The position numbers and the translations under genes were made by a program. Below the pieces are notes generated by a model. The model was not told the DNA's origin. It did no database searches and saw only the letters and a list, made by a program, of their open reading frames with translations. From positions 272,270-336,269 of the forward strand of contig NW_005434673.1 of NCBI RefSeq assembly GCF_000315625.1: 64,000 nt of DNA, in the 5' to 3' direction. This DNA comes from Guillardia theta CCMP2712 (taxonomy: Eukaryota; Protista; Cryptophyta). Of this stretch, positions 1 to 64,000 are shown piece by piece (the first letter of the stretch is position 1; every line of letters begins with the position of its first letter).

Positions 1-359
1 CCATACATGCTTCCCAACTTCTCGTCTGAAAAGTTGTCCGGGTCGGCATGCCTCAAGTGCGGGTTCACGAAACTTCCTTCGCTTGGTTGTGTGGAGACCT
101 TGCTTTCTCGCTCGTCAGCCTCTGAATGTCGCGGACTCCAGGCTCCGTGAAAATATTCTTCCTGTTTCTCCTCCTCCTCTCCATCACCATCGTCATCATC
201 ATCAGGGATGTAGGGTTCATCATCGTCCTCATTTTCTTCTGAGTTGGGAACGCTGTGCTCTTCTAGCGTTCGTTCTTCCACTTGATTCTCCTGACTGTGT
301 TGTTCTTGCATCATCCGCAAGATCGCCAAGTCATCCTGAGCCAACCCTCCTGACCGCAT
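1..359 (-). CDS. Acidic hypothetical protein, 5' part (runs off the left edge)
   Basis: Manual translation from the ATG at 359 stays open to position 1: MRSGGLAQDDLAILRMMQEQ...EENEDDDEPYIPDDDDDGDGEEEEKQEE...DEKLGSMY. Confidence 0.55.
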   Translation of the reverse strand, partial: MRSGGLAQDDLAILRMMQEQHSQENQVEERTLEEHSVPNSEENEDDDEPYIPDDDDDGDGEEEEKQEEYFHGAWSPRHSEADERESKVSTQPSEGSFVNPHLRHADPDNFSDEKLGSMY

Positions 360-718
360 TTTCTCCCTTGTTGCTGGTGGAAGAACAAAAGTTGCAGGAC
401 CGACCTGGAGGTCAACCCCGGACACCAGCTACTGGTACCGCCACGACCGACTTGAAGGGACTTCAGCTACTGACTGGTTCTCCTGCTCTCTCCTCCATCT
501 TCGCGCTCCCCTTCTCCTCCTTCTCCCCCCGCCCTCCGCCTTCCTTGCCCTCGGGCATACCGTACGCCGTTGGGGGTTGACAAGGGTAGGGGTGGGGTGG
601 ACCAAGTCAATCGGACGGGTGGGGTTCGGTACCTAATCTGTTGGTGACCACCTCCCCCCTCAGCTCCAAGTTGATCAATTGCCAACCATGATTGCCAACA
701 GAATTGCCAACCTGAGTC

Positions 719-754
719 TTTACTCAAAGTTAAGTTAAAAATCAGTACGAGGAC
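719..754. promoter_or_regulatory. Dispersed intergenic motif, copy 1 (TTTACTCAAAGTTAAGTTAAAAATCAGTACGAGGAC)
   Basis: Related copies at 24712-24743, 32750-32787 and, on the opposite strand, 57936-58014. All are intergenic. Confidence 0.55.
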
Positions 755-2121
755 ACTTGCTGCGAACCCTGCGCCTTTTACTCTGCGCCATGTTGCGCTG
801 AAGGGAAGGAGGGGAGGGAGAGCGAGTCGGGAGGAGAGGAGAGATGGGGAAAAGAAGAGGGAAGATGGGAACGAACAGAGAGAAGAGGTCTCGGTACCGA
901 GGTCAAGACCTTGCGCAGCATGGCAAGGCTGACAGGAACGACACCGCTCAGCAAAAGGGCAGGTCAGGGCTCTGGCTCCTTGGGGCAGCCCAGCGGTCCT
1001 TGGGCATCAGGATCCAAGGGGAGGAGCAGAGCAACAGGAGGACTCTCGGAGCAGCGAAGTACAGTGAGTCGTCATACATGCTGTTTGAGAGGGTTGGTTG
1101 ACAAGGCCCATGTAAGGACTGACTTCCTTCCTGTCCATTGAGACCCTGTGGCTCTGGGTCATGGGGTTGTCAGCGGAGAGTTTTGCAAACACCTTTGCCG
1201 TTATCTTGATGGAGCCCTTGGCTTTCGTCTCTACATTCTTGCACGATGTGATTGCTCCTCTCATCTGGTTGTGCGATTGCTGATCTTGTCACGAGGCAGA
1301 CCGATCACACGGTCACCATACTCAATCTGACCGGCTCTGCACTCGAGGAATGTGCGTGTGGACTCGACATGCTTCTCCTGATGGGTTCGATGACCAGGGT
1401 GCAATCATATGGTTTGCGGAGAACAAAGTTGAGTTCAAGAACCCCCCTCTCCTGCTCGTGATTCGTTCAGGGTTGACCCAACATGAAAATAAGCAAGTAC
1501 AAGTCTCGTTCACCCGAGCGACAGGTTCTGTTCTGTGTGGACTTCTCTGGCAGCTGTGGTGGTAAATCAGACACGCTGGTGTGATTCATGATGTGATCGA
1601 GGTCTCTGCTATGACAGGAGCAAGCTGCTCGTTCCGACCTTACATTCGAGCATGGGATGAGGTGACCATTGATAAGCTGTGGCAGAAGTCGAAATGAGAT
1701 GAGAGATAGATACATCTCTTTCATGTTGGCTCTTGGCGTGCTTTTCAACATCCTTGGAAGGCAGTTTGCTTCATTGATACTTGCACCACTCTTGGAATCT
1801 CATGACATGATTCGTCGCAACGGGAAAAGGGTAGATGAAGCGTTTGCAGCGGCAGGAGCCTAAGACATAGCTTGCCTCACAGATCGTGGACTTGAGTGAG
1901 ACAGTCTGGGACGACCTCCTCTTTTACGCGTGCTTATCAATTGTACTGCTGTGAACCCGAGATATCCTATGCTGATGACCCGCAACTTGCAGATGCTTGC
2001 TGCTTGTCTAGCTTGCCGTCACGAGCTTGTCGCCTACGGACTCGACGACCTCTTGAGCGGCTTCTTCTGGGTTCCCATCTCGTTTGCCTTCGGTGACGTC
2101 AGCATCTCTCTCCCTCGATGA

Positions 2122-2435
2122 TCATTCACGATTGTCTTCGTGCTTTCTCGCAGGACAAGTCATCGAGGGCAGCCTCCTGTACGAGGGGGTCCAGTGGGGA
2201 ACCTGGAGGTGCAACGCAGTCGCTTGCGGGCTTCTGGTGCCCTGCAGCTTCATCCTGTCTCGCTTCCCGTCTGCGGCTTCTTTCTCCGTGTACCGGAAGG
2301 CAACTCTCGACCTCTGCTCCTCGAACTTGAGCTCACTCAACCTGCCCTTCAGTTTGTCGGAACCTTCCTCGGGGCGCTATCCTCGTTCAACGGCACGAGC
2401 TCTGACACTGTTCAGCTCCTCCTCAACAAGAGTGG
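2122..2435 (-). pseudogene. Possible degraded coding remnant (coiled-coil-like)
   Basis: The frame LVEEELNSVRARAVERG*RPEEGSDKLKGRLSELKFEEQRSR... looks coding but has an in-frame TAG. No family recognised. Confidence 0.25.
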
Positions 2436-4485
2436 CAAGGGGTAAGTGAGAGCTGGGACATGCCTTGACCTCCACCTTGCTTGACCATCCTCATCCTTGC
2501 ACAGAGCTGCGGTCTGGAACGTGGGACTCAATCTCCTTACAATGGTGCTTGCGACGTTTGCCATCCGAGCCGTCAGTCAGTTTCAAATTCCTTCCATCCA
2601 CATCGCCCAAAATGTCGTGGAAAGCTTTCTTTCGTTGTCTTCTCCACGATCCAACGAACTCTGATGATGCTTTTCACGGCCTCATGTATACCCAGGATTT
2701 TGCGCTGATTGCCGTAAAAAAAATAGAAACTCTTCAATATTTCTTAGAAATGAGTGCATCAGCTGAACGAGTAGAGAATACTTCTATGAGGTCCAAAAGT
2801 CAGGTTTGTTTGGTCTCAAAGTACTACCTTGCGAGCTATACACCGTAGTAGGCAAATATGGTACATATGTTGTATCGGTTGTGTTACTAGTGTCCGATCT
2901 TGTCCCTGCTCCCTCCTCTCTCCCGCCTCAGTCAGCCTCGATGACCTGTGACTGTTCATGAGGCATCGATTCCGATGCCTGATACACAGTGTGACCGATC
3001 AGATAACGTTAGCTCCGATACCACCCACCCTGCCATTTCTCTAGCACTCTCTCCATTTTGACCTGGTGGGGTGGAGCTGTTCACCTGTCATTTTTTTTCG
3101 AAAAGATTTCCGATCTTTTGAACCTATATGTCACGGTATTCCACCACCACCCCCTCTAAAGACCGCCATCTCTGGGAAGGGCGATAGGGTGGGTACAAGG
3201 TGTGCCTGGGACACCTCAAAACTCCGCTAGTCACTAGCTGCCCCCCTCATCCCCTCCATTATCCCAAGAGGGCAACAGAGGCCGGCCAAGGCCTCGAACC
3301 GTTGCCAGTCGAGTGGTCTAGAGTCCTAGCCCGTGTGACAGTCAATCTCCAGATCACCTCACACCTCCAAACTGCCCATGACACGCGCCGTGACACCTGC
3401 AGTCACGGGCGAGGGCAGCAAGAAGAACATAGGGTGGATCCTATCAGGAGACTGAGGGACAGCAGATGAAATGCGCAGGAGCTGGTAGAAAAGGGGAGGT
3501 CATTATGGGGTGTAAGGCTCGGCAAGATCCGGAGCCAGTGAAGGGCCGCAGGAGTAAATCCCATGCCATGTCCGACGTCGGAGAATCACACGGTCACATT
3601 GTCAGCATGAGGACGAAAAGATGTCTTTCTGATAGAATAAAACCAAGTTTTAGCCTGGCAGTGCAGTCATTTTCATCCTTCTCGTGGTGTAACCGTGTGA
3701 TTCACAGTGTAGGTCGTTTAGATCGGGCATGGCACTCAATCCCAGTTAACTCGAAAACTCCATTATAAGATCGAAACGTTCGCAGTTGTACCCCCCGATC
3801 AACAAAGTCATTTCAAAAACAGTTATTGTTCACTTTGAGGGCAGCAATGTGACCCCCAGTCCGATCCCCCACCCCTATTTTCCATTATCAAAACAGCCCA
3901 ACACTACCCTACTTCGAGGGGTGGTTGCTAATTACTGAGTTATAAAACAAATTTTTCAACCTCAACGTTTCCCTCCCGGTCCTCCTACAATGTGTCACAT
4001 CCCTGTTAAATTTTGACCCCGCCGTACCCCTCCTTCTCTGTGATATTCTACCGGTACTCCTCAGACTTGCGCGCAAGTACCGTTCGTTGCGTCTGTGGGG
4101 CATCACGGGTCTTTGGGTAAGGTGGGGTGATCCAGGGTACATGGGAGGGTGGGGGTACAGAAGGGGAGGGAAGAAAAGGACAGCAGAGAAGGGGGACGGA
4201 GAAGGGGCTGGGACGAGATGGGCTGTAACATGCAAGAGAGAAAGAGAGGATGAGAGGATGAGAGAAGAGATGAGGAGAGATGTGACGGGTGTAGAAGAGA
4301 TGAGAGGAGAAGGAACGGGAAAGAGGGAGATTAGAAAGGGAAAACATAGAGGCAAAGGGGGTGACCACTTTGATTACACAGTTGGAGTGCTCGAAATTCG
4401 AGACGATATGTTTGTCTGAAGTTTGACACGGTTTCTTGACAGGCTTTTCAGTTCCTCCTTGTATTCATATCTGCAAGTCTCCGCG

Positions 4486-5006
4486 ATGTCACAGGTCGTT
4501 AAGATCTGTCCACGGGCAAAGCGTCAAAGGATGCTGGACACCGATGAAGAGTCGAGGCCAGTGAACCTGGACATGCAAACGGTGTCAGGACTCTTCCGAT
4601 ACAAGCAAGCAGAAGCTGCAAAGATGCTGGTAAATGCCGAATTCGCTATCTTCTGTCATGGTTCTCTTTACCGGTTTTCTTACTTGGATGTTGTCAGGGC
4701 ATTTCGTTGTCAGCTATGAAGAGTGCATGTCGGAGGATTGGAATCTCACGTTGGCCGTATTCGAGATCAAGAAACGAGGAAGCACAAGCAAGGGCCGGCG
4801 AGGAAGTAAGGTCGGACTCGGATTCCACCCTCGAGGAGGGCAGCTCCGTGGCCGCACGAGATCGACGTGCTTCTGAAGGGCAGTCGGGGCGAGACTCTGA
4901 GGAGGAGCACAAGGATGCAGGGGACGTGGATTTTATTCCGATAGAGAGGAGGTGGATCGAGTGGTTCACGAGGGTGAATTTCGACGAGGACATCTCGTTT
5001 CGATAA
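4486..5006 (+). CDS. RWP-RK domain transcription factor (2 exons)
   Basis: Removing the GT-AG intron 4630-4697 gives ...LDMQTVSGLFRYKQAEAAKML|GISLSAMKSACRRIGISRWPYSR, a typical RWP-RK signature. Confidence 0.88.
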
Positions 5007-5198
5007 GTGTTTGTGAGGAGTGAATGGCTGCAATTGGATTTTCTTGTCTGGGAGAGAGAATTGAATCTCAAGAACTACTCTTGAGGCATTTGTGAGAAAT
5101 GAGAGCAAAGATTCGACAGGCAAATGCAGAGTGCGCAAAGTATGTGTGTAAATTGATGTGTGGGGTTGTACATGCATGCATTAAAAGAAAGTCGAGTC

Positions 5199-8069
5199 TT
5201 AAACGGTCGTAGAGGATTCAACAAGCTCCTTCTCCTCAAGAGCCTCTACGTCATCAACCCTAGTCAGCGTCAGCCGATCATTGACGATGTCCACCAGGAT
5301 CGAATCGCCGTCCTTGAAATTGCTGGACAACATCTCTCGAGCGATGGGCGTCTCGAGCTCCCGCCTGATGGCTCGCTGGAGCGGGCGAGCCCCGTAGACT
5401 GGATCGTACCCGATGTCAGCAAGGTAGTTGAGCGCCTCCTGACTGCACTGGACCCTCATGTCCTTGTCCTTGAGCCGCTTGTTGAGCTGAGCCACCTGCT
5501 GCTGAACGATGGAACGGATGGACTCCTTGTCGAGCCCTCGGAAGATGATGAACTCGTCCAGGCGGTTGATGAACTCTGGGCGGAAGCGAGCCTTCATCTC
5601 GTTCATGACGCGCATCCTCATCTCCCCCTCTGCGTCCGGCCTCCCTGCGAGATCCAGGATGTTCTGAGATCCGATATTCGACGTGAAGATGATGATGGTG
5701 TTCTTGAAGTCCACGGTCCTCCCCTGCCCATCCGTCACCCGCCCATCGTCGAGGATCTGCAGCAGCACATTGAAAACTTCCGGGTGTGCCTTCTCGATCT
5801 CGTCAAAGAGGATGACAGAGTACGGTCGCCTCCTCACGGCCTCCGACAGCTGACCCCCTTCCTCGTATCCCACGTAGCCCGGAGGGGCCCCGAGAAGACG
5901 TGAGACTGACTGCTTCTCCATGTACTCAGACATGTCGAGTCGAACCATCTGCTTCTCACTGTCAAACAACTCCTCACATAGAGTCTTCGCAAGCTGCGTC
6001 TTCCCAACTCCAGTGGGGCCAAGGAACATGAAGCTCGCAGTTGGCCGCTCGGGGTTGGACAGTCCTGCCCTTGACCTCTGAACAGCCTCTGCGATGGCCT
6101 TGACGGCGTCAGGCTGACCCGCAACGCGCTTGGACAGGCGCTCCTCGAGCTGAAGGAGGCGCTCCTTTTCTGATGACTGTAACTTATTGACTGGAATCCT
6201 TGTCCAGGCGCTGACGACGTTGGCAATATCGGAGTCTGTCACTTGATCGCGCATCAGGGTACCTTGTTGCTCTGCCAAGAGCTTCTCTGCATCCTCGAGC
6301 TTCTTCTTCAGCTCTGGGAGCACCTGATACTTGAGCTGAGCTGCCCTGGAGAGATCATAGGAGGCCTCTGCCTTGTCGATGTCAATTCTGACCTTGTCCA
6401 TCTCCTCTTTGACGTTCTGGACCTGATTCACGTTCGCCCTCTCCTTCTCCCATCTCGACATCATTGACTTCTGCTTCTTCGACAGCTTCGCGATCTCGTT
6501 CTCGATCCCCGAGAGTCGTTGCTTTGCAGCCGAGCTGTCATCCGTGGACAGGCTCAGTTTCTCCATTTCCAGCTGCATGATCTTTCTGTCGATTGTGTCG
6601 ATACTCGTTGGCTTCGATGTCATCTCCATCTTCAGTCTCGCCGCACTCTCATCAACAAGGTCAATGGCTTTGTCGGGCAAAAACCTGTCAGAGATGTATC
6701 GATCGGACATCACAGCTGCGGCCACGAGAGCGGCATCGGCAATCCTAACGCCATGGTGAACTTCGTAGCGATCTTTGAGACCACGGAGGATTGTAATGGT
6801 GTCCTCCACAGAGGGAGCATCGACCATGACCTGCTGGAACCTACGCTCTAGGGCAGGGTCCTTCTCGATGTACTTCTTGTACTCGTCCAATGTAGTCGCT
6901 CCGATACATCTCAGCTGCCCACGAGCCAGCATCGGCTTCAGCAGGTTGCCTGCGTCCATGGCGCCGTCAGTGGCTCCAGCTCCCACGACGGTGTGGATCT
7001 CGTCGATGAAGAGGATGATGCCTTGGTTCGAGTCCGTCACCTCCTTGATCACGGCCTTGAGGCGCTCCTCGAACTCGCCCCGATACTTGGCTCCCGCCAC
7101 GAGCGCAGCCAGGTCAAGGGCAAAGAGCTTCCGGCCTTGGAGCGAAGCAGGGACATCGCCAGCTGCGATCCTCTGGGCCAACCCTTCCGCAACTGCCGTC
7201 TTCCCAACGCCTGCCTCCCCCAGGAGCACGGGGTTGTTCTTGGTGCGGCGAGAGAGGATCTGCATGGTTCTTCTGATCTCCTCATCTCTCCCGATGACGG
7301 GATCAAGCTTCCCAGCCTTCGCTGCCTCGGTGAGATCTCGTCCGTACTTCTGCAGAGCCTCGTAGGTCGCCTCCGGGTTTCTGCTAGTCACTCGCTGCCC
7401 TCCTCGGATCTCTTCGACCGCGCGCTCGAGCGATTCAATTGTGAGGCCGAAACGGGCGAGCACGCCGTTGTCTTTGAACTTGGATGATCGTATGGAGGCG
7501 ATGAAGAGATGTTCGATTGAGATGAAGTCGTCTTGCAAACGCTTCTTCATAGCCTGAGCCTCTTGAAGGGTATTCCTCATGGAGCTGCCAAGGATCTTCT
7601 GACCTGCTCCCGACACCTGCGGCAACGTCTTCAAGTACTCTTCAGAGGCCTGAACAAGCTGCTGCATCAGGGAGCTGAATGCTCCTTTCCCTGCTGCTTT
7701 GGAGACAATCCTCTGCACTGTTTCGTCCTGAAGACAAGAGTGGAAGAGTATTTCGGCTTCAAGAAACTGCTGTTTGAATTTCTCCGCGACTTCGGGCAGC
7801 CTTTGCATCGCTGCAAACGCCTTCTCCGTGTATTGCTGCGCATCAAGCATTCCCGCGTCTCCTGAGTTGCCAGCCATCATCATTGGAACATTCCTCTGAG
7901 GCTGGCGAAGTCCTTTCGGAAGCAAAATGGGCGATGTGCGCAGACCGCAAGATGCTGGACGTAGATTTGTGCGAGAAACCAGAGGCCCTGAGTACGGTAT
8001 GTAGGAGGACGCATGCTCGCAAAGCAACAGCATGGATAGGGCGATGGGCCATATAGAAGCGATTCGCAT
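5199..8069 (-). CDS. clpB: ClpB/Hsp100 disaggregase, probably plastid-targeted, intronless
   Basis: 956 aa. Two AAA+ modules (GEAGVGKT and ILFIDEIH; GPTGVGKT and ILFDEIEK), pore loops [11 protein letters not shown] and GYVGYEEGG, and a coiled-coil middle domain. The N-terminal signal peptide ends ASS-Y and is followed by a transit-like region. Confidence 0.96.
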
Positions 8070-9120
8070 GGCTGCTTCGACAAAATTTATCCTTCCAGGA
8101 AGACCAGATGTCCGGAAAGTTGGTAGGAGAGAGGGGGGTTAACAGGATAGTAGACTGAGGGTAAGTAGAAGGATGAAGGGGGAGAGAGAGGAGGGGAGGA
8201 ATGTAGTCCAGAGCCGGGTAAGACGGCAGGTAAGACGGGCTTAAGGAGGAGGAAGCGGTGGGAGGAGGGGCAGAAATGGGGTGATATAAAAGGAGGACGC
8301 AAGGAGACGAAGGGGGCTGAGGGGGTGGGGGTGAATTTCAGGAAAGAAGGGTAGGGTTCGAAACATATAAATCGGGGTGGGTACTGGACAGACGGTGGTA
8401 TAAAACTCTACACCTTCAGAAACGGGAATTTACTGGTGGGGTCATTCGAAAATTTAAAAAACATAGGTGGGGTACTATTTGATCAAATAGTGGGGTATGG
8501 GTGTTGAGAGGGGGGGGTGGAATTTGATTGCACCCCAATAACCACCAAACTCTTTAAAACACATTTAAGACACAAATGTTACTAAATTTAGACTTTTAGT
8601 GTAATAAAAACAATGAAACGCCTCATTTTCAAATAAACATGGTTCTAAAAATACTTCGTGAGGGCGAAGATTCCAGAACGACAGAAATAACGTTATAATG
8701 TCTTGAAACTGAAACATTTAACATTAATCAAGGAACAATGGAGACGAAGACCAGTTTTAATGTTCATTTGTTAAAAATAAACGTTAAACTGTCTTCACAG
8801 TATGTAACTGTTCCGTTGGCAGCGGCCGCAAGGGTGACGGTCCGGGACGCTCCCGGCCGACTCCGGAGGGCCGGGGCCCGGGCCGGTGATCGGCCAACTG
8901 TCCTTCGGATCCGAGCGCCAGGCCGCGGCCGCACATCGGATCACAGTGATGCGCCGGGAGGCTCAGGTGACCAGCCGCCTGGCAGGCGGTCACCATGCCA
9001 GCCGTCTGTGAGCCCGGTGAAGCCTGGCCGGGACTCGGACGCCCGACGGTACCGTACCGTCATTATAAGGGTACTGAGCTGAACACAACACGGACCGTAT
9101 GCGAATGTAATGCAATAAAT

Positions 9121-12100
9121 CTACAGAATTTTCTTCAGCTCAAGGCCAAGCTCTTTGTTGGCCTCCTCCAAGGCAGAGCTTGACCCGATGACGGCGATTG
9201 ATCCCTCCTTTGTCACAACTTCCAGTCTCTCGGCAAACTCAGCGAAGTCCTTGGCAGTGGTGCTGAGAACCTGATCTCTGCGTTCCTGCCTCATCTCGTC
9301 GGTTAGGCCCGTCAAGTAACGATCCATCGACGTGAAGCCTTTCTGATCAGGTGACATGGGCGCGTCCATGTCGCCGATCATACCGATGATCGCATTGGCC
9401 AGAGTCGTGGGTGACATCTCCTTGGAGAGCTCCCGCAAGAACTCCGGGGTCTGGTCGTACGTCTCAAGTGTCTGCAGCAGGTTGGGATCCCTGTAAGACA
9501 CATACTTGAACATGCCTGAGCTCGGATTGTACGAGTTCATGGCGCCATAGGCGCCACCCACGACGCGCACCTTATCCCACAGCCAGGTCGTCCTGAGGTG
9601 ACGGGAGACAACAGCAGCAGCGCCGCTAGTAACCTCACCAGGCTTGAAGATCTGAGCGCCTTTGCCGACATAGTTCACCTGAGTTGGGACAACAAAACCT
9701 TCTCCCTTGCCATCAAACTTCTTCATCTCCATGGCCCAGTCAACCACCTTCGATTCCTCAGTCTTGAGGGGGATGCTCTGGATATACTCCTCCAGATTTG
9801 ACTGCAGAGAGGAGAAACCTTTGTCTTCAGCAGAGAGGTTGATGAGCAGATTCTTCCTGTTCACAAGCAGGTCGCGGATCCGCTCCAACTTGGCCAAAAC
9901 TCCTTCCCAGTTCTTGTCAACCTCTTTGGCGAGTTCACGAATGAAGTCAAGAGTTTCAATGCCCCTCATCTTCTCTTCGACAAACTCAGTCACCATGTAT
10001 CTGGCTCCAATACGGCCAGCTGCGTACGAGTGCCCAGATCCAACAATGTTGGCCTCAAGACGTGCCTTCGTCTCCAAAACCATCTGCTTGAACTTGTTCT
10101 GGTTGTTGAAGTTGGTGTTCGTGATGATATCATTCATAACCTCGAACATTTCAGCAGACTTTGCGTAAGTTGCCTTTCCCCTGAGGAACAGGTTGCTCAC
10201 AACTTCGGGTTCAGGAAGCCTGTTCCCGCTGCCATACTTCTGCGTGGTTGAGGTTGAAGTGTAGACTCCTCCCGTGTGCGTTCGGATGAAGTCCGACAAG
10301 GCGATATCATCTCTCTTGTGGGTTCCCATCTCCGTGAGGCAGCGGCAGAAGAGTGGAATGAGAGGGAGCAAGTCGACAGGCACAACGCGCATGTCAAGAC
10401 CAATATCTGCATAAACGATTCCATTGGTTGGAAGCTCGTGACGGAGCACCTTCACACCCTTCTCCTCAGAAACGGCAATCGGAATGTTACGTCCCTGCTT
10501 GTCCAGATCATCCATAGTCAAAGATGGAATCAAAGCAAGCTTCTCTGGTGGATCTTCTGCTTGCTGCTTCTCCTTGAGCATCTTTGTTTCTTCGATGAGC
10601 TTGGAAATATCCTCCTTCTGCAGGCTCTTCCTCACGTTCTCAAGCTCCTCCTCTTCTCGCTTGCGATTCTTCTCCTCCAGCTCAGGATCAGGAAGGGACT
10701 TCACAGTGACGCGATGACCATTATTAATCAAGTACTTCTTGATGAGATCCTCAAACACAGGTTCACCACTGGCAATTCGCGAACGCAACTCTGCAAGGGG
10801 CTTTTCGAATCTCAACGGCTCCATAGGATCACGATCGTAGAGCCAGCTGGAAAGGGATCCAAGCATGAACGAGAGCCCTCTCGGAAATCCTCCAGTATTG
10901 AACTCCCTCAGCTTAAATTCCAACGAGTTCAACGAGGCTTCAATAGAAGACTTGTCGAAACCTTCGTTGGCGATCTAAAAACTATTTCAATGCTGTGAAC
11001 TGCCTTTGAATAGAAAAGACTCACCTTGTTGAGGGTGTCCAAAATGAGCTTTTGAACCTGATCACACTTTGCGACATCATCGATTCCTTTCATACCAACT
11101 GAGTACGTTGCCTGCTGGAGCACAGTCTCCAATCCATCAGAGATGACACTCTCACCAAGTCCACTTTCCCTCAAAGTTTTGTACAAAGGGGACACAGGGG
11201 TTCCCATCAACAAATCATCAAGAACATCAAGAGCCAGCTCATCTTGAGGCTTCAAAACCTGATCGTTGATGAGCCAGTTGACAGTCATGAGCACTTTGCC
11301 GTCCTGTCCAGACGGGTAATGCTGTTCAATCGTCCAAGGGGCATTCCTCTTCTGCTGCCATTCAATGGTAGAGTCCTTGCGGACCCTGGGATGTTGTTCA
11401 AACTCGCCGAGAAAAGTTTCCAACAATTCTAAGCGGGCTGCAACGTCATCATCTCCGTAGAAGTAGATCCTGGAATTCGATGGATGGTAAAACTTTTTGT
11501 GAAAACCTTCAAAGTTCTCCCAAGTAAGCTTAGGAATGACCGTAGGATCTCCACCAGAATCTACTCCATAGGTGTTGTCTGGGAAAAGAGCTTGCTGGCA
11601 TGCACGACCATGAACAGCATCTGGTGACGAATAAACCCCCTTCATTTCATTGAAAACCACTCCCTTGTACTTGAGAGCATCACTCTCATCTTCGATCTCA
11701 TAGTGCCAACCTTCCTGCTTCAGAGTCCATGGGGTCAACGCAGGATGAAGCACAGCGTCCAGATACACGTTGATCAAATTGTAGAAGTCCTTGAGGTTCT
11801 GGCTTGCAACTGGGTAACATGTACGATCTGGATATGTAAAAGCGTTGAGAAACGTGTTCATCGAGCCTTTCAGCAACTCAACGAATGGTTCTTTGACAGG
11901 GTATCGTCGAGATCCACACAACACACTATGCTCCAGGATGTGTGGGACCCCAGTTGAATCATTCGGAGGAGTTCTAAACGTGATTCCAAACACCTTGTTC
12001 TCATCAGGAACTGACACTGACATTACTTCAGCCCCAGTCTTCTTGTGCTTGAAGAGAACAACTTTAGCACCATACTCATCGATGTGATCCTCCTTCACGA

Positions 12101-12467
12101 TATCATACTTCTGAAAGATGGCTGAAGACTTGACATCCACAGACGAAGTCGCTACCATCCTCACGTTGGAAAATGGCGCCAGTCGACCAGGTCGTCTGAA
12201 AGAAGCCTGTGGCAACTTGAAAGATGCAACCTTTGACATCCTAGCTCCAGCACTTCCTCTTAGGAAAGATGACATTCCCGCACTGTTCATGAAGCCGGAC
12301 ACTCTGCCCGAGAGCAGCATGACCGTCGAAGCCACCACAAGTAACGATGACCTGAGAGGGAAATCAATGCGATCCGAAGCAAAAAGATTGATCGAGTAAG
12401 GAACAACACATGTTTCAACGATGAGTATCTCACCAAAAGAAACAGAAGACTCTAGGTCGTTCTGCAA
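9121..12467 (-). CDS. PREP: Presequence protease (M16C peptidase, PreP/Cym1 family), organelle-targeted
   Basis: Inverted Zn motif HILEH, plus FLNAFTYPDRTCYP and RVVGGAYG...SYRDP. A 50-nt GT-AG intron (10975-11024) joins the two ORFs (TLNK|IANEGF). The presequence ends VSG-F. The true start exon is uncertain. Confidence 0.92.
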
Positions 12468-14737
12468 TTAATCAAAATCTAAGATTCTGATCAATATCCA
12501 AGACTACGAAGAAACAAGAAATCAGCAGCTTCCAGATTGACTTCACTCTCAAATATCCATAAAAGAAAACATCTTGCAGGAACAGAACTTCCAACAAATA
12601 ACGATGGGTCTCTTCTTAAAGTATATTCTTGTGCAGACGAACCGAATACAAAATGCAATTTACACTATCAATAAGAACCATAAACAACCATATTGCTAAC
12701 AACTTGAACTGTGGATTCAAGCAATGCTCACACGTGATTTGTAATATTTCAACAATCACAAACATATACAACAATCGCCATAATCTTTCACTTATCCCAT
12801 GTTTTGAGGACGAGAAAACCCTTAAAAAGACTCATGATTCGGGACTTGCGGCCCACTCTACACAGCATGCTCTCAGGCTACAAATCCATTCAGCCTCTCG
12901 TTCTAAATAACGTAGTGCTCCTGATTCTATCGCTCAGCATTGAGAATTCTCATACTTCAACATGCATTGCATCTCTTCGCAGCAGCAGTCATGATGTCGC
13001 CGCGCACGTTCGCTACCTGCGCATGGCCGCGGCTCCCCTGAATCCTTTGAGTTGGCGTGAGGCTACAAATAGAGGTTTGTGTGGTACTGTCATTTTAAAA
13101 ATGAGAGGTACAAATATAGAAAAAACATTGTTAAGACATTTTATTCTGTTGCATATGGTTGAAAATATTTTCAATATTGGAGGTCAATTTTGAAAATATT
13201 TCGTGTCATGTATTAGGTTTCATGAAACTTAGAACTTCATCGATTGTTCTATCAGTAGAAATTTTTATTAATATTATTCAGTTCCAATCTGTTTGGACAA
13301 GATTTAAATCTTCAAAAAGTAGAAAATATTTATATAAATAATATTTTTGTTTTAAATTTGTATACAATACGAAAGAATACCTAGTCTTCACACAGACTAT
13401 GTAAATAAGCTGGTACAACTTTAAAAAAATAGGGGCAGCACGTATGTGTGTGCTCACTTTCAAACTTGTCCACTAAAATACCCCATAATCCCATAGGCAC
13501 AAGGGTCATAATCGTAAAAACATATTTGAAAGCGCCGTGTTGCACAGCTAGGCAGTGTTCATTTAAAATCTTATAAGAACTCCGCCAACTTGCATTGGAA
13601 ACCTGCGAGACCCCGCCGACCTTTACACCGGGATCCTCCTTCATTTTTCTATATTAACGTTTAGTTACTAATTTATTGCATACTAAGTTTACTCATTATT
13701 TCCTCCATTCCTCACCGCCCCCCCTTCGCTTTGGGTGTCCTCGACCCTACCCTACCCCTTCGTAACCCACGTCGCACTCCTTTGTGCATCACCCCACCCT
13801 CACTTTGATACCTTTTCAGGAGGTACACTACCCCAAGAATTGAAATAAAGTCAATGGTGAGGTGGTGGATATGACCCTACCCTGCCTAGTTTTACACACT
13901 TGTGAAAGGTACCCACCAGGGCCCTAATTTCCTAGACCCCACAAACTGATGTCTACCCCTACTTTACATATCCTCATCGGGGGTACTGTTTATGAAGGAC
14001 CGGAGTACCCTGTAATTAGTAACATTCACAGAGAGTACCCCAACAATTTCTCACCCTACCCCCCAAGAACTCCCAACTCCCCTACCAGTACCCCCGCATT
14101 TTCCTATCGAACTACCCAACCCCCTGGTGAGTTAGAACCCTGCCAATATGGGAAGGCTGAGCCGACAAAGATGTTGGGAGGCATGATACGGCGGCGGCGG
14201 CGGCGGCAGCGGCGGCGGCAGGAACAGGGTACGGATTTAAGAGGGTGTTAAAGCAGGATACTTGCACCTTTGATTACACTTAGCGTCTGACTGCAAAATG
14301 TTTCTTTCCCACGATAGTCAAGGTTTCAAGGATCTAGTTGCCATTGTTACCTAAGACGAAACTCTAGGTCGTGGGGCACACAACAAGATTTGTGTTGATG
14401 GCAAAAACTTGTTTTCAAAGACACTGAGATTCATTTCTGCTCTGCTATCAATCCTCATTGTTTGTCTTCAACCATCCTACCTTGATCCTGGTAATTTCTC
14501 GTCTTGACTTTCCCGTCCGTTCCTGTGAGGATTGGCACTTTACACTGCTTTTGATAGAGGAAGGGATGAGCAAACCGCATCCTTGCAAATCATTTGAATT
14601 CTTTTCTTGGTTGGACAATGGTTTTTTCTAACGGGCAGCAATGAGAATCTCCGTGACAGTTGGCAAGCGTCAGTGTGCGGCGGCCCGGCCACATGTCGCC
14701 GGGTAGCAGCGGCCGAGGCTATCACTGATACGAATAC

Positions 14738-14778
14738 CTGATACGAATACGATCGTATTACGATCGTATTCGTATCAG
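14738..14778. repeat. Perfect palindrome: 20-bp arms with a 1-nt spacer
   Basis: CTGATACGAATACGATCGTA-T-TACGATCGTATTCGTATCAG, preceded by a direct duplicate of its first 13 nt (14725-14737). Confidence 0.9.
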
Positions 14779-14841
14779 CGATTGTGAACGAATCTGATGC
14801 TGCCCGGCACGGCGGTGAAGCTGCTGGATGGTCGACTCGAT

Positions 14842-16139
14842 CTAGAGCGCCGACACTTCGAAAGACTCAGCCCCTGCACGTAGCGCAGCTTCGTCCTCCA
14901 AGAACTTGGAAGTCTTGGCCTGGAAGAGGGGTTTTCAGTTTGTGATGGGGGAAGAATGGGAGAGTTTAGGAAAGAGCGCAGCGCAATCATCGAATCATCT
15001 CCTTCACCTGTGCTGTGAGAACGTAGAGCTTCTTAGAGACGATCGTGACCTGTTGACGACCGTAAGGTATAGGAGAACATTGAGGGTACCGGCCTTGGAG
15101 ATGAAATGTTTGTCTCCACGTGAACTGCTGGATTCGTACTCTATCATGTAGTAGGGAATGCCTGCCCATAGTGATCAGTACGACAAGAGGAATTCGGGCA
15201 AAACAAACATATCAAACCAGATTTTTCCGTCTGAGACGCTGCGATGAGTTTGGCAGAAGTCACCCCGTCCTTGGCTCTCTGGCAGTGATATCAGATAGTG
15301 GAATAACACAAAGAGGCTTGAGAATGAGACGCGAAAGAAATCAAAAACACGCTTCCCTCTCACCCTCCCGCTTCCTTCCTATTCTGGTCCCAATTGCTTC
15401 TCCCCCTCCCCCTTCCCTTGCCTTCGCCCTGCCTCCCTGTTTCGTGTTTGCAGAAACTGCTGGGAACTAAATCCCACCTCAACGCCGACGACTCGTTTTG
15501 CGACTTCCTTGGCAGTACCGAACTCAGTGATGGATTCTATCTTGACAGGGTCGACAACGATCCCAATCTCCGTTCCTCTGGGCTTCAAATCAACATGTAC
15601 TTCCAAATCATCAGACCTCACCCGCCCTTCTTGAACTGAACTTCTTCAAGGTGGGTTCTCACCTGACCAAACACCACACTTACCATCGCCGTCTGCAGAG
15701 GAATCGGCAGATAGTACCGGCTTCGTTGACTTCTTCCATGTGCTCGGGTATGAAAGTCCGAAAGAGAATTTCTCATTTTCATATCTGGTTTCTGAAACAC
15801 CCAGTCCATTATTGAAATTACCAGACCTTATCATTACCTTGCTCAGTCTCCGCGATTCCCAATTGAGGAAAGCCTCCAGCGAAAAGAACCCCCGTGCAAA
15901 TAGTCCCTAACAAGCGAATCAGGCACGTTTAGGAAATTTTCATCTACCTAAGGCAGCTCGTCTGTCTATCATGCATATCGGAGAAGTTGTCCTCTGATAA
16001 GACAAAGTAAGTGGAGATTGATTCAAAATGCATTTCATTTCACCCGTACTCGAGACGGCAGAATGCTTTGAAGGTTGAATCCGTCCACCCAACATATCGA
16101 AGCGAGAAAAAAAAAGACGGGAGTAAATGCTGGAAACAT
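14842..16139 (-). CDS. PsbP-domain thylakoid lumen protein (multi-exon)
   Basis: Exons read MFPAFTPVFFFLASICWVDG-FNLQ (signal peptide then F), MIDRRAAL...GVLFAGGFPQLGIA (twin-Arg lumen signal), YENEKFSFGLSYPSTWKK, IGIVVDPVKIESITEFGTAKEVA, YYMIEYESSSSRGDKHF, VTIVSKKLYVLTAQ and RAGAESFEV. These match PsbP-fold motifs. Confidence 0.85.
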
Positions 16140-16571
16140 CAATCGTAAAGTGATTTCATTACGAAGAAAACAAAAGTAAAAATCCCGTTTGCTATCTTAT
16201 GCGAGCTTTCGCAACTCATCTTTGCAACTCACCTATTCATTTCTGTATTTTCTTAGTTCCTCGACTTGCCTTTACCCCACTGTACTTCCATCATACCGCC
16301 TCCACCTGTATCTATCCATTCTCTCCATTCTTGTGTACGCTCTATTCATCTCCCCTCCTCTCTCTCCTTCTTCTCTCCCCCCTCCCCCCCTCCCCCCCTT
16401 CCCTTTCCACTCCTGCTTACCGGCCGCTCGGATCGCCATGTCCAACCTCCTTGTATGTAAATGTTTGACTAAACTATATTAGTCAAATAGTTAAGTAATC
16501 AATTTCTGGTTCAGTGATGTCTCATCGCCCCCTTGCCCCAACAACCTAAACGACCGTTGATCCCCGACAGC

Positions 16572-16857
16572 ATGCCAGCTCCTGCTCCTGCTCCTGCTGC
16601 TGCTCCTGCTGCTGCTCCTGCTGCTGCTCCTGCTGCTGCTGCTGCTGCTCCTGCTCCTGCTCCTACTCCAGCTCCTGCTGCTCCTCCTGCTCCTGCTCCA
16701 GCTCCTGCTCCAGCTCCTGCTCCTGCTCCTGCTGCTCCTGCTCCTGCTCCTGCTGCTCCTCCTGCTCCTGCTCCTGCTTCTGCTCCTGCTCTTCCTTCTG
16801 CTCCTGCTGCTGCTCCTGCTGCTGCTCCTGCTGCTACTCCAGCTCCTGCTGCTCCTC

Positions 16858-16894
<37 letters not shown>

Positions 16895-16947
16895 TGCTTC
16901 TCCTGCTGCTCCTGCTGCTCCTGCTGCTGCTCCTGCTGCTCCTGCTG

Positions 16948-16990
<43 letters not shown>

Positions 16991-17080
16991 TGTTCCTTCC
17001 CCCTGCTCCTGCTGCTCCTGCTCCTGCTCCTGCTCCTGCTGCTGCTCTTGCTGCTGCTCCTGCTGCTGCTGCCGCTGCTC
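16572..17080. repeat. Imperfect (GCT/CCT)n trinucleotide array of about 500 bp
   Basis: Visible directly. Open in several frames: poly-PA on the plus strand; Gly/Ala-, Ser/Arg- and Gln/Glu-rich on the minus strand. Confidence 0.9.
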
Positions 17081-18322
17081 CCATCCACGAGCAGTATTTC
17101 CCTCTTCTTGCACTTCTGATCTTTTTAGCGCAGCAAGTATCTTGAAAGCATGATAGCAATCAAGAAGGGGCCCACCCCAGCTGTTGGATACACGGGACAC
17201 ATCCCTTCTCTGCGGTGAGTAAGGCAATGTTGGGCTTGAAGTAGGCTGATGCAGCAGCCATGCAGGAACGCAGATGTTCCTCCCGGCAAGTCCTTCTCCT
17301 GGCTAGCAGATCAGCGAGACCGTCTGGTATTCATCGATGTCTGTCCTGCACGCTCTGAAGAGACTGCTGCAGGTGAAGGAGGGCACGGGCACATGGTCAG
17401 GAGCACCTTCGAAGTGAGTGCAAGATTTGTTCAATATGGAAGACCCTCAGTGGTACCACAGGAATCAGAGCAGCTGGATGACAAACTATAGCGCCTTCCA
17501 CAATGTCTACACTTATCCGGATTCACACTTCAAAAGCAACGGCATGCAGCGGTGACTGGTACTCTACAGGAGAATGTCTCCTGACTATTCGTTTACAAGA
17601 TCTCCTTCTTTCAAGTACTTTGTCGGAGCGAACACAAAGTTGACCGACGAAATGAAGGCGATAGGAGGTGATTTGTCCCAGCAGCTTGTTTTTCCATCAT
17701 CATGCTTCCTCAGTCGTTTCAGAACCGACTCCCCCGCCGGTTTTGAGCTCAGCTGTCCAGCCGGATGTCAAGAAGCTCGACCTTTCGCGCGTTACACGAG
17801 GAGAGAACTTGAGCGGCTCCTCTCGCCCAGGAACTAGTCCAGCTCGCTCTGGTGCTGTCATCTCCGCTATACCAGGACGATAACGGCTGCTTCAGGGAAA
17901 CAGCTCTTTATGGGCTGGACGGGGCGAGCCGGGGCCATGGCGGGCTGGACGGGACATTTGCCGCAGGTCAGTGAGAGAGAGGTTCTGCGGCATCCTCTCA
18001 CCTTATAGGGTCTACAGAAGCAGAGCAACACGTACAACGTCGGGCTCACTCACGCTGCTGCATATGAGAACGTGCAAGCCCGCAAAGATCCTCAAGACTT
18101 TCATGTTCGCTCGGGAACGCCCATCGCAGGCCTCTCGGTGAGATTCACATGCCCCACTCTGTTTCCAGTTGAGTTTGATTGTACTGCAGGCGTTTGTCCC
18201 TCGAGCGAAAGACTTGTCCCCTGGTCAACCACCGCAGGGGTAGTGAACATCTGACGCGTGTTGCCAGGCTTGTCGCACCGTCAGGTCTGCAGGAGCGCCA
18301 GGAGTTATCAGGTAGCTCTGAC

Positions 18323-19269
18323 ATGGCAGACTTGGTCGTCATGCGATATGGTGAACAGGGAGAAGACCCGAGATATGCACCCGAGAAAAGTTTCACCGCA
18401 AGATTCGGCCAGAGTGACCGAGTTCGTCCTGAGACGGCGAGGACTGCGAGGCCGTCTGATAGCGATTTCAACGTGAGCTCATCTGTGCTGTTGCCTGCTC
18501 GCTGACCTGCCCCAAACCACAGGCGCGCAAGGTGATCGTAGGGTCTAAGGTCTGGAGAAAATGTGGCTACAGCTCGTGATCGCATCCACAGGTCGTCACA
18601 GTCAACGCGAAGACAGGGGAGGCGAAGACGGGCGGCTTCAACATCAACTCGTTCGCCAACGAGTCGGCGGGAGGGGTAGGAGAGCTGCGCGCGTTTGCTA
18701 TGCTGAGATGTCTGAAAGAGGAGCAAGAACCCGATACCGAAGATGAAGATCAACTCAGACGGACTCGTCCAGCTGGTCAGCCACTTGCTCTCCTCGTCCA
18801 CCTCCTTCCCCTCTCCTCCCCCTCTCCTTCCCCTCTCCTTGCTCAAGGTAGTAACGCACGAACCTCTTGCTTCAGAATCCCAACGCCAAGGCCAACCTCT
18901 ACATCGGTGACCTGACACAATTCTGGACCCTCGAGAATCCCTACCAGGTGTGCTTGTCCTCCCCATCCCCCTTCCCCTCCTCCTCTCTCGTTTCTTCACT
19001 TGCAACACGTTGCTACCTTCCACACTGCTTCTTTATCTTGCCTGTCCCCGTCGGGTTCCCTTTTCCCTCCTCTTGTCAACCTCTCATGGGCACGACAGAC
19101 TACTTCGCGATCCTCCGGGCAGCCTCAGACGGCTCGATCGGCCACATCAGGAGTCCATCATGTAGCAGGTCCCTGTGCTGACTCCTCCTCCTCTCCTCCT
19201 CATTCCAACACAGGTTACTGTGGACACGTTCCCCTCCACCCCGGCAATCCGGTCCCCATCATCGGATGA
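18323..19269 (+). CDS. Multi-exon hypothetical protein
   Basis: Short coding-like segments separated by pyrimidine-rich GT-AG introns (MADLVVMRYGEQ..., NPNAKANLYIGDLTQFWTLENPYQ, YFAILRAASDGSIGHIRS, GYCGHVPLHPGNPVPIIG*). Confidence 0.45.
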
Positions 19270-19363
19270 GGCGTGTTGGGTCTGAGCACCGGGCTGTTCT
19301 TTTGACTTCTTCTCTATTCTTGTCGAGCCCTTGCATCGCTGATTCCTGCCACACCCTCTGCCA

Positions 19364-20901
19364 TCAACACGTGCGCCACAGTCGCAAATCCTTCAGATTC
19401 ACACGAACAGGACAATCATTGAACTTGGTCAAACGATGAAGGATTGTATTCTGCTCCTCGTTGATTATCAATATACAGAAAGCAAAGATTGGAGATTTCC
19501 TGATCCTAAAACAACAGAACAGGTCTTGAGGAGCAAGGAGGAAAAACAGCAGCAAGAGGAGCAGCTGTTCCATAGTGCGTCAAAGCCAGATCTTACGGAA
19601 GCATTGGAGTGCGAGGAGGAGAGAAGTCGTGCCCGTGTCCGTACGAGTGTCCAACGTTTGCATGTCCTCCTTGAACTGCTCCCTGACCCACTGACCCTGA
19701 TGCTGCCCCTCCCACAACTTGTCCTCCTTGTACTTGCAGCTGTAGCTGCTGGGAGGACACTCCGAGCATGGACGAGGGCAGGGAACCGGGCACGTCTACC
19801 ACACCACCCTGCGAGACTGAGGCCATAGCGCTTCCATTCACCTGCTCCTACATATCAGAAGAACAAGCAACAGGTGTCTTTTCGACCTGCATCTTCTTCT
19901 TCATTCGATAGCGGCGCATGGCCTCCGCCATGTACGCCTTGTCTCTGATGCGCACTCTTGGCTTCCTCTTCTTCTCCTCCTCCCCTTCAGCGATCGGTTT
20001 CTTGCGCTGGAGAGCTCCATTGGGCAGGGCATAAGGAGTTCCTGAGAAAGGATGAAAACAAAGCGCAGGCTCGTGGCCACCGTCACTCACCCTGCTCAAC
20101 AATCCTATCCTTCCACTTCTTGACAGTCTTAGCTTGCAGTCCTTTTCACAGTCCAATCAAACCGACCCGAATTATATCAGGCACAGATGGAGTACCAGTT
20201 TGCAGCGCGATCTCCTTGGGATCCATCCCACTTGACAACTTCACCCATACCAGGTCGCGGATGGCCTATTTCAAACAAAATCTCAGACACGCTAGCACAC
20301 CTGAGCATCTCACTACCTTGGGATATCCCTTGCAGCCGGGAACGGTCTCTGTCATCTTCTGGACCCAAGGAGGAGCGGGAATAGACGAGGGTCCCGTGTT
20401 TGAAGCCGGCGCAACAGGAGCAGCAGGTTGGGGAGCAGCGGCAGCCACCGCAGCAACACTGTTCACTTGGTTGGCATTGCTCGCGGCCCCTGCGCTACTA
20501 CTGCGTCTTCGGATCCAGGAAGTGAGTTTCTCTAGGGAACGTAGCTGAGCAAAGAGTTCCTGCGGCGGTCGCTTCCACAGGGCTGTGATAAGCTGGGCGC
20601 TAGAGGAATTCTTGAGCGTGGACTGTCTATTCTTGAGGCCGGCTGTGAGCTCGTGATCAGCGTCAGGATGCAAGGCAAGCCAACGTACCTCCTCGTGAGT
20701 TACTGAGATCTTTGGCTGAACAAATAGAAAGTCATCTCCAACCTCAAGAAATGCTTGGGAAAACTCACTAGGATCGTGTCGTAGCCTCCTGCGTTTGCTC
20801 GGGCTCCCATCCTCTCGCTCGGAGTTGTCACCAGAGTTCCAGTCGTTCTGTTGAGAGCTGACAACTCTCAAGTCACTCTGCCAGGCACTCTCCTGCACCA
20901 C
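19364..20901 (-). CDS. Hypothetical protein, possibly nuclear (boundaries uncertain)
   Basis: Consecutive minus-strand ORFs with NLS-like PSKRRRLR and basic KKRKPRVRIRDKAYMAEAMRRYRMKKK segments. Confidence 0.4.
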
Positions 20902-22143
20902 AACTCAATGGCATGACGAGCCAACATGTCGAATCACCTGCAATGACCTCTTCTGATGCTGACTGTCCGAGACATCATTGTCGGCAAGGTTCTCCAGGTC
21001 ACTTGACACAAGTCAGGTTGTCAAACGCAGACAACATTAGCACCTTCGTTTACGCACTCTCGGCACCAGCTGCGCCATCGGACGAGCAACAACCTTGGCA
21101 CCTACTTAAGTTCAATCATTGCCAGTCCACCTTCCTTTCCTTCGTTGTCACGGGCAAATGGATCCATTGCTTGCCCTCCATTCTCCATAATTCCTCCGCG
21201 CAATTCTTACGCTTCTGATTCTCTTGTACAATCCAACAGTTTTTCCTGCTTTCGCTCTTTCTCTCTTTCTCTTTCTTTCTGTCTACTTGGATTCGACGTT
21301 TTCTCTGCATCAATTGATTTTCAACCTCTTAATTACGCCCCATTCCCTTGCAATATTCGTCCTTTTCCCTTTGTTTGCTTTCGTTTCCATTGTCTTATTC
21401 TCTTGCAATCTCAGCATCGTCGGGCATCTTTCCTCCGCCTCTTCTATCTCCTTTCCTCCTTTTCACTTGCTCCCTGTTTCTCTTGGCTTCTCCTCCTCCC
21501 TCTCCCCCTCCTCTCCCCCTCCCTCTCCTCCTCCCTCCCAGGAAGTTCGGCATGTTCTTTCCCTGCACCGGCAAGCTTGAAATTAGTTCAGAACCATATT
21601 TCAAATTCTTCATCTAATTTTGGAACTATACGGTGACACGTTCATATTGAGATTAGTTGTTCAATTGTGTTTAAGTAATAGATCAGCGAAGCCCCGGGCA
21701 GGGGCCCAGTGGCAGCAGCCGGGCCCGGGCCGGGCCGGGCCCCGGAGTCACCGTCAACCTTGAACACTGAGTCTATACTGAACAAACATCCGTGACAAAA
21801 GTTGAGTCATCAGCCTGAGTGAGATGCCTCTCACTGAGTAAATGAGCTCCTCACTCACAGCCTAGAGCCGGGCGCGACCGTCGCTGTCACCGGGCCGTGA
21901 GCGCCGCTGCCGGGGGGGCGTGTTTAAAACTTAGAGTAATGCCATCATGGCACGGTCACGAGTCAACTGTTTGAGGGCGGGCCTGACGGTACCGGGTACT
22001 ACCGTAGTAAATCATTATTCCTTTTATTGACTGAAAAAGAAGGGCAAACCATGATTACCGGCCACGATGTGTCAAACATCTCAAGTTTTTTAGCAACGGT
22101 GCGGTTGTTCATTCATTTCTTGTTCACGGCTGGGGCTAACGGT

Positions 22144-23029
22144 ATGCCGCTTCTGGTTCAGCTCGACCATGGTCATACGTGGGTTTCCCGGTCTGGTATG
22201 AGAAGCAGGTCGTCGGTGCTGAGAGCTAAGTTTAACGAGCTGAGCCAGTATCAGCTGACCCCCGAAGCCTATGAGAAACTCTTCAAAGAGGTCAGGGAGG
22301 CAGAACTTGAAGATTCTCAACAACGGACCGCAGCTGAAACACGCAGACCTACCAAACCGTCAAGCTATGTGAGCGCGCGAGGTTCTCGTTACATGTCAAC
22401 TGTGCCAGTAGGAGCTTGGTCCAATGCTCACCTTGAGCAGCAAGCACGCAGGCACGAAGTGAATGTCAGTCAAATTTGTGTAGGTGATACCTTGGCTTCA
22501 CAAGAAGTCGAAAGATTGAAAGCAACAAAGAAGCATCCAGGCCAGCTTGAAAGGAAGATTTTGAGCTCGAAAGGAATCCGGGACACAGTAAAAGCAACAG
22601 AACTAGCTATTCATGCGATAGAAACTCTTTCACTTCGAAACACTGATTTGTCTGATGAGGCTGACATTTTATTCGAACATATTGAAAAGTTAAAGAATGA
22701 AAGCAAGATCCAACAGGTTTGTTTCTTGTGTTTTGCGTGCTTGATTCTGATTTGATCATTTCAAGGAACTCATCAAGAAATTGAGGTCTGAAATTATGAA
22801 TCAAAAGTCTGAAAATCCCATATCAACCCCGCACGAAAACGACTCCCAGCCAGCAGGCAACAGCAAATTCATAGATTCATCACCGTCGACTCGTCCAATG
22901 TCAAGTCAAAAGGCTGAAAGGAGGGAAGAGGAAGTGATAAACCGACCCAAACAACAACCAAAGAGGGAAGGATTGCAGTCAAAGTGGAAGGGTGGAGTCT
23001 GGAGGATCCAGAAAGTAGGGTATTCTTAG
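22144..23029 (+). CDS. Hypothetical coiled-coil protein (2 exons)
   Basis: The long ORF 22027-22755 contains a GT donor near 22717 (QQ|GTTTGT) and appears to continue in ORF 22781-23029. Confidence 0.5.
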
Positions 23030-23299
23030 TTTACTCTAAGAAACGATCATACTGCCACTTGATACAAATGTGGATCTCTTGTGTCCTTCTTGCACAAACT
23101 AATGGTAGGTTTTGGTTCATCCGAATCACGTCCAAATCTCAGCTTCAAGTCTGGGATCGACAAACCTGCTCCCGCCTCCTACTTCCTCCTCGCTACAACC
23201 CTCCCCCCTGTCCTACAGTGACTTCCACTCGTTCTTTAGTATCATATGGATACCCGCAAATCATCCTATTCAATCTCATTCCAATGCATGAGGAATTCT

Positions 23300-24296
23300 T
23301 CAAGTGAAAACAGTGGAGAGTTTTCTCGAAACTCCTGAAAGTAAGCCACTCAAACCTCCGAAATTGGACTTTTTGGCGCTTCGCTTCCCAGGATCATTCG
23401 ATTGCTCTTGTGCATCTGCATGCTCTCGGTACTCAAACACGCAATCCACCTCTGCAACCACCAGGTCATTGGCACCACCAATCCGAGATCTCCTTGAAAG
23501 TAGTATCGTCTTCCGCTCTCCTTCTTGACTTGATTCTAACAATCGATAAACCTGAAACGATGTATCAGTACGAAATATTCATTTGCGATTCACAACTGAC
23601 ATGCTTCTTATCCAAACCAGACACTCGGATGGCATTGATAGATATGATTTCATCACCGGCCAAGACTTCTGGTTGTGACTGCGCTACCTTACTAATCAAA
23701 AGGTCATCATCCAGCTCTATTCCAGGACACCACAAAGCTCCGGAGGAAACTGCTTGAAGATTTTGCTCAGATGGCATCGAATCATCATTGACAATCCGCG
23801 GAGTTGCCTTGTTCCGTTCCAAATTCACAACGAGCTCGTGATTTCCCCGCAGGAAAGTCAGACAAATTGCGGTTTCCGGCTCGCCCTGCATCAATGCAGA
23901 GATGTTCTTGATTGGAAGTCTTTCTGGCAAGTCAAGGCCGTCGATCCTCAACAATTTGTCTCCAATCATCACATTCCCACTCCTTTCGGCATTGCTGCCC
24001 GGAAGAATTCCGACGACCTCTCGATTTTCTCGGATCTTGATGCCAACACCAGTGTACTGGTGAATGCGATTTGCTATCTCCATCGTCATGGAAGTGATGT
24101 CTTTTGTTTCCTTGTCTAGTCTTGCTGCAGCATCCATTGCTCTTTCTTGAAGTAAATTACAAAAATGCTCTTCATTCAAATATAACCGTTTCTCCCCCGC
24201 AGAAGAAGGGAATGAATTTTCAATCTGGAAAGACATCGTGATACTGTGGAAGTAGGCCATGAATATTACAAGAGATGAAGAAAAGTTTGATTTCAT
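23300..24296 (-). CDS. PDZ-domain protein (one clear PDZ domain plus a second, degenerate one)
   Basis: TGVGIKIRENREVVGILPGSNAERSGNVMIGDKLLRIDG...ISALMQGEPETAICLTFLRG, then PGIELDDDLLISKV...VLAGDEIISINAIRV. Confidence 0.78.
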
Positions 24297-24711
24297 GTTT
24301 GCAATGTGAGAGGAATGGAAGGATATAGGGGAAGGGGGGGGAGGAGAGGGAATGGAAGTATAGGGGAGGGGGGAGAAAGGGGGGAGGAGGGAGGAGAGGA
24401 GAGGAGAGGGAATAGAAGGATAGGTGAAAGGAGAGACAGGGGGATGGAGGTAGGGGAGAGGAGAGGGAATGGAAGGGGAGGGGAGGGGAGGAAGGGGAAG
24501 ACGAGTGGGGACGAAATACCCAACAAACCCGCCTCAGAGAGATCGAGTGAGGACCGACCCGGCTCAGTGCTGGCTCGGACCCGGTACCGTGGCCGGGCCG
24601 AGTCACTGCCAGCCCGGGCCAGTGCGCCGGAGTCCGAGTCGCAGCCTGGCAGTCACTGAGTCACAGCCCGGGCCGGGCCGGGCCGCTCCGCATCTTCTTT
24701 ACCATGCCGTG

Positions 24712-24743
24712 CTCAAAGTGAAATTAAAAATCAGTACGAGGAC
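24712..24743. promoter_or_regulatory. Dispersed intergenic motif, copy 2
   Basis: CTCAAAGTGAAATTAAAAATCAGTACGAGGAC, inside a CCGG-rich island between divergent genes. Confidence 0.55.
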
Positions 24744-25499
24744 AAGCAGGAGAGTCGCACGGTCGAGGGGCGCGGCCAATCAATGCCGTCCGTCCTCGAG
24801 CTTCGGGCCGCGGCGTCGGGGCCCATCGGATCGTTACCCGGCGGCCCGTCCCCGGCGGCTTACCGAGTCACGCGGCGGCCCCCGGCCCCGGCCCGCCGGG
24901 CGGGCCGAGCGATCCATCAGCGCCCGCCGCCGGGCCGCATCACCATTTTTCAAACTTGACTCGAGTGCGAAAATGCGGCGGGAGGCAATGAAAGGAGGCA
25001 GTCTGAACAGTAGAGATCGGGGGGAGGGGCAACGCAGGTAGCCTGGTAGATCATCATGAGCGGCGAGCATGGAGGGGCACAAGACCCCAGCGAGCTCGAT
25101 GGGAGGAGGATGGACATTGACATGGCCTACGACATCCTGGGGTTCGAGAAGTGAGTGAAGGATGTGGGCCGAGAACAGACCTGATGCGATTGACTTTGGG
25201 TGTCAGGTATGACGTACCAACGCGCAAAGATGTCACGACCCGGCGAGTAGACGAGAGCTCATGTTGGTTCGAGGTGGACGGCTGACGTCGGTTGTGCAGG
25301 TACAGGGAGAGGATGAAAATTCACCATCCCGACAAGAGTGGAGACGCCGGAAACAAAGTCGCAATGATGCTGAACCAGGCACGCGACTTCCTCTCGGCTG
25401 TCCTGTCGGTGCGGAAAAGGAGCAAATCGATTGACCCCACATGATCATCAGTTGACAGGATGAACCTTGTGATCAACTGAACGCCCCGAGGCTGCCGGA

Positions 25500-25800
25500 A
25501 AGATATCTGCATCTGGTGATCAAACACCTGGACAAGGAGATTGAGTTGAGGGTAAGAATTGAGCTTTGCTGGTTGCAACGGGAAACGTTGAAGGCCTGAA
25601 GGTTTCGAGCGAATCCTTGGTGGGCCAAGTGAAGGAAACCATCGCGTCAGAGGTTCAGGTTCCGGCGCAAGAGCAGAGGTTGTACAGCGTACACAGGTAG
25701 GACTTTGTCGCAGTTCATGCTCGAGATGAACTTGCTCTTATTCAGTGGCATCGAACTGCATGATCTCAGAAGATTGGGAAGCTACAGCTGGATGCTCCCG
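25500..25800 (+). CDS. Ubiquitin-like domain exons of a larger, poorly defined gene
   Basis: Spliced reading LHLVIKHLDKEIELR|VSSESLVGQVKETIASEVQVPAQEQR|LLFSGIELHDLRRLGSY matches the ubiquitin-fold pattern. Confidence 0.65.
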
Positions 25801-26850
25801 AAGCCAATGGTGATGTTATCATTGGTACCACAAGAAATTGGTTTTCGTGATTGCAAATTCAAACAAGGTCGTTCTGAAAAGGATCTTTCAGCAAGGAACC
25901 GAAGATGTCAATGTCCTATTGTATTCTTGTATCCGATGGTAGCGTTAACACTCTGAAGCAGCTGAAAGACATTTTGAGGTCAAAACCATCACACGCAAAT
26001 TTGCAGCAACATGTAAGAGCTCTGCTGTATTGTGTACCCTCATTCCCTGCAAAGCTGCAGGAGGTCGAGAATGCCTTCTCAATCTTCACCGAAGAGATGT
26101 ACCTGAGGGTTCGTTGCTGCTGCCACAAGCAGGTCCTGATGTGAGGTGGAAGGATCGAAAGCTGGACTGGTGCTCGAGGTTGAGGGGAAAACAGAGCTTT
26201 GAAAAGAAGCTTCCAGAGGGTAGGAGATAGTTCGTTGCAAGGGCTGCAACTGACGCTACCGTGCCGGAGAAGATGCAAATCGCCCAACAGATTGCAAGAC
26301 GGGCAGCAAGAACGACTGCAAGGAGAGCACGATGTACGCTGCTCCGCGTCGGACGGATGAAACTCAGAGAGGTTGTGGGGATGAAACTGGCTTGTGAGTT
26401 GAAAGTCTTTGCGATCGAGCAGAGGCTGCTAGAGAGAGGATGAGTGAATCAGGAGACTGCAGGTGCGAGGAGCGTTGTCCATACTACCTCCGATCGTTAG
26501 ACCTGCAAGCTCAGGTCCGGACATTTTCTTTCGTCCAGCTTCATTCTGGGTTGACGTCCTGCAGCTTGCAGAGGAGAAGGCAATCACAGCAAGACTGCGA
26601 TATGAGATTGAAGGTGTGAGATCCAAGACTTTTTGCATGTCGGGGACTGACAAGTGAAGCAGTGGAGAAACAAAAAAGTCGAGAACTACAAGATAATCTT
26701 CGCTTGATGAAGAATCAACCAAATGCTTGAAACTACTTGAAAATCTACAGAATACAACCAAGATGATTGCAAATGTGTTATCAGAACATGCAACCTCTCG
26801 GGGCGCAATGAAACTGACAAGGATCATTACCACAAGGCTACAACCTCCTC

Positions 26851-29800
26851 CTATCCTGAAGGAGATCGGCACTGCTGCTCTTCCAAGGTCGTCTGACGGT
26901 AGAGCTCGGCAGCTCGCTTCTGCACATGTTGCTTGAGGACGATAAAGTCACCCATGCTCAAGTTGTCGACGAACTGTTTGAGCCTCGTGCTAACGTCCAG
27001 CTCACCATCACTAACGCACATTCTGTCGAGAGGGCCGCATGTGGACCTTACCTGCTCCTCGAAGTGTGGCGGTGGGGAGCAAGAGGCTTCTATGCTTGGA
27101 GGGTAGGAACTCTCTGCCTCCTCCCTGCTATGGGCGATTCCGTGAATGCTCACTCCCTCTCCTCCTACGAGAGTCTCCTCGCTAGGCTGAGGCGGGCTTG
27201 AAGAAAGAGGGGATGCCAACAAGTCCTTATCACTGTCCGTTACCTGAACTTGTCCTTCCACCTTGTCTCCGTGCTGATCAGTCGCCTGAGCCCGCAAAGC
27301 CCGCTCCATCCTTCTCCTCTCCCTTCCTGTTTGAATCCCCGAAGAAGGAGGGTGCGCGCGAGAGCACGGCGAGTGTGCCGAGCCAGTCTCCAATCGACTC
27401 GTTGGCGTACAACCAGGAGAAACAGAGGGGGGTGAAGGTACGAGTTCGAGTTCTGTTCCTGCCCCGTTCGGTTCGCAGCTCGCAGCTCTGCTTCGCTTCC
27501 TACTGTCAGTCTTCTGCTGCTCACGGAACCCCTTCTCCGGTGATTCACCATGGAGCTCCTGTCCTTGCTTGCAATCAGAGTCCAACTCCTTCCGAGCATC
27601 TGCTACTGTCGGAAGCGACAGAGTTTCCTGGCCTCCGCTCGACTTCCTCGGCTTCTGGCTTGTAACACCTTTCTTGCTGTTGGCCAGGAGGGCGAGGAGC
27701 GACTTGACGGTCCGAACTTGTTTGAGAGGTCCTTTACATCGTTCAACGACATTCTTATCCTTGATCAGCTCCATAGAGATCGCCTGACCTCTCCCCTTGA
27801 CTCTGCCCTGCAGCATCGAGGACACGGCTGTCCTGAGTCCGGCCATGCTTCTGAACCTCGCGTAAAAATGCGGATCCTCCTCCTCGAAGAGCATCCAGTA
27901 TACGTGATTGTTTGGAGCCTGCCGCATCAGCAGGTCGACGCCATGAGGAAGTGCATCAGGCGCTCCGAATCGCTGCAGGGCGTCGATCAACTGCAGCCCC
28001 AGCAAGGTTGGCGGACTTCTTATCGGGTCAACGGTGCCGACGAAGAGCGGGGCAGTATGTCGAGGGAGGGCAAACGACTTACAGGGTGCTCTCGCTTGTT
28101 CACCCTTGCTCTTCGAGGCGTTGGAAGGATTGCTCGGCCTCTTGGAGGGGCTCATGGTGGTGCACTCCCAGCAGGAGGAATTGAACTCGCTCCTACCTCG
28201 AGGAGACTCTTGCTTGCAGATGCTGGTCCTTCCAGCTGATCCCTTCAGCTCTTTGATCATCTCCCTGTGCTTGCATGCACAGGAGGCGCAGTGCATGGGA
28301 TTCTCGACGCTGACCAGGTCGGGGAAGACGTTGGCGACGAGTAGAGGAATCGGGGCGTGATCGATGGCGCTCATCATCCTATCGGGAGAACCCGAGAAAT
28401 CAGTCTCAACGTCATGAAGAGCTTGGAGGAGGAGGAGGAAATGCCATGGCTCGCTGGCAGAGCTCTGCTCGCAGGAAGGCAGTATGTTCCTGCGGGAGGA
28501 AGGAGCGATCAGATATCAGGAGGGGTCAGCAAGACACCTCACCATGCGATGCTCAGCGAGGGCTCTTGGTTGAGAAACTCATGCGGCATGCCAGCTGGGA
28601 TGACGTAAGCGTCGCCTGCGCTGATCTCAAAAGTTCCCCATCGCACGTGCGACATTGTCCACAGGTCCTTGAGTGAGCAGGATTCCTCTTCACCGCTGAA
28701 GGATCGATCGACAGGATCGTTGGTGAGGAAGCTGGACCCTCCTGGCTTTGCGTAGGACTTGAAGCCTGCAATCTTGAGCGCCAACGAGGCGTCGCACGCC
28801 TCGACTGCAGTAACAAGTTTCTTGCCGCACTTGAGGCCGCCAATAGCGACCAGCGAGCCCATCCCATCAAGATGCATCGTGCTCCCTCCCAGCCCGTCCT
28901 TCTTGTCTCCCCGGTATCGGACTCTCCTCTTAGACATCAGAGGCTCGAACTGACATTCTTGGTTACTCAACGCGTCCTTCGCTGCTGCTTCACAACTTCC
29001 TCTCATCTTGTCCCCGCCAAACAGGTATGGACCGTACTGCATGGACTGCTCGCTGTCCAGACTGTCCCGCAGCAGGCTTGCCCTCCCCCAAGGCAAGAAC
29101 TTGGAGAAAACATCGTGAGTGTTGAGAAACAGCATGTCGTCTTGATATAACATTATGTTCTTGCAAGTGAACGTCCCGAGAGCCCCACTCCATGCACATT
29201 CGAAGTTAGATAGTCCCTTCTCATAGGACCTCATCGCGCTGAGGTAGCTTCCCAGCTCAGTGCAGAGCTCGCCCTTGCGGTCTCTCCCCGACAGTTGCGC
29301 GACAAACGATGAACGGTCAGAAAGCCATTTGTCCATGTTCGTCTTGAGGACCTCGAACGCTCCCTCCATAATCAGGAAGACTCGATGCTCCATGGCAGCG
29401 TTGATCGCCGACTCTAGCTCCGAGCTCGTCATCGCCATCATCTGCTTGAAGCTGATCCTGCACAAGTTGAAGTTCGAGCCCGCAAGCGGGGAGACCAGGA
29501 ACGGCCGTAGGATCTCTGGGCATTCGACCCGTTGATCAGGGTTGCGGTAGCGCAGAGGCATCCTGGGCAATCGAGTCTGAGGGTTGTTACCGATGATGGA
29601 GCTGTGGAGGAGGAGAGGAATCGTTGAGAACGACTCGTCCCACCTGCACTGAAGGCCAGCCAACACCTTCCAGTAAGCAGGGCATGCCTTGAACATACTT
29701 CTGAACCGAGAGCATACACGCGACAACAAGAATGCAGACAAGACGTCAACGTCTCTCCATACGTTCACCAACACCTCGAGCACGTCCACTGCTGGTATGG

Positions 29801-29852
29801 TGCCAGCGCCAGAGGGACATGCACAGGAAGTTGACGAACTTGGTTGCGCCAT
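26851..29852 (-). CDS. F-box-like plus JmjC/cupin dioxygenase with a long C-terminal extension
   Basis: N-terminal IPAVDVLEVLVNVWRDVDVLSAFLLSRVCSRFR is F-box-like. An HxD...H triad is present (MHLDG...AGDAYVIPAGMPHEFLN). A 53-nt GT-AG intron (28490-28542) gives SIAW|NILP and runs in frame into the 508-aa ORF. Confidence 0.72.
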
Positions 29853-30288
29853 GTAGCTCAAGAGCAGGATCGTGCTACAGGATCATCCCTGGTCTAAGGC
29901 TCCGTGGCATCGAGCAAGTGCAGGGATGTACCGCCCCTGCAGAGATGGTAGGTCAGACAGATGCTGGAGGGAGAGGGAGAACTGGGGAAGATAGACGGAG
30001 GAGAAGGGGAGAGGAAATGCTGAAGAAGACTTGCGGGGCGTTCAGGAACGCGGCAAGGCAGACTAACTCAGGAGGAAGAGGGAGGGACGAGAGAGGATCG
30101 GGCAGAAGAACAAAATCTGGCACAGAGAGGGCGAGGGTAGGAAGAGCAGAGGAGGAAGGCTGGGGGAAAGGGGAGTGTGGGATGGTCGCAGTACGATCTT
30201 GTTTTTTACATAATCAAGGGACTTGGAAGGCCCGGGGTAATAGGGTACCCAGAATTATCTAGTGATGCACTTAATAAAAACTATAGGT

Positions 30289-32556
30289 TTACAGGATGTA
30301 TTCATCCCATGCTTGCGAACAAGGGAACGGTTTGTGCACTACCGGATTCCCTTGGGAGGACAGCGGGTGCGAGCAGACGACGATGCCCTTGAAGCTCTCC
30401 TGCGAGATACCATCATGCTCTGTGAGCCTCCATGCCACCGCATCGTCGAGCGGATCCTGCACCATTCGCTGTCCTTGACCCTCGGCAAGTTCGGTACACA
30501 GACCGAATACATGATCCAGGGGGTCGTCATGTGAAGGAGCGCATGAAAACTTGTTGGTATATATGATGTAGAGATGCGCATCTTTATTTCGATCTCGAAT
30601 CTTTCTTTGACATGACTTCACTGCCCTTGTCTTCGTTTCCACCGACAGATATCTCTGCATAGCTTGCTGGGGGAGAAGCGAGAATTAATGAACCGAGAAA
30701 GACGAAAGTTCCCCCCACCTTCCAACAGTTTTTCCGCCGTCTTCTTTCTGACTTCTTCCATCTCCCAGAACTGCCAAGTTGTCAATCCAGCCCGGAGGGT
30801 GGGGGCACACGACAGAGGTACCAAGAGCTCTTCCCTAGTAACTGGCTCCTCTTTCTCAATGCTGTATTGCTCCACCACGGAGCTATTCACCCCCCACAGC
30901 TCCAGCTGCACATCATGTAATTACGTAGCCAAACAAGACCAGAAGCACATCACATTCAAGTCTCGTCTGGATTGTATGAACTTCCCGGCTGCCTCGGCTT
31001 CCAAAGTGATGTTGTACCCCTTTTCCTTGTCCTTCGCAAAGAACAGGCTGTCAGTAAAGCACAGAATCATCCCCGTTGTCTCTTACCAGGGCCTTCTGGT
31101 GTTCACGGAACGCGACATGATAGCTTTCATCCATTGCCTCACGTAACTTTCGTTCCCTCTCCAAGGAAGCGTGATCACGAGGATAACAGTCTGTAGCCTG
31201 CTAGTTGTAAATACTGCAGCACAAAGTCACCCAGAGCCTTTGGGAACCTTTGAGGATCCCGGGAAAGAAGTAAAGTTGGTCGGACAGACTACAGGGATAA
31301 CTCCAGCAGGGCAATAGTATCCTTTCCTACAGGGCTGACAGACACCAGAAATAGGAAAATTCCCTTCACCACAATCTGTGTCAAAGGTTAGAGAGCTGTC
31401 CCCGCACCGATTCAATACCGTTGACCTTGTTGGCTCCGCAACCTGCTCCTGACCTGAGCCTTGTCGTATTCTCTATTACTCATATGAACCTGCTCATGCC
31501 TGCCGATTCGTCATCGTAGGAGACATGTGTGGGGGCAACATTCAAGACTGGAGAAACGGGGGTATGACAAAGGAGATGTGTAGGACAGTCGAGGATACAT
31601 ACAGTCCTGTACCGTTTGGCTATCGCTTCATTGAGGCCTGCGAAGGCTTTGTCACATCCTTTCATGCTTGCTTCCTACATCGACAAGGATTCCTCAGTAA
31701 AACATGCCAACGTGCAACAACATCCTACTTTCATAGCCCTCTCAGCAGACAACTTCTCTTCAATGTTGCATTTGCAAATTCTTGTCAGTCCCTTCCCAAC
31801 TGAATCGCATGATGGCATTGCACGGTCGGACGGACAGTTCTCTTTTCCTGATAATGTCGTACTGAAGAAATTGATTTTCAAACATAGGCCCAGTCCAAGA
31901 GCGTTACCTCACCATGAATCGAAAAAGCATTCAATTTTTCCACTTTGCTGTCGGAACAAAAGTTTGTTTGGCCACGTATGTGAGACAGGAAGCACGAGCA
32001 AAATTTGACGATCTCACCGTTGCATCCTTGGAGAAAGAAGGTTGTAGCTCGGGAAGCCACAAGACCCCTGACAAATTCTGATTGCAAGAAACTTCGGCCT
32101 GAGCCTGAATTTTGATCAGATCAGTCATGCAATCAGGCAGATTGCACAGTTGGAGAGATGTTGTACGTACAGCAGCATGCTTGGTGTCCTCTGACGACAT
32201 TCTTGCATGCTCGATGCATATTTCTCCGAACTCTACGCACACCTCCGAGCATGACTTGCCCTCATCTCCATGCAGCCATCTTGGAGCCGGAAGAATTCCC
32301 TTCAATTTCATCAATCGTGTCGAGCTCATAATGCGTCGCATGTCTGCAAAAACATCTCGCTTCACTGCAAAGTCGCGCGACCTCCTCGGAACCAGGTACC
32401 GGCGCAGCAAGTCTCAGGGATGTTGTGGGCCTTCAGGTCGATCTGGATCTTGCCATACTCGACCGAGAAGGTATCAACCTCACACAAGGAAGCCACTGAT
32501 CCCTGCAGCCACCACAGCCACACTGTCGCAGCGACCCGCCACCGGCGACTCGACAT
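30289..32556 (-). CDS. Multi-exon secreted or membrane Cys-rich protein with a GCC2/GCC3-like repeat (may be more than one gene)
   Basis: Signal peptide MSSRRWRVAATVWLWWLQGSVAS. Cys motifs GKSCSEVCVEFGEIC and CQPCRKGYYCPAGVIPVVCPTNFTSFPGS. Confidence 0.5.
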
Positions 32557-32749
32557 GCACTGGCAAGCCTTGAGGAACACCAGGGACAGAAAGGCGGAAG
32601 TCAAATTTGTCAAGGCCGGGGGGGCGTCGCTTTTGAAAGTTGAGCCTGGCGCCGTAGTAGTATAGTAGCCCCCCGGGCCCGCCGCCGCAGCGGCGGGCGC
32701 GCCCGGGCCAGGCCCGGCCGGAGCTTCCGCAGTCAGTGCGGCCTATCTT

Positions 32750-32787
32750 TTTACTCAAAGTTCAGCTAACTTGAGATCAGTACGAAC
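32750..32787. promoter_or_regulatory. Dispersed intergenic motif, copy 3
   Basis: TTTACTCAAAGTTCAGCTAACTTGAGATCAGTACGAAC. Confidence 0.5.
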
Positions 32788-34026
32788 CGTGACTGGTTGG
32801 CAGGATCACGAGTCAGGGAACTTAAAGGGGCTCCCATTCAACTTCGGCGTGACTCCCGTACGGTCCGGATCGCATCTGAGTCTGGTCACAGTCGGCAACT
32901 TGTCCGAGCCTTCACACTGAAGTGGCAGCCGGGTCGCACTGTTGCGGCCCGTGCCAACAAGAGGTTTGCTCCAACTGAGTTGCCGCCGGGCACATGACCG
33001 TGACGGTGACCCTGGTACACCGGCGGTGCCCCCGGGCCCCGTGTGTTCAACGGCCGGGCACGAGGGTGATCCCGGAATGCCGCAGGGAAGCAACCCGGTC
33101 TTCCGGGCCGCAGGCAGATGCCGCAGGGAAGCAACTGGGATCACGAGTCAGTCGGTCACCGGCGTGTCGACGGTCCGTGATTCTTCTGCTGTAAATGTGC
33201 TGACCACTGGCCCAAGTGGTCTTAGAGGCTTTATACGCCTCCCTACCAATGCCCGTTTAGTAGGATAAGGTTCGGTTGACTCTTTACCACACAAGAGCCT
33301 TGGAGGTTGGGCACCGTGTCGTCGTGCAAAACAGACAGCGTTGAAGGATAAAGTCAGCTCCTACTTGGATGCAATGAAATTTTGCTTCTAATTATCAAAT
33401 TTCTTCTCAGAGAAAATTAAATTGGATCATGGTTCGCCTCGCTTCCGTGCCTGAAGGTCACATGGGCCCAAAGAAGCCGCTGAGAGCAAGAGATACTTGA
33501 GGTCACGCACGATCTCAACCGTTGTAATTTCAGGACGGGATTACGACCCCGACACATTTCGATATCATGAAATATTTCAAATAATAGGGAAAATTTTGAA
33601 CATTGAGAGGATACCTTGAATATCCTGTGATTGTACCCATGTGATATGAATGTGAAATAACTCTTTTTGGGATTGCTATTGTGTAAGGCTGCCCTGCCAG
33701 TCACGAGGGCTCGCAACATACTCCATGGACCCCACCTCACAACATAAAACCATAGTAGTACCCCAGTGGGAACCTAGTCAGATAAAGAGCATATCAGTAG
33801 GGGTGGGGTACCCTACCCTGTGTGATCGGACGACTCCTCCGAACTAGATAAGAAGTAGTCGTGCCACTGCAAACCACTCGCTATCGCCCTCCCCTTCCCC
33901 GCTGTTCACGTCTCGCAAACAATCAGCGTGAGCCATCGCAGTCTGGATAACTGTAAGGAGTCTCGACTCCTTGCTTTCAATACACTCTAGTGAATATCGA
34001 AGCATCGAGGCCCTCCCCGCTCTATC

Positions 34027-34839
34027 ATGTCCACGACGATTTTTGCAAACTTTGAGCGAAACAATTTCAAGGTTGGAATCCCTGGTTTGGCGAACTCGAA
34101 AAGACAAGCCATTGACATGACACAAGAGCCAGCGACGTTTTCGAAGACCCCTAGCATTGAAGATACAATGAACATCCAGCATATGATGAACTCTACCTTG
34201 AAGCAAGACAACGACACTTGCCCTCTGGATGCGATTCGGGGATATATCAAGTCCCTTGGAGAGAAATCAGACCTCAAGGGCGAATTTCAACTAGATATTT
34301 CTGGTTGCTCCTTCAAATCAGAATCGTCGGTGCGAGAAACATGCTCTGACACAGTGGAGACGGGCTCCACGGGGCGTCAGGAGGACAGAGAACATGTGAT
34401 TGAGCGCGTGGCAGTGCTGCACATCGTCAACGACAAGTGGATCAAGATGCAGGTTTGTCAGGATCCTGCTCTTCCCAACTTTTGCCGGCTGCCGATGAGA
34501 AAACTCGATTCTTGCTGCTGGGATGAGATGGATTTGCCGGTGCATGAGATGGTCGAGGAGCTCTCTGGAAGAAGGTTACCAACGGACTACCAGCATTTCG
34601 ATTTCCGCAGCGGGCTGCACTTTTACGAAGATGGTGATGGAAAATCTAGCTGTGTTCCTTCCTTCACAAGAGTGGTCATACGACGAGAAGGACCTGGGCA
34701 TACCAAGGTAGATGTGATCGTACGCTCTGCAAATCTTGTTGCTCACTTTGTGAACAGGATATCAAGCTTTGCCCGGTCCAAAAAGTTTTGGATGGCTGGA
34801 AAGAACCGATTCACCTTTGCGAATTTTCGAAACGGATAG
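34027..34839 (+). CDS. Hypothetical protein, 270 aa, single exon
   Basis: Clean ATG-to-stop ORF with coding-like composition. No family recognised. Confidence 0.6.
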   Translation: MSTTIFANFERNNFKVGIPGLANSKRQAIDMTQEPATFSKTPSIEDTMNIQHMMNSTLKQDNDTCPLDAIRGYIKSLGEKSDLKGEFQLDISGCSFKSESSVRETCSDTVETGSTGRQEDREHVIERVAVLHIVNDKWIKMQVCQDPALPNFCRLPMRKLDSCCWDEMDLPVHEMVEELSGRRLPTDYQHFDFRSGLHFYEDGDGKSSCVPSFTRVVIRREGPGHTKVDVIVRSANLVAHFVNRISSFARSKKFWMAGKNRFTFANFRNG

Positions 34840-34979
34840 TACAAGAGAGCGTGAAAATGGGTCTTTTGAGGTTGTAAAGTAGGAATGAAGATCAGGAAAC
34901 GCGGAGGCCTTGACATTTCCCTCGAGCATCTCGAAGAGGAGTTCGAATCCAACCTTCCTTCTCACCTTTTCTCTTCCCC

Positions 34980-37900
34980 TCACTTGCCACGTGCAGTGAG
35001 CACCTGCTGCAGCAAATCAGCAGCTGCTGCCTTGGGATCGGGCTTGGCGAAGATGGCAGAGACAACAGCCACTCCAGAAGCTCCCGCCCTGGAACACAAC
35101 CGTCAGGAGGAGGAGGAGCCATAACGTACGAGCCTGATGGCCTCCCCGCAGTTGCTTGCGTTGAGCCCGCCGATGGCGACACATGGAATATCACAGCCCT
35201 TACACACCTACCGATCCCTTGTTAGTCAGAGTAGCGCAAAAAGAATGGCAAGCTGGGTACCTTGCTGAGGCCCTCCAAACCTATGGCTGAGCTGTCCTTA
35301 GTACTCGTCGGGTAGACAGCACCTGAGCCGATGTAGTCTGCTCCGTCCTCTTGAGCCTTGATCGCCTCTTCTCCCGTCTTGACGCTGACACCGACGATCT
35401 TGTGGGGTCCGAGGAGGCGCCTCACCTCATCACAGGGCATGTCATCCTGTCCCACATGCACGCCATCCGCGTCGCAGGCCAAGGCGATGTCGACCCGGTC
35501 GTTGACGATGAAGGGAACGTTGGCCGCCCGACAGATCGCCATGAGCTTTTTCGCCGTCTCAAGCATTTTTCTACTGTCCACGTCTTTCTGCCGCAGCTGG
35601 ATGATCGTTGCTCCTCCCTCAATTGCTTGGGAGACTGCATGCGAAAGTTCCATCCCCTGACCGGCGACACAAGAGTCATCGGTGACAGCATAGAGCGAGT
35701 AGTCGACCAAACGCCCACGGTAGATGGATTGTCCTTGTGGAATGTCTGCAGTCCTGATCGCATGCATCATGGAGTGCTGGTCGTGCCAACAGACACTCTT
35801 GTAGCTGTGATGGAGAGGTCCATGGCCGCCTCCAATCAGAAGCGACGAGCTCGCCCGGATCGCGTCCCACACGAACATCTTTGCTCTCTTCACAGCCTCC
35901 ACCATGCGCATCCCTTGCGCGAGCCCCGCAGCGATGCTGGAGGCAAGGGTGCAACCAGTCCCGTGGGTGTTCTCTGAATCAAGCTTCCAGGCAGGGAAGA
36001 CATGGCTCTCACCGGAGGAAGAGCAGTAGAGGACGTCAGGAATTATGCGGCTCCCCTCCACGTGGCCTCCCTTGATCATGACCCACTTGGGTCCCAGCTG
36101 GGCGAGCTCTCGAGCAGCATCGAGCATGTCCTCGGCTGTTCCGGAGATCGTTCTGTTAAGGAGCGCCATCGCCTCTGGCAGGTTGGGGGTGATGATGTCG
36201 GCCAGGGGGAAGAGAAGCTTCTTGATCTTGTCAATGGCCTCTGAATTGATGAGCTTGTCTCCGCTAGTCGCCACCATGACGGGGTCGACAACCCACTTCA
36301 CGATCCCCTTCCTCGCGACCGCACTTACAGCTGCTTCCACGACGCTGGCAGAGGCCAACATGCCGGTCTTGATGACGTCAGCTCCAATGTCCTCCAGACA
36401 AACTTCGATCTGCTTGCGGAGAAACGAGGGGGAAACAGGCTCTACAGCTGCCACTCCTCTCGTGTTCTGCGCCGTGAGAGCTGCGATGGCCGTCATGCTG
36501 TATGCTCCCAACGCTTGACAGGCCTTGATGTCTGCTTGAATGCCAGCACCTCCTCCACTGTCTGATCCTGCGATGATCAGAACCCTCGGAATCTTCGGAC
36601 TTGACATTGGAAAGCCAGAAAACTTGCTCTTCAATAGGAGGTTGAATTTCTCTTGGCCCTGCTGAGAGACCGTAGAAGAGGGAAAGTGGTTGAGAACCGA
36701 GAAGAAGATGCTCGCGCCGGCCTTGCAGTATTCAACACAGTCTCGCTCACTCAGCCCGTGTTCGCTCGGTGCGATCTGCTCCACCTCTTTCGCCAGCTCG
36801 TCCTGAAAGCTCAGAATACCCTTGAAGGAGTCCAAAGTCGTCGACTGCAACTTGTTTGAAGCAGAGTTCTCTTGCAGGAAGTTGCAGAAAGATATGAAAG
36901 TGTGGGTGAACGAAGCGAGGATGAGGGAAGCAGCATACTTGGAGTAAGCTCTTGTGCTGTCTACCAACTCTCTCCATGAAGGGATCATGCGGAGCCAGTG
37001 CGTGCGATCAGAATCCGATAGAAGTCCATGATCCTGAAATGACGGAGTTCGGTTCACAATGCTTCCCGCAGCCCTCATTAAGGTCTCAAGTTCCTTCTCA
37101 ACATTCTCGTTGAACAGGAGACACGCCATCATGCGGTGAGATAGACACCTCTGAATCTCGCTCTGTGACGACGCCAGGAGTTGGCTCAAAGGCAAATGGA
37201 GCTTCTCAGTCTTTGTGACGTCTTCGATCCTGTAAACTTTCATCTTCGAGTTTCTGTCCAGGTAAGGCGCTTCCATTTCGTAGAGATTCTCTATCATCTT
37301 CACCCTGAGAACTCCAGGATTTCGAGCATGACAAACCTCAGCAGAAACGCCGAGGAGGACAAAGGCCGCGCAAGTCGCTTCCAGCACACAGGACGGTTCG
37401 CTCGCCACACAAGACGCCACAAGAGCCGAGAGCGAGCAACCAACTCCCGTGATCTTCGTCATCAGAGCATCTCCATTGTGAACCTCGACAACGATCTTCC
37501 CGTCTGTGATGCGATCAACGCTTCCGCTGATAGCAACGACACATTCCTGACGCCGAGCCAGTGCGATCGCAGCAGGTAAAGCCTCATCCGTGGTATCGGT
37601 AGCGTCAGCTCCTCTTCCGAACGACTTTCTCTCTTCACTCTTTGTGCATGCCATGGACAGCGCGAGGATCTCGCTGGCGTTTCCTCGGATCACCGTAGGC
37701 TTGTAGTCCAGCGCCCTGACGCAGTTGTTTGTCCTGAAGGTCGTACTCCCACAGGCGACAGGGTCCAGCACCCATGGCTTGCGAAGATCCCGTGCGAACT
37801 TCATGGCTGCCTCTACCTCCACCACTCTTGCAGGAGTAAGGCTGCCCATGTTGACTGCCGCGGCATCTGCCTTCTTCATGAATTCCGCCGTTTCCTCTGC

Positions 37901-38297
37901 GGCGCACACCATGGCCGGAGACGAGCCCACTGCCAAGAGCACGTTAGCCGTGATGTCCATGGAGACAGGAGTCTGCAGGCACTGGATCAAGGGAACTTTC
38001 TCTCTCAGGTGCTGTAGAATCTGTCCAGGTGATCGCTGGAGCAAGTGAAGATCCGACATGTTTGGAAATTGCATAGCAAAAAGCAGCCTCCTTCCGCTGG
38101 TATTACCCAGAGCAAGTTCAAAGGGTGTTTCTCAGCTCACCACTCCCTCTGGTGGCACCCCTGGCTGATGCTGCTGCTCAAGTCCTGCAATGAAGGAAGT
38201 CACATGAACGAACGCAGCAAGATTGGAACGCAAACAGCACAAGGAAGCATGAACTTTCACTCTCTACATCTTCCTCTTCCTCATCATATCTGCTCAT
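34980..38297 (-). CDS. Thiamine salvage polyprotein: ThiM (hydroxyethylthiazole kinase), TenA-like helical domain, ThiD (HMP/HMP-P kinase), ThiE (thiamine-phosphate synthase)
   Basis: ThiM: TANVLLAVGSSPAM, PWVLDPVACG, IRGNASEI, ITGVGCSLS. ThiD: IAGSDSGGGAGIQADIK, VVDPVMVATSG, ITPNLPEA, IKGGH, HGTGCTLAS. ThiE: LYAVTD, IQLRQK, IVNDRVDIAL...DGVHVGQDD, PTSTK. Two more exons (introns 35208-35260 and 35089-35133) give VAIGGLN and GVAVVSAIF, with the stop at 34980. The start is either 38074 (unspliced) or 38297 (spliced model). Confidence 0.93.
38084..38167 (-). ncRNA. TPP (THI-box) riboswitch aptamer
   Basis: Minus strand reads CAGCC-AGGGGTG-CCACCAGAGGGAGTGGTGAGC-TGAGA-AACACCCT-TTGAA-CTTGCT-CTGGGTAATACCAG-CG-GAAGGA-GGCTG. 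P1 is CAGCC/GGCTG, P2 is GGGTG/CACCC, and the P3 hairpin, the conserved UGAGA and UGAA, P5 CUGG/CCAG with a UAAU loop and the GCG are all present. It lies directly 5' of a thiamine gene. Confidence 0.93.
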
Positions 38298-38581
38298 GTC
38301 TACTTGCTCTTCCCTTCAACATCGCTCTTTTCTTGTAATCCTCTGCTTCATCCCCATAGTCCCCCAAGCTCTTCTCGTTCCTCCCTCGCCTGCTTCCCCG
38401 GCCTCCTACGAGCCATAGCCGCGCCCTGTCTTTGTCTTTGCGGGCCGAGATCCGGCCAAATTCCCGGGGCCTGAGAGTTCCGCCGGGCCCGGACCGCCCG
38501 CTCACTGAGAGAAAAGGCCGCGCTCAGACGGTCATAGATTTCCTTCTCATAAAAGCTTTACATGACATTCAATTTACATTC

Positions 38582-41500
38582 CTACTCATCTACTTCCCAG
38601 CAGATGATGCGTTCAGGATCGCAGTCCAGCTGCTTCCCGAGCTCATCTCGAAGTGTCTCGACGTCAAAGTCCTCGTCCAAGAGCAGGATCAGAGTGTCGG
38701 CATCTTCCTCGTCCTCCTCACCGTCCCTGAACGCTTCCTCCACCTTCTCGTTCCAGCCCGACCGCCCGGCCTTCTCAGGCAGCTCTTGCTCTCCCATGAC
38801 CAAGTTCTTCTCGAAGTCGACGCTCATGGCGTCCTGCTCCTCCTCCTCCTCCTCAGAGCCCTCGCTACTGGTCGAGATGCTCTTGAAGTCCGAGAGGGAA
38901 GAAAGTTCCTCCCTATCCACCTCGACACCGATGCGGTTCCCGTAGTTGGTGATCTTCTCTGCAAAGATCACTTTCTTCGCAGCGTCCCTGTGCATCTTGT
39001 AGTCAACCTCCTCCTCCTGCACCTGCTTCTGATAGTTGGCATCCGCCGCCAGCTCCTTCAGCATCTGCACCATCTGCGATCCGATCTGAACTTGCCTAAG
39101 GACAAACTTGAGGGCCTCGCGCGACTCTCGGATGATTTCTTCCGTCTTATCAGAGATGCGCGAGAACTCGATCTGCTTGTCCATCCGACGGTTCAGAAAC
39201 GCGTCCGCGCACGCCAGGGCGATGGCGATGACAACTGGAGAAAAAGGAGGATGAGTCGCAGGGGACATGCGATCTGGTGCAGACCTGTGTTGATGACTCC
39301 GTAAAGGGTCGTGCTGACCGCCGTGAAGGAGGCGAAGCAGACAAGGAGGAAGGCGTCAAGGACAGCGAGGACGATGAAGGTGATCATGCACTGCTGGAGG
39401 ATCCTGATGCGCGAATGGCCCAACTTGTGCCTCAGCCGCGCGGCCTGCAACAATCACGGTTAGACCGCAACACAGGAGGAAGGGAGGTTGAGAGACCTTC
39501 TGGTTCAAGAGGATCGCGACAAGATCTGTGTTGAAACCCCTTGACAAGACAGGAGCCACTCTTGCTATCTTATCGTCGATCGCCCGGACAATGCGCTTCT
39601 TGATGATGGAGGACTTGGAGTACCTGCGGTAGACGACGACAAACAATCCTGCTATCGCTGTCACGTACGGGCAGAACCTGGCAGTGTCAAAGAGAATGCC
39701 GAGGCAGATCCACACGATGACGGCGCAAGCGTAAGTGAGGGAGATGACGAGAGCGATGGACAGAGCGATGTAGAAGATCCTTCTCAAGATGCGCCGAAAC
39801 TTGTTCATCCTGATGGTCGTGTAGTGGGCGATGAGTTCGGCGATGAAGATTCCTAGCAGGGCGGCGTCGAGGAGGTTCAAGATCAGAGTGTAGGAGCTCA
39901 TCTTAGCCCGGCACTTGGCCGGGTCTGCAGCCTGAGGACAAATGAACTTGTCCTTGGCGGAGTCGATCTGTATGCCCAGCAGGAGTATGGGAAGCAGGAG
40001 GACGCAAGCGAACGCGACTTGGAAGAGCGTGACCAAGAAGGTGAGCTGGACAGACTTGGACTCCTTGGGATCGAAGAGCTGCAGCTCCACGAAGTAGAAG
40101 AAGCTCGTCTGCTTCACGATCTCTTCCTCGTCGGCGATCGAGAGGTCGTTGGAGACATTCTGCTCCTCTGCGTCGTCCCCACTCGTGTGCGCGCTCTGCA
40201 GCAGCTTCCTCTGGGCGGTTGTGTTGTCCCGCAGCATCCTGCGGTAGTCCAGGATCTCCCGGTTCGCGAGTCTCAGGATGGAGTAGACCAGGGAGAGAGC
40301 GACGAGGATAGGGATGCATATGGCCAGTACCAGGAAGACCAAGTACATCGGGCGGGTCGAGTAGCTCTCCTGTACCATCGAGTAGTCTCCTGTCTTGGGG
40401 TCGGTCTTGAACACGATGAAGGGTTTGCCCGGCTCACTGTAAGCAAGGAAGGAAGTGGAAGGGAGCTCGTTGGCTCCGATAGCAGTCCACAAGATCGAAT
40501 AAGCGTTCTTGATGTAGTTGGCGTTCAGCTCGTCAGGGATCTTGGCCTGCATCAGTCTGCGCGCACTTCCTGGGTACTTGGAGCTCAACATGCTCCTGCC
40601 GTACGCGTCCAGGTTGCCTCCGAAAGTGACAGTTCCAGCCGGTAACTGCTCGGGGGCAGAGGAGGAATCGAAATACGGGCATGGTGAAGGCACAAAGTTG
40701 ACAAACACGGCCGTGCTGGAGGGGACGACAATCCCAAAGGTGAGGATCTCCAGAAGCTCTCGAGTGAAGACCAGGTAGCGCGGGTCAGACACCCACACGA
40801 ACTTCCCAAAGGGGGCTCCGGGCCCCTGCAGGTTGATCTCAAACCAGTCCTCCGTCGGTCGGTTGGCTCCTCCGGGATTGAAGACCGACTGCAAACCGTC
40901 TAGGCCGGAAGGCGACAACCCGACAGTTCGGTTGCCGTTGAGCCCGTCGTAGACGTAGTAGCGATCGAGCGTGCCCCTGCCTGCGAAGGGCGGTAGCCTT
41001 GTCTCCGAGATCGTGCTGTACTGAATTTCTCCTGTCTCCGATGTCAGGTCGACGTACCGCACTTGCAGACCAGGTTCGGGGCTCTTCCTGTAGGGGAGGA
41101 GAGTACCAGAGCTGTACTTGCTGCAACTCCACATGCATGCGACAGAGGTGATGTTCTTGAAGACGGTTGCAGTGGGGGAGAGCCCTAGGTTCTGCAGCTC
41201 GAACCTGTTCAACTTTACGCTGGTTGTCACGTTCCGACAGGAGATGTCGCACAGATCTTTGTATGAGAAGGAATCTGTGAGGACAGTCGGCAGGGCTGAG
41301 ACGAGGCACACTTTGTTCTCGCTCTGCTTCACGCTCACCATAGATTGAATCTGCATCTTTTCATCGTCACTTGTACTCATGATGACGTCAGCATTGACGG
41401 TTGAGATCTGAACTTGGTCAAAGGAAGCGTTACGGATTGAGATCAGTCCAGCCGTGACATTGGCTTGGAACAGACGAGCCTTGGAATTGAAGAGACTCAA

Positions 41501-44500
41501 CTTGATGATCGTTCCTTCTACCGTCAAGCTGCTCGAGCCGAGATCGAGGATGAGAGCAGATGTCTGGGTGATGGTAGTGCTCTTCTGACCCGTGTTGATG
41601 ATCTTGAGAGCAGGGATCTGCGTCCTGTCGATGGGCTGAGGGATCTCAAAGACGACATCGCACTTGTAGCCATTGTACTTGGACGAACTCGGACGCGAAT
41701 TGATCACCTGAAGCGACTGCACGTTTGCGCAAGTGTCCACCTTTGTCATGACGCCTGAAACGCCCCCTGTTCCGTTGGCAGTGATGTAGGCATACAGGGT
41801 GACCTGTGGCAAGGGTTCAGTGAAGGGCAGGGGAGAAAGGAAAGCAAGTCGGACCTGCTCGTTTCCTAATGGACCTTGCGGTTTGTCGGTGAAGAAGACT
41901 GAGCAGCTGTCGGTGAGCAAAGTGAAGATTTCGGCTTCTCCCAGAGCCAAGTTGATCGGTTTTTGTACGAGGACGTAACTCAGGATGGAAGGGATCATCG
42001 CGCCCAGCACAACAAGCACGCCAAGGTAGAAGATTTGGAGGTTCGAGGCTGTCTCGGGAGGGAGCAGCTTCAGTTTCCTGCCATCGATCAGCAGCTGCTT
42101 GCCCTGGAAAGAAGAACAAAGTCAGGAGAATCGCAGGCAACCTCCGACAGGTCACCGTCTTCAGGATGTAAATCGGCAGACTGCCATGCATCTTCCTGCT
42201 CCACATGAAGAGGAGGTGAAAGGTGACAATAGCGATGAAGAGCAACGGAGCTCCCACAGCGCCTCGGATCCAAGACCTGTCCAAGGGAAACTCGCACATG
42301 TTCCAGAGAAGGCATCGACCTGCAATGCAGAGAGGCTCGCAGTAGCCGTAAAATGGTTTGCCTCCGAAGGAAAGCGCGTCTCGACACTTCCCCGCTCCAC
42401 CGCAGCTGGAGGGGCACCAACCACAAGGCTCAACCAGCTGGTTTATGCACTCAGAGCAAGTCTGGTACTGGCAGGTTGGGGGTTTGGTGACAAAGATCTC
42501 GAGAGCAAGGAGAACTGGCCCAGCAGCCATGTCCTTGACGAGGGTGGATGAATTTCCTCCTTTGAAGCAGTAGGGATTGCAAGGGGACTGGTCGTCCACC
42601 TGAATCAGCATAGATTCCACCCCGATCATCTGGGGGTCACTCTTGTACTGCAAGATCATCATCAAGACGTTAATGTCCTGCAGGCTGCCCGTCGCCTGGA
42701 CTTTTGACCCGCCGACGGCCACGAAGACGTCGAGGTTCGGTACCTTGGAGGCGTTGAACGACAAGACACCACCAGACCTCACAGAGATCTCTATCGTCAT
42801 ACTTTGAAGCGGATTGAAGTCCACGTCGACAATCTGGAAGTAAGGAAGGTGCATGGTGATGTTCTGTTGCGCCTGAATGGTTTGAATCCCGGCGATAGGC
42901 CGGCCGAACATGTCGTGCATGATGATGTAGGGCTTGTTGTTAATCGGCATCACAGTGACAGCGATCTCCTTCTTGGCTTCTTGCGCAACATAGGGGTAGG
43001 ACTTGTTGCAGTGCTCGAAGTGGAGGTTGGTTGGCAGGTCCGTGGGGACTGGGCAGGGGAACCGGATGCCAGTGCGACCCATGTCGTTGGCCTTGACGAC
43101 GATCTTTTCGTTTCCTGAGGTTTGACGGGTCAGAATCATACCGCAAGGAGGCCTCAACAAAGTTTACCGTTGAAGTAGAGGTCGGGTTGGTAGGAGACCG
43201 AGGAATCTTTCAGTGTCTGCCTAAGTGCACTGGCTGTGCTCCACATGACAAGAAACTTAGAGCTGGTGAAGACGATGGGTTTGCTCTTTGCGGAGAATAC
43301 CAACCGACTTTGAAACTGCACCAACGTATTGATCTCGGAAGAAGTAAGAACGTCAGTCAGTCCCTGCTCGGCCGCCTTCCTGTTCAACAAATCTTTGCAC
43401 ACGGTGAAGCTGCGGGTGACGGGATCGAGGATGCTTCGAACGAAGACGCAGAAGGGAAGTTTCTCGTTTACGCACTGGGACAAGGTCTGATACTGCGGCA
43501 CGATGGCGCAAGGAGAGTCGTAGCTGAGGCCGAGCTGTTGCCCTGAAGAAGAGACTGTCTCGTCGTCACACCACCTCCTCCATATGCACTCGTAGACGTC
43601 GGGCTCGGAGTAGATGCCCCGAGAGGGATCCCCATAATCTCGATTCTTAAGGCTGTTGAAAGCGTACACTGACAGAGCAGGGTCGACAGAGAATGTCCCG
43701 TTGTTGGCTATGAACTGCACCTGGATAACTCCAGGGCTGGACGAACACACTCCGTCCTTACACTTCTGCTCGTCGATGTCGACATCAGTCACAGTAATGC
43801 CTGCAAGGGCTGGAACGTCTCCTTCGTACATCTGAAGTTTGGAGTTCTGAATGCCGACCACTGGTGGGTCGTTGACAGCCAGGACGGAAACCTGCAGCGT
43901 CCTCAGCGAGTCTGTGGAGGGAATCACTCCTCCAGGGAGAGGGACTTCGACGTTCTGACGGTCGTTGATCCGGAACCGAAGAGTCTCGGGGCCGATGTTG
44001 TCCGTGTTGAAGTTGCTGTTTCCCAAGTAGAAGATGTTGTTCTTCAGCACGTCCGAAAGGTTCTGCGCAGTCCCTGTCATGAACACACGCGCGGTCGGTA
44101 TAATCTTCTGTGCTTTGAGAGTCTCTCCTGCAGCTGCGGGCACCATTGTGGTGAGGTTGAACTGAACGTCAAACAGGGGGAGGCGCATGCAAGGAGACAC
44201 GGGAGTCCCTTGACCTACCCAGGTGAAGGGTACTGGGGGATTACACCCGAGGCAGATGTCAGGACAGACCGAGCGGAAGGTCGTCTTGTTGGCCCAGGCC
44301 GAGACCCCGCACTTGATGCCGTAGGCGATGCGCTGCTGGTCTGTCATGATGATGGAGGGCTCGAAGGCCTCGTTGGGGTTGTTGACGGGAGGCATGATCT
44401 GACAGTCGTCGGGGGCAAGGAGGTTGAACGTGCCCTGCAGGGCCGTGACCTCGAGATCGAAGAAGATGTTGGGGTTGGCCCTTGTCTTGACCCATTCAAG

Positions 44501-47500
44501 CACGTATGGCGTGATGTCCGGGTCGACCACATCGAGACCTTGGAGGTAGTGAGAAGTGTCTTCGGTCATATAGATCTTCGTGCACTCGAGCTTCAGGTCG
44601 TCCACGTAGACCATCTGATTACCTCCATTGGTCTGCTCTGATCGCATTCGAATCGCGTACATAGGGCTGTGGGCGATGAATGTGATTGGCTGAAACTGTG
44701 CAAAGGGCACCGATGCCGTGCCGGGATTCACTCGATCTTGCTGGGCAGACAGCACACACCATGCTCTGCAAGGTACCCACGTGTCAACCCCGAGCCTCCC
44801 TGCCGTGTACGTGTTTGCAACCAGGCCTACAGACCAGTTCTGCAGCCAAACGGCTCGTTCAAAGGCTGTCAGGGACATGTTCCCAGCCACCGGGTTCTCT
44901 ATCAGGCTGACGTTGAGCATAGTCCCTCGATCACGATCGTTACGCGCAGACACCATCAGACTGAGGGTGTACTCGTACCCCAGACTGAAACCTGACACGT
45001 TCTGCGTCACGGCAGCCACGGGGCTCGAAGTGATGGTGTGAAGATAAAGATGCTGCTCCCCCTCCTGCGACACGGCATCGCCTGTCCACCCGTAGAACGA
45101 CAACCCCGCAAGTCCTTCTGTGGTCCATCCCTCAATGTTCCCTTGCTGGATCCCTGAACATTAGAGTCAAGAGGTTGATCCTCGTACACTACAACCCTAC
45201 CAACACAGGACGCGAAGTCGTCGTAGCAGATTCTTGTGCCCTCACAGATAGGCGGGTTTTCAAACCCCAAGTTCGCAGCCTTTGGAAAGAAGCCGACAGT
45301 GGCGTTGTTGTTGATGGGACGAATAGAGATCCCGATTGAGCCTTCGATGGGAGCGAAGTCAAAACTGCTCGGAACCGTCAGGTCTCCAACCGAGGAATCG
45401 GCAATGCTCACGTTGCGGCAGGAGTTCCGCAGTAGTACTGGTAGGAGGTCGCGTTATCCGGCCACACCTGATCTGATGCTGACACTGTCAAGGCCTCTTG
45501 CTCCTGGTACGTGAGGTAGTTGAAGTAGGGTCGGGGATTGTATCTGAAGGGAAGGCAGGGGACGTAAGGCGCTGGGCTCATTAGAGGACAAGCACTCACT
45601 GCAAGACACGCATGGCCTCCTGGACTGCCACGCTCGGGCCCCGGAACTTGAGAGTTCTGCACTGGCTGCCCGGATTCACCTGACGGCTCAAACCTCAGTG
45701 TCGTTGCGGCCGGAGAGAGCGGGCAAGGGCAACCTTGCGGCACCAGCATCCCTTGCCGTTCCATGTACAGCCATTCGCGCCGGCACAGGAATCAGCAGTG
45801 ATGTAGCTATGACACCTGCCGAAGGAGTTAAGAGGCTGCCTGCCGTCCAGGGGAGCACGAACGTGATCTCAGAACAGCTGGGGTCCTCCCAGAACTCCAG
45901 CTGGCTCTTCATGGCATCGGAGAGGGGGATGATGCCGGGCTCGGACTGAGAAACGATGGTCAACCTGCCGAAGATCACGGAGGTCTGGACGGTGATGGAT
46001 CCGTCCTACAACACGGAGGAGAAAGACAAGGTCAGGAGGCCGAACACTCCTCGCGCCCTGGCTCTTACCATCCACTCTCCCTCAAGCTTCGTCACAGGAT
46101 CTACTGAGTTCTCACACCTGCAGTCGAGTCAATGGAGCATGGGAAACTCAGAGGACTGTCACGTGGCTTTCTGAGAGATTGGGAAGGTCCCGTCCTGGAT
46201 GGTGCAGGAGCCGCACTCAAAGGCGTCCACGTCGATGACGTTGAGCCCCGACGGGCCTGAGGGGATTGCTCTGAGGGAGAGAAGGTCAGAGGGGAGGCGG
46301 CAAGAGGAGATGGAAGTCACTTGGACTGCAGTAGAGGGGAGACTCCCTCGTCGAAGGCGATCGGGTCGGTGATTCGTGGGAGGGTGATGACCGGGGGGTC
46401 GTTGACGGGTTGGATCAGAATGTTGATCACAATCTAGAGAGAACGCGATGAGTCAGCTGGGCAGGAGGCAGTGAGGCACGAGAGCTTACCGTCGATGTCT
46501 GAGACGATCCCTCGAATTCGCCAGTCTGATCGCCACCGCTGTAACCCTGATCGCTTATCTGGAATGTGACCTGTTGAAGGCAAAAGATCAACAGGCTCTT
46601 GACTGGTTGGCAGGTGCGCTTACGGTCTCTATTCCTCTATTGGAGTTGAAGTTCTGCTGATTGGTGCCCATCTTGTACGAGATCATCCTCATAGCAATGT
46701 TGCAATCGATGGGATGGCCAATGAATGCAATCTCTTGCGCAAACTGAGACTGACCACCGACGTAGATGTAGAGGTATTCTCTGTTGTTGAGGGAAACCTG
46801 CAAAGAATCAGACTTGAAGTTACCCTAGGGAAAGACTTACTTCTCCTTTCAGAGCTGAGATCTTCACGTTCAACTGCGGACAATCTGACACCCATGTCGG
46901 CAACGTGTACGACTCTCCTCGCTTTGCAAGCTCGGCAGTCAGCAGGTTGATGCATTCGATTCGACTGGAGTCATACAAGTCGATGGGTTTCGTCACCAAA
47001 CCTCTGTAAGCACGAGTCATATACAGGTCATGAAGCAGCAGCAAAGAGATTCTCACCCAAGCCTGACGGCAGTTTGATCATCCTCCAGGTAATTGACTGT
47101 GATGTTGGCCAGAAGATCATAAGGGTTTCCAGCCGAAGTCACAACATCTCGAACGTTGTTGAATACAGGGCTGCACTTGTTTGCAAGGTTGCTCGTCGCA
47201 CATCGCTGGCGACAACCGTCGGAAACTGTGTTTCCAAAGATGATGCAAGGCCGATCGTTGATAGCCAGCGTGTAGAAGTTGTACAAGAGAACTTGAGCAA
47301 AACCCTTGGTGCCCATTCCTGTGACTGCATTGTCTTCGAAGGTGATAACAAGAGTTTCAAGATACACATAGCTGGCATCTTCCATCGACGGGTTGATACT
47401 CTTGTTGAAGTCATTGACGCGGTTGAAGATATACTGGGAGCAAGACTGCTCGCAACCTGCTGCTTCCTTGGTGTTCAAGAAGGCAGGAGGGCCGATGTCT

Positions 47501-50500
47501 GAGAGGAAGCAGGGTCTAGAGCACTTTCCAACGTACTGATTCTTGTACTGGATGCTTTGATCCTGCAGCGTGTAGTACATAAGGCTCTGAATGATGTCTC
47601 GAATGTGGTCAGTGTAGCCATCGAAGCGGACAATGCGGTCACGGTAACCACTCCCCTTGGAGAAAGACAGCAGTTTCCTCTTGCTCTTCGGGATTGTGAT
47701 CGTACCCAGCTTGCTGGATATCTCTACTGTGAACAAGCCCTTCGCAGTCTCGCCTAGTGACAACGATGGCGACACTTTGAGCTTCGTCGGACATTCACCG
47801 TCGCAGTTTTCACAATCCTGAACTGGTCGGTTCCCACAATCTTCCAACATGACATAGGCAGGAAGGAGCCCATTGTTGAGGCGATCTTGTAGCCATGGCT
47901 CATCGTAAACTGGAATCATCTTCACAGGCAGAGGGTCAGTCTTGATCGGAATCGATATGATGGAGACATTGGTTCTTGCAGTGTACCTTGCAACTTCACT
48001 CGGTTGGTACCAACCATTGTTGTCAATGGTGTTGTACACTGCCCTCTCGTCCTTGAGAGCGAATGAGATGTTCACTTTGTTCGATCCCTCAGCGTTGCTG
48101 AAGTTTGATTTCATTTCGAATGTCATTTCGTTTAGCAGCGAGTTCATGGTGATCATGTCAGTGCTGAAGAGCAAGTTCGAGTCTCCAATCCCTGAGCCAG
48201 CGGCCACCTCAATCACGCAAGGAGCAGTTCCTCGGTCGTTGCTCTTGGTGTTTTGACAAGCCTTGCTGTAGATGTTTGATCCGTCGCCTCCCGAGCAGTC
48301 CAGTGAGCAACTTGATCCGGTGCAGTTGTAGGATCGCCCTCGCACGAGGATCAGCTCAGCATTAGGAGGGTATGGCCAACCATCCCCCAACTTCGGATCG
48401 GTTGTTGGGTCCTGGCGATCGGAGCTATAGAAGAACACAGTCTCGTTGATACTGCGGTCAGGAACGAGACTGAAGCAGAGAAGACCATCCTTAGCCACCT
48501 GAGCTTTGACCAGGTCCATGTTCAACGGAAACTCCATCCAAGTCTCAATGCTGTTCGTCATGTACAGTTGACTGACTTGGACGGGAGGGAAGGAAACATC
48601 AAGCACTTTGGTCTGGTCGTAGGTCAAGGTGTTGTCAAAAGAGCAAGAGACCATGTTCAAGGTCACTGTCCCTTGAGTTACACACTGCTGTGGACAACAC
48701 ACTGGCTTGTTGGTGCCAGTCACCCCTTGGTCTACACAGTCTACTGAGCAGCTCTCCGCGATGCAGTTCACCTTGTAGATACGCAGAGTGAGAGTAGCTG
48801 AAGGGTACGAGAGCAACTGGGACAGGATAGGAGCAGTCTGAAACTTGAGGTATGGCAACCTGGAGCATTCGTTGATTTGCTGACCGGCCGCTGACAGGCA
48901 AGTTTTCTGACCGGACATCATGACCCCGTACTTGTTCGTAACAAACTGAGCTGAAGTGACTCGGGCATCGACGTTGACTATCACAAGCGGAGTGCTGACA
49001 TTGAGGATCGGTCTGAATTGCACGAAGCAGCTCGTGTCAGCGAAGTTCATCTTGATTTTGCCTACGTCACATGACACCTGCAGAGAGTAGTTGGTGTTGG
49101 CTGTGGTTGACCCTGGCGCCAAATACTGTTGCACATCGAAATCCTCCATGTGACCGCCTTCAAGTTTGGATGACTGACCTTGGATGATCATTACAAACTC
49201 TTGCAGGATCAAGACAGGAGGATCATTCTCGTCGTCAACATTCAGAGTGAGCTGTTTCGAATTCGATAGCGGTTTGCTGAGATCGGTGGCAGCCCTAGTA
49301 GTCTTGTTCTGATCCGAATATCCGTTGTCATTGACAACAACTTGGATGTTGTCATCAACATTATTTACATTCGGACCAGAGATATATTCGAGATTTCCAA
49401 GCCCCGTAGTGTTCATGATTGTGATAGAGCTGATCAGAGACAGCTGCTCGTTCACAACGTACCATGGAATTAGCGCTGGGCTACCGGCCAAACATTTACA
49501 CAAGATGGAAGTGACGATCATGATTTGATCTCCGGGACATCTTGGACAGACGGGGAACAACCTGGAGCCTCCGATGCTGATGCTGCCGTGCTTGAGCGCC
49601 TGGAGCGTCACTGAGATCTGGTTCCCGTCTTGAAATCCTGCATCGTCGGTGATCCACACGGCTGATATAGGAGCGTTGGCGATCGTAGTGAGCGCAGCAG
49701 GCCTGTCCTCCTGCACTCGGAAGACGGTGGTGCCGTCAACAGCGGGAGGGGAGTTGACTGGGTACACGGTGATGTTGAGATCCTTCCTGTAGACGACCGG
49801 GTCGAAGGCGTCGAGTGTCATGCGGAAGACAAGGAAGAGCCTGGCGGGTTTGCCTGAGGAGAAGAGCTTAGGGGGGATGTACTTGAGGCCGTTGAGGGCG
49901 GCACTGACAGCCGATCTAGTTCCCCTGCACGTGACAAACGAGGACGAAGCCGGATGACCGGGCACAGAGTTGCTGTTCTGGTTCTGACAGATCGTTAGCC
50001 CGTTGGGCACTTCGATGGCTCCACCTGCACAGAAAATCGAACCGTCCAGGAAGTCAAAGTACGACCCACACTGCTGGGCACAGGTGGGGACGTTGGAGAT
50101 CAGGTCTCGGCATCGCGGGGGTTTGCCCAAGTCCTTTCCGGCCTCCCAGAGGTAGTTGGCGCATGCCGTGTTGATCATGCAGAGCTCGAGGACGACGGTA
50201 GGCTGGGAGCCCACGAGCGTGAGCTCTCCGCTAGACATTATGTAGGGAGTGTCTTCGTTGACCGCAAAGGATCGAGAATCTACACTCCTTGTGGTCACTT
50301 TGACATCGAAGCAGGAAGGCCCCGAACATGGTGCCTTGACGCAGGTGCTAGTGCCGGTAGGACAAGCGCCTACTGAGAACTGATATTGTTTATATTGAGT
50401 AACCTGCTTGGACAAGAAGACGATGAGCAGTAAAGGACACTGACTAGCCTGCAGACACAAAAAGCATGAGGTCGGGTCAGATGTGGCAAAGAAGAGACCG

Positions 50501-53500
50501 TGTATTGTGGACAGTTTGTCAAGCATTTTTCACCACAAAACCCGCAGACATCATCGAAGTATACTGCTGGGAACTCATTCATACAACCTGAAATGAATCA
50601 CTTCATTCGCCAGCTCCAATTTCTCATTTGTTTACCTTGCTGGCACTGATTGTACCCGCCGCACTTTCCGCAGCGATCGCACACCTTCCTCGTACCTGGA
50701 TACACTCCTCCCCTTGCATACTCCAACTGTCCCACATTGAAGTCGATGCTTGACCGCAAACTGCTGGTGGAACTGAGGAGGCCCTGGCAGTCTGATCGCT
50801 CCGTCACGATCCCGTAGATCCCCTGCGGCGTCAGGCCCTTGGAAATCGCCTTCGTCCTGTCCGCGCTGGTGAAGTAACATCCGACCCTGGAACGCTTGTG
50901 AGGAGGACAGAGGGATTATGAGGGAAAGACAAGGAAAAAGTGATTTCAACAGAGGGCACGATTCTCGACTCTCACCTTCCTCCTGCTATCTTCTCCGGCG
51001 CGGGTTCAACGCCATAGGTGTGGACCTTGATGCAGGCGTCTGCCTCAGGGGCCGAGTAGTACCCATCTTGGTTGATTGGATTCCCAGAAGAGTCGAAGAT
51101 CAGCGTGTGATTGGCAAAATCCGACTCCACCCAACTTCCGGAAGACTGAGTTTGTCCCTGCGCCCACTGAAAGAACGTGCGTCAAGGCTGGAACGAGACA
51201 GAGGTGAACGTTTCTTCACCTGCTCACACACTCCGGCAAAGAATATGTCATGATACGCAAGCATGTTGTAAGGTGCGGAAAATGCAGACTTGGTCGGGGG
51301 AAACCAGTTCCGTACAATTGTTGTATCAAACGAGAGATCGAAGTCTATCCTCAAATCCGCATTCAGCTGGATGCCGGAGCCTGCATACCTCACCAGAACC
51401 CTGGAAGGAGGTCACGTACAAGGTTTTGAACGGATTAAAAACTCACTTTACAGGACAAACCTTCTTGTTGATTGGCCATTCTACTCCGTAAAGCCCCTGA
51501 GAAGTGCCATCTGAATCGGTTGATGCAGTTGTTGCAGCATTGTAGTTAACAGGATTGTATCGAAACACTGCTACACAGATGTCAACTTTCTGCTGACCCA
51601 AACCATTGAGCACAGTGACTTTGGTGTCACCACAGAGTGAAGTGGAGGCTGTTGCGTACGCAGGAGCTGTCATGCTGAAGTCGGAGGTCGTTTGCTCCGA
51701 AGCCCTTCGGAAGACGTATGTGATAGTGGAGCTCTCGATCACGACCTCCTTCTCGTCACCGTTGAGCCCTTCAAGTTTGAGGGCGCAGAACGAGTCTAGA
51801 GTGGACGCCGCGAAGTTCGACGCAGCCAGGATGTTTGACTCAAAGTTGGTCAGAGCTTGAAGCTTCCTTGTACGTCTCAGAAGGTTTGGACGGCAATTCG
51901 GGTTGGAGAGACTAGATAAAGCAGCAGAGGAGGCAGCAATGTAGTTGGACAGAACGGAATCACTCAGCTTCACCTTGGCGTTCTTCGCATTACTCATGAT
52001 GCTTTGAAGGGTGTTGAGGATCCTGTAAACCTCAGTTGATGTGGAATCACACAAGGCATTGAGGCCTTGGTCTGTAGCGAAAGTCTCATAATACACGGAA
52101 GACAGTTGCTCAAGGGAGTCCGACGTGTATGAGATCAAGTTGAAGCTCAACAAATCATCAAAAAGCCGAGAGAGATCCATGCGGTACGATGCCTGTAAGC
52201 TAGCTTGATTGATCATCGAGGCATACAATCTCATACTCGAGACAGCATCCGAACCTGATTGGGACACAAACCCAGACACCTTGATGTTGCCGAGAAGCTG
52301 ATCTTGCAACGTTGACATGAGCGGCAAAGGGAACGCGTTGCACTGAGTAAATTGAGGACTCAAAACCAAATCAGGAGTCCCTAAGTACAGAGTCTTCCAA
52401 ACATCAACTGTTTCTGTCTGATATTGAGTTGCATCGAATACGTCCTTCACTCGCAGCTGAATCTGCACCAACGAGCAAGAAGGGTCTGTAGGAGCAGCGG
52501 AGCAGCGGCTTCCAGTCTCGCAGTATGTGAGCTTGCCTTGAGACACCGTTGAGAAAGTGTAATCGGTGAAGAGAGTTGCCGAGGGATCACACCCTGGGCG
52601 TTGGTATGCAAACGCGTAAGACAAGGGCAAGTTATCAGCGTCGTCATTCCACGAAACTGGCAGGATCAATCAGCTTCACATCGAAGAAACAAACAAAAAC
52701 AAGATACCTGCAATGAAATTGAAGGGAGTGACAAGGGCTACGCCGCATGATGGTGATACGTCGATGTAACCGTTCCTCGGCAAGTTGTTCACCGTCACCT
52801 GAACTTCAGTCCAGGCGACTGTGTATTGCTGGAGCACAAGAGACTCTCTGCCCTTGACCAACGAGAGCCTGACAAAGAAGTTGCTGTTGGCATTGGTTGC
52901 AATAGGGTTGAGACCGAAGAGACCAACGCTCGAGTAAGGCTGGTACTGATTGAAGCGACTTATTGACGGGTCGTTCAAGTTTGCATTGTTCATCTCTTCC
53001 CTGTAGATGCAAAAGTTCAGATGAGTGTCAAAAGAACGACTAGCAGCACTTACCATTGGTACCAGCAAAAATTGTTGATGTCACTGTTGAAGTCTGGAAT
53101 GCCACTGTTGCAAGAGTATTGAGTGCCCACTAACTGACCTCGAATAAGAAGAAGCTCATTCGGGATGAAGTTGTTATACAGAAAGTTGAAGGGATGTTCA
53201 GAGGCATTGAAGCCAGTCAACACGCTGGGGTCGATCGTCAGCACCAGGTTGTTGATGGGATCAAGCATCCCAGACTGATAGTCTCGAGCTGTTCTTGGGT
53301 AGACTGTGAAGCGAACGGCCGTGGTTGCTGTTCGCAACGGGTTGCCGTTGTAGAGTTCTGTTACCGTAGCAACTATCTGTATCGTGATGTTCCACATGCC
53401 ATTCATATTCCTTGAGAACAAAGTGATATTGGATGATTGAGAATCCAGAGTTTGCAAATCGCTCCAGGTCTTGAAGCACCTTTCAGCCGTGCAGGAGCAG

Positions 53501-56500
53501 GCGCTTACAATCTCAGGTGGAAGAGAAAAAAAGGATGATAGTTGCCAGTATGTGTAGATGTCTTTTGTCCATGTATAGCAGTCCCACTTGAACTGATACT
53601 TCGTCCCCGGAAGCTTCAGCGGATTCGCGACACTGATGAACACTTTGATAGCCTGGGAGGAGCTGGATGAATCGTCGATCACGATTCCGTAGTTAGAAGC
53701 CCTCCTGTATCCGCCTCGAGGTGTTGCCATCGTAGAAGAGTCGAAGACCCCACTGAATGCATCAAGATTGAGAGCGGAATAGTTCGTGCGGATACCCACG
53801 GCACTGCATGGGAAGAGCGATGTGTCCGTGCTGATCCTGGCCACAGCTCGGACGACGTACGACACGTTACTTTTCAACGAATTTGACGGCAGTTGCCAGG
53901 TGCTTCCCTGACCGAAGGCTGAATATAAGAGACAGGCCTGAGTGCTGCCTGCCACACAAGCGGTGGTTGGAGGATTAAAACATACAGATAGTGTCTCTGC
54001 CTGGTAAAAATTTGCGTATACTTGCCAATCGTACCGAATCAGGTTGTTCAGGGTAGAGGTTTGAGTGCCAAGTGCTGTTGATGTGCTGAAAGTATTCTTC
54101 AAAGCCACAGAAATGTTGCCATTGCATGCAAGAACACTGTCATACAGCAGCCTGAGCTTCAAAACCAAGGGACTCAACAGGTCAGTCAGAGTCAATATAG
54201 AAGGTCCAAGGATTTGAACCTCGGGTGCCGGACTCAGGTACATGCGGGTAGAAGCTGAAGCCCATGGCGCACAAACAGTATTGGCATCATTGTCATTGCA
54301 TCCAGTCAAGTCCGATGTAGTCATACTCATTGCAGGACAATAGACGTATTGCTCTGGTGCAGTCCAGAAGTCAGAAGGAATAGGAGAAGGTCCACACTTG
54401 CTCGATAAGCTCCACAACCAGCTCCAGGTTACCAGCTTCCAGGTATAAGAGTAGTCAGGCTGCAAGTCGCACGTCTTGGTGGTAGAAACGCAAGCCGTCA
54501 AAGTGTTTCCTGTCGACGCTATGGTATCACTGTACACGATGTTGATGCGGGCCACCTGGATTTGCGCAAGCCTGTTATTCAAGCTCTGCACCCAGTCCAA
54601 ACAGTCGCAATTTCCAGAACCACAAGCAGGGCATCCCAAAAGATTTCCAGTCGTGAGGTCGATCTTCTTGACTTCCACATGCCAACCATAACCCATTGCC
54701 CGTCCTCCTCCACCTTTTGACTGGATCCCGCTTAGAGTCCAGTTGCTGCAGAAACTCATTCTCAGCGGAGCGGTGATGACCGCAGTGGTTGGAGGTTTCA
54801 AGTCCTCCGGGACAGGTTTGGCAAGGAACACACCATCCGCAAACGCGTAGGGGTCGAGGTATGACGCGACGGTGAAAGGCCTCAACTGAATGAAAGTGTT
54901 CCATGTGACTGTAGGATTCTGACCGAAAGAAATGAGCATCTTCAATCTTGAGGGCCAAGTGACATAGGCTCCGACACCAAAAGTGCTTGCGGGGTTCGTG
55001 AAGAGTTCAACTGTGGTCTGATAAACTGGTTGATCGGATGGGGTCCCTCGAGATCCTCGGTCTGTTGATGTGTCAAACTCGATCTCCATTCCTGTCACGT
55101 CCGGGGTGAATTGAGCGCCAACAACTACCGGAGGTCCGCCGCCTGTGTAGAAGAAAAGGCCATACCGAATTCTTTGCCCACTGGTATCATCACCTGCCAG
55201 AAAGTATCAAAACCCAGCTCAACAATATGATACACATTGCACAGAGTGTCCACTAAAAGTTGTACCTTGTGGGAACGCAGCAAAAAGAAGGTTGAACTCG
55301 AGGTCTTGGAATGTGGCTTGAGTGGCTCTACACTTCCCCAACTTAGTGAAATTGTCACCAGTAGGACATGTAGCCACGAAATCTTTGCACTGATGCACAC
55401 AGCCATCCAAAGTCTGCGACTTCTGGAGAGGGCAGAGTGCATTGGTCAAACAGTACTCGTGTGGAATGAGTGGCGTCTTGCAGTAGAAAGAACAATAGAG
55501 CTCAGTTATTGGGCCAATAGTCACGTTCCTGCAAGTATCCTGGTTGAAGGTAGGATGTAAGTCATACATGTAGACCCCTGGGTCTAGGTAACTCCCAAAC
55601 TCACATCTGCTGTTTTCAAGTTCCAGCACGTTGTTCCATTTCAACTTATCGATATTGACTCCGCTGATCTGTACCACCGTTCCTCCTTTTGCACTCCCTG
55701 AGTATCTTGGTAGTACCTCAGATATTCCCGTTGTGAAAAAGACAAACCGTTGAGTCTCCAACGACCACACCACTCCTGACAATGAAACCTGAAGTAGAGC
55801 AATGTGCGGAGAGGACAACGGCGGAGTGTAACAGATCATGTATGTGGCATTGACGAACTTAACTTTAGAAGCTGAAAATCTGCAGCGCTGAAAGTAAGTG
55901 TCCGCTGGACTCAACGGACATTCCTCCAGAATAATAGTAAACCGACAAGAGAGGGTGGAAGTATCTACAAAAGGTCCTCCAAATACATTGACAACTCCAC
56001 CTCCATCAATGTGCGCAAAGGGAGGATAAATAGATGCGGCCTGAGGAATAGTAGTAGATTGAGCTTCAATTCCAGTAAAGATCAATCCTTCTTCAATCGT
56101 GATGTTGTTCAATTGAGAAATCGCTGTGAAATCTTTGTCGAAAGAGATTGTTTTCAACGATCCTTGTGTAACAAGGTTTACCTCGGTGATATTCCCTGTC
56201 TCGTTCTTCTTGAGAGCTTTCTGCAGAGAGGAAGTCAACAAGATGCATTCTCCTTGTGCAACTCAAACAAGCATATACCTGACGTGTCATGTACGAGAAT
56301 GAGTTCAATTTCAATTCTCCTTTGGGGTCTGTTCGGTCTAACATGCCAAATCCAAGAGGCGCAAAGGACGAGATACTCCATGCAACGCTCACGTCCGACG
56401 AAGCCATCTCGTATACGTTCATTACGTTGCCAGTGTTCAACTCAAGCTTGTAGAAATAATGTCCACTGGTGTTGTGAATCATGGTGTAGATTTCTTTGAG

Positions 56501-57491
56501 TTGTCCGTAGACTTTCATGGACTGCATATATGAGTCAATGACAATGTATTTCAGGAAGAAAGACAACGAATTTACCGTAACCACCCCTGGAATTCTCCTT
56601 TTCCATAGAAAGCATCCAACGCATTCTGAGCAGACACTCGTTTGTACTTTATCGCCGCAATCTTTTGGGTTTCCTGTAGCGATCATGTCAAGAAACATGC
56701 TGCCATCCGGTCAACTGTAAGCATAGACACGTACCTCCTGGGTCCATTCCGGTTCTGAGCGCAAGGAGGTATGGCTCGTCTTCTACTACGACCATCAAGT
56801 AGATCTGTTCTGACGGCTCTAAGGCCGAGATTGCTGGAACAATTCCACTGGCATTGTACAAGTAATATATGTGTTGGAAGTAAAGAGATTGCATGTCCCC
56901 TCCCACGTCGTTGCTGGATCTGTACACGTAATCTCCAGTCCAGGTTTTAATGACAATTTTGACAAGATAGTGCTGCCCTGAAGAATAAGTCACGACCCCA
57001 AAGATGCTTCGATCTGCTCGATTGTATTCAGTGGAAGAGAGAGTGAAGGAGACAGGGTCCGTGGTGTCAATGGCTGCTTGGCCGATGCTTCCACCCCTCA
57101 ACAACTCAACGCTGGTGAGGTAAGCGCTTGCAAACCCGTCCTCTCCATTAGCATGATACCAAACTTGATTGATGGAATCGAAGGTACTTAGCCCAAGTGA
57201 TGGATTCGACCTTCCATGAGTTGTCCCACTGACCTCCACATACTCTTGAACGCATTTGTAATAGTTTGATGCCGGATCGAGACTAGAGTACCCTTGATCA
57301 ACGCACAATTGAAGCAAGAGCTTGTCTGTATCTGGCCCGAAACTGACCACGTGGCTCGACCTATCTCCGATTCTTCTGATCAACCCGGTGTACATTGCCT
57401 TTGCTGGATCTATACCCCGGCCATTCGGTGCCTGTGATCTCGCGAAGCCAAGCAGCAGGCTCAGGCAGAGAAATTTCCCTGATCCTTTCAT
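38582..57491 (-). CDS. Giant multi-exon cell-surface membrane protein (IPT/TIG, REJ/PKD-like, cadherin-like Ig repeats, CBM-like inserts, PSI, several TM segments)
   Basis: A chain of long minus-strand ORFs separated by short intron-sized gaps, with a single N-terminal signal peptide (MKGSGKFLCLSLLLGFARSQ). Junctions traced by hand near 50450-50640 splice in frame. The remaining junctions were not all traced. Motifs are listed in the findings. Confidence 0.75.
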
Positions 57492-57935
57492 TCTTTCCTC
57501 TTTTTCACCTAGATATGGCGATCATGAGCGAGAGCACTTTGATGGCTTCAGTGCATTGAGCTCGAATGCACCGAAAGATTCGTAACCGCTGCCATGTTTT
57601 ATCTCCTCGCAATCATCCCCATCTCAGCGAATGCCATGACCACCACTTGCCAAAGGTCGCACCCCCCTAGACCACCGCCTCAGTCTTGTTTCCCACCCCA
57701 CCCCTTCTTTCCTCATGAAGTACCCGTTCTTTCAACTATTCTGCACTACCCTACCCGCTCCTGCTTTCCTTCCATCAAAGCAGTCAAGAGCCGGGACTCA
57801 CTGAGATGACTCGGACCCGGCTTGCTCGCCGGACGGCGGGCCCGGTGCCAGTGACTGGCCGCAGAACGGAACCTTCCGAGACCGTGCCAACGGTGGCACT
57901 GATCAGCCTGCTGATCAGCTCTCATCATTGTGAGA

Positions 57936-58014
57936 GTCCTCGTACTGATCAGTCACTAGTAACCTGTCCTAATTGTCCTGATGTTTAACTTAACTTCAAG
58001 TTGAGTAAAGAAGA
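57936..58014. promoter_or_regulatory. Dispersed intergenic motif, copy 4 (inverted, with an internal insertion)
   Basis: Reverse complement reads TCTTCTTTACTCAACTTGAAGTTAAGTTAAACATCAG...ATCAGTACGAGGAC. Confidence 0.5.
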
Positions 58015-58298
58015 TCAGTAAAGAAGACCAGTAAAGAAGAGATCAGCCTGACCGTACACGTGACTGTCGCACAGGCCGCCGTCACAGACCGTGAGCCAGT
58101 GTGTACGGTCCAATCGGCGGCGAGCGGCCGCCCGGCCGCAGTCACTGAGTCGCGGCCCGGGCCCGGGGGGCAGTCCCCCCGGGCCCGCGGGCCGCTGACA
58201 ATTCTCTCGACAAAGAGTTGGGTAAAGTTGAAATACGATCAAGTTGTGATGCGATCCCTGATGAGCAGGGACGGCATGGGGCAGTAGAGCTTCAAGCT

Positions 58299-59309
58299 AT
58301 GGAGATTGAAAACTTTCTGAACGCATTTGAATTCCCGAAAGAGGCCATATCAACGTCTTTGAGCATCGAATATTCAGACGATACACGTAAGGGCAAAGAT
58401 CATGATGATGGTGACGGAGGCGAAGAATTCAGCGAACAATCAAAAAGAAATGCAATTGAGCTTGATAAAGAGGATGCAGCGTTCTATCTGGGCGACGATC
58501 CCGAAATCTTTGTCCGATCAGTGACAACCAATTCTCATGATTCAATACTTCCTATCGAAAGGGACAATGAGATCCTGAGCAGAGTTTATTACATTCCAGA
58601 ATGCTTTGAAGAACCCTTTCTAGATGTAACCAAAACCAACTTTTAGTGTTGCAATCCTTGACAATTGATCAGAATTTGGCGCAACTTGCAAGGAAGTTGG
58701 AGGGCAACTCACACTCGCACAACATGTCGGTATGTTTCGAGTGCGACATGGGCCCTGTGCCTTTGCACTGAGCTTGTACCAAGGCTACTCGCCGGTTCTT
58801 CTACTCGGAAATCATCGCAGATGCCATTCTTTCGCGACTTCCGCCATCCCTAGGATTTCAACGAATTCTACCTGTGATCTGGCAGTATCCTCTCCCTGAA
58901 CATGAATTGACTGTTGACTGTGAAGGACATGCGCTTCATTGAGTACGGAGTAGGAGGCTTCATCGCTCCCCATACGGATGGGGTGATGTTCGACGCCAAG
59001 ACGTGAGATGGTCTGCGATGAACTGCGATGAGTTCCTGACCAGCCGCAGAGGGAGACAGTCAACAACATCTTTTCTCCTGTACCTCTCGTCCACCACTGA
59101 GGGAGGCTCCACCGATTTCTTGAGCAGCGTGCAAGGAGGAGAAATTCTACATCAGGTATGACCGGATGTAGTGGTGGAGTGCAGGGCTGAGACAGGAGCA
59201 GGTATGGCCAAGAAGAGGATGGATCCTCCTCTTTCCGCATGACTCTCCTCATGAAGGAACTGCAGTGTCTACTCAGCACAAATTTCTGCTGCGTGGCGAT
59301 CTGTACTGA
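58299..59309 (+). CDS. 2OG-Fe(II) oxygenase, prolyl-4-hydroxylase-like (multi-exon)
   Basis: Exons read MRFIEYGVGGFIAPHTDG, TTSFLLYLSSTTEGGSTDF and ILLFPHDSPHEGTAVSTQHKFLLRGDLY*. This gives HxD...H plus a basic 2OG-binding residue. Confidence 0.82.
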
Positions 59310-59321
59310 GTGGGGGAACGT

Positions 59322-62195
59322 TTATTGCAACACCTTGAGGTCTTCGGATAAGTTAATGTTGAGCTTACATCTGCAGCCTTCGTCTTGTAGCTCATGTCTT
59401 GCTCCTCCACCCGTCACTCGCACGTTGCAAGTGTCAGCTTCACCCATGTTGCTGCTGAACTGCATGTTTCCACCCAGGTAAGCACAAGACTGTGCTTGTA
59501 TCAGCATCCCGCCTCCCCTGTTGTCCTTGATCGTGCATCCATCGACTTCTGCTCTTGAGTGTTCATCTTCCACCAGAACACCACACTGACGTCCCCGTAG
59601 CACTTGGCAGTCACGCATGTACAGGCTTCCTCCCCATTTCACATGCACCCCCGCGAACTTGCATTCTGATATGAGTGATGCTTCAATATGAGCGCGTCCG
59701 TTCGAATGCACAAACAGTCCGCCCTTCTGGCTCTTGCATACTTCACAATTTTTGATGTGAATCATTGCAGTCTCGATGCATTCTATAGCTGCATATCCAT
59801 TCTGCCAAAGTTTACAACCCTCCAACTGACAGATTGCATTTTGCCGCAGAAACAATCCAGACTTTCTGTTGGAATTCAATTCACTCCTCGAGCAGAGAAG
59901 TCTACCCATTCCCCTCAGCTCTATACCTGATCCACTTGTCTGACATATCTTGGAGTCTTCCAAAATTAGATTTCCCTTACCACACACGCAAAACCCGCCT
60001 CCATGGGAATTTGAAAAGTTAGATCGAGAAACAGCCATAATGCCGTTACCACCTATCGTACAGCAATAACGAGAATGACAAAAAAGGGTGCAGTCTTTTA
60101 AAGCCATGGATCCGCCTTTCAATTCAATGCAATTCCAAGTTGAGCTTGCCTTTCGCTTCTTGTTGGCATTACAGTTTTCATTCTCGTGCGATTGAAAGTG
60201 TCGTATGGTCAGATTACAAAGCTCCACCTGAGTTTCTCGTGCGTGTGCCCCCTCCAACTGCACCTGAACAACCATAAAAGGAAGCTTTTCTACAATCAGA
60301 ACAACTTCGGATGGATTGCCAATTCCGTAAATCTTGAGCGGTTTGCTTATTGTTTTGCGAATGTTATATGATCCTTTACCTAGCTGGATAGAATCGCCGG
60401 GTTTGAAATTTCTTACTGCTTCAAAAAATTTGCTTTCAGCATCGTCACCACCGACTCTAAACAGACATGGTTCGTGGGTGATTTCGCAGCACGTTGCCTG
60501 AGTTTCACACAACTTAGCTTGCAGGCTTGATGGCTCCATGGCCTCCCCTTGACCGAACAACAGCTTCCTTCTTTGCCGTCGATTCATTTTTCCCTCACAT
60601 TCCTTCAGCTGAGCGTTGACCTGTGGGACTACGTCCAACTGCCCTACAGTCTGTTGACCTTCACCTCGTGGCACTGGAGGTTCTTCCAGCTTTGCACTCT
60701 GGTCTCTACATCGTTTGAACCTGATTTTCACACCACTGGGACTCACCAACTTCTGCAGCATCTGTGTTAAGAAAGAATTTGGCGCATCAGTCTTCACTGC
60801 AAGATTCACTGCTGTGTGGGAGTGAGAAACCTTGTATCCGGCTTTTTCAATAGTACGCAATATATTGGTCCTGTCGAAGCTGTTGTCACTCCTTGCTGAA
60901 CATCTCGAGAAGAATGAGAAGTCATAAAACAATGGATTCGGTAATTCTGCACTCAACTCCCTGAAAAGAATCGACAGATTATCTGCATCCGCTATGTTTC
61001 TCTCCATCTGAACCTTCTCCAATGTTCGTTTGCAAACTGAAAAGAAGTTTTTGTCTACCAGACTTGCAGACCATATGGGACCTCCCAGCTCTTTCTCCTG
61101 GTTTCCACAAACTTCACACTTCTTGCTGACTGAGCTATCGGCTCCCACCATTTCCCAGTACTCGCAGTTGGTGCACTTCCAAACCATGTGATGACTTCCC
61201 ACATGTTTGCTGTCGCAAACATGTTCGTGATCTTGATGTGTTACCCTAGCGATGATGCGGACACAACAATTCACATATGCACAGATGAGGGGCTCTAAAT
61301 TCCTGTCCAATTGTAAGGCAAACTTTGAGACACATGCCAGGGCCTGGATAAAGGATCACAAGCGGGGAGCAAGACGAGTGTGTTCTTACGATTCGGATCC
61401 CCAACTCTTTCGAGCATCGCATGTTCAGTGGTTGTGCACCATAACGTGAGAAGCAGAGCTCGCTGCTTCCATGGCCGAACCCAGTCAAAACCTGAGGGTA
61501 CTTTCTCAGAATCCTCTGCTTGAACAATGACCTAGAAGTCTTCACACCTGAACATCGAAGAAGGCCATGGAAAGAAGTCCACCATGTTTGAGGCATCTCA
61601 GGGCAGAGGGAACTATGTTGATGGGTGATCCAAACGGATCCAAGTCGATGAAATCCACCAACTAGGTATTTCCCTCAGTTTGATAAAAATACAGCAGCTG
61701 AGCAAACTCCTTACCTCTTTCTGCGATGCCAAGTCCGTGAGCAACGTGGCTGCATCCTCACAAGAAGTGAGCAATTTTACTTCACAGCCAGCTAACGAAG
61801 CTTTGCTTTCCTCTACGTTCTTGCATAGACACCTGAAGGCATCTGGAGAATTGTCATTGGCAAAAATCTTGCCAACTTGCGGGACCTGCAAATAGACATT
61901 AGGAGCATCATTCCGCATGATCTTCATACTGCACCTCTCGTGCTATGCGAAGAGATCTCAACCCCGTCGCTGCAAGTGCATCGACCACAACTAGGGAGTT
62001 GAGAGGAGCCCGGGTGGTTTCAGCATGGGCGAGGAGAGCGATGATGGTGAGGTCGCGTTGATCCCTCCCGTCAGAGTTGAGGAAAGCACCGTCCCTTGCC
62101 ACATGCTCTGCGCCGCCTTCGCTCACTCTGTCTGTGTGGGGAGAGAGCATCGAGCCCGAGCTCTGACGCCTCACAGCCGCACTGCGATGCGCCAT
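59322..62195 (-). CDS. TRM1: TRM1-family tRNA (guanine26-N2)-dimethyltransferase fused to a right-handed beta-helix domain
   Basis: TRM1 motifs RDLTII, VVDALAATGLRSLRIAREV, IFAND, DFIDLDPFGSP, CxxC...CxxC and GGPIWSASL. The C-terminal ~370 aa carry PbH1-like repeats (GSGIELRG, KSGLFLRQNA, KGGLFVHSNG, FAGVHVKWGG). Confidence 0.82.
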
Positions 62196-62839
62196 CGCAA
62201 GCCAGATTCCGACATGGGCGGAGCAAGATGGAGGCCCGCCTCAGTTTTTCACAGGGATGGTATTAGTAACGGAAATAACCGATGCGTGACGTCGAAGAGA
62301 GGGAGAGATCATGGAGCAAGGAAGGGAGGGAAGGGAGGGAGAGGGAGAGGGAGGCGAGGGGGCGAGAGGAAGCCAACAGGAAGGACGAGAAGAGGATGAG
62401 GAGAAGGCTGACAAAAGCCGGCGGAGCGAGAGGATGGGTGTACCAAGAGCATGCATAGTGCAGAAGAAAGCAGAAATGGTACAGTATCTGGAGATGGGGT
62501 AGGGGAGCCAGGGAAGAGGAGGATGAGGATAAGAAATGCGAGTTTTGAGCAGGCAAGATAAGATTTCTTGACACAAAAGGATGAAGGAGGTACGACAATG
62601 CAACATTTGTTAGGCCAATGGATGTTTGAACAAGCGCAGGGTGCACCGAGTTCAAGGTGAAAATAGAAATGTACAATCTGAGGAATGAAGCCTAATGGAG
62701 GGATGGCAAGTGACAGTCGAGGACGGTTGATAGTAGAAGGAGTAGAGAAGGAGGGTGGAGTCTCCTCGTGAGGTCTCATGGAACATCCCGATGAGTTTGT
62801 TTGGGCTGACAAGAGCTTCGCCAGCTCCGCATCGTCAGC

Positions 62840-64000
62840 ATGTGGATGCTTCGCTTGCTCCCTGGAATGGGACCGGAAACGAAGAAACCGGATGAGTACA
62901 ACACGACAAAGAGAGAAAAGATCATTCTTCGTCCTTCAGCAGCCCTGCCTCCTGCCAACGTGAACGCGAAACAGATAGCCAACAAGTTTACCAGTCAGAT
63001 CAGAGAAATGCACAAGATGTGTGGGGGAAGGTTGGACCTCATTCATATGATGTTTTGTCAGATTGCGGAACACAATGGAAAGCCCCCCATTCCTCCTCAA
63101 AGCATGCTCCTCCTCCTCGAACTGACCCCTGAAGACTGCAAGGAACATCCGGTGATTGTCAGTGACGTGGCGCTGGAGAAGGCGTTTGCAAAGATGATTA
63201 AGCCGGAAGACAATGCCGACGTGTTCTACACTAAAGTGATTTCTGTTGTGGAGCAGCAAGTGGCGAGATCAAAGCATGCGACAGTTGAGATCGAGAAACT
63301 CAGACCTGCCTTCAAGGAGCTGCATGAGGCCTGCGGAGGATCCTCAAAGGCTCTCTTCGCGTTCTTCATGGAGCTGCTGCCTGAGGAGCAACGTGGCCAA
63401 TATTCGCTCCCCATGTGGGTCAGCATGGTGATGAAACTTCCCCCTCAGACAACCCACATCGAGCTCGATCACTTCACGGATTGCTTTGCTCAAGCTATGG
63501 ACAGCACTGATACTGCAGAATCCATCCTCCCCAAGGTCCGCAAGCATATCGAGCTCAATCAGGACCCCAAAGCTGCAGCTGCCAAGGCTGCCGAAATTGA
63601 CCGACAGGCCAAGGAGATTGCAGAGAGAGAAAAGTGAGTAGCTCATGTTGGATCCTTCTACTCATTTCGTTGCTTCCAGGGCCGCACAAGCTCATGCCCA
63701 GAGTGGACCCAGTGCAGAGGCTGTTGAGCTCGTGAACAAATTTGCGACCAACATCAAGGAATTGCATTCCGCCACTGGTGATAGCGACGATTTTCTATTG
63801 AGCACCGAGTGATGAACGAGCTTGTCACACAGAGGGACGAGTCAGCTTGATTCATGCTGCGTTTTGCTCTGTGGCTGAGTCCAACGGAAAGCCTAGAATT
63901 CCTCCTCAAGCGATGGGAAGTTTGTTGGAGCTCACAAAGGAGGTGCTCAAACGAACACAGCAAGTCTCTTTCTGAATACTGTGTTCAGGACACCATGAAA
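62840..64000 (+). CDS. Hypothetical protein with tandem helical repeats of about 90-100 aa (continues off the right edge)
   Basis: Repeat starts KFTSQIREMHKMCGG, PAFKELHEACGG and KFATNIKELHSATG. FCQIAEHNGKPPIPPQSMLLLLELT recurs as FCSVAESNGKPRIPPQAMGSLLELT near 63860-63940. Confidence 0.65.

What the first reader, a model, noticed from the sequence alone, without database searches (positions are those of the whole stretch)
34980..38074. Whole thiamine-salvage pathway in one polypeptide (ThiM-TenA-like-ThiD-ThiE)
Seen: ThiM, ThiD and most of ThiE lie in one uninterrupted 950-codon ORF with catalytic motifs intact, so the fusion is not a splicing artefact. Known: the familiar eukaryotic fusions are two-part (fungal THI6 = ThiE+ThiM, yeast THI20 = ThiD+TenA, plant TH1 = ThiD+ThiE). 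Inference: this protein could make thiamine monophosphate from free thiazole and HMP precursors in one chain, possibly with channelling. That would suit an alga scavenging vitamin B1 fragments. No targeting presequence is evident, which suggests it is cytosolic.
Basis: partly seen in the sequence, partly recalled or inferred. Interest (0 to 1): 0.85.

Follow-up and report, generated by a model that had tools for sequence, protein, structure and literature searches.

The report
Three-enzyme vitamin B1 fusion gene
A cryptophyte alga (Guillardia theta) makes one 998-residue protein carrying the three enzymes that turn free thiazole and pyrimidine precursors into thiamine monophosphate, behind a vitamin-sensing RNA switch; the fusion is real and expressed, but databases and papers list it as two genes, and its proposed fourth "TenA-like" part is unproven.

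Summary
A 950-codon ORF (38074..35222, minus strand) plus two short exons gives a 998-aa protein: ThiM (residues 20-267), an unassigned helical segment (268-504), ThiD (505-755) and ThiE (794-end). Catalytic residues are intact. Transcript contigs from two independent studies cover the locus as one spliced molecule, including a GC-AG intron. A full-length TPP riboswitch (65 bits) abuts the ATG. The genome is Guillardia theta CCMP2712.

The fusion itself appears undescribed. The public model is a 468-aa "TH1" starting at internal Met490, with a wrong C-terminus. McRose et al. 2014 list THIM (with this riboswitch) and TH1 as separate proteins.

The "TenA-like" label is not established. Pfam, an exhaustive phmmer search, hhalign and Atlas searches found nothing. 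One low-confidence model ranks TenA structures first (Z 8-9.3); a second model does not.

Three-enzyme thiamine fusions are not unique. Bacteria have ThiM-ThiE-ThiD, an unplaced contig has ThiE-ThiM-ThiD, and Perkinsus has TenA-ThiD-ThiE-ThiM. Trees show the cryptophyte order arose independently, from a eukaryotic TH1-type gene.

Channelling and cytosolic location are untested. This is a new domain order of known enzymes and a useful annotation correction, of moderate interest.

The parts
38072..38172 (-). TPP riboswitch aptamer in the 5' UTR; its 3' end overlaps the ATG (38074-38072)
   Evidence: Rfam RF00059, 65.2 bits against a gathering score of 54.3, model positions 1-105 of 105. It is present in the transcript contigs, which reach 38154 and 38186. 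McRose 2014 reported it as the G. theta THIM 5'-UTR riboswitch.
35261..38074 (-).
   Evidence: The transcript contigs are continuous over 35259-38154 and 35259-38186 with no internal joint.
37274..38017 (-). ThiM (hydroxyethylthiazole kinase) domain, residues 20-267
   Evidence: Pfam HK 204 bits. NCBIfam NF006830 scores 232 bits against a cutoff of 180. Cys213 aligns with the catalytic Cys198 of B. subtilis ThiK.
36563..37273 (-). Middle segment, residues 268-504: all-helical, fast-evolving, of unknown family (a possible degenerate TenA/heme-oxygenase-like fold)
   Evidence: No Pfam hit. No hit among 1.84 billion representative proteins. It is 62% identical to Hanusia with no indel over 237 residues. 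AF2 model 1 (pLDDT 52) matches TenA structures best, at Z 8-9.3. Model 2 does not.
35810..36562 (-). ThiD (HMP / HMP-P kinase) domain, residues 505-755
   Evidence: Pfam Phos_pyr_kin 306 bits. TIGR00097 scores 305 bits against a cutoff of 205. The best solved relative is 7r8y at E 3e-76. The GTGC motif is present.
35261..35695 (-). ThiE (thiamine-phosphate synthase) domain, first part, residues 794-938
   Evidence: Pfam TMP-TENI 177 bits, profile 1-144. TIGR00693 scores 174 bits against a cutoff of 145. The equivalents of B. subtilis ThiE Gln57, Arg59, Lys61, Asn92, Asp93, Asp112, Ser130, Thr156, Thr158 and Lys159 are all identical.
35208..35260 (-). Intron 1, 53 nt, GT-AG
   Evidence: The joint is present in contigs of runs X1 and X2. 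The public model P0241 removes the same intron.
35134..35207 (-). Coding exon 2 (VCKGCDIPCVAIGGLNASNCGEAI plus two bases of an Arg codon), continuing ThiE
   Evidence: TMP-TENI profile positions 145-166; joints.
35089..35133 (-). Intron 2, 45 nt, GC-AG (non-canonical donor)
   Evidence: A 45-base skip is present in the X1 and X2 contigs. Its 4-base placement ambiguity includes the GC..AG cut. Only this cut keeps the frame. The resulting ...GEAIRAGASGVAVVSAIF matches the relative P0003's ...GETIRAGAVGVAVVSAVF. The public model misses this intron.
34980..35088 (-). Coding exon 3, the end of ThiE, with stop codon TGA at 34982-34980
   Evidence: Translation; match to the C-terminus of P0003.

Best explanation
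This is one nuclear gene of Guillardia theta. It has three coding exons and encodes a 998-residue protein with the order ThiM, helical middle segment, ThiD, ThiE. The protein phosphorylates hydroxyethylthiazole (ThiM). It phosphorylates HMP twice to HMP-PP (ThiD). It then condenses the two products into thiamine monophosphate (ThiE). Expression is fed back by the end product through a TPP-binding aptamer in the 5' UTR that ends on the start codon. The genome has no ThiC, so the pyrimidine half must come from outside or from TenA-type recycling. THI4 is present, so the ThiM part serves thiazole salvage rather than de novo supply. The fusion arose when ThiM plus the middle segment were joined to the N-terminus of a eukaryotic TH1-type ThiD-ThiE gene. 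This happened once, in the lineage that includes Hanusia and several environmental relatives. Shown here: the domain content, the catalytic residues, a single spliced transcript, the aptamer, and the independent origin. Inferred: the enzyme activities, the regulation by TPP, and a hexamer-type assembly like that of THI6. The assembly idea rests only on my recollection that ThiM is a trimer and that ThiD and ThiE are dimers.
For: Domains and thresholds. Catalytic residues. One spliced transcript contig in each of two independent studies, and unspliced DNA contigs with no sequence differences. Hanusia phi has a transcript-derived 935-aa orthologue with the same order at 80% identity. More ThiM-middle-ThiD proteins occur on environmental eukaryote-like contigs. 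Riboswitch. Genome context: ThiC absent, THI4 present, this is the only strong ThiD, and the second TMP-TENI locus lacks the ThiE catalytic residues. In the trees the clade is monophyletic in both ThiD (100/98) and ThiM (100/99). Its ThiD lies inside the eukaryotic TH1 group and apart from the ThiM-ThiE-ThiD and ThiE-ThiM-ThiD fusions.
Against: There are no protein-level data, so cleavage into separate enzymes after translation is possible. Assembled contigs cannot exclude additional shorter transcripts from an internal start. The raw RNA run gave only 27 reads, biased to the 3' end. No activity was measured. The way the riboswitch acts is unknown. Only aptamer-containing mRNA was seen, and one contig carries 10 unexplained bases at a 5'-UTR acceptor.
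Confidence: 0.85

Rival explanations
1. The protein is a four-part chain whose middle segment is a TenA-derived domain. It is either a still active, highly diverged aminopyrimidine hydrolase or a degenerate copy kept as a scaffold or ligand-binding module. The ancestor would be a TenA-ThiD-ThiE protein like those of green algae and Perkinsus.
For: With AF2 model 1, the eight best of 48,161 PDB representatives are all TenA/thiaminase II proteins (Z 8.0-9.3, 149-175 residues aligned over the whole domain). Heme oxygenases, CADD and the TenA domain of yeast THI20 follow. In the Foldseek list the highest probability and TM-score rows are also TenA (1udd, probability 0.77, TM 0.40-0.48). The segment sits directly N-terminal to ThiD, as genuine TenA does in Perkinsus, whereas in green-algal proteins a HAD domain lies between TenA and ThiD. 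Environmental relatives read 'FHPMMLMLVSGH' where TenA has 'HHPFVQGLGDGT'. The segment is kept without indels between Guillardia and Hanusia.
Against: No TENA_THI-4 hit at E<=10 in any of eight orthologues. hhalign against real TenA domains gives E 0.08 and 0.012, with probability under 4%, and the two runs align in different registers. There are no phmmer hits among 1.84 billion proteins and no Atlas match by features or by shape. Model 1 has pLDDT 52. The second model (pLDDT 41) matches only generic helical bundles. Z values below about 13 are unreliable for helical bundles, by the tool's own note. The residues that are invariant in the TenA alignment (the QD, PC.RLY and E..FF motifs) are not recognisable in this segment. 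Real TenA genes lie elsewhere in the genome.
Confidence: 0.3
2. There are two gene products, as in the public annotation: a ThiM protein and a separate TH1 (ThiD-ThiE) protein. They would come from one locus through an internal promoter, internal initiation at Met490, or proteolytic cleavage in the middle segment.
For: The NCBI/UniProt model P0241 begins at Met490. McRose 2014 lists THIM (62773) and TH1 (62657) as separate proteins. The middle segment evolves faster than the enzymes. Contigs cannot rule out extra isoforms.
Against: No stop codon interrupts the 938 codons of exon 1. The transcript contigs are continuous across the supposed gene boundary in two studies. The Hanusia transcript encodes the same single ORF. 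Environmental relatives also keep ThiM, the middle segment and ThiD in one ORF. The public model is demonstrably faulty elsewhere: it removes an intron the RNA does not support and misses the GC-AG intron. A 237-residue spacer kept without any indel is not expected for an intergenic or cleaved linker.
Confidence: 0.1
3. The middle segment is only a long structured spacer with no function of its own. It would be a relic of the sequence between two formerly adjacent genes, or of a lost transit peptide.
For: It has no detectable family. Its length varies between relatives from 237 to about 378 residues, and identity to them is only 20-26%. Predicted-structure confidence is low.
Against: It is 62% identical with no indels between two genera. 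Both models predict the same helices. Several positions are invariant across all relatives.
Confidence: 0.35

Closest known systems
Plant and green-algal TH1 (bifunctional HMP-P kinase / TMP synthase, order ThiD-ThiE)
   Same: It has the same ThiD-then-ThiE order and 47-52% identity over that half. Its ThiD domain falls inside the eukaryotic TH1 group in the tree.
   Different: The window protein carries ThiM plus a 237-residue helical segment at the N-terminus, where plants have a chloroplast transit peptide. It also has a 5'-UTR TPP riboswitch.
Fungal THI6 (order ThiE-ThiM; structures 3nl2 and 3nm1 of Candida glabrata)
   Same: It joins the thiazole kinase and the TMP synthase in one chain. 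The window's ThiE matches THI6 at E 4e-36 and its ThiM at E 1e-15.
   Different: The order is opposite, THI6 has no ThiD, and in the window protein the two domains are separated by more than 500 residues.
Yeast THI20/THI21 (ThiD-TenA, 'trifunctional', structure 3rm5)
   Same: ThiD is fused to a helical TenA-type domain. The TenA domain of 3rm5 matches model 1 at Z 7.0.
   Different: In THI20 the TenA domain is C-terminal and is a recognisable family member. Here the helical segment is N-terminal to ThiD and fails every sequence test for TenA.
Database-only multi-domain fusions: bacterial ThiM-ThiE-ThiD (P0009, P0014 and others), ThiE-ThiM-ThiD (P0004), and Perkinsus chesapeaki TenA-ThiD-ThiE-ThiM (P0007)
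   Same: These combine the same three activities in one chain. The bacterial ThiM-ThiE-ThiD gene and the ThiE-ThiM-ThiD gene also carry a TPP riboswitch on their start codon.
   Different: Their domain order is different and their origin is separate: in the ThiD tree they form a separate group (100/99). None has the middle segment. I found no paper that describes any of them.
G. theta 'THIM riboswitch' of McRose et al. 2014 (PMC4260697)
   Same: It is the same aptamer at the same gene: 5' UTR of THIM, EKX55217.
   Different: That paper treats THIM (62773) and TH1 (62657) as separate, co-located proteins. The riboswitch in fact heads one mRNA for all three enzymes.

Membership tests
Hydroxyethylthiazole kinase (ThiM/ThiK, Pfam PF02110) | Profile match above the curated threshold over the full domain | tested here: met
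   PF02110 scores 204 bits (cutoff 27) over profile 1-244 of 247. NF006830 scores 232 bits (cutoff 180). TIGR00694 scores 203 bits, below its stricter cutoff of 256.
Hydroxyethylthiazole kinase (ThiM/ThiK, Pfam PF02110) | Catalytic cysteine (Cys198 of B. subtilis ThiK) in the G-x-G-C motif | tested here: met
   Cys213 in 'TGVGC' aligns with position 210 of chain 1c3q, which is native Cys198. The role of this residue is from my knowledge of the ThiK literature.
HMP/HMP-P kinase (ThiD, Pfam PF08543) | Profile match above threshold, and the ribokinase-type G-T-G-C anion-hole motif | tested here: met
   PF08543 scores 306 bits over 1-246 of 246. TIGR00097 scores 305 bits (cutoff 205). 'HGTGCTLAS' is present. 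The best solved relative matches at E 3e-76.
Thiamine-phosphate synthase (ThiE, Pfam PF02581) | Full-length TIM-barrel domain | tested here: met
   Profile positions 1-144 lie in exon 1 and 145-166 in exon 2. Exon 3 supplies the GVAVVSAI strand. TIGR00693 scores 174 bits (cutoff 145) from exon 1 alone.
Thiamine-phosphate synthase (ThiE, Pfam PF02581) | Substrate- and Mg-binding residues of B. subtilis ThiE (Gln57, Arg59, Lys61, Asn92, Asp93, Asp112, Ser130, Thr156, Thr158, Lys159) | tested here: met
   All ten are identical in the alignment to 1g4t/2tps, whose chain numbering is native minus 8. The residue roles are from my knowledge of the ThiE literature.
TenA / thiaminase II (Pfam PF03070) | Sequence-profile membership | tested here: not met
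   There is no PF03070 hit at E<=10 for the window segment or for seven orthologous segments. hhalign against real TenA domains gives probability 0.7% and 3.6%. The six-frame PF03070 search of the genome hits only other contigs.
TenA / thiaminase II (Pfam PF03070) | Heme-oxygenase-like all-helical fold | tested here: inconclusive
   Model 1 (pLDDT 52, pTM 0.54) has TenA structures as its top eight matches, at Z 8.0-9.3. Model 2 (pLDDT 41) and the Atlas shape search show no TenA. No Foldseek E-value reaches 0.001.
TenA / thiaminase II (Pfam PF03070) | Catalytic Asp, Cys and Glu (Asp44, Cys135, Glu205 of B. subtilis TenA) | tested here: inconclusive
   The corresponding invariant motifs of the TenA alignment are not recognisable in the segment by eye. 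Without a reliable alignment, no residue can be mapped.
TPP riboswitch (Rfam RF00059) | Covariance-model score above the gathering threshold over the whole aptamer | tested here: met
   65.2 bits against 54.3, model positions 1-105 of 105. The conserved CUGAGA and ACCCUUUGAAC...CUGGGUAAUACCAGCG elements are present.
TPP riboswitch (Rfam RF00059) | Ligand-dependent control of expression | not testable with these tools
   Only aptamer-containing transcripts were seen. No data from cultures with and without thiamine were available.

The most novel reading that the evidence does not exclude
The middle segment is a functional fourth module peculiar to this algal lineage. It could be a very diverged TenA-type hydrolase that converts aminopyrimidine breakdown products to HMP. 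Alternatively it could bind a precursor or TPP and gate the flanking kinases. In either case a single riboswitch-controlled chain would run the entire route from environmental B1 fragments to thiamine monophosphate.
Probability: 0.12. Interest if true: 0.65.

Novelty: new variant of a known kind. Interest (0 to 1): 0.45.

Why it matters
It corrects the gene model of a reference algal genome. What is listed as THIM plus a truncated TH1 is one gene with a GC-AG intron and a complete ThiE. This changes how the only reported eukaryotic "THIM riboswitch" should be read: it governs all three late steps of thiamine assembly at once. It also adds a fourth, independently evolved domain order to the thiamine gene fusions, which is useful for work on why these enzymes fuse repeatedly and whether intermediates are channelled. 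For marine ecology, it gives a single marker gene for precursor-salvaging cryptophytes. Relatives are already visible in metagenomes. The enzymes themselves are ordinary.

Tried and rejected
1. TenA membership by sequence was rejected. Pfam was run at E<=10 on the window segment and seven orthologues. hhalign was run against four genuine TenA domains. An exhaustive phmmer search covered 1.84 billion representatives and gave 0 hits, not even the protein's own cluster. ESM Atlas features peaked at 0.80, which is noise level.

2. Deepening the alignment to eight sequences, to improve the fold, made the model worse (pLDDT 41). The TenA matches disappeared. The Atlas shape search gave TM <= 0.31.

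3. I looked for the upstream exon implied by the 10 unmatched bases on contig X2. The two exact matches in the window are 21 kb and 29 kb away. I read only the 21-kb one, which lies upstream: it is not followed by a donor. Matches with mismatches are at chance level. This stays unexplained.

4. An assembly or read-through artefact was rejected: DNA contigs from a 2011 run match the window with no differences, and RNA contigs from two studies are spliced.

5. Descent from the bacterial ThiM-ThiE-ThiD type was rejected by the ThiD tree.

6. A thiamine gene cluster in the neighbourhood was rejected: the four flanking ORFs tested have no Pfam family.

7. Papers describing a ThiM-ThiD-ThiE fusion: none found in four searches.

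8. I did not run complex prediction, because the report makes no binding claim that it could test within its 1000-residue limit.

Each was searched by reference, so no search used the complete 998-residue sequence.
Full report
THE OBSERVATION. The minus strand carries an uninterrupted ORF of 950 codons from 38074 to 35222. Pfam places hydroxyethylthiazole kinase (HK/ThiM) at residues 20-267 and HMP/HMP-P kinase (Phos_pyr_kin/ThiD) at 505-755. Thiamine-phosphate synthase (TMP-TENI/ThiE) is at 794-939 and breaks off at profile position 144 of 180. NCBIfam agrees: NF006830, TIGR00097 and TIGR00693 all score above their cutoffs.

The ORF leaves the ThiE frame at a GT donor at 35260. Two short exons follow. 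Exon 2 (35207-35134) continues the same profile at positions 145-166. Exon 3 (35088-34980) reads AGASGVAVVSAIFAKPDPK...GK*. The coding sequence is 2997 nt, giving 998 residues.

Active-site residues are intact. Cys213 aligns with the catalytic Cys198 of B. subtilis ThiK. The ten substrate- and metal-binding residues of B. subtilis ThiE are all identical. ThiD keeps its GTGC motif.

IT IS ONE EXPRESSED GENE. Assembled contigs from two different studies were laid on 34900-38600. X1 dates from 2014 (depth about 1740) and X2 from 2019 (depth about 42). Each covers the whole coding region as one molecule, up to 38154 and 38186. Exactly two pieces are removed: 35260-35208 (GT-AG, 53 nt) and a 45-nt piece whose only frame-keeping cut is 35133-35089, a GC-AG intron. 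Contigs of a 2011 run are unspliced and identical to the window, so they are DNA.

A 60%-identical environmental relative reads ...GETIRAGAVGVAVVSAVF across the second junction. This matches the GC-AG reading.

The raw RNA run gave only 27 reads, biased to the 3' end. Shorter extra isoforms therefore cannot be excluded.

WHOSE GENE, AND WHAT WAS KNOWN. The assembly has 87.1 Mb in 669 contigs. The database holds a 468-aa 'putative TH1 [Guillardia theta CCMP2712]' that matches this locus. That public model is wrong in three ways:
- It starts at internal Met490.
- It removes 15-16 codons (residues 762-777) that the RNA retains.
- It misses the GC-AG intron, so it ends ...AIRLVRYGSSSS* without the last 35 residues of ThiE.

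McRose et al. 2014 (PMC4260697) list G. theta THIM as protein 62773 (EKX55217). They list THID and THIE as protein 62657, and they report a 5'-UTR TPP riboswitch 'affiliated with THIM'. Later papers that I could search add nothing on this locus. The parts were therefore known, but the fusion was not.

Independent support comes from a transcript-derived 935-aa protein of the cryptophyte Hanusia phi. It has the same order, 80% identity and 98% coverage.

THE RIBOSWITCH. Rfam finds a complete TPP aptamer at 38172-38072 on the coding strand: 65.2 bits against a gathering score of 54.3. Its last bases are the ATG. Both transcript contigs contain it.

An in-frame TGA (38134-38132) lies in the aptamer's CUGAGA element, as read. 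Contig X2 ends at a 'ttgcag' acceptor (38187-38185) with 10 bases that match nothing nearby. A second acceptor-like 'ctccag' ends at 38036, in phase with codon 14.

I saw no joint at the distal site, but the data are too thin to judge. The consequence for this finding is that the N-terminus MQFPNMSD..., which has no signal- or transit-like stretch, belongs to the aptamer-containing mRNA. 'Cytosolic' is plausible but not secure.

THE MIDDLE SEGMENT (268-504). Sequence tests found nothing:
- There is no Pfam family at E<=10, here or in seven orthologous segments.
- There are no phmmer hits among 1.84 billion representative proteins.
- There is nothing in the Atlas by features.
- hhalign against genuine TenA domains gives probabilities of 0.7% and 3.6%, and the two runs align in different registers.

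The segment is nevertheless not a floppy linker. Between Guillardia and Hanusia it is 62% identical with no indel in 237 residues. The comparable figures are 84% for ThiM, 90% for ThiD and 92% for ThiE. Both structure predictions give the same eight or so helices.

Their Z values are 8.0-9.3, with 149-175 residues aligned across the whole domain. Heme oxygenases, CADD and the TenA domain of yeast THI20 follow. Foldseek's best TM-scores are also TenA, though no E-value is significant.

With the second, poorer model the TenA matches vanish. The Atlas shape search is empty. The tool itself warns that Z below about 13 means little for helical bundles.

My reading is that a TenA/heme-oxygenase-like origin is possible, at about 0.3. 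Genuine TenA sits directly before ThiD in Perkinsus, and before a HAD domain and ThiD in green algae. Relatives also keep an 'FHP' remnant of TenA's 'HHPF' motif. Membership is not shown, however, and an active TenA is unlikely. Real TenA genes lie on other contigs.

HOW COMMON IS THE ARCHITECTURE. The protein databases say otherwise:
- ThiM-ThiE-ThiD proteins of about 780 aa, one of them on a plainly bacterial contig.
- A ThiE-ThiM-ThiD protein.
- A 946-aa Perkinsus chesapeaki protein with the order TenA-ThiD-ThiE-ThiM.
- Green-algal TenA-HAD-ThiD-ThiE proteins.

The bacterial ThiM-ThiE-ThiD gene and the ThiE-ThiM-ThiD gene also carry a TPP riboswitch on their start codon. I found none of these described in the literature.

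The window's order (ThiM, middle segment, ThiD, ThiE) is shared only with Hanusia and a handful of environmental proteins at 52-61% identity. Some of these sit on contigs with eukaryote-type neighbours and a weak TPP-aptamer hit upstream.

In maximum-likelihood trees these proteins are monophyletic for both ThiD (100/98) and ThiM (100/99). Their ThiD lies within the eukaryotic TH1 group with plants, green algae and Perkinsus. It is separated at 100/99 from the ThiM-ThiE-ThiD and ThiE-ThiM-ThiD group. Their ThiM is not inside the plant ThiM clade; its weak grouping with bacterial ThiMs (92/87) is unresolved. Rows were chosen by hand from the search hits, and partial domains were left out.

The simplest history is a TH1-type ThiD-ThiE gene that gained ThiM and the middle segment at its 5' end, once in this lineage.

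PATHWAY CONTEXT. The genome has no ThiC and a strong THI4 (326 bits). This locus is the only strong ThiD. A second TMP-TENI ORF on C56 is 28% identical and lacks the equivalents of Gln57, Lys61, Asp112 and Lys159, so it is probably not a TMP synthase. Further HK-family loci exist on C78 and C220.

The alga can thus make thiazole but not the pyrimidine, as McRose et al. inferred. ThiD here is the entry point for salvaged HMP, and ThiM is a salvage extra. The flanking ORFs tested have no recognisable family.

MECHANISM AND LIMITS. The likely chemistry is standard:
- HET + ATP gives HET-P.
- HMP + 2 ATP gives HMP-PP.
- HMP-PP + HET-P gives TMP + PPi.

TMP then needs a phosphatase and thiamine pyrophosphokinase to become TPP. 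TPP would bind the aptamer and lower expression. Co-translation guarantees a 1:1:1 ratio of the enzymes under one regulator; that much follows from the structure of the gene. Channelling is a suggestion already made in the literature for TH1 (PMC11169455), not a measured property, and I have no evidence for it here.

VERDICT. The finding is a real, expressed fusion in a domain order that has not been described, and a clear correction to a reference annotation. It is made of ordinary enzymes in a pathway famous for fusions, and other three- and four-part versions already sit in the databases. The 'TenA-like' fourth part remains an open question. I class it as a new variant of a known kind, with interest 0.45.

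Noticed in passing
window 34980-36607, minus strand (public protein P0241): The public G. theta 'putative TH1' model (468 aa) starts at internal Met490. It removes 15-16 codons (residues 762-777) that the RNA contigs retain. It reads into the GC-AG intron, so it ends ...AIRLVRYGSSSS* and lacks the true last 35 residues.
   Followed up: yes
window 38186-38196: Transcript contig X2 carries 10 bases (TGACCAGCCG on the + strand) beyond 38186, at a 'ttgcag' acceptor. This implies a 5'-UTR intron, but the upstream exon could not be found in the window.
   Followed up: partly
window 38030-38190, minus strand: An in-frame TGA (38134-38132) lies inside the aptamer. An acceptor-like 'ctccag' ends at 38036, in phase with codon 14. 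In the minimum-energy fold, the 'UUGCAGG' of the upstream acceptor pairs with the bases at and after the AUG, extending P1 (z-score not significant). This may bear on how the switch works.
   Followed up: partly
L003:2867-2975 and L006:22-113: The bacterial ThiM-ThiE-ThiD gene and the ThiE-ThiM-ThiD gene each have a full TPP riboswitch (67 and 61 bits) overlapping their start codons.
   Followed up: no
L004:2572-2657: A weak TPP-aptamer hit (23 bits, E 0.04) lies about 125 nt upstream of an environmental ThiM-middle-ThiD gene. This suggests the riboswitch is older than Guillardia but has diverged.
   Followed up: no
G000:C56:424158-424685 (L007:1069-1788, minus strand): A stand-alone 240-aa TMP-TENI family ORF, 28% identical to the fusion's ThiE, lacks several ThiE catalytic residues. 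It may be a TenI-like protein or have another function.
   Followed up: partly
G000:C78:106716-107239 and G000:C220:32877-33524: There are further HK (ThiM-family) loci in the same genome. The first is multi-exon. The second has stops in frame, so it contains introns or is a pseudogene. I saw neither listed for G. theta in the parts of the algal thiamine papers that I read.
   Followed up: partly
proteins P0007, P0061, P0110: Perkinsus chesapeaki has a TenA-ThiD-ThiE-ThiM protein (946 aa). Green algae ([Myrmecia] bisecta and an unnamed relative) have TenA-HAD-ThiD-ThiE proteins (1054-1178 aa). I found neither described in the papers searched.
   Followed up: partly
window 33900-34900: Both RNA contigs run about 900-1000 nt past the stop codon, across a convergent 270-aa ORF (34027-34839, + strand) with no Pfam family. 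This is either overlapping 3' ends of two genes or a very long 3' UTR.
   Followed up: no
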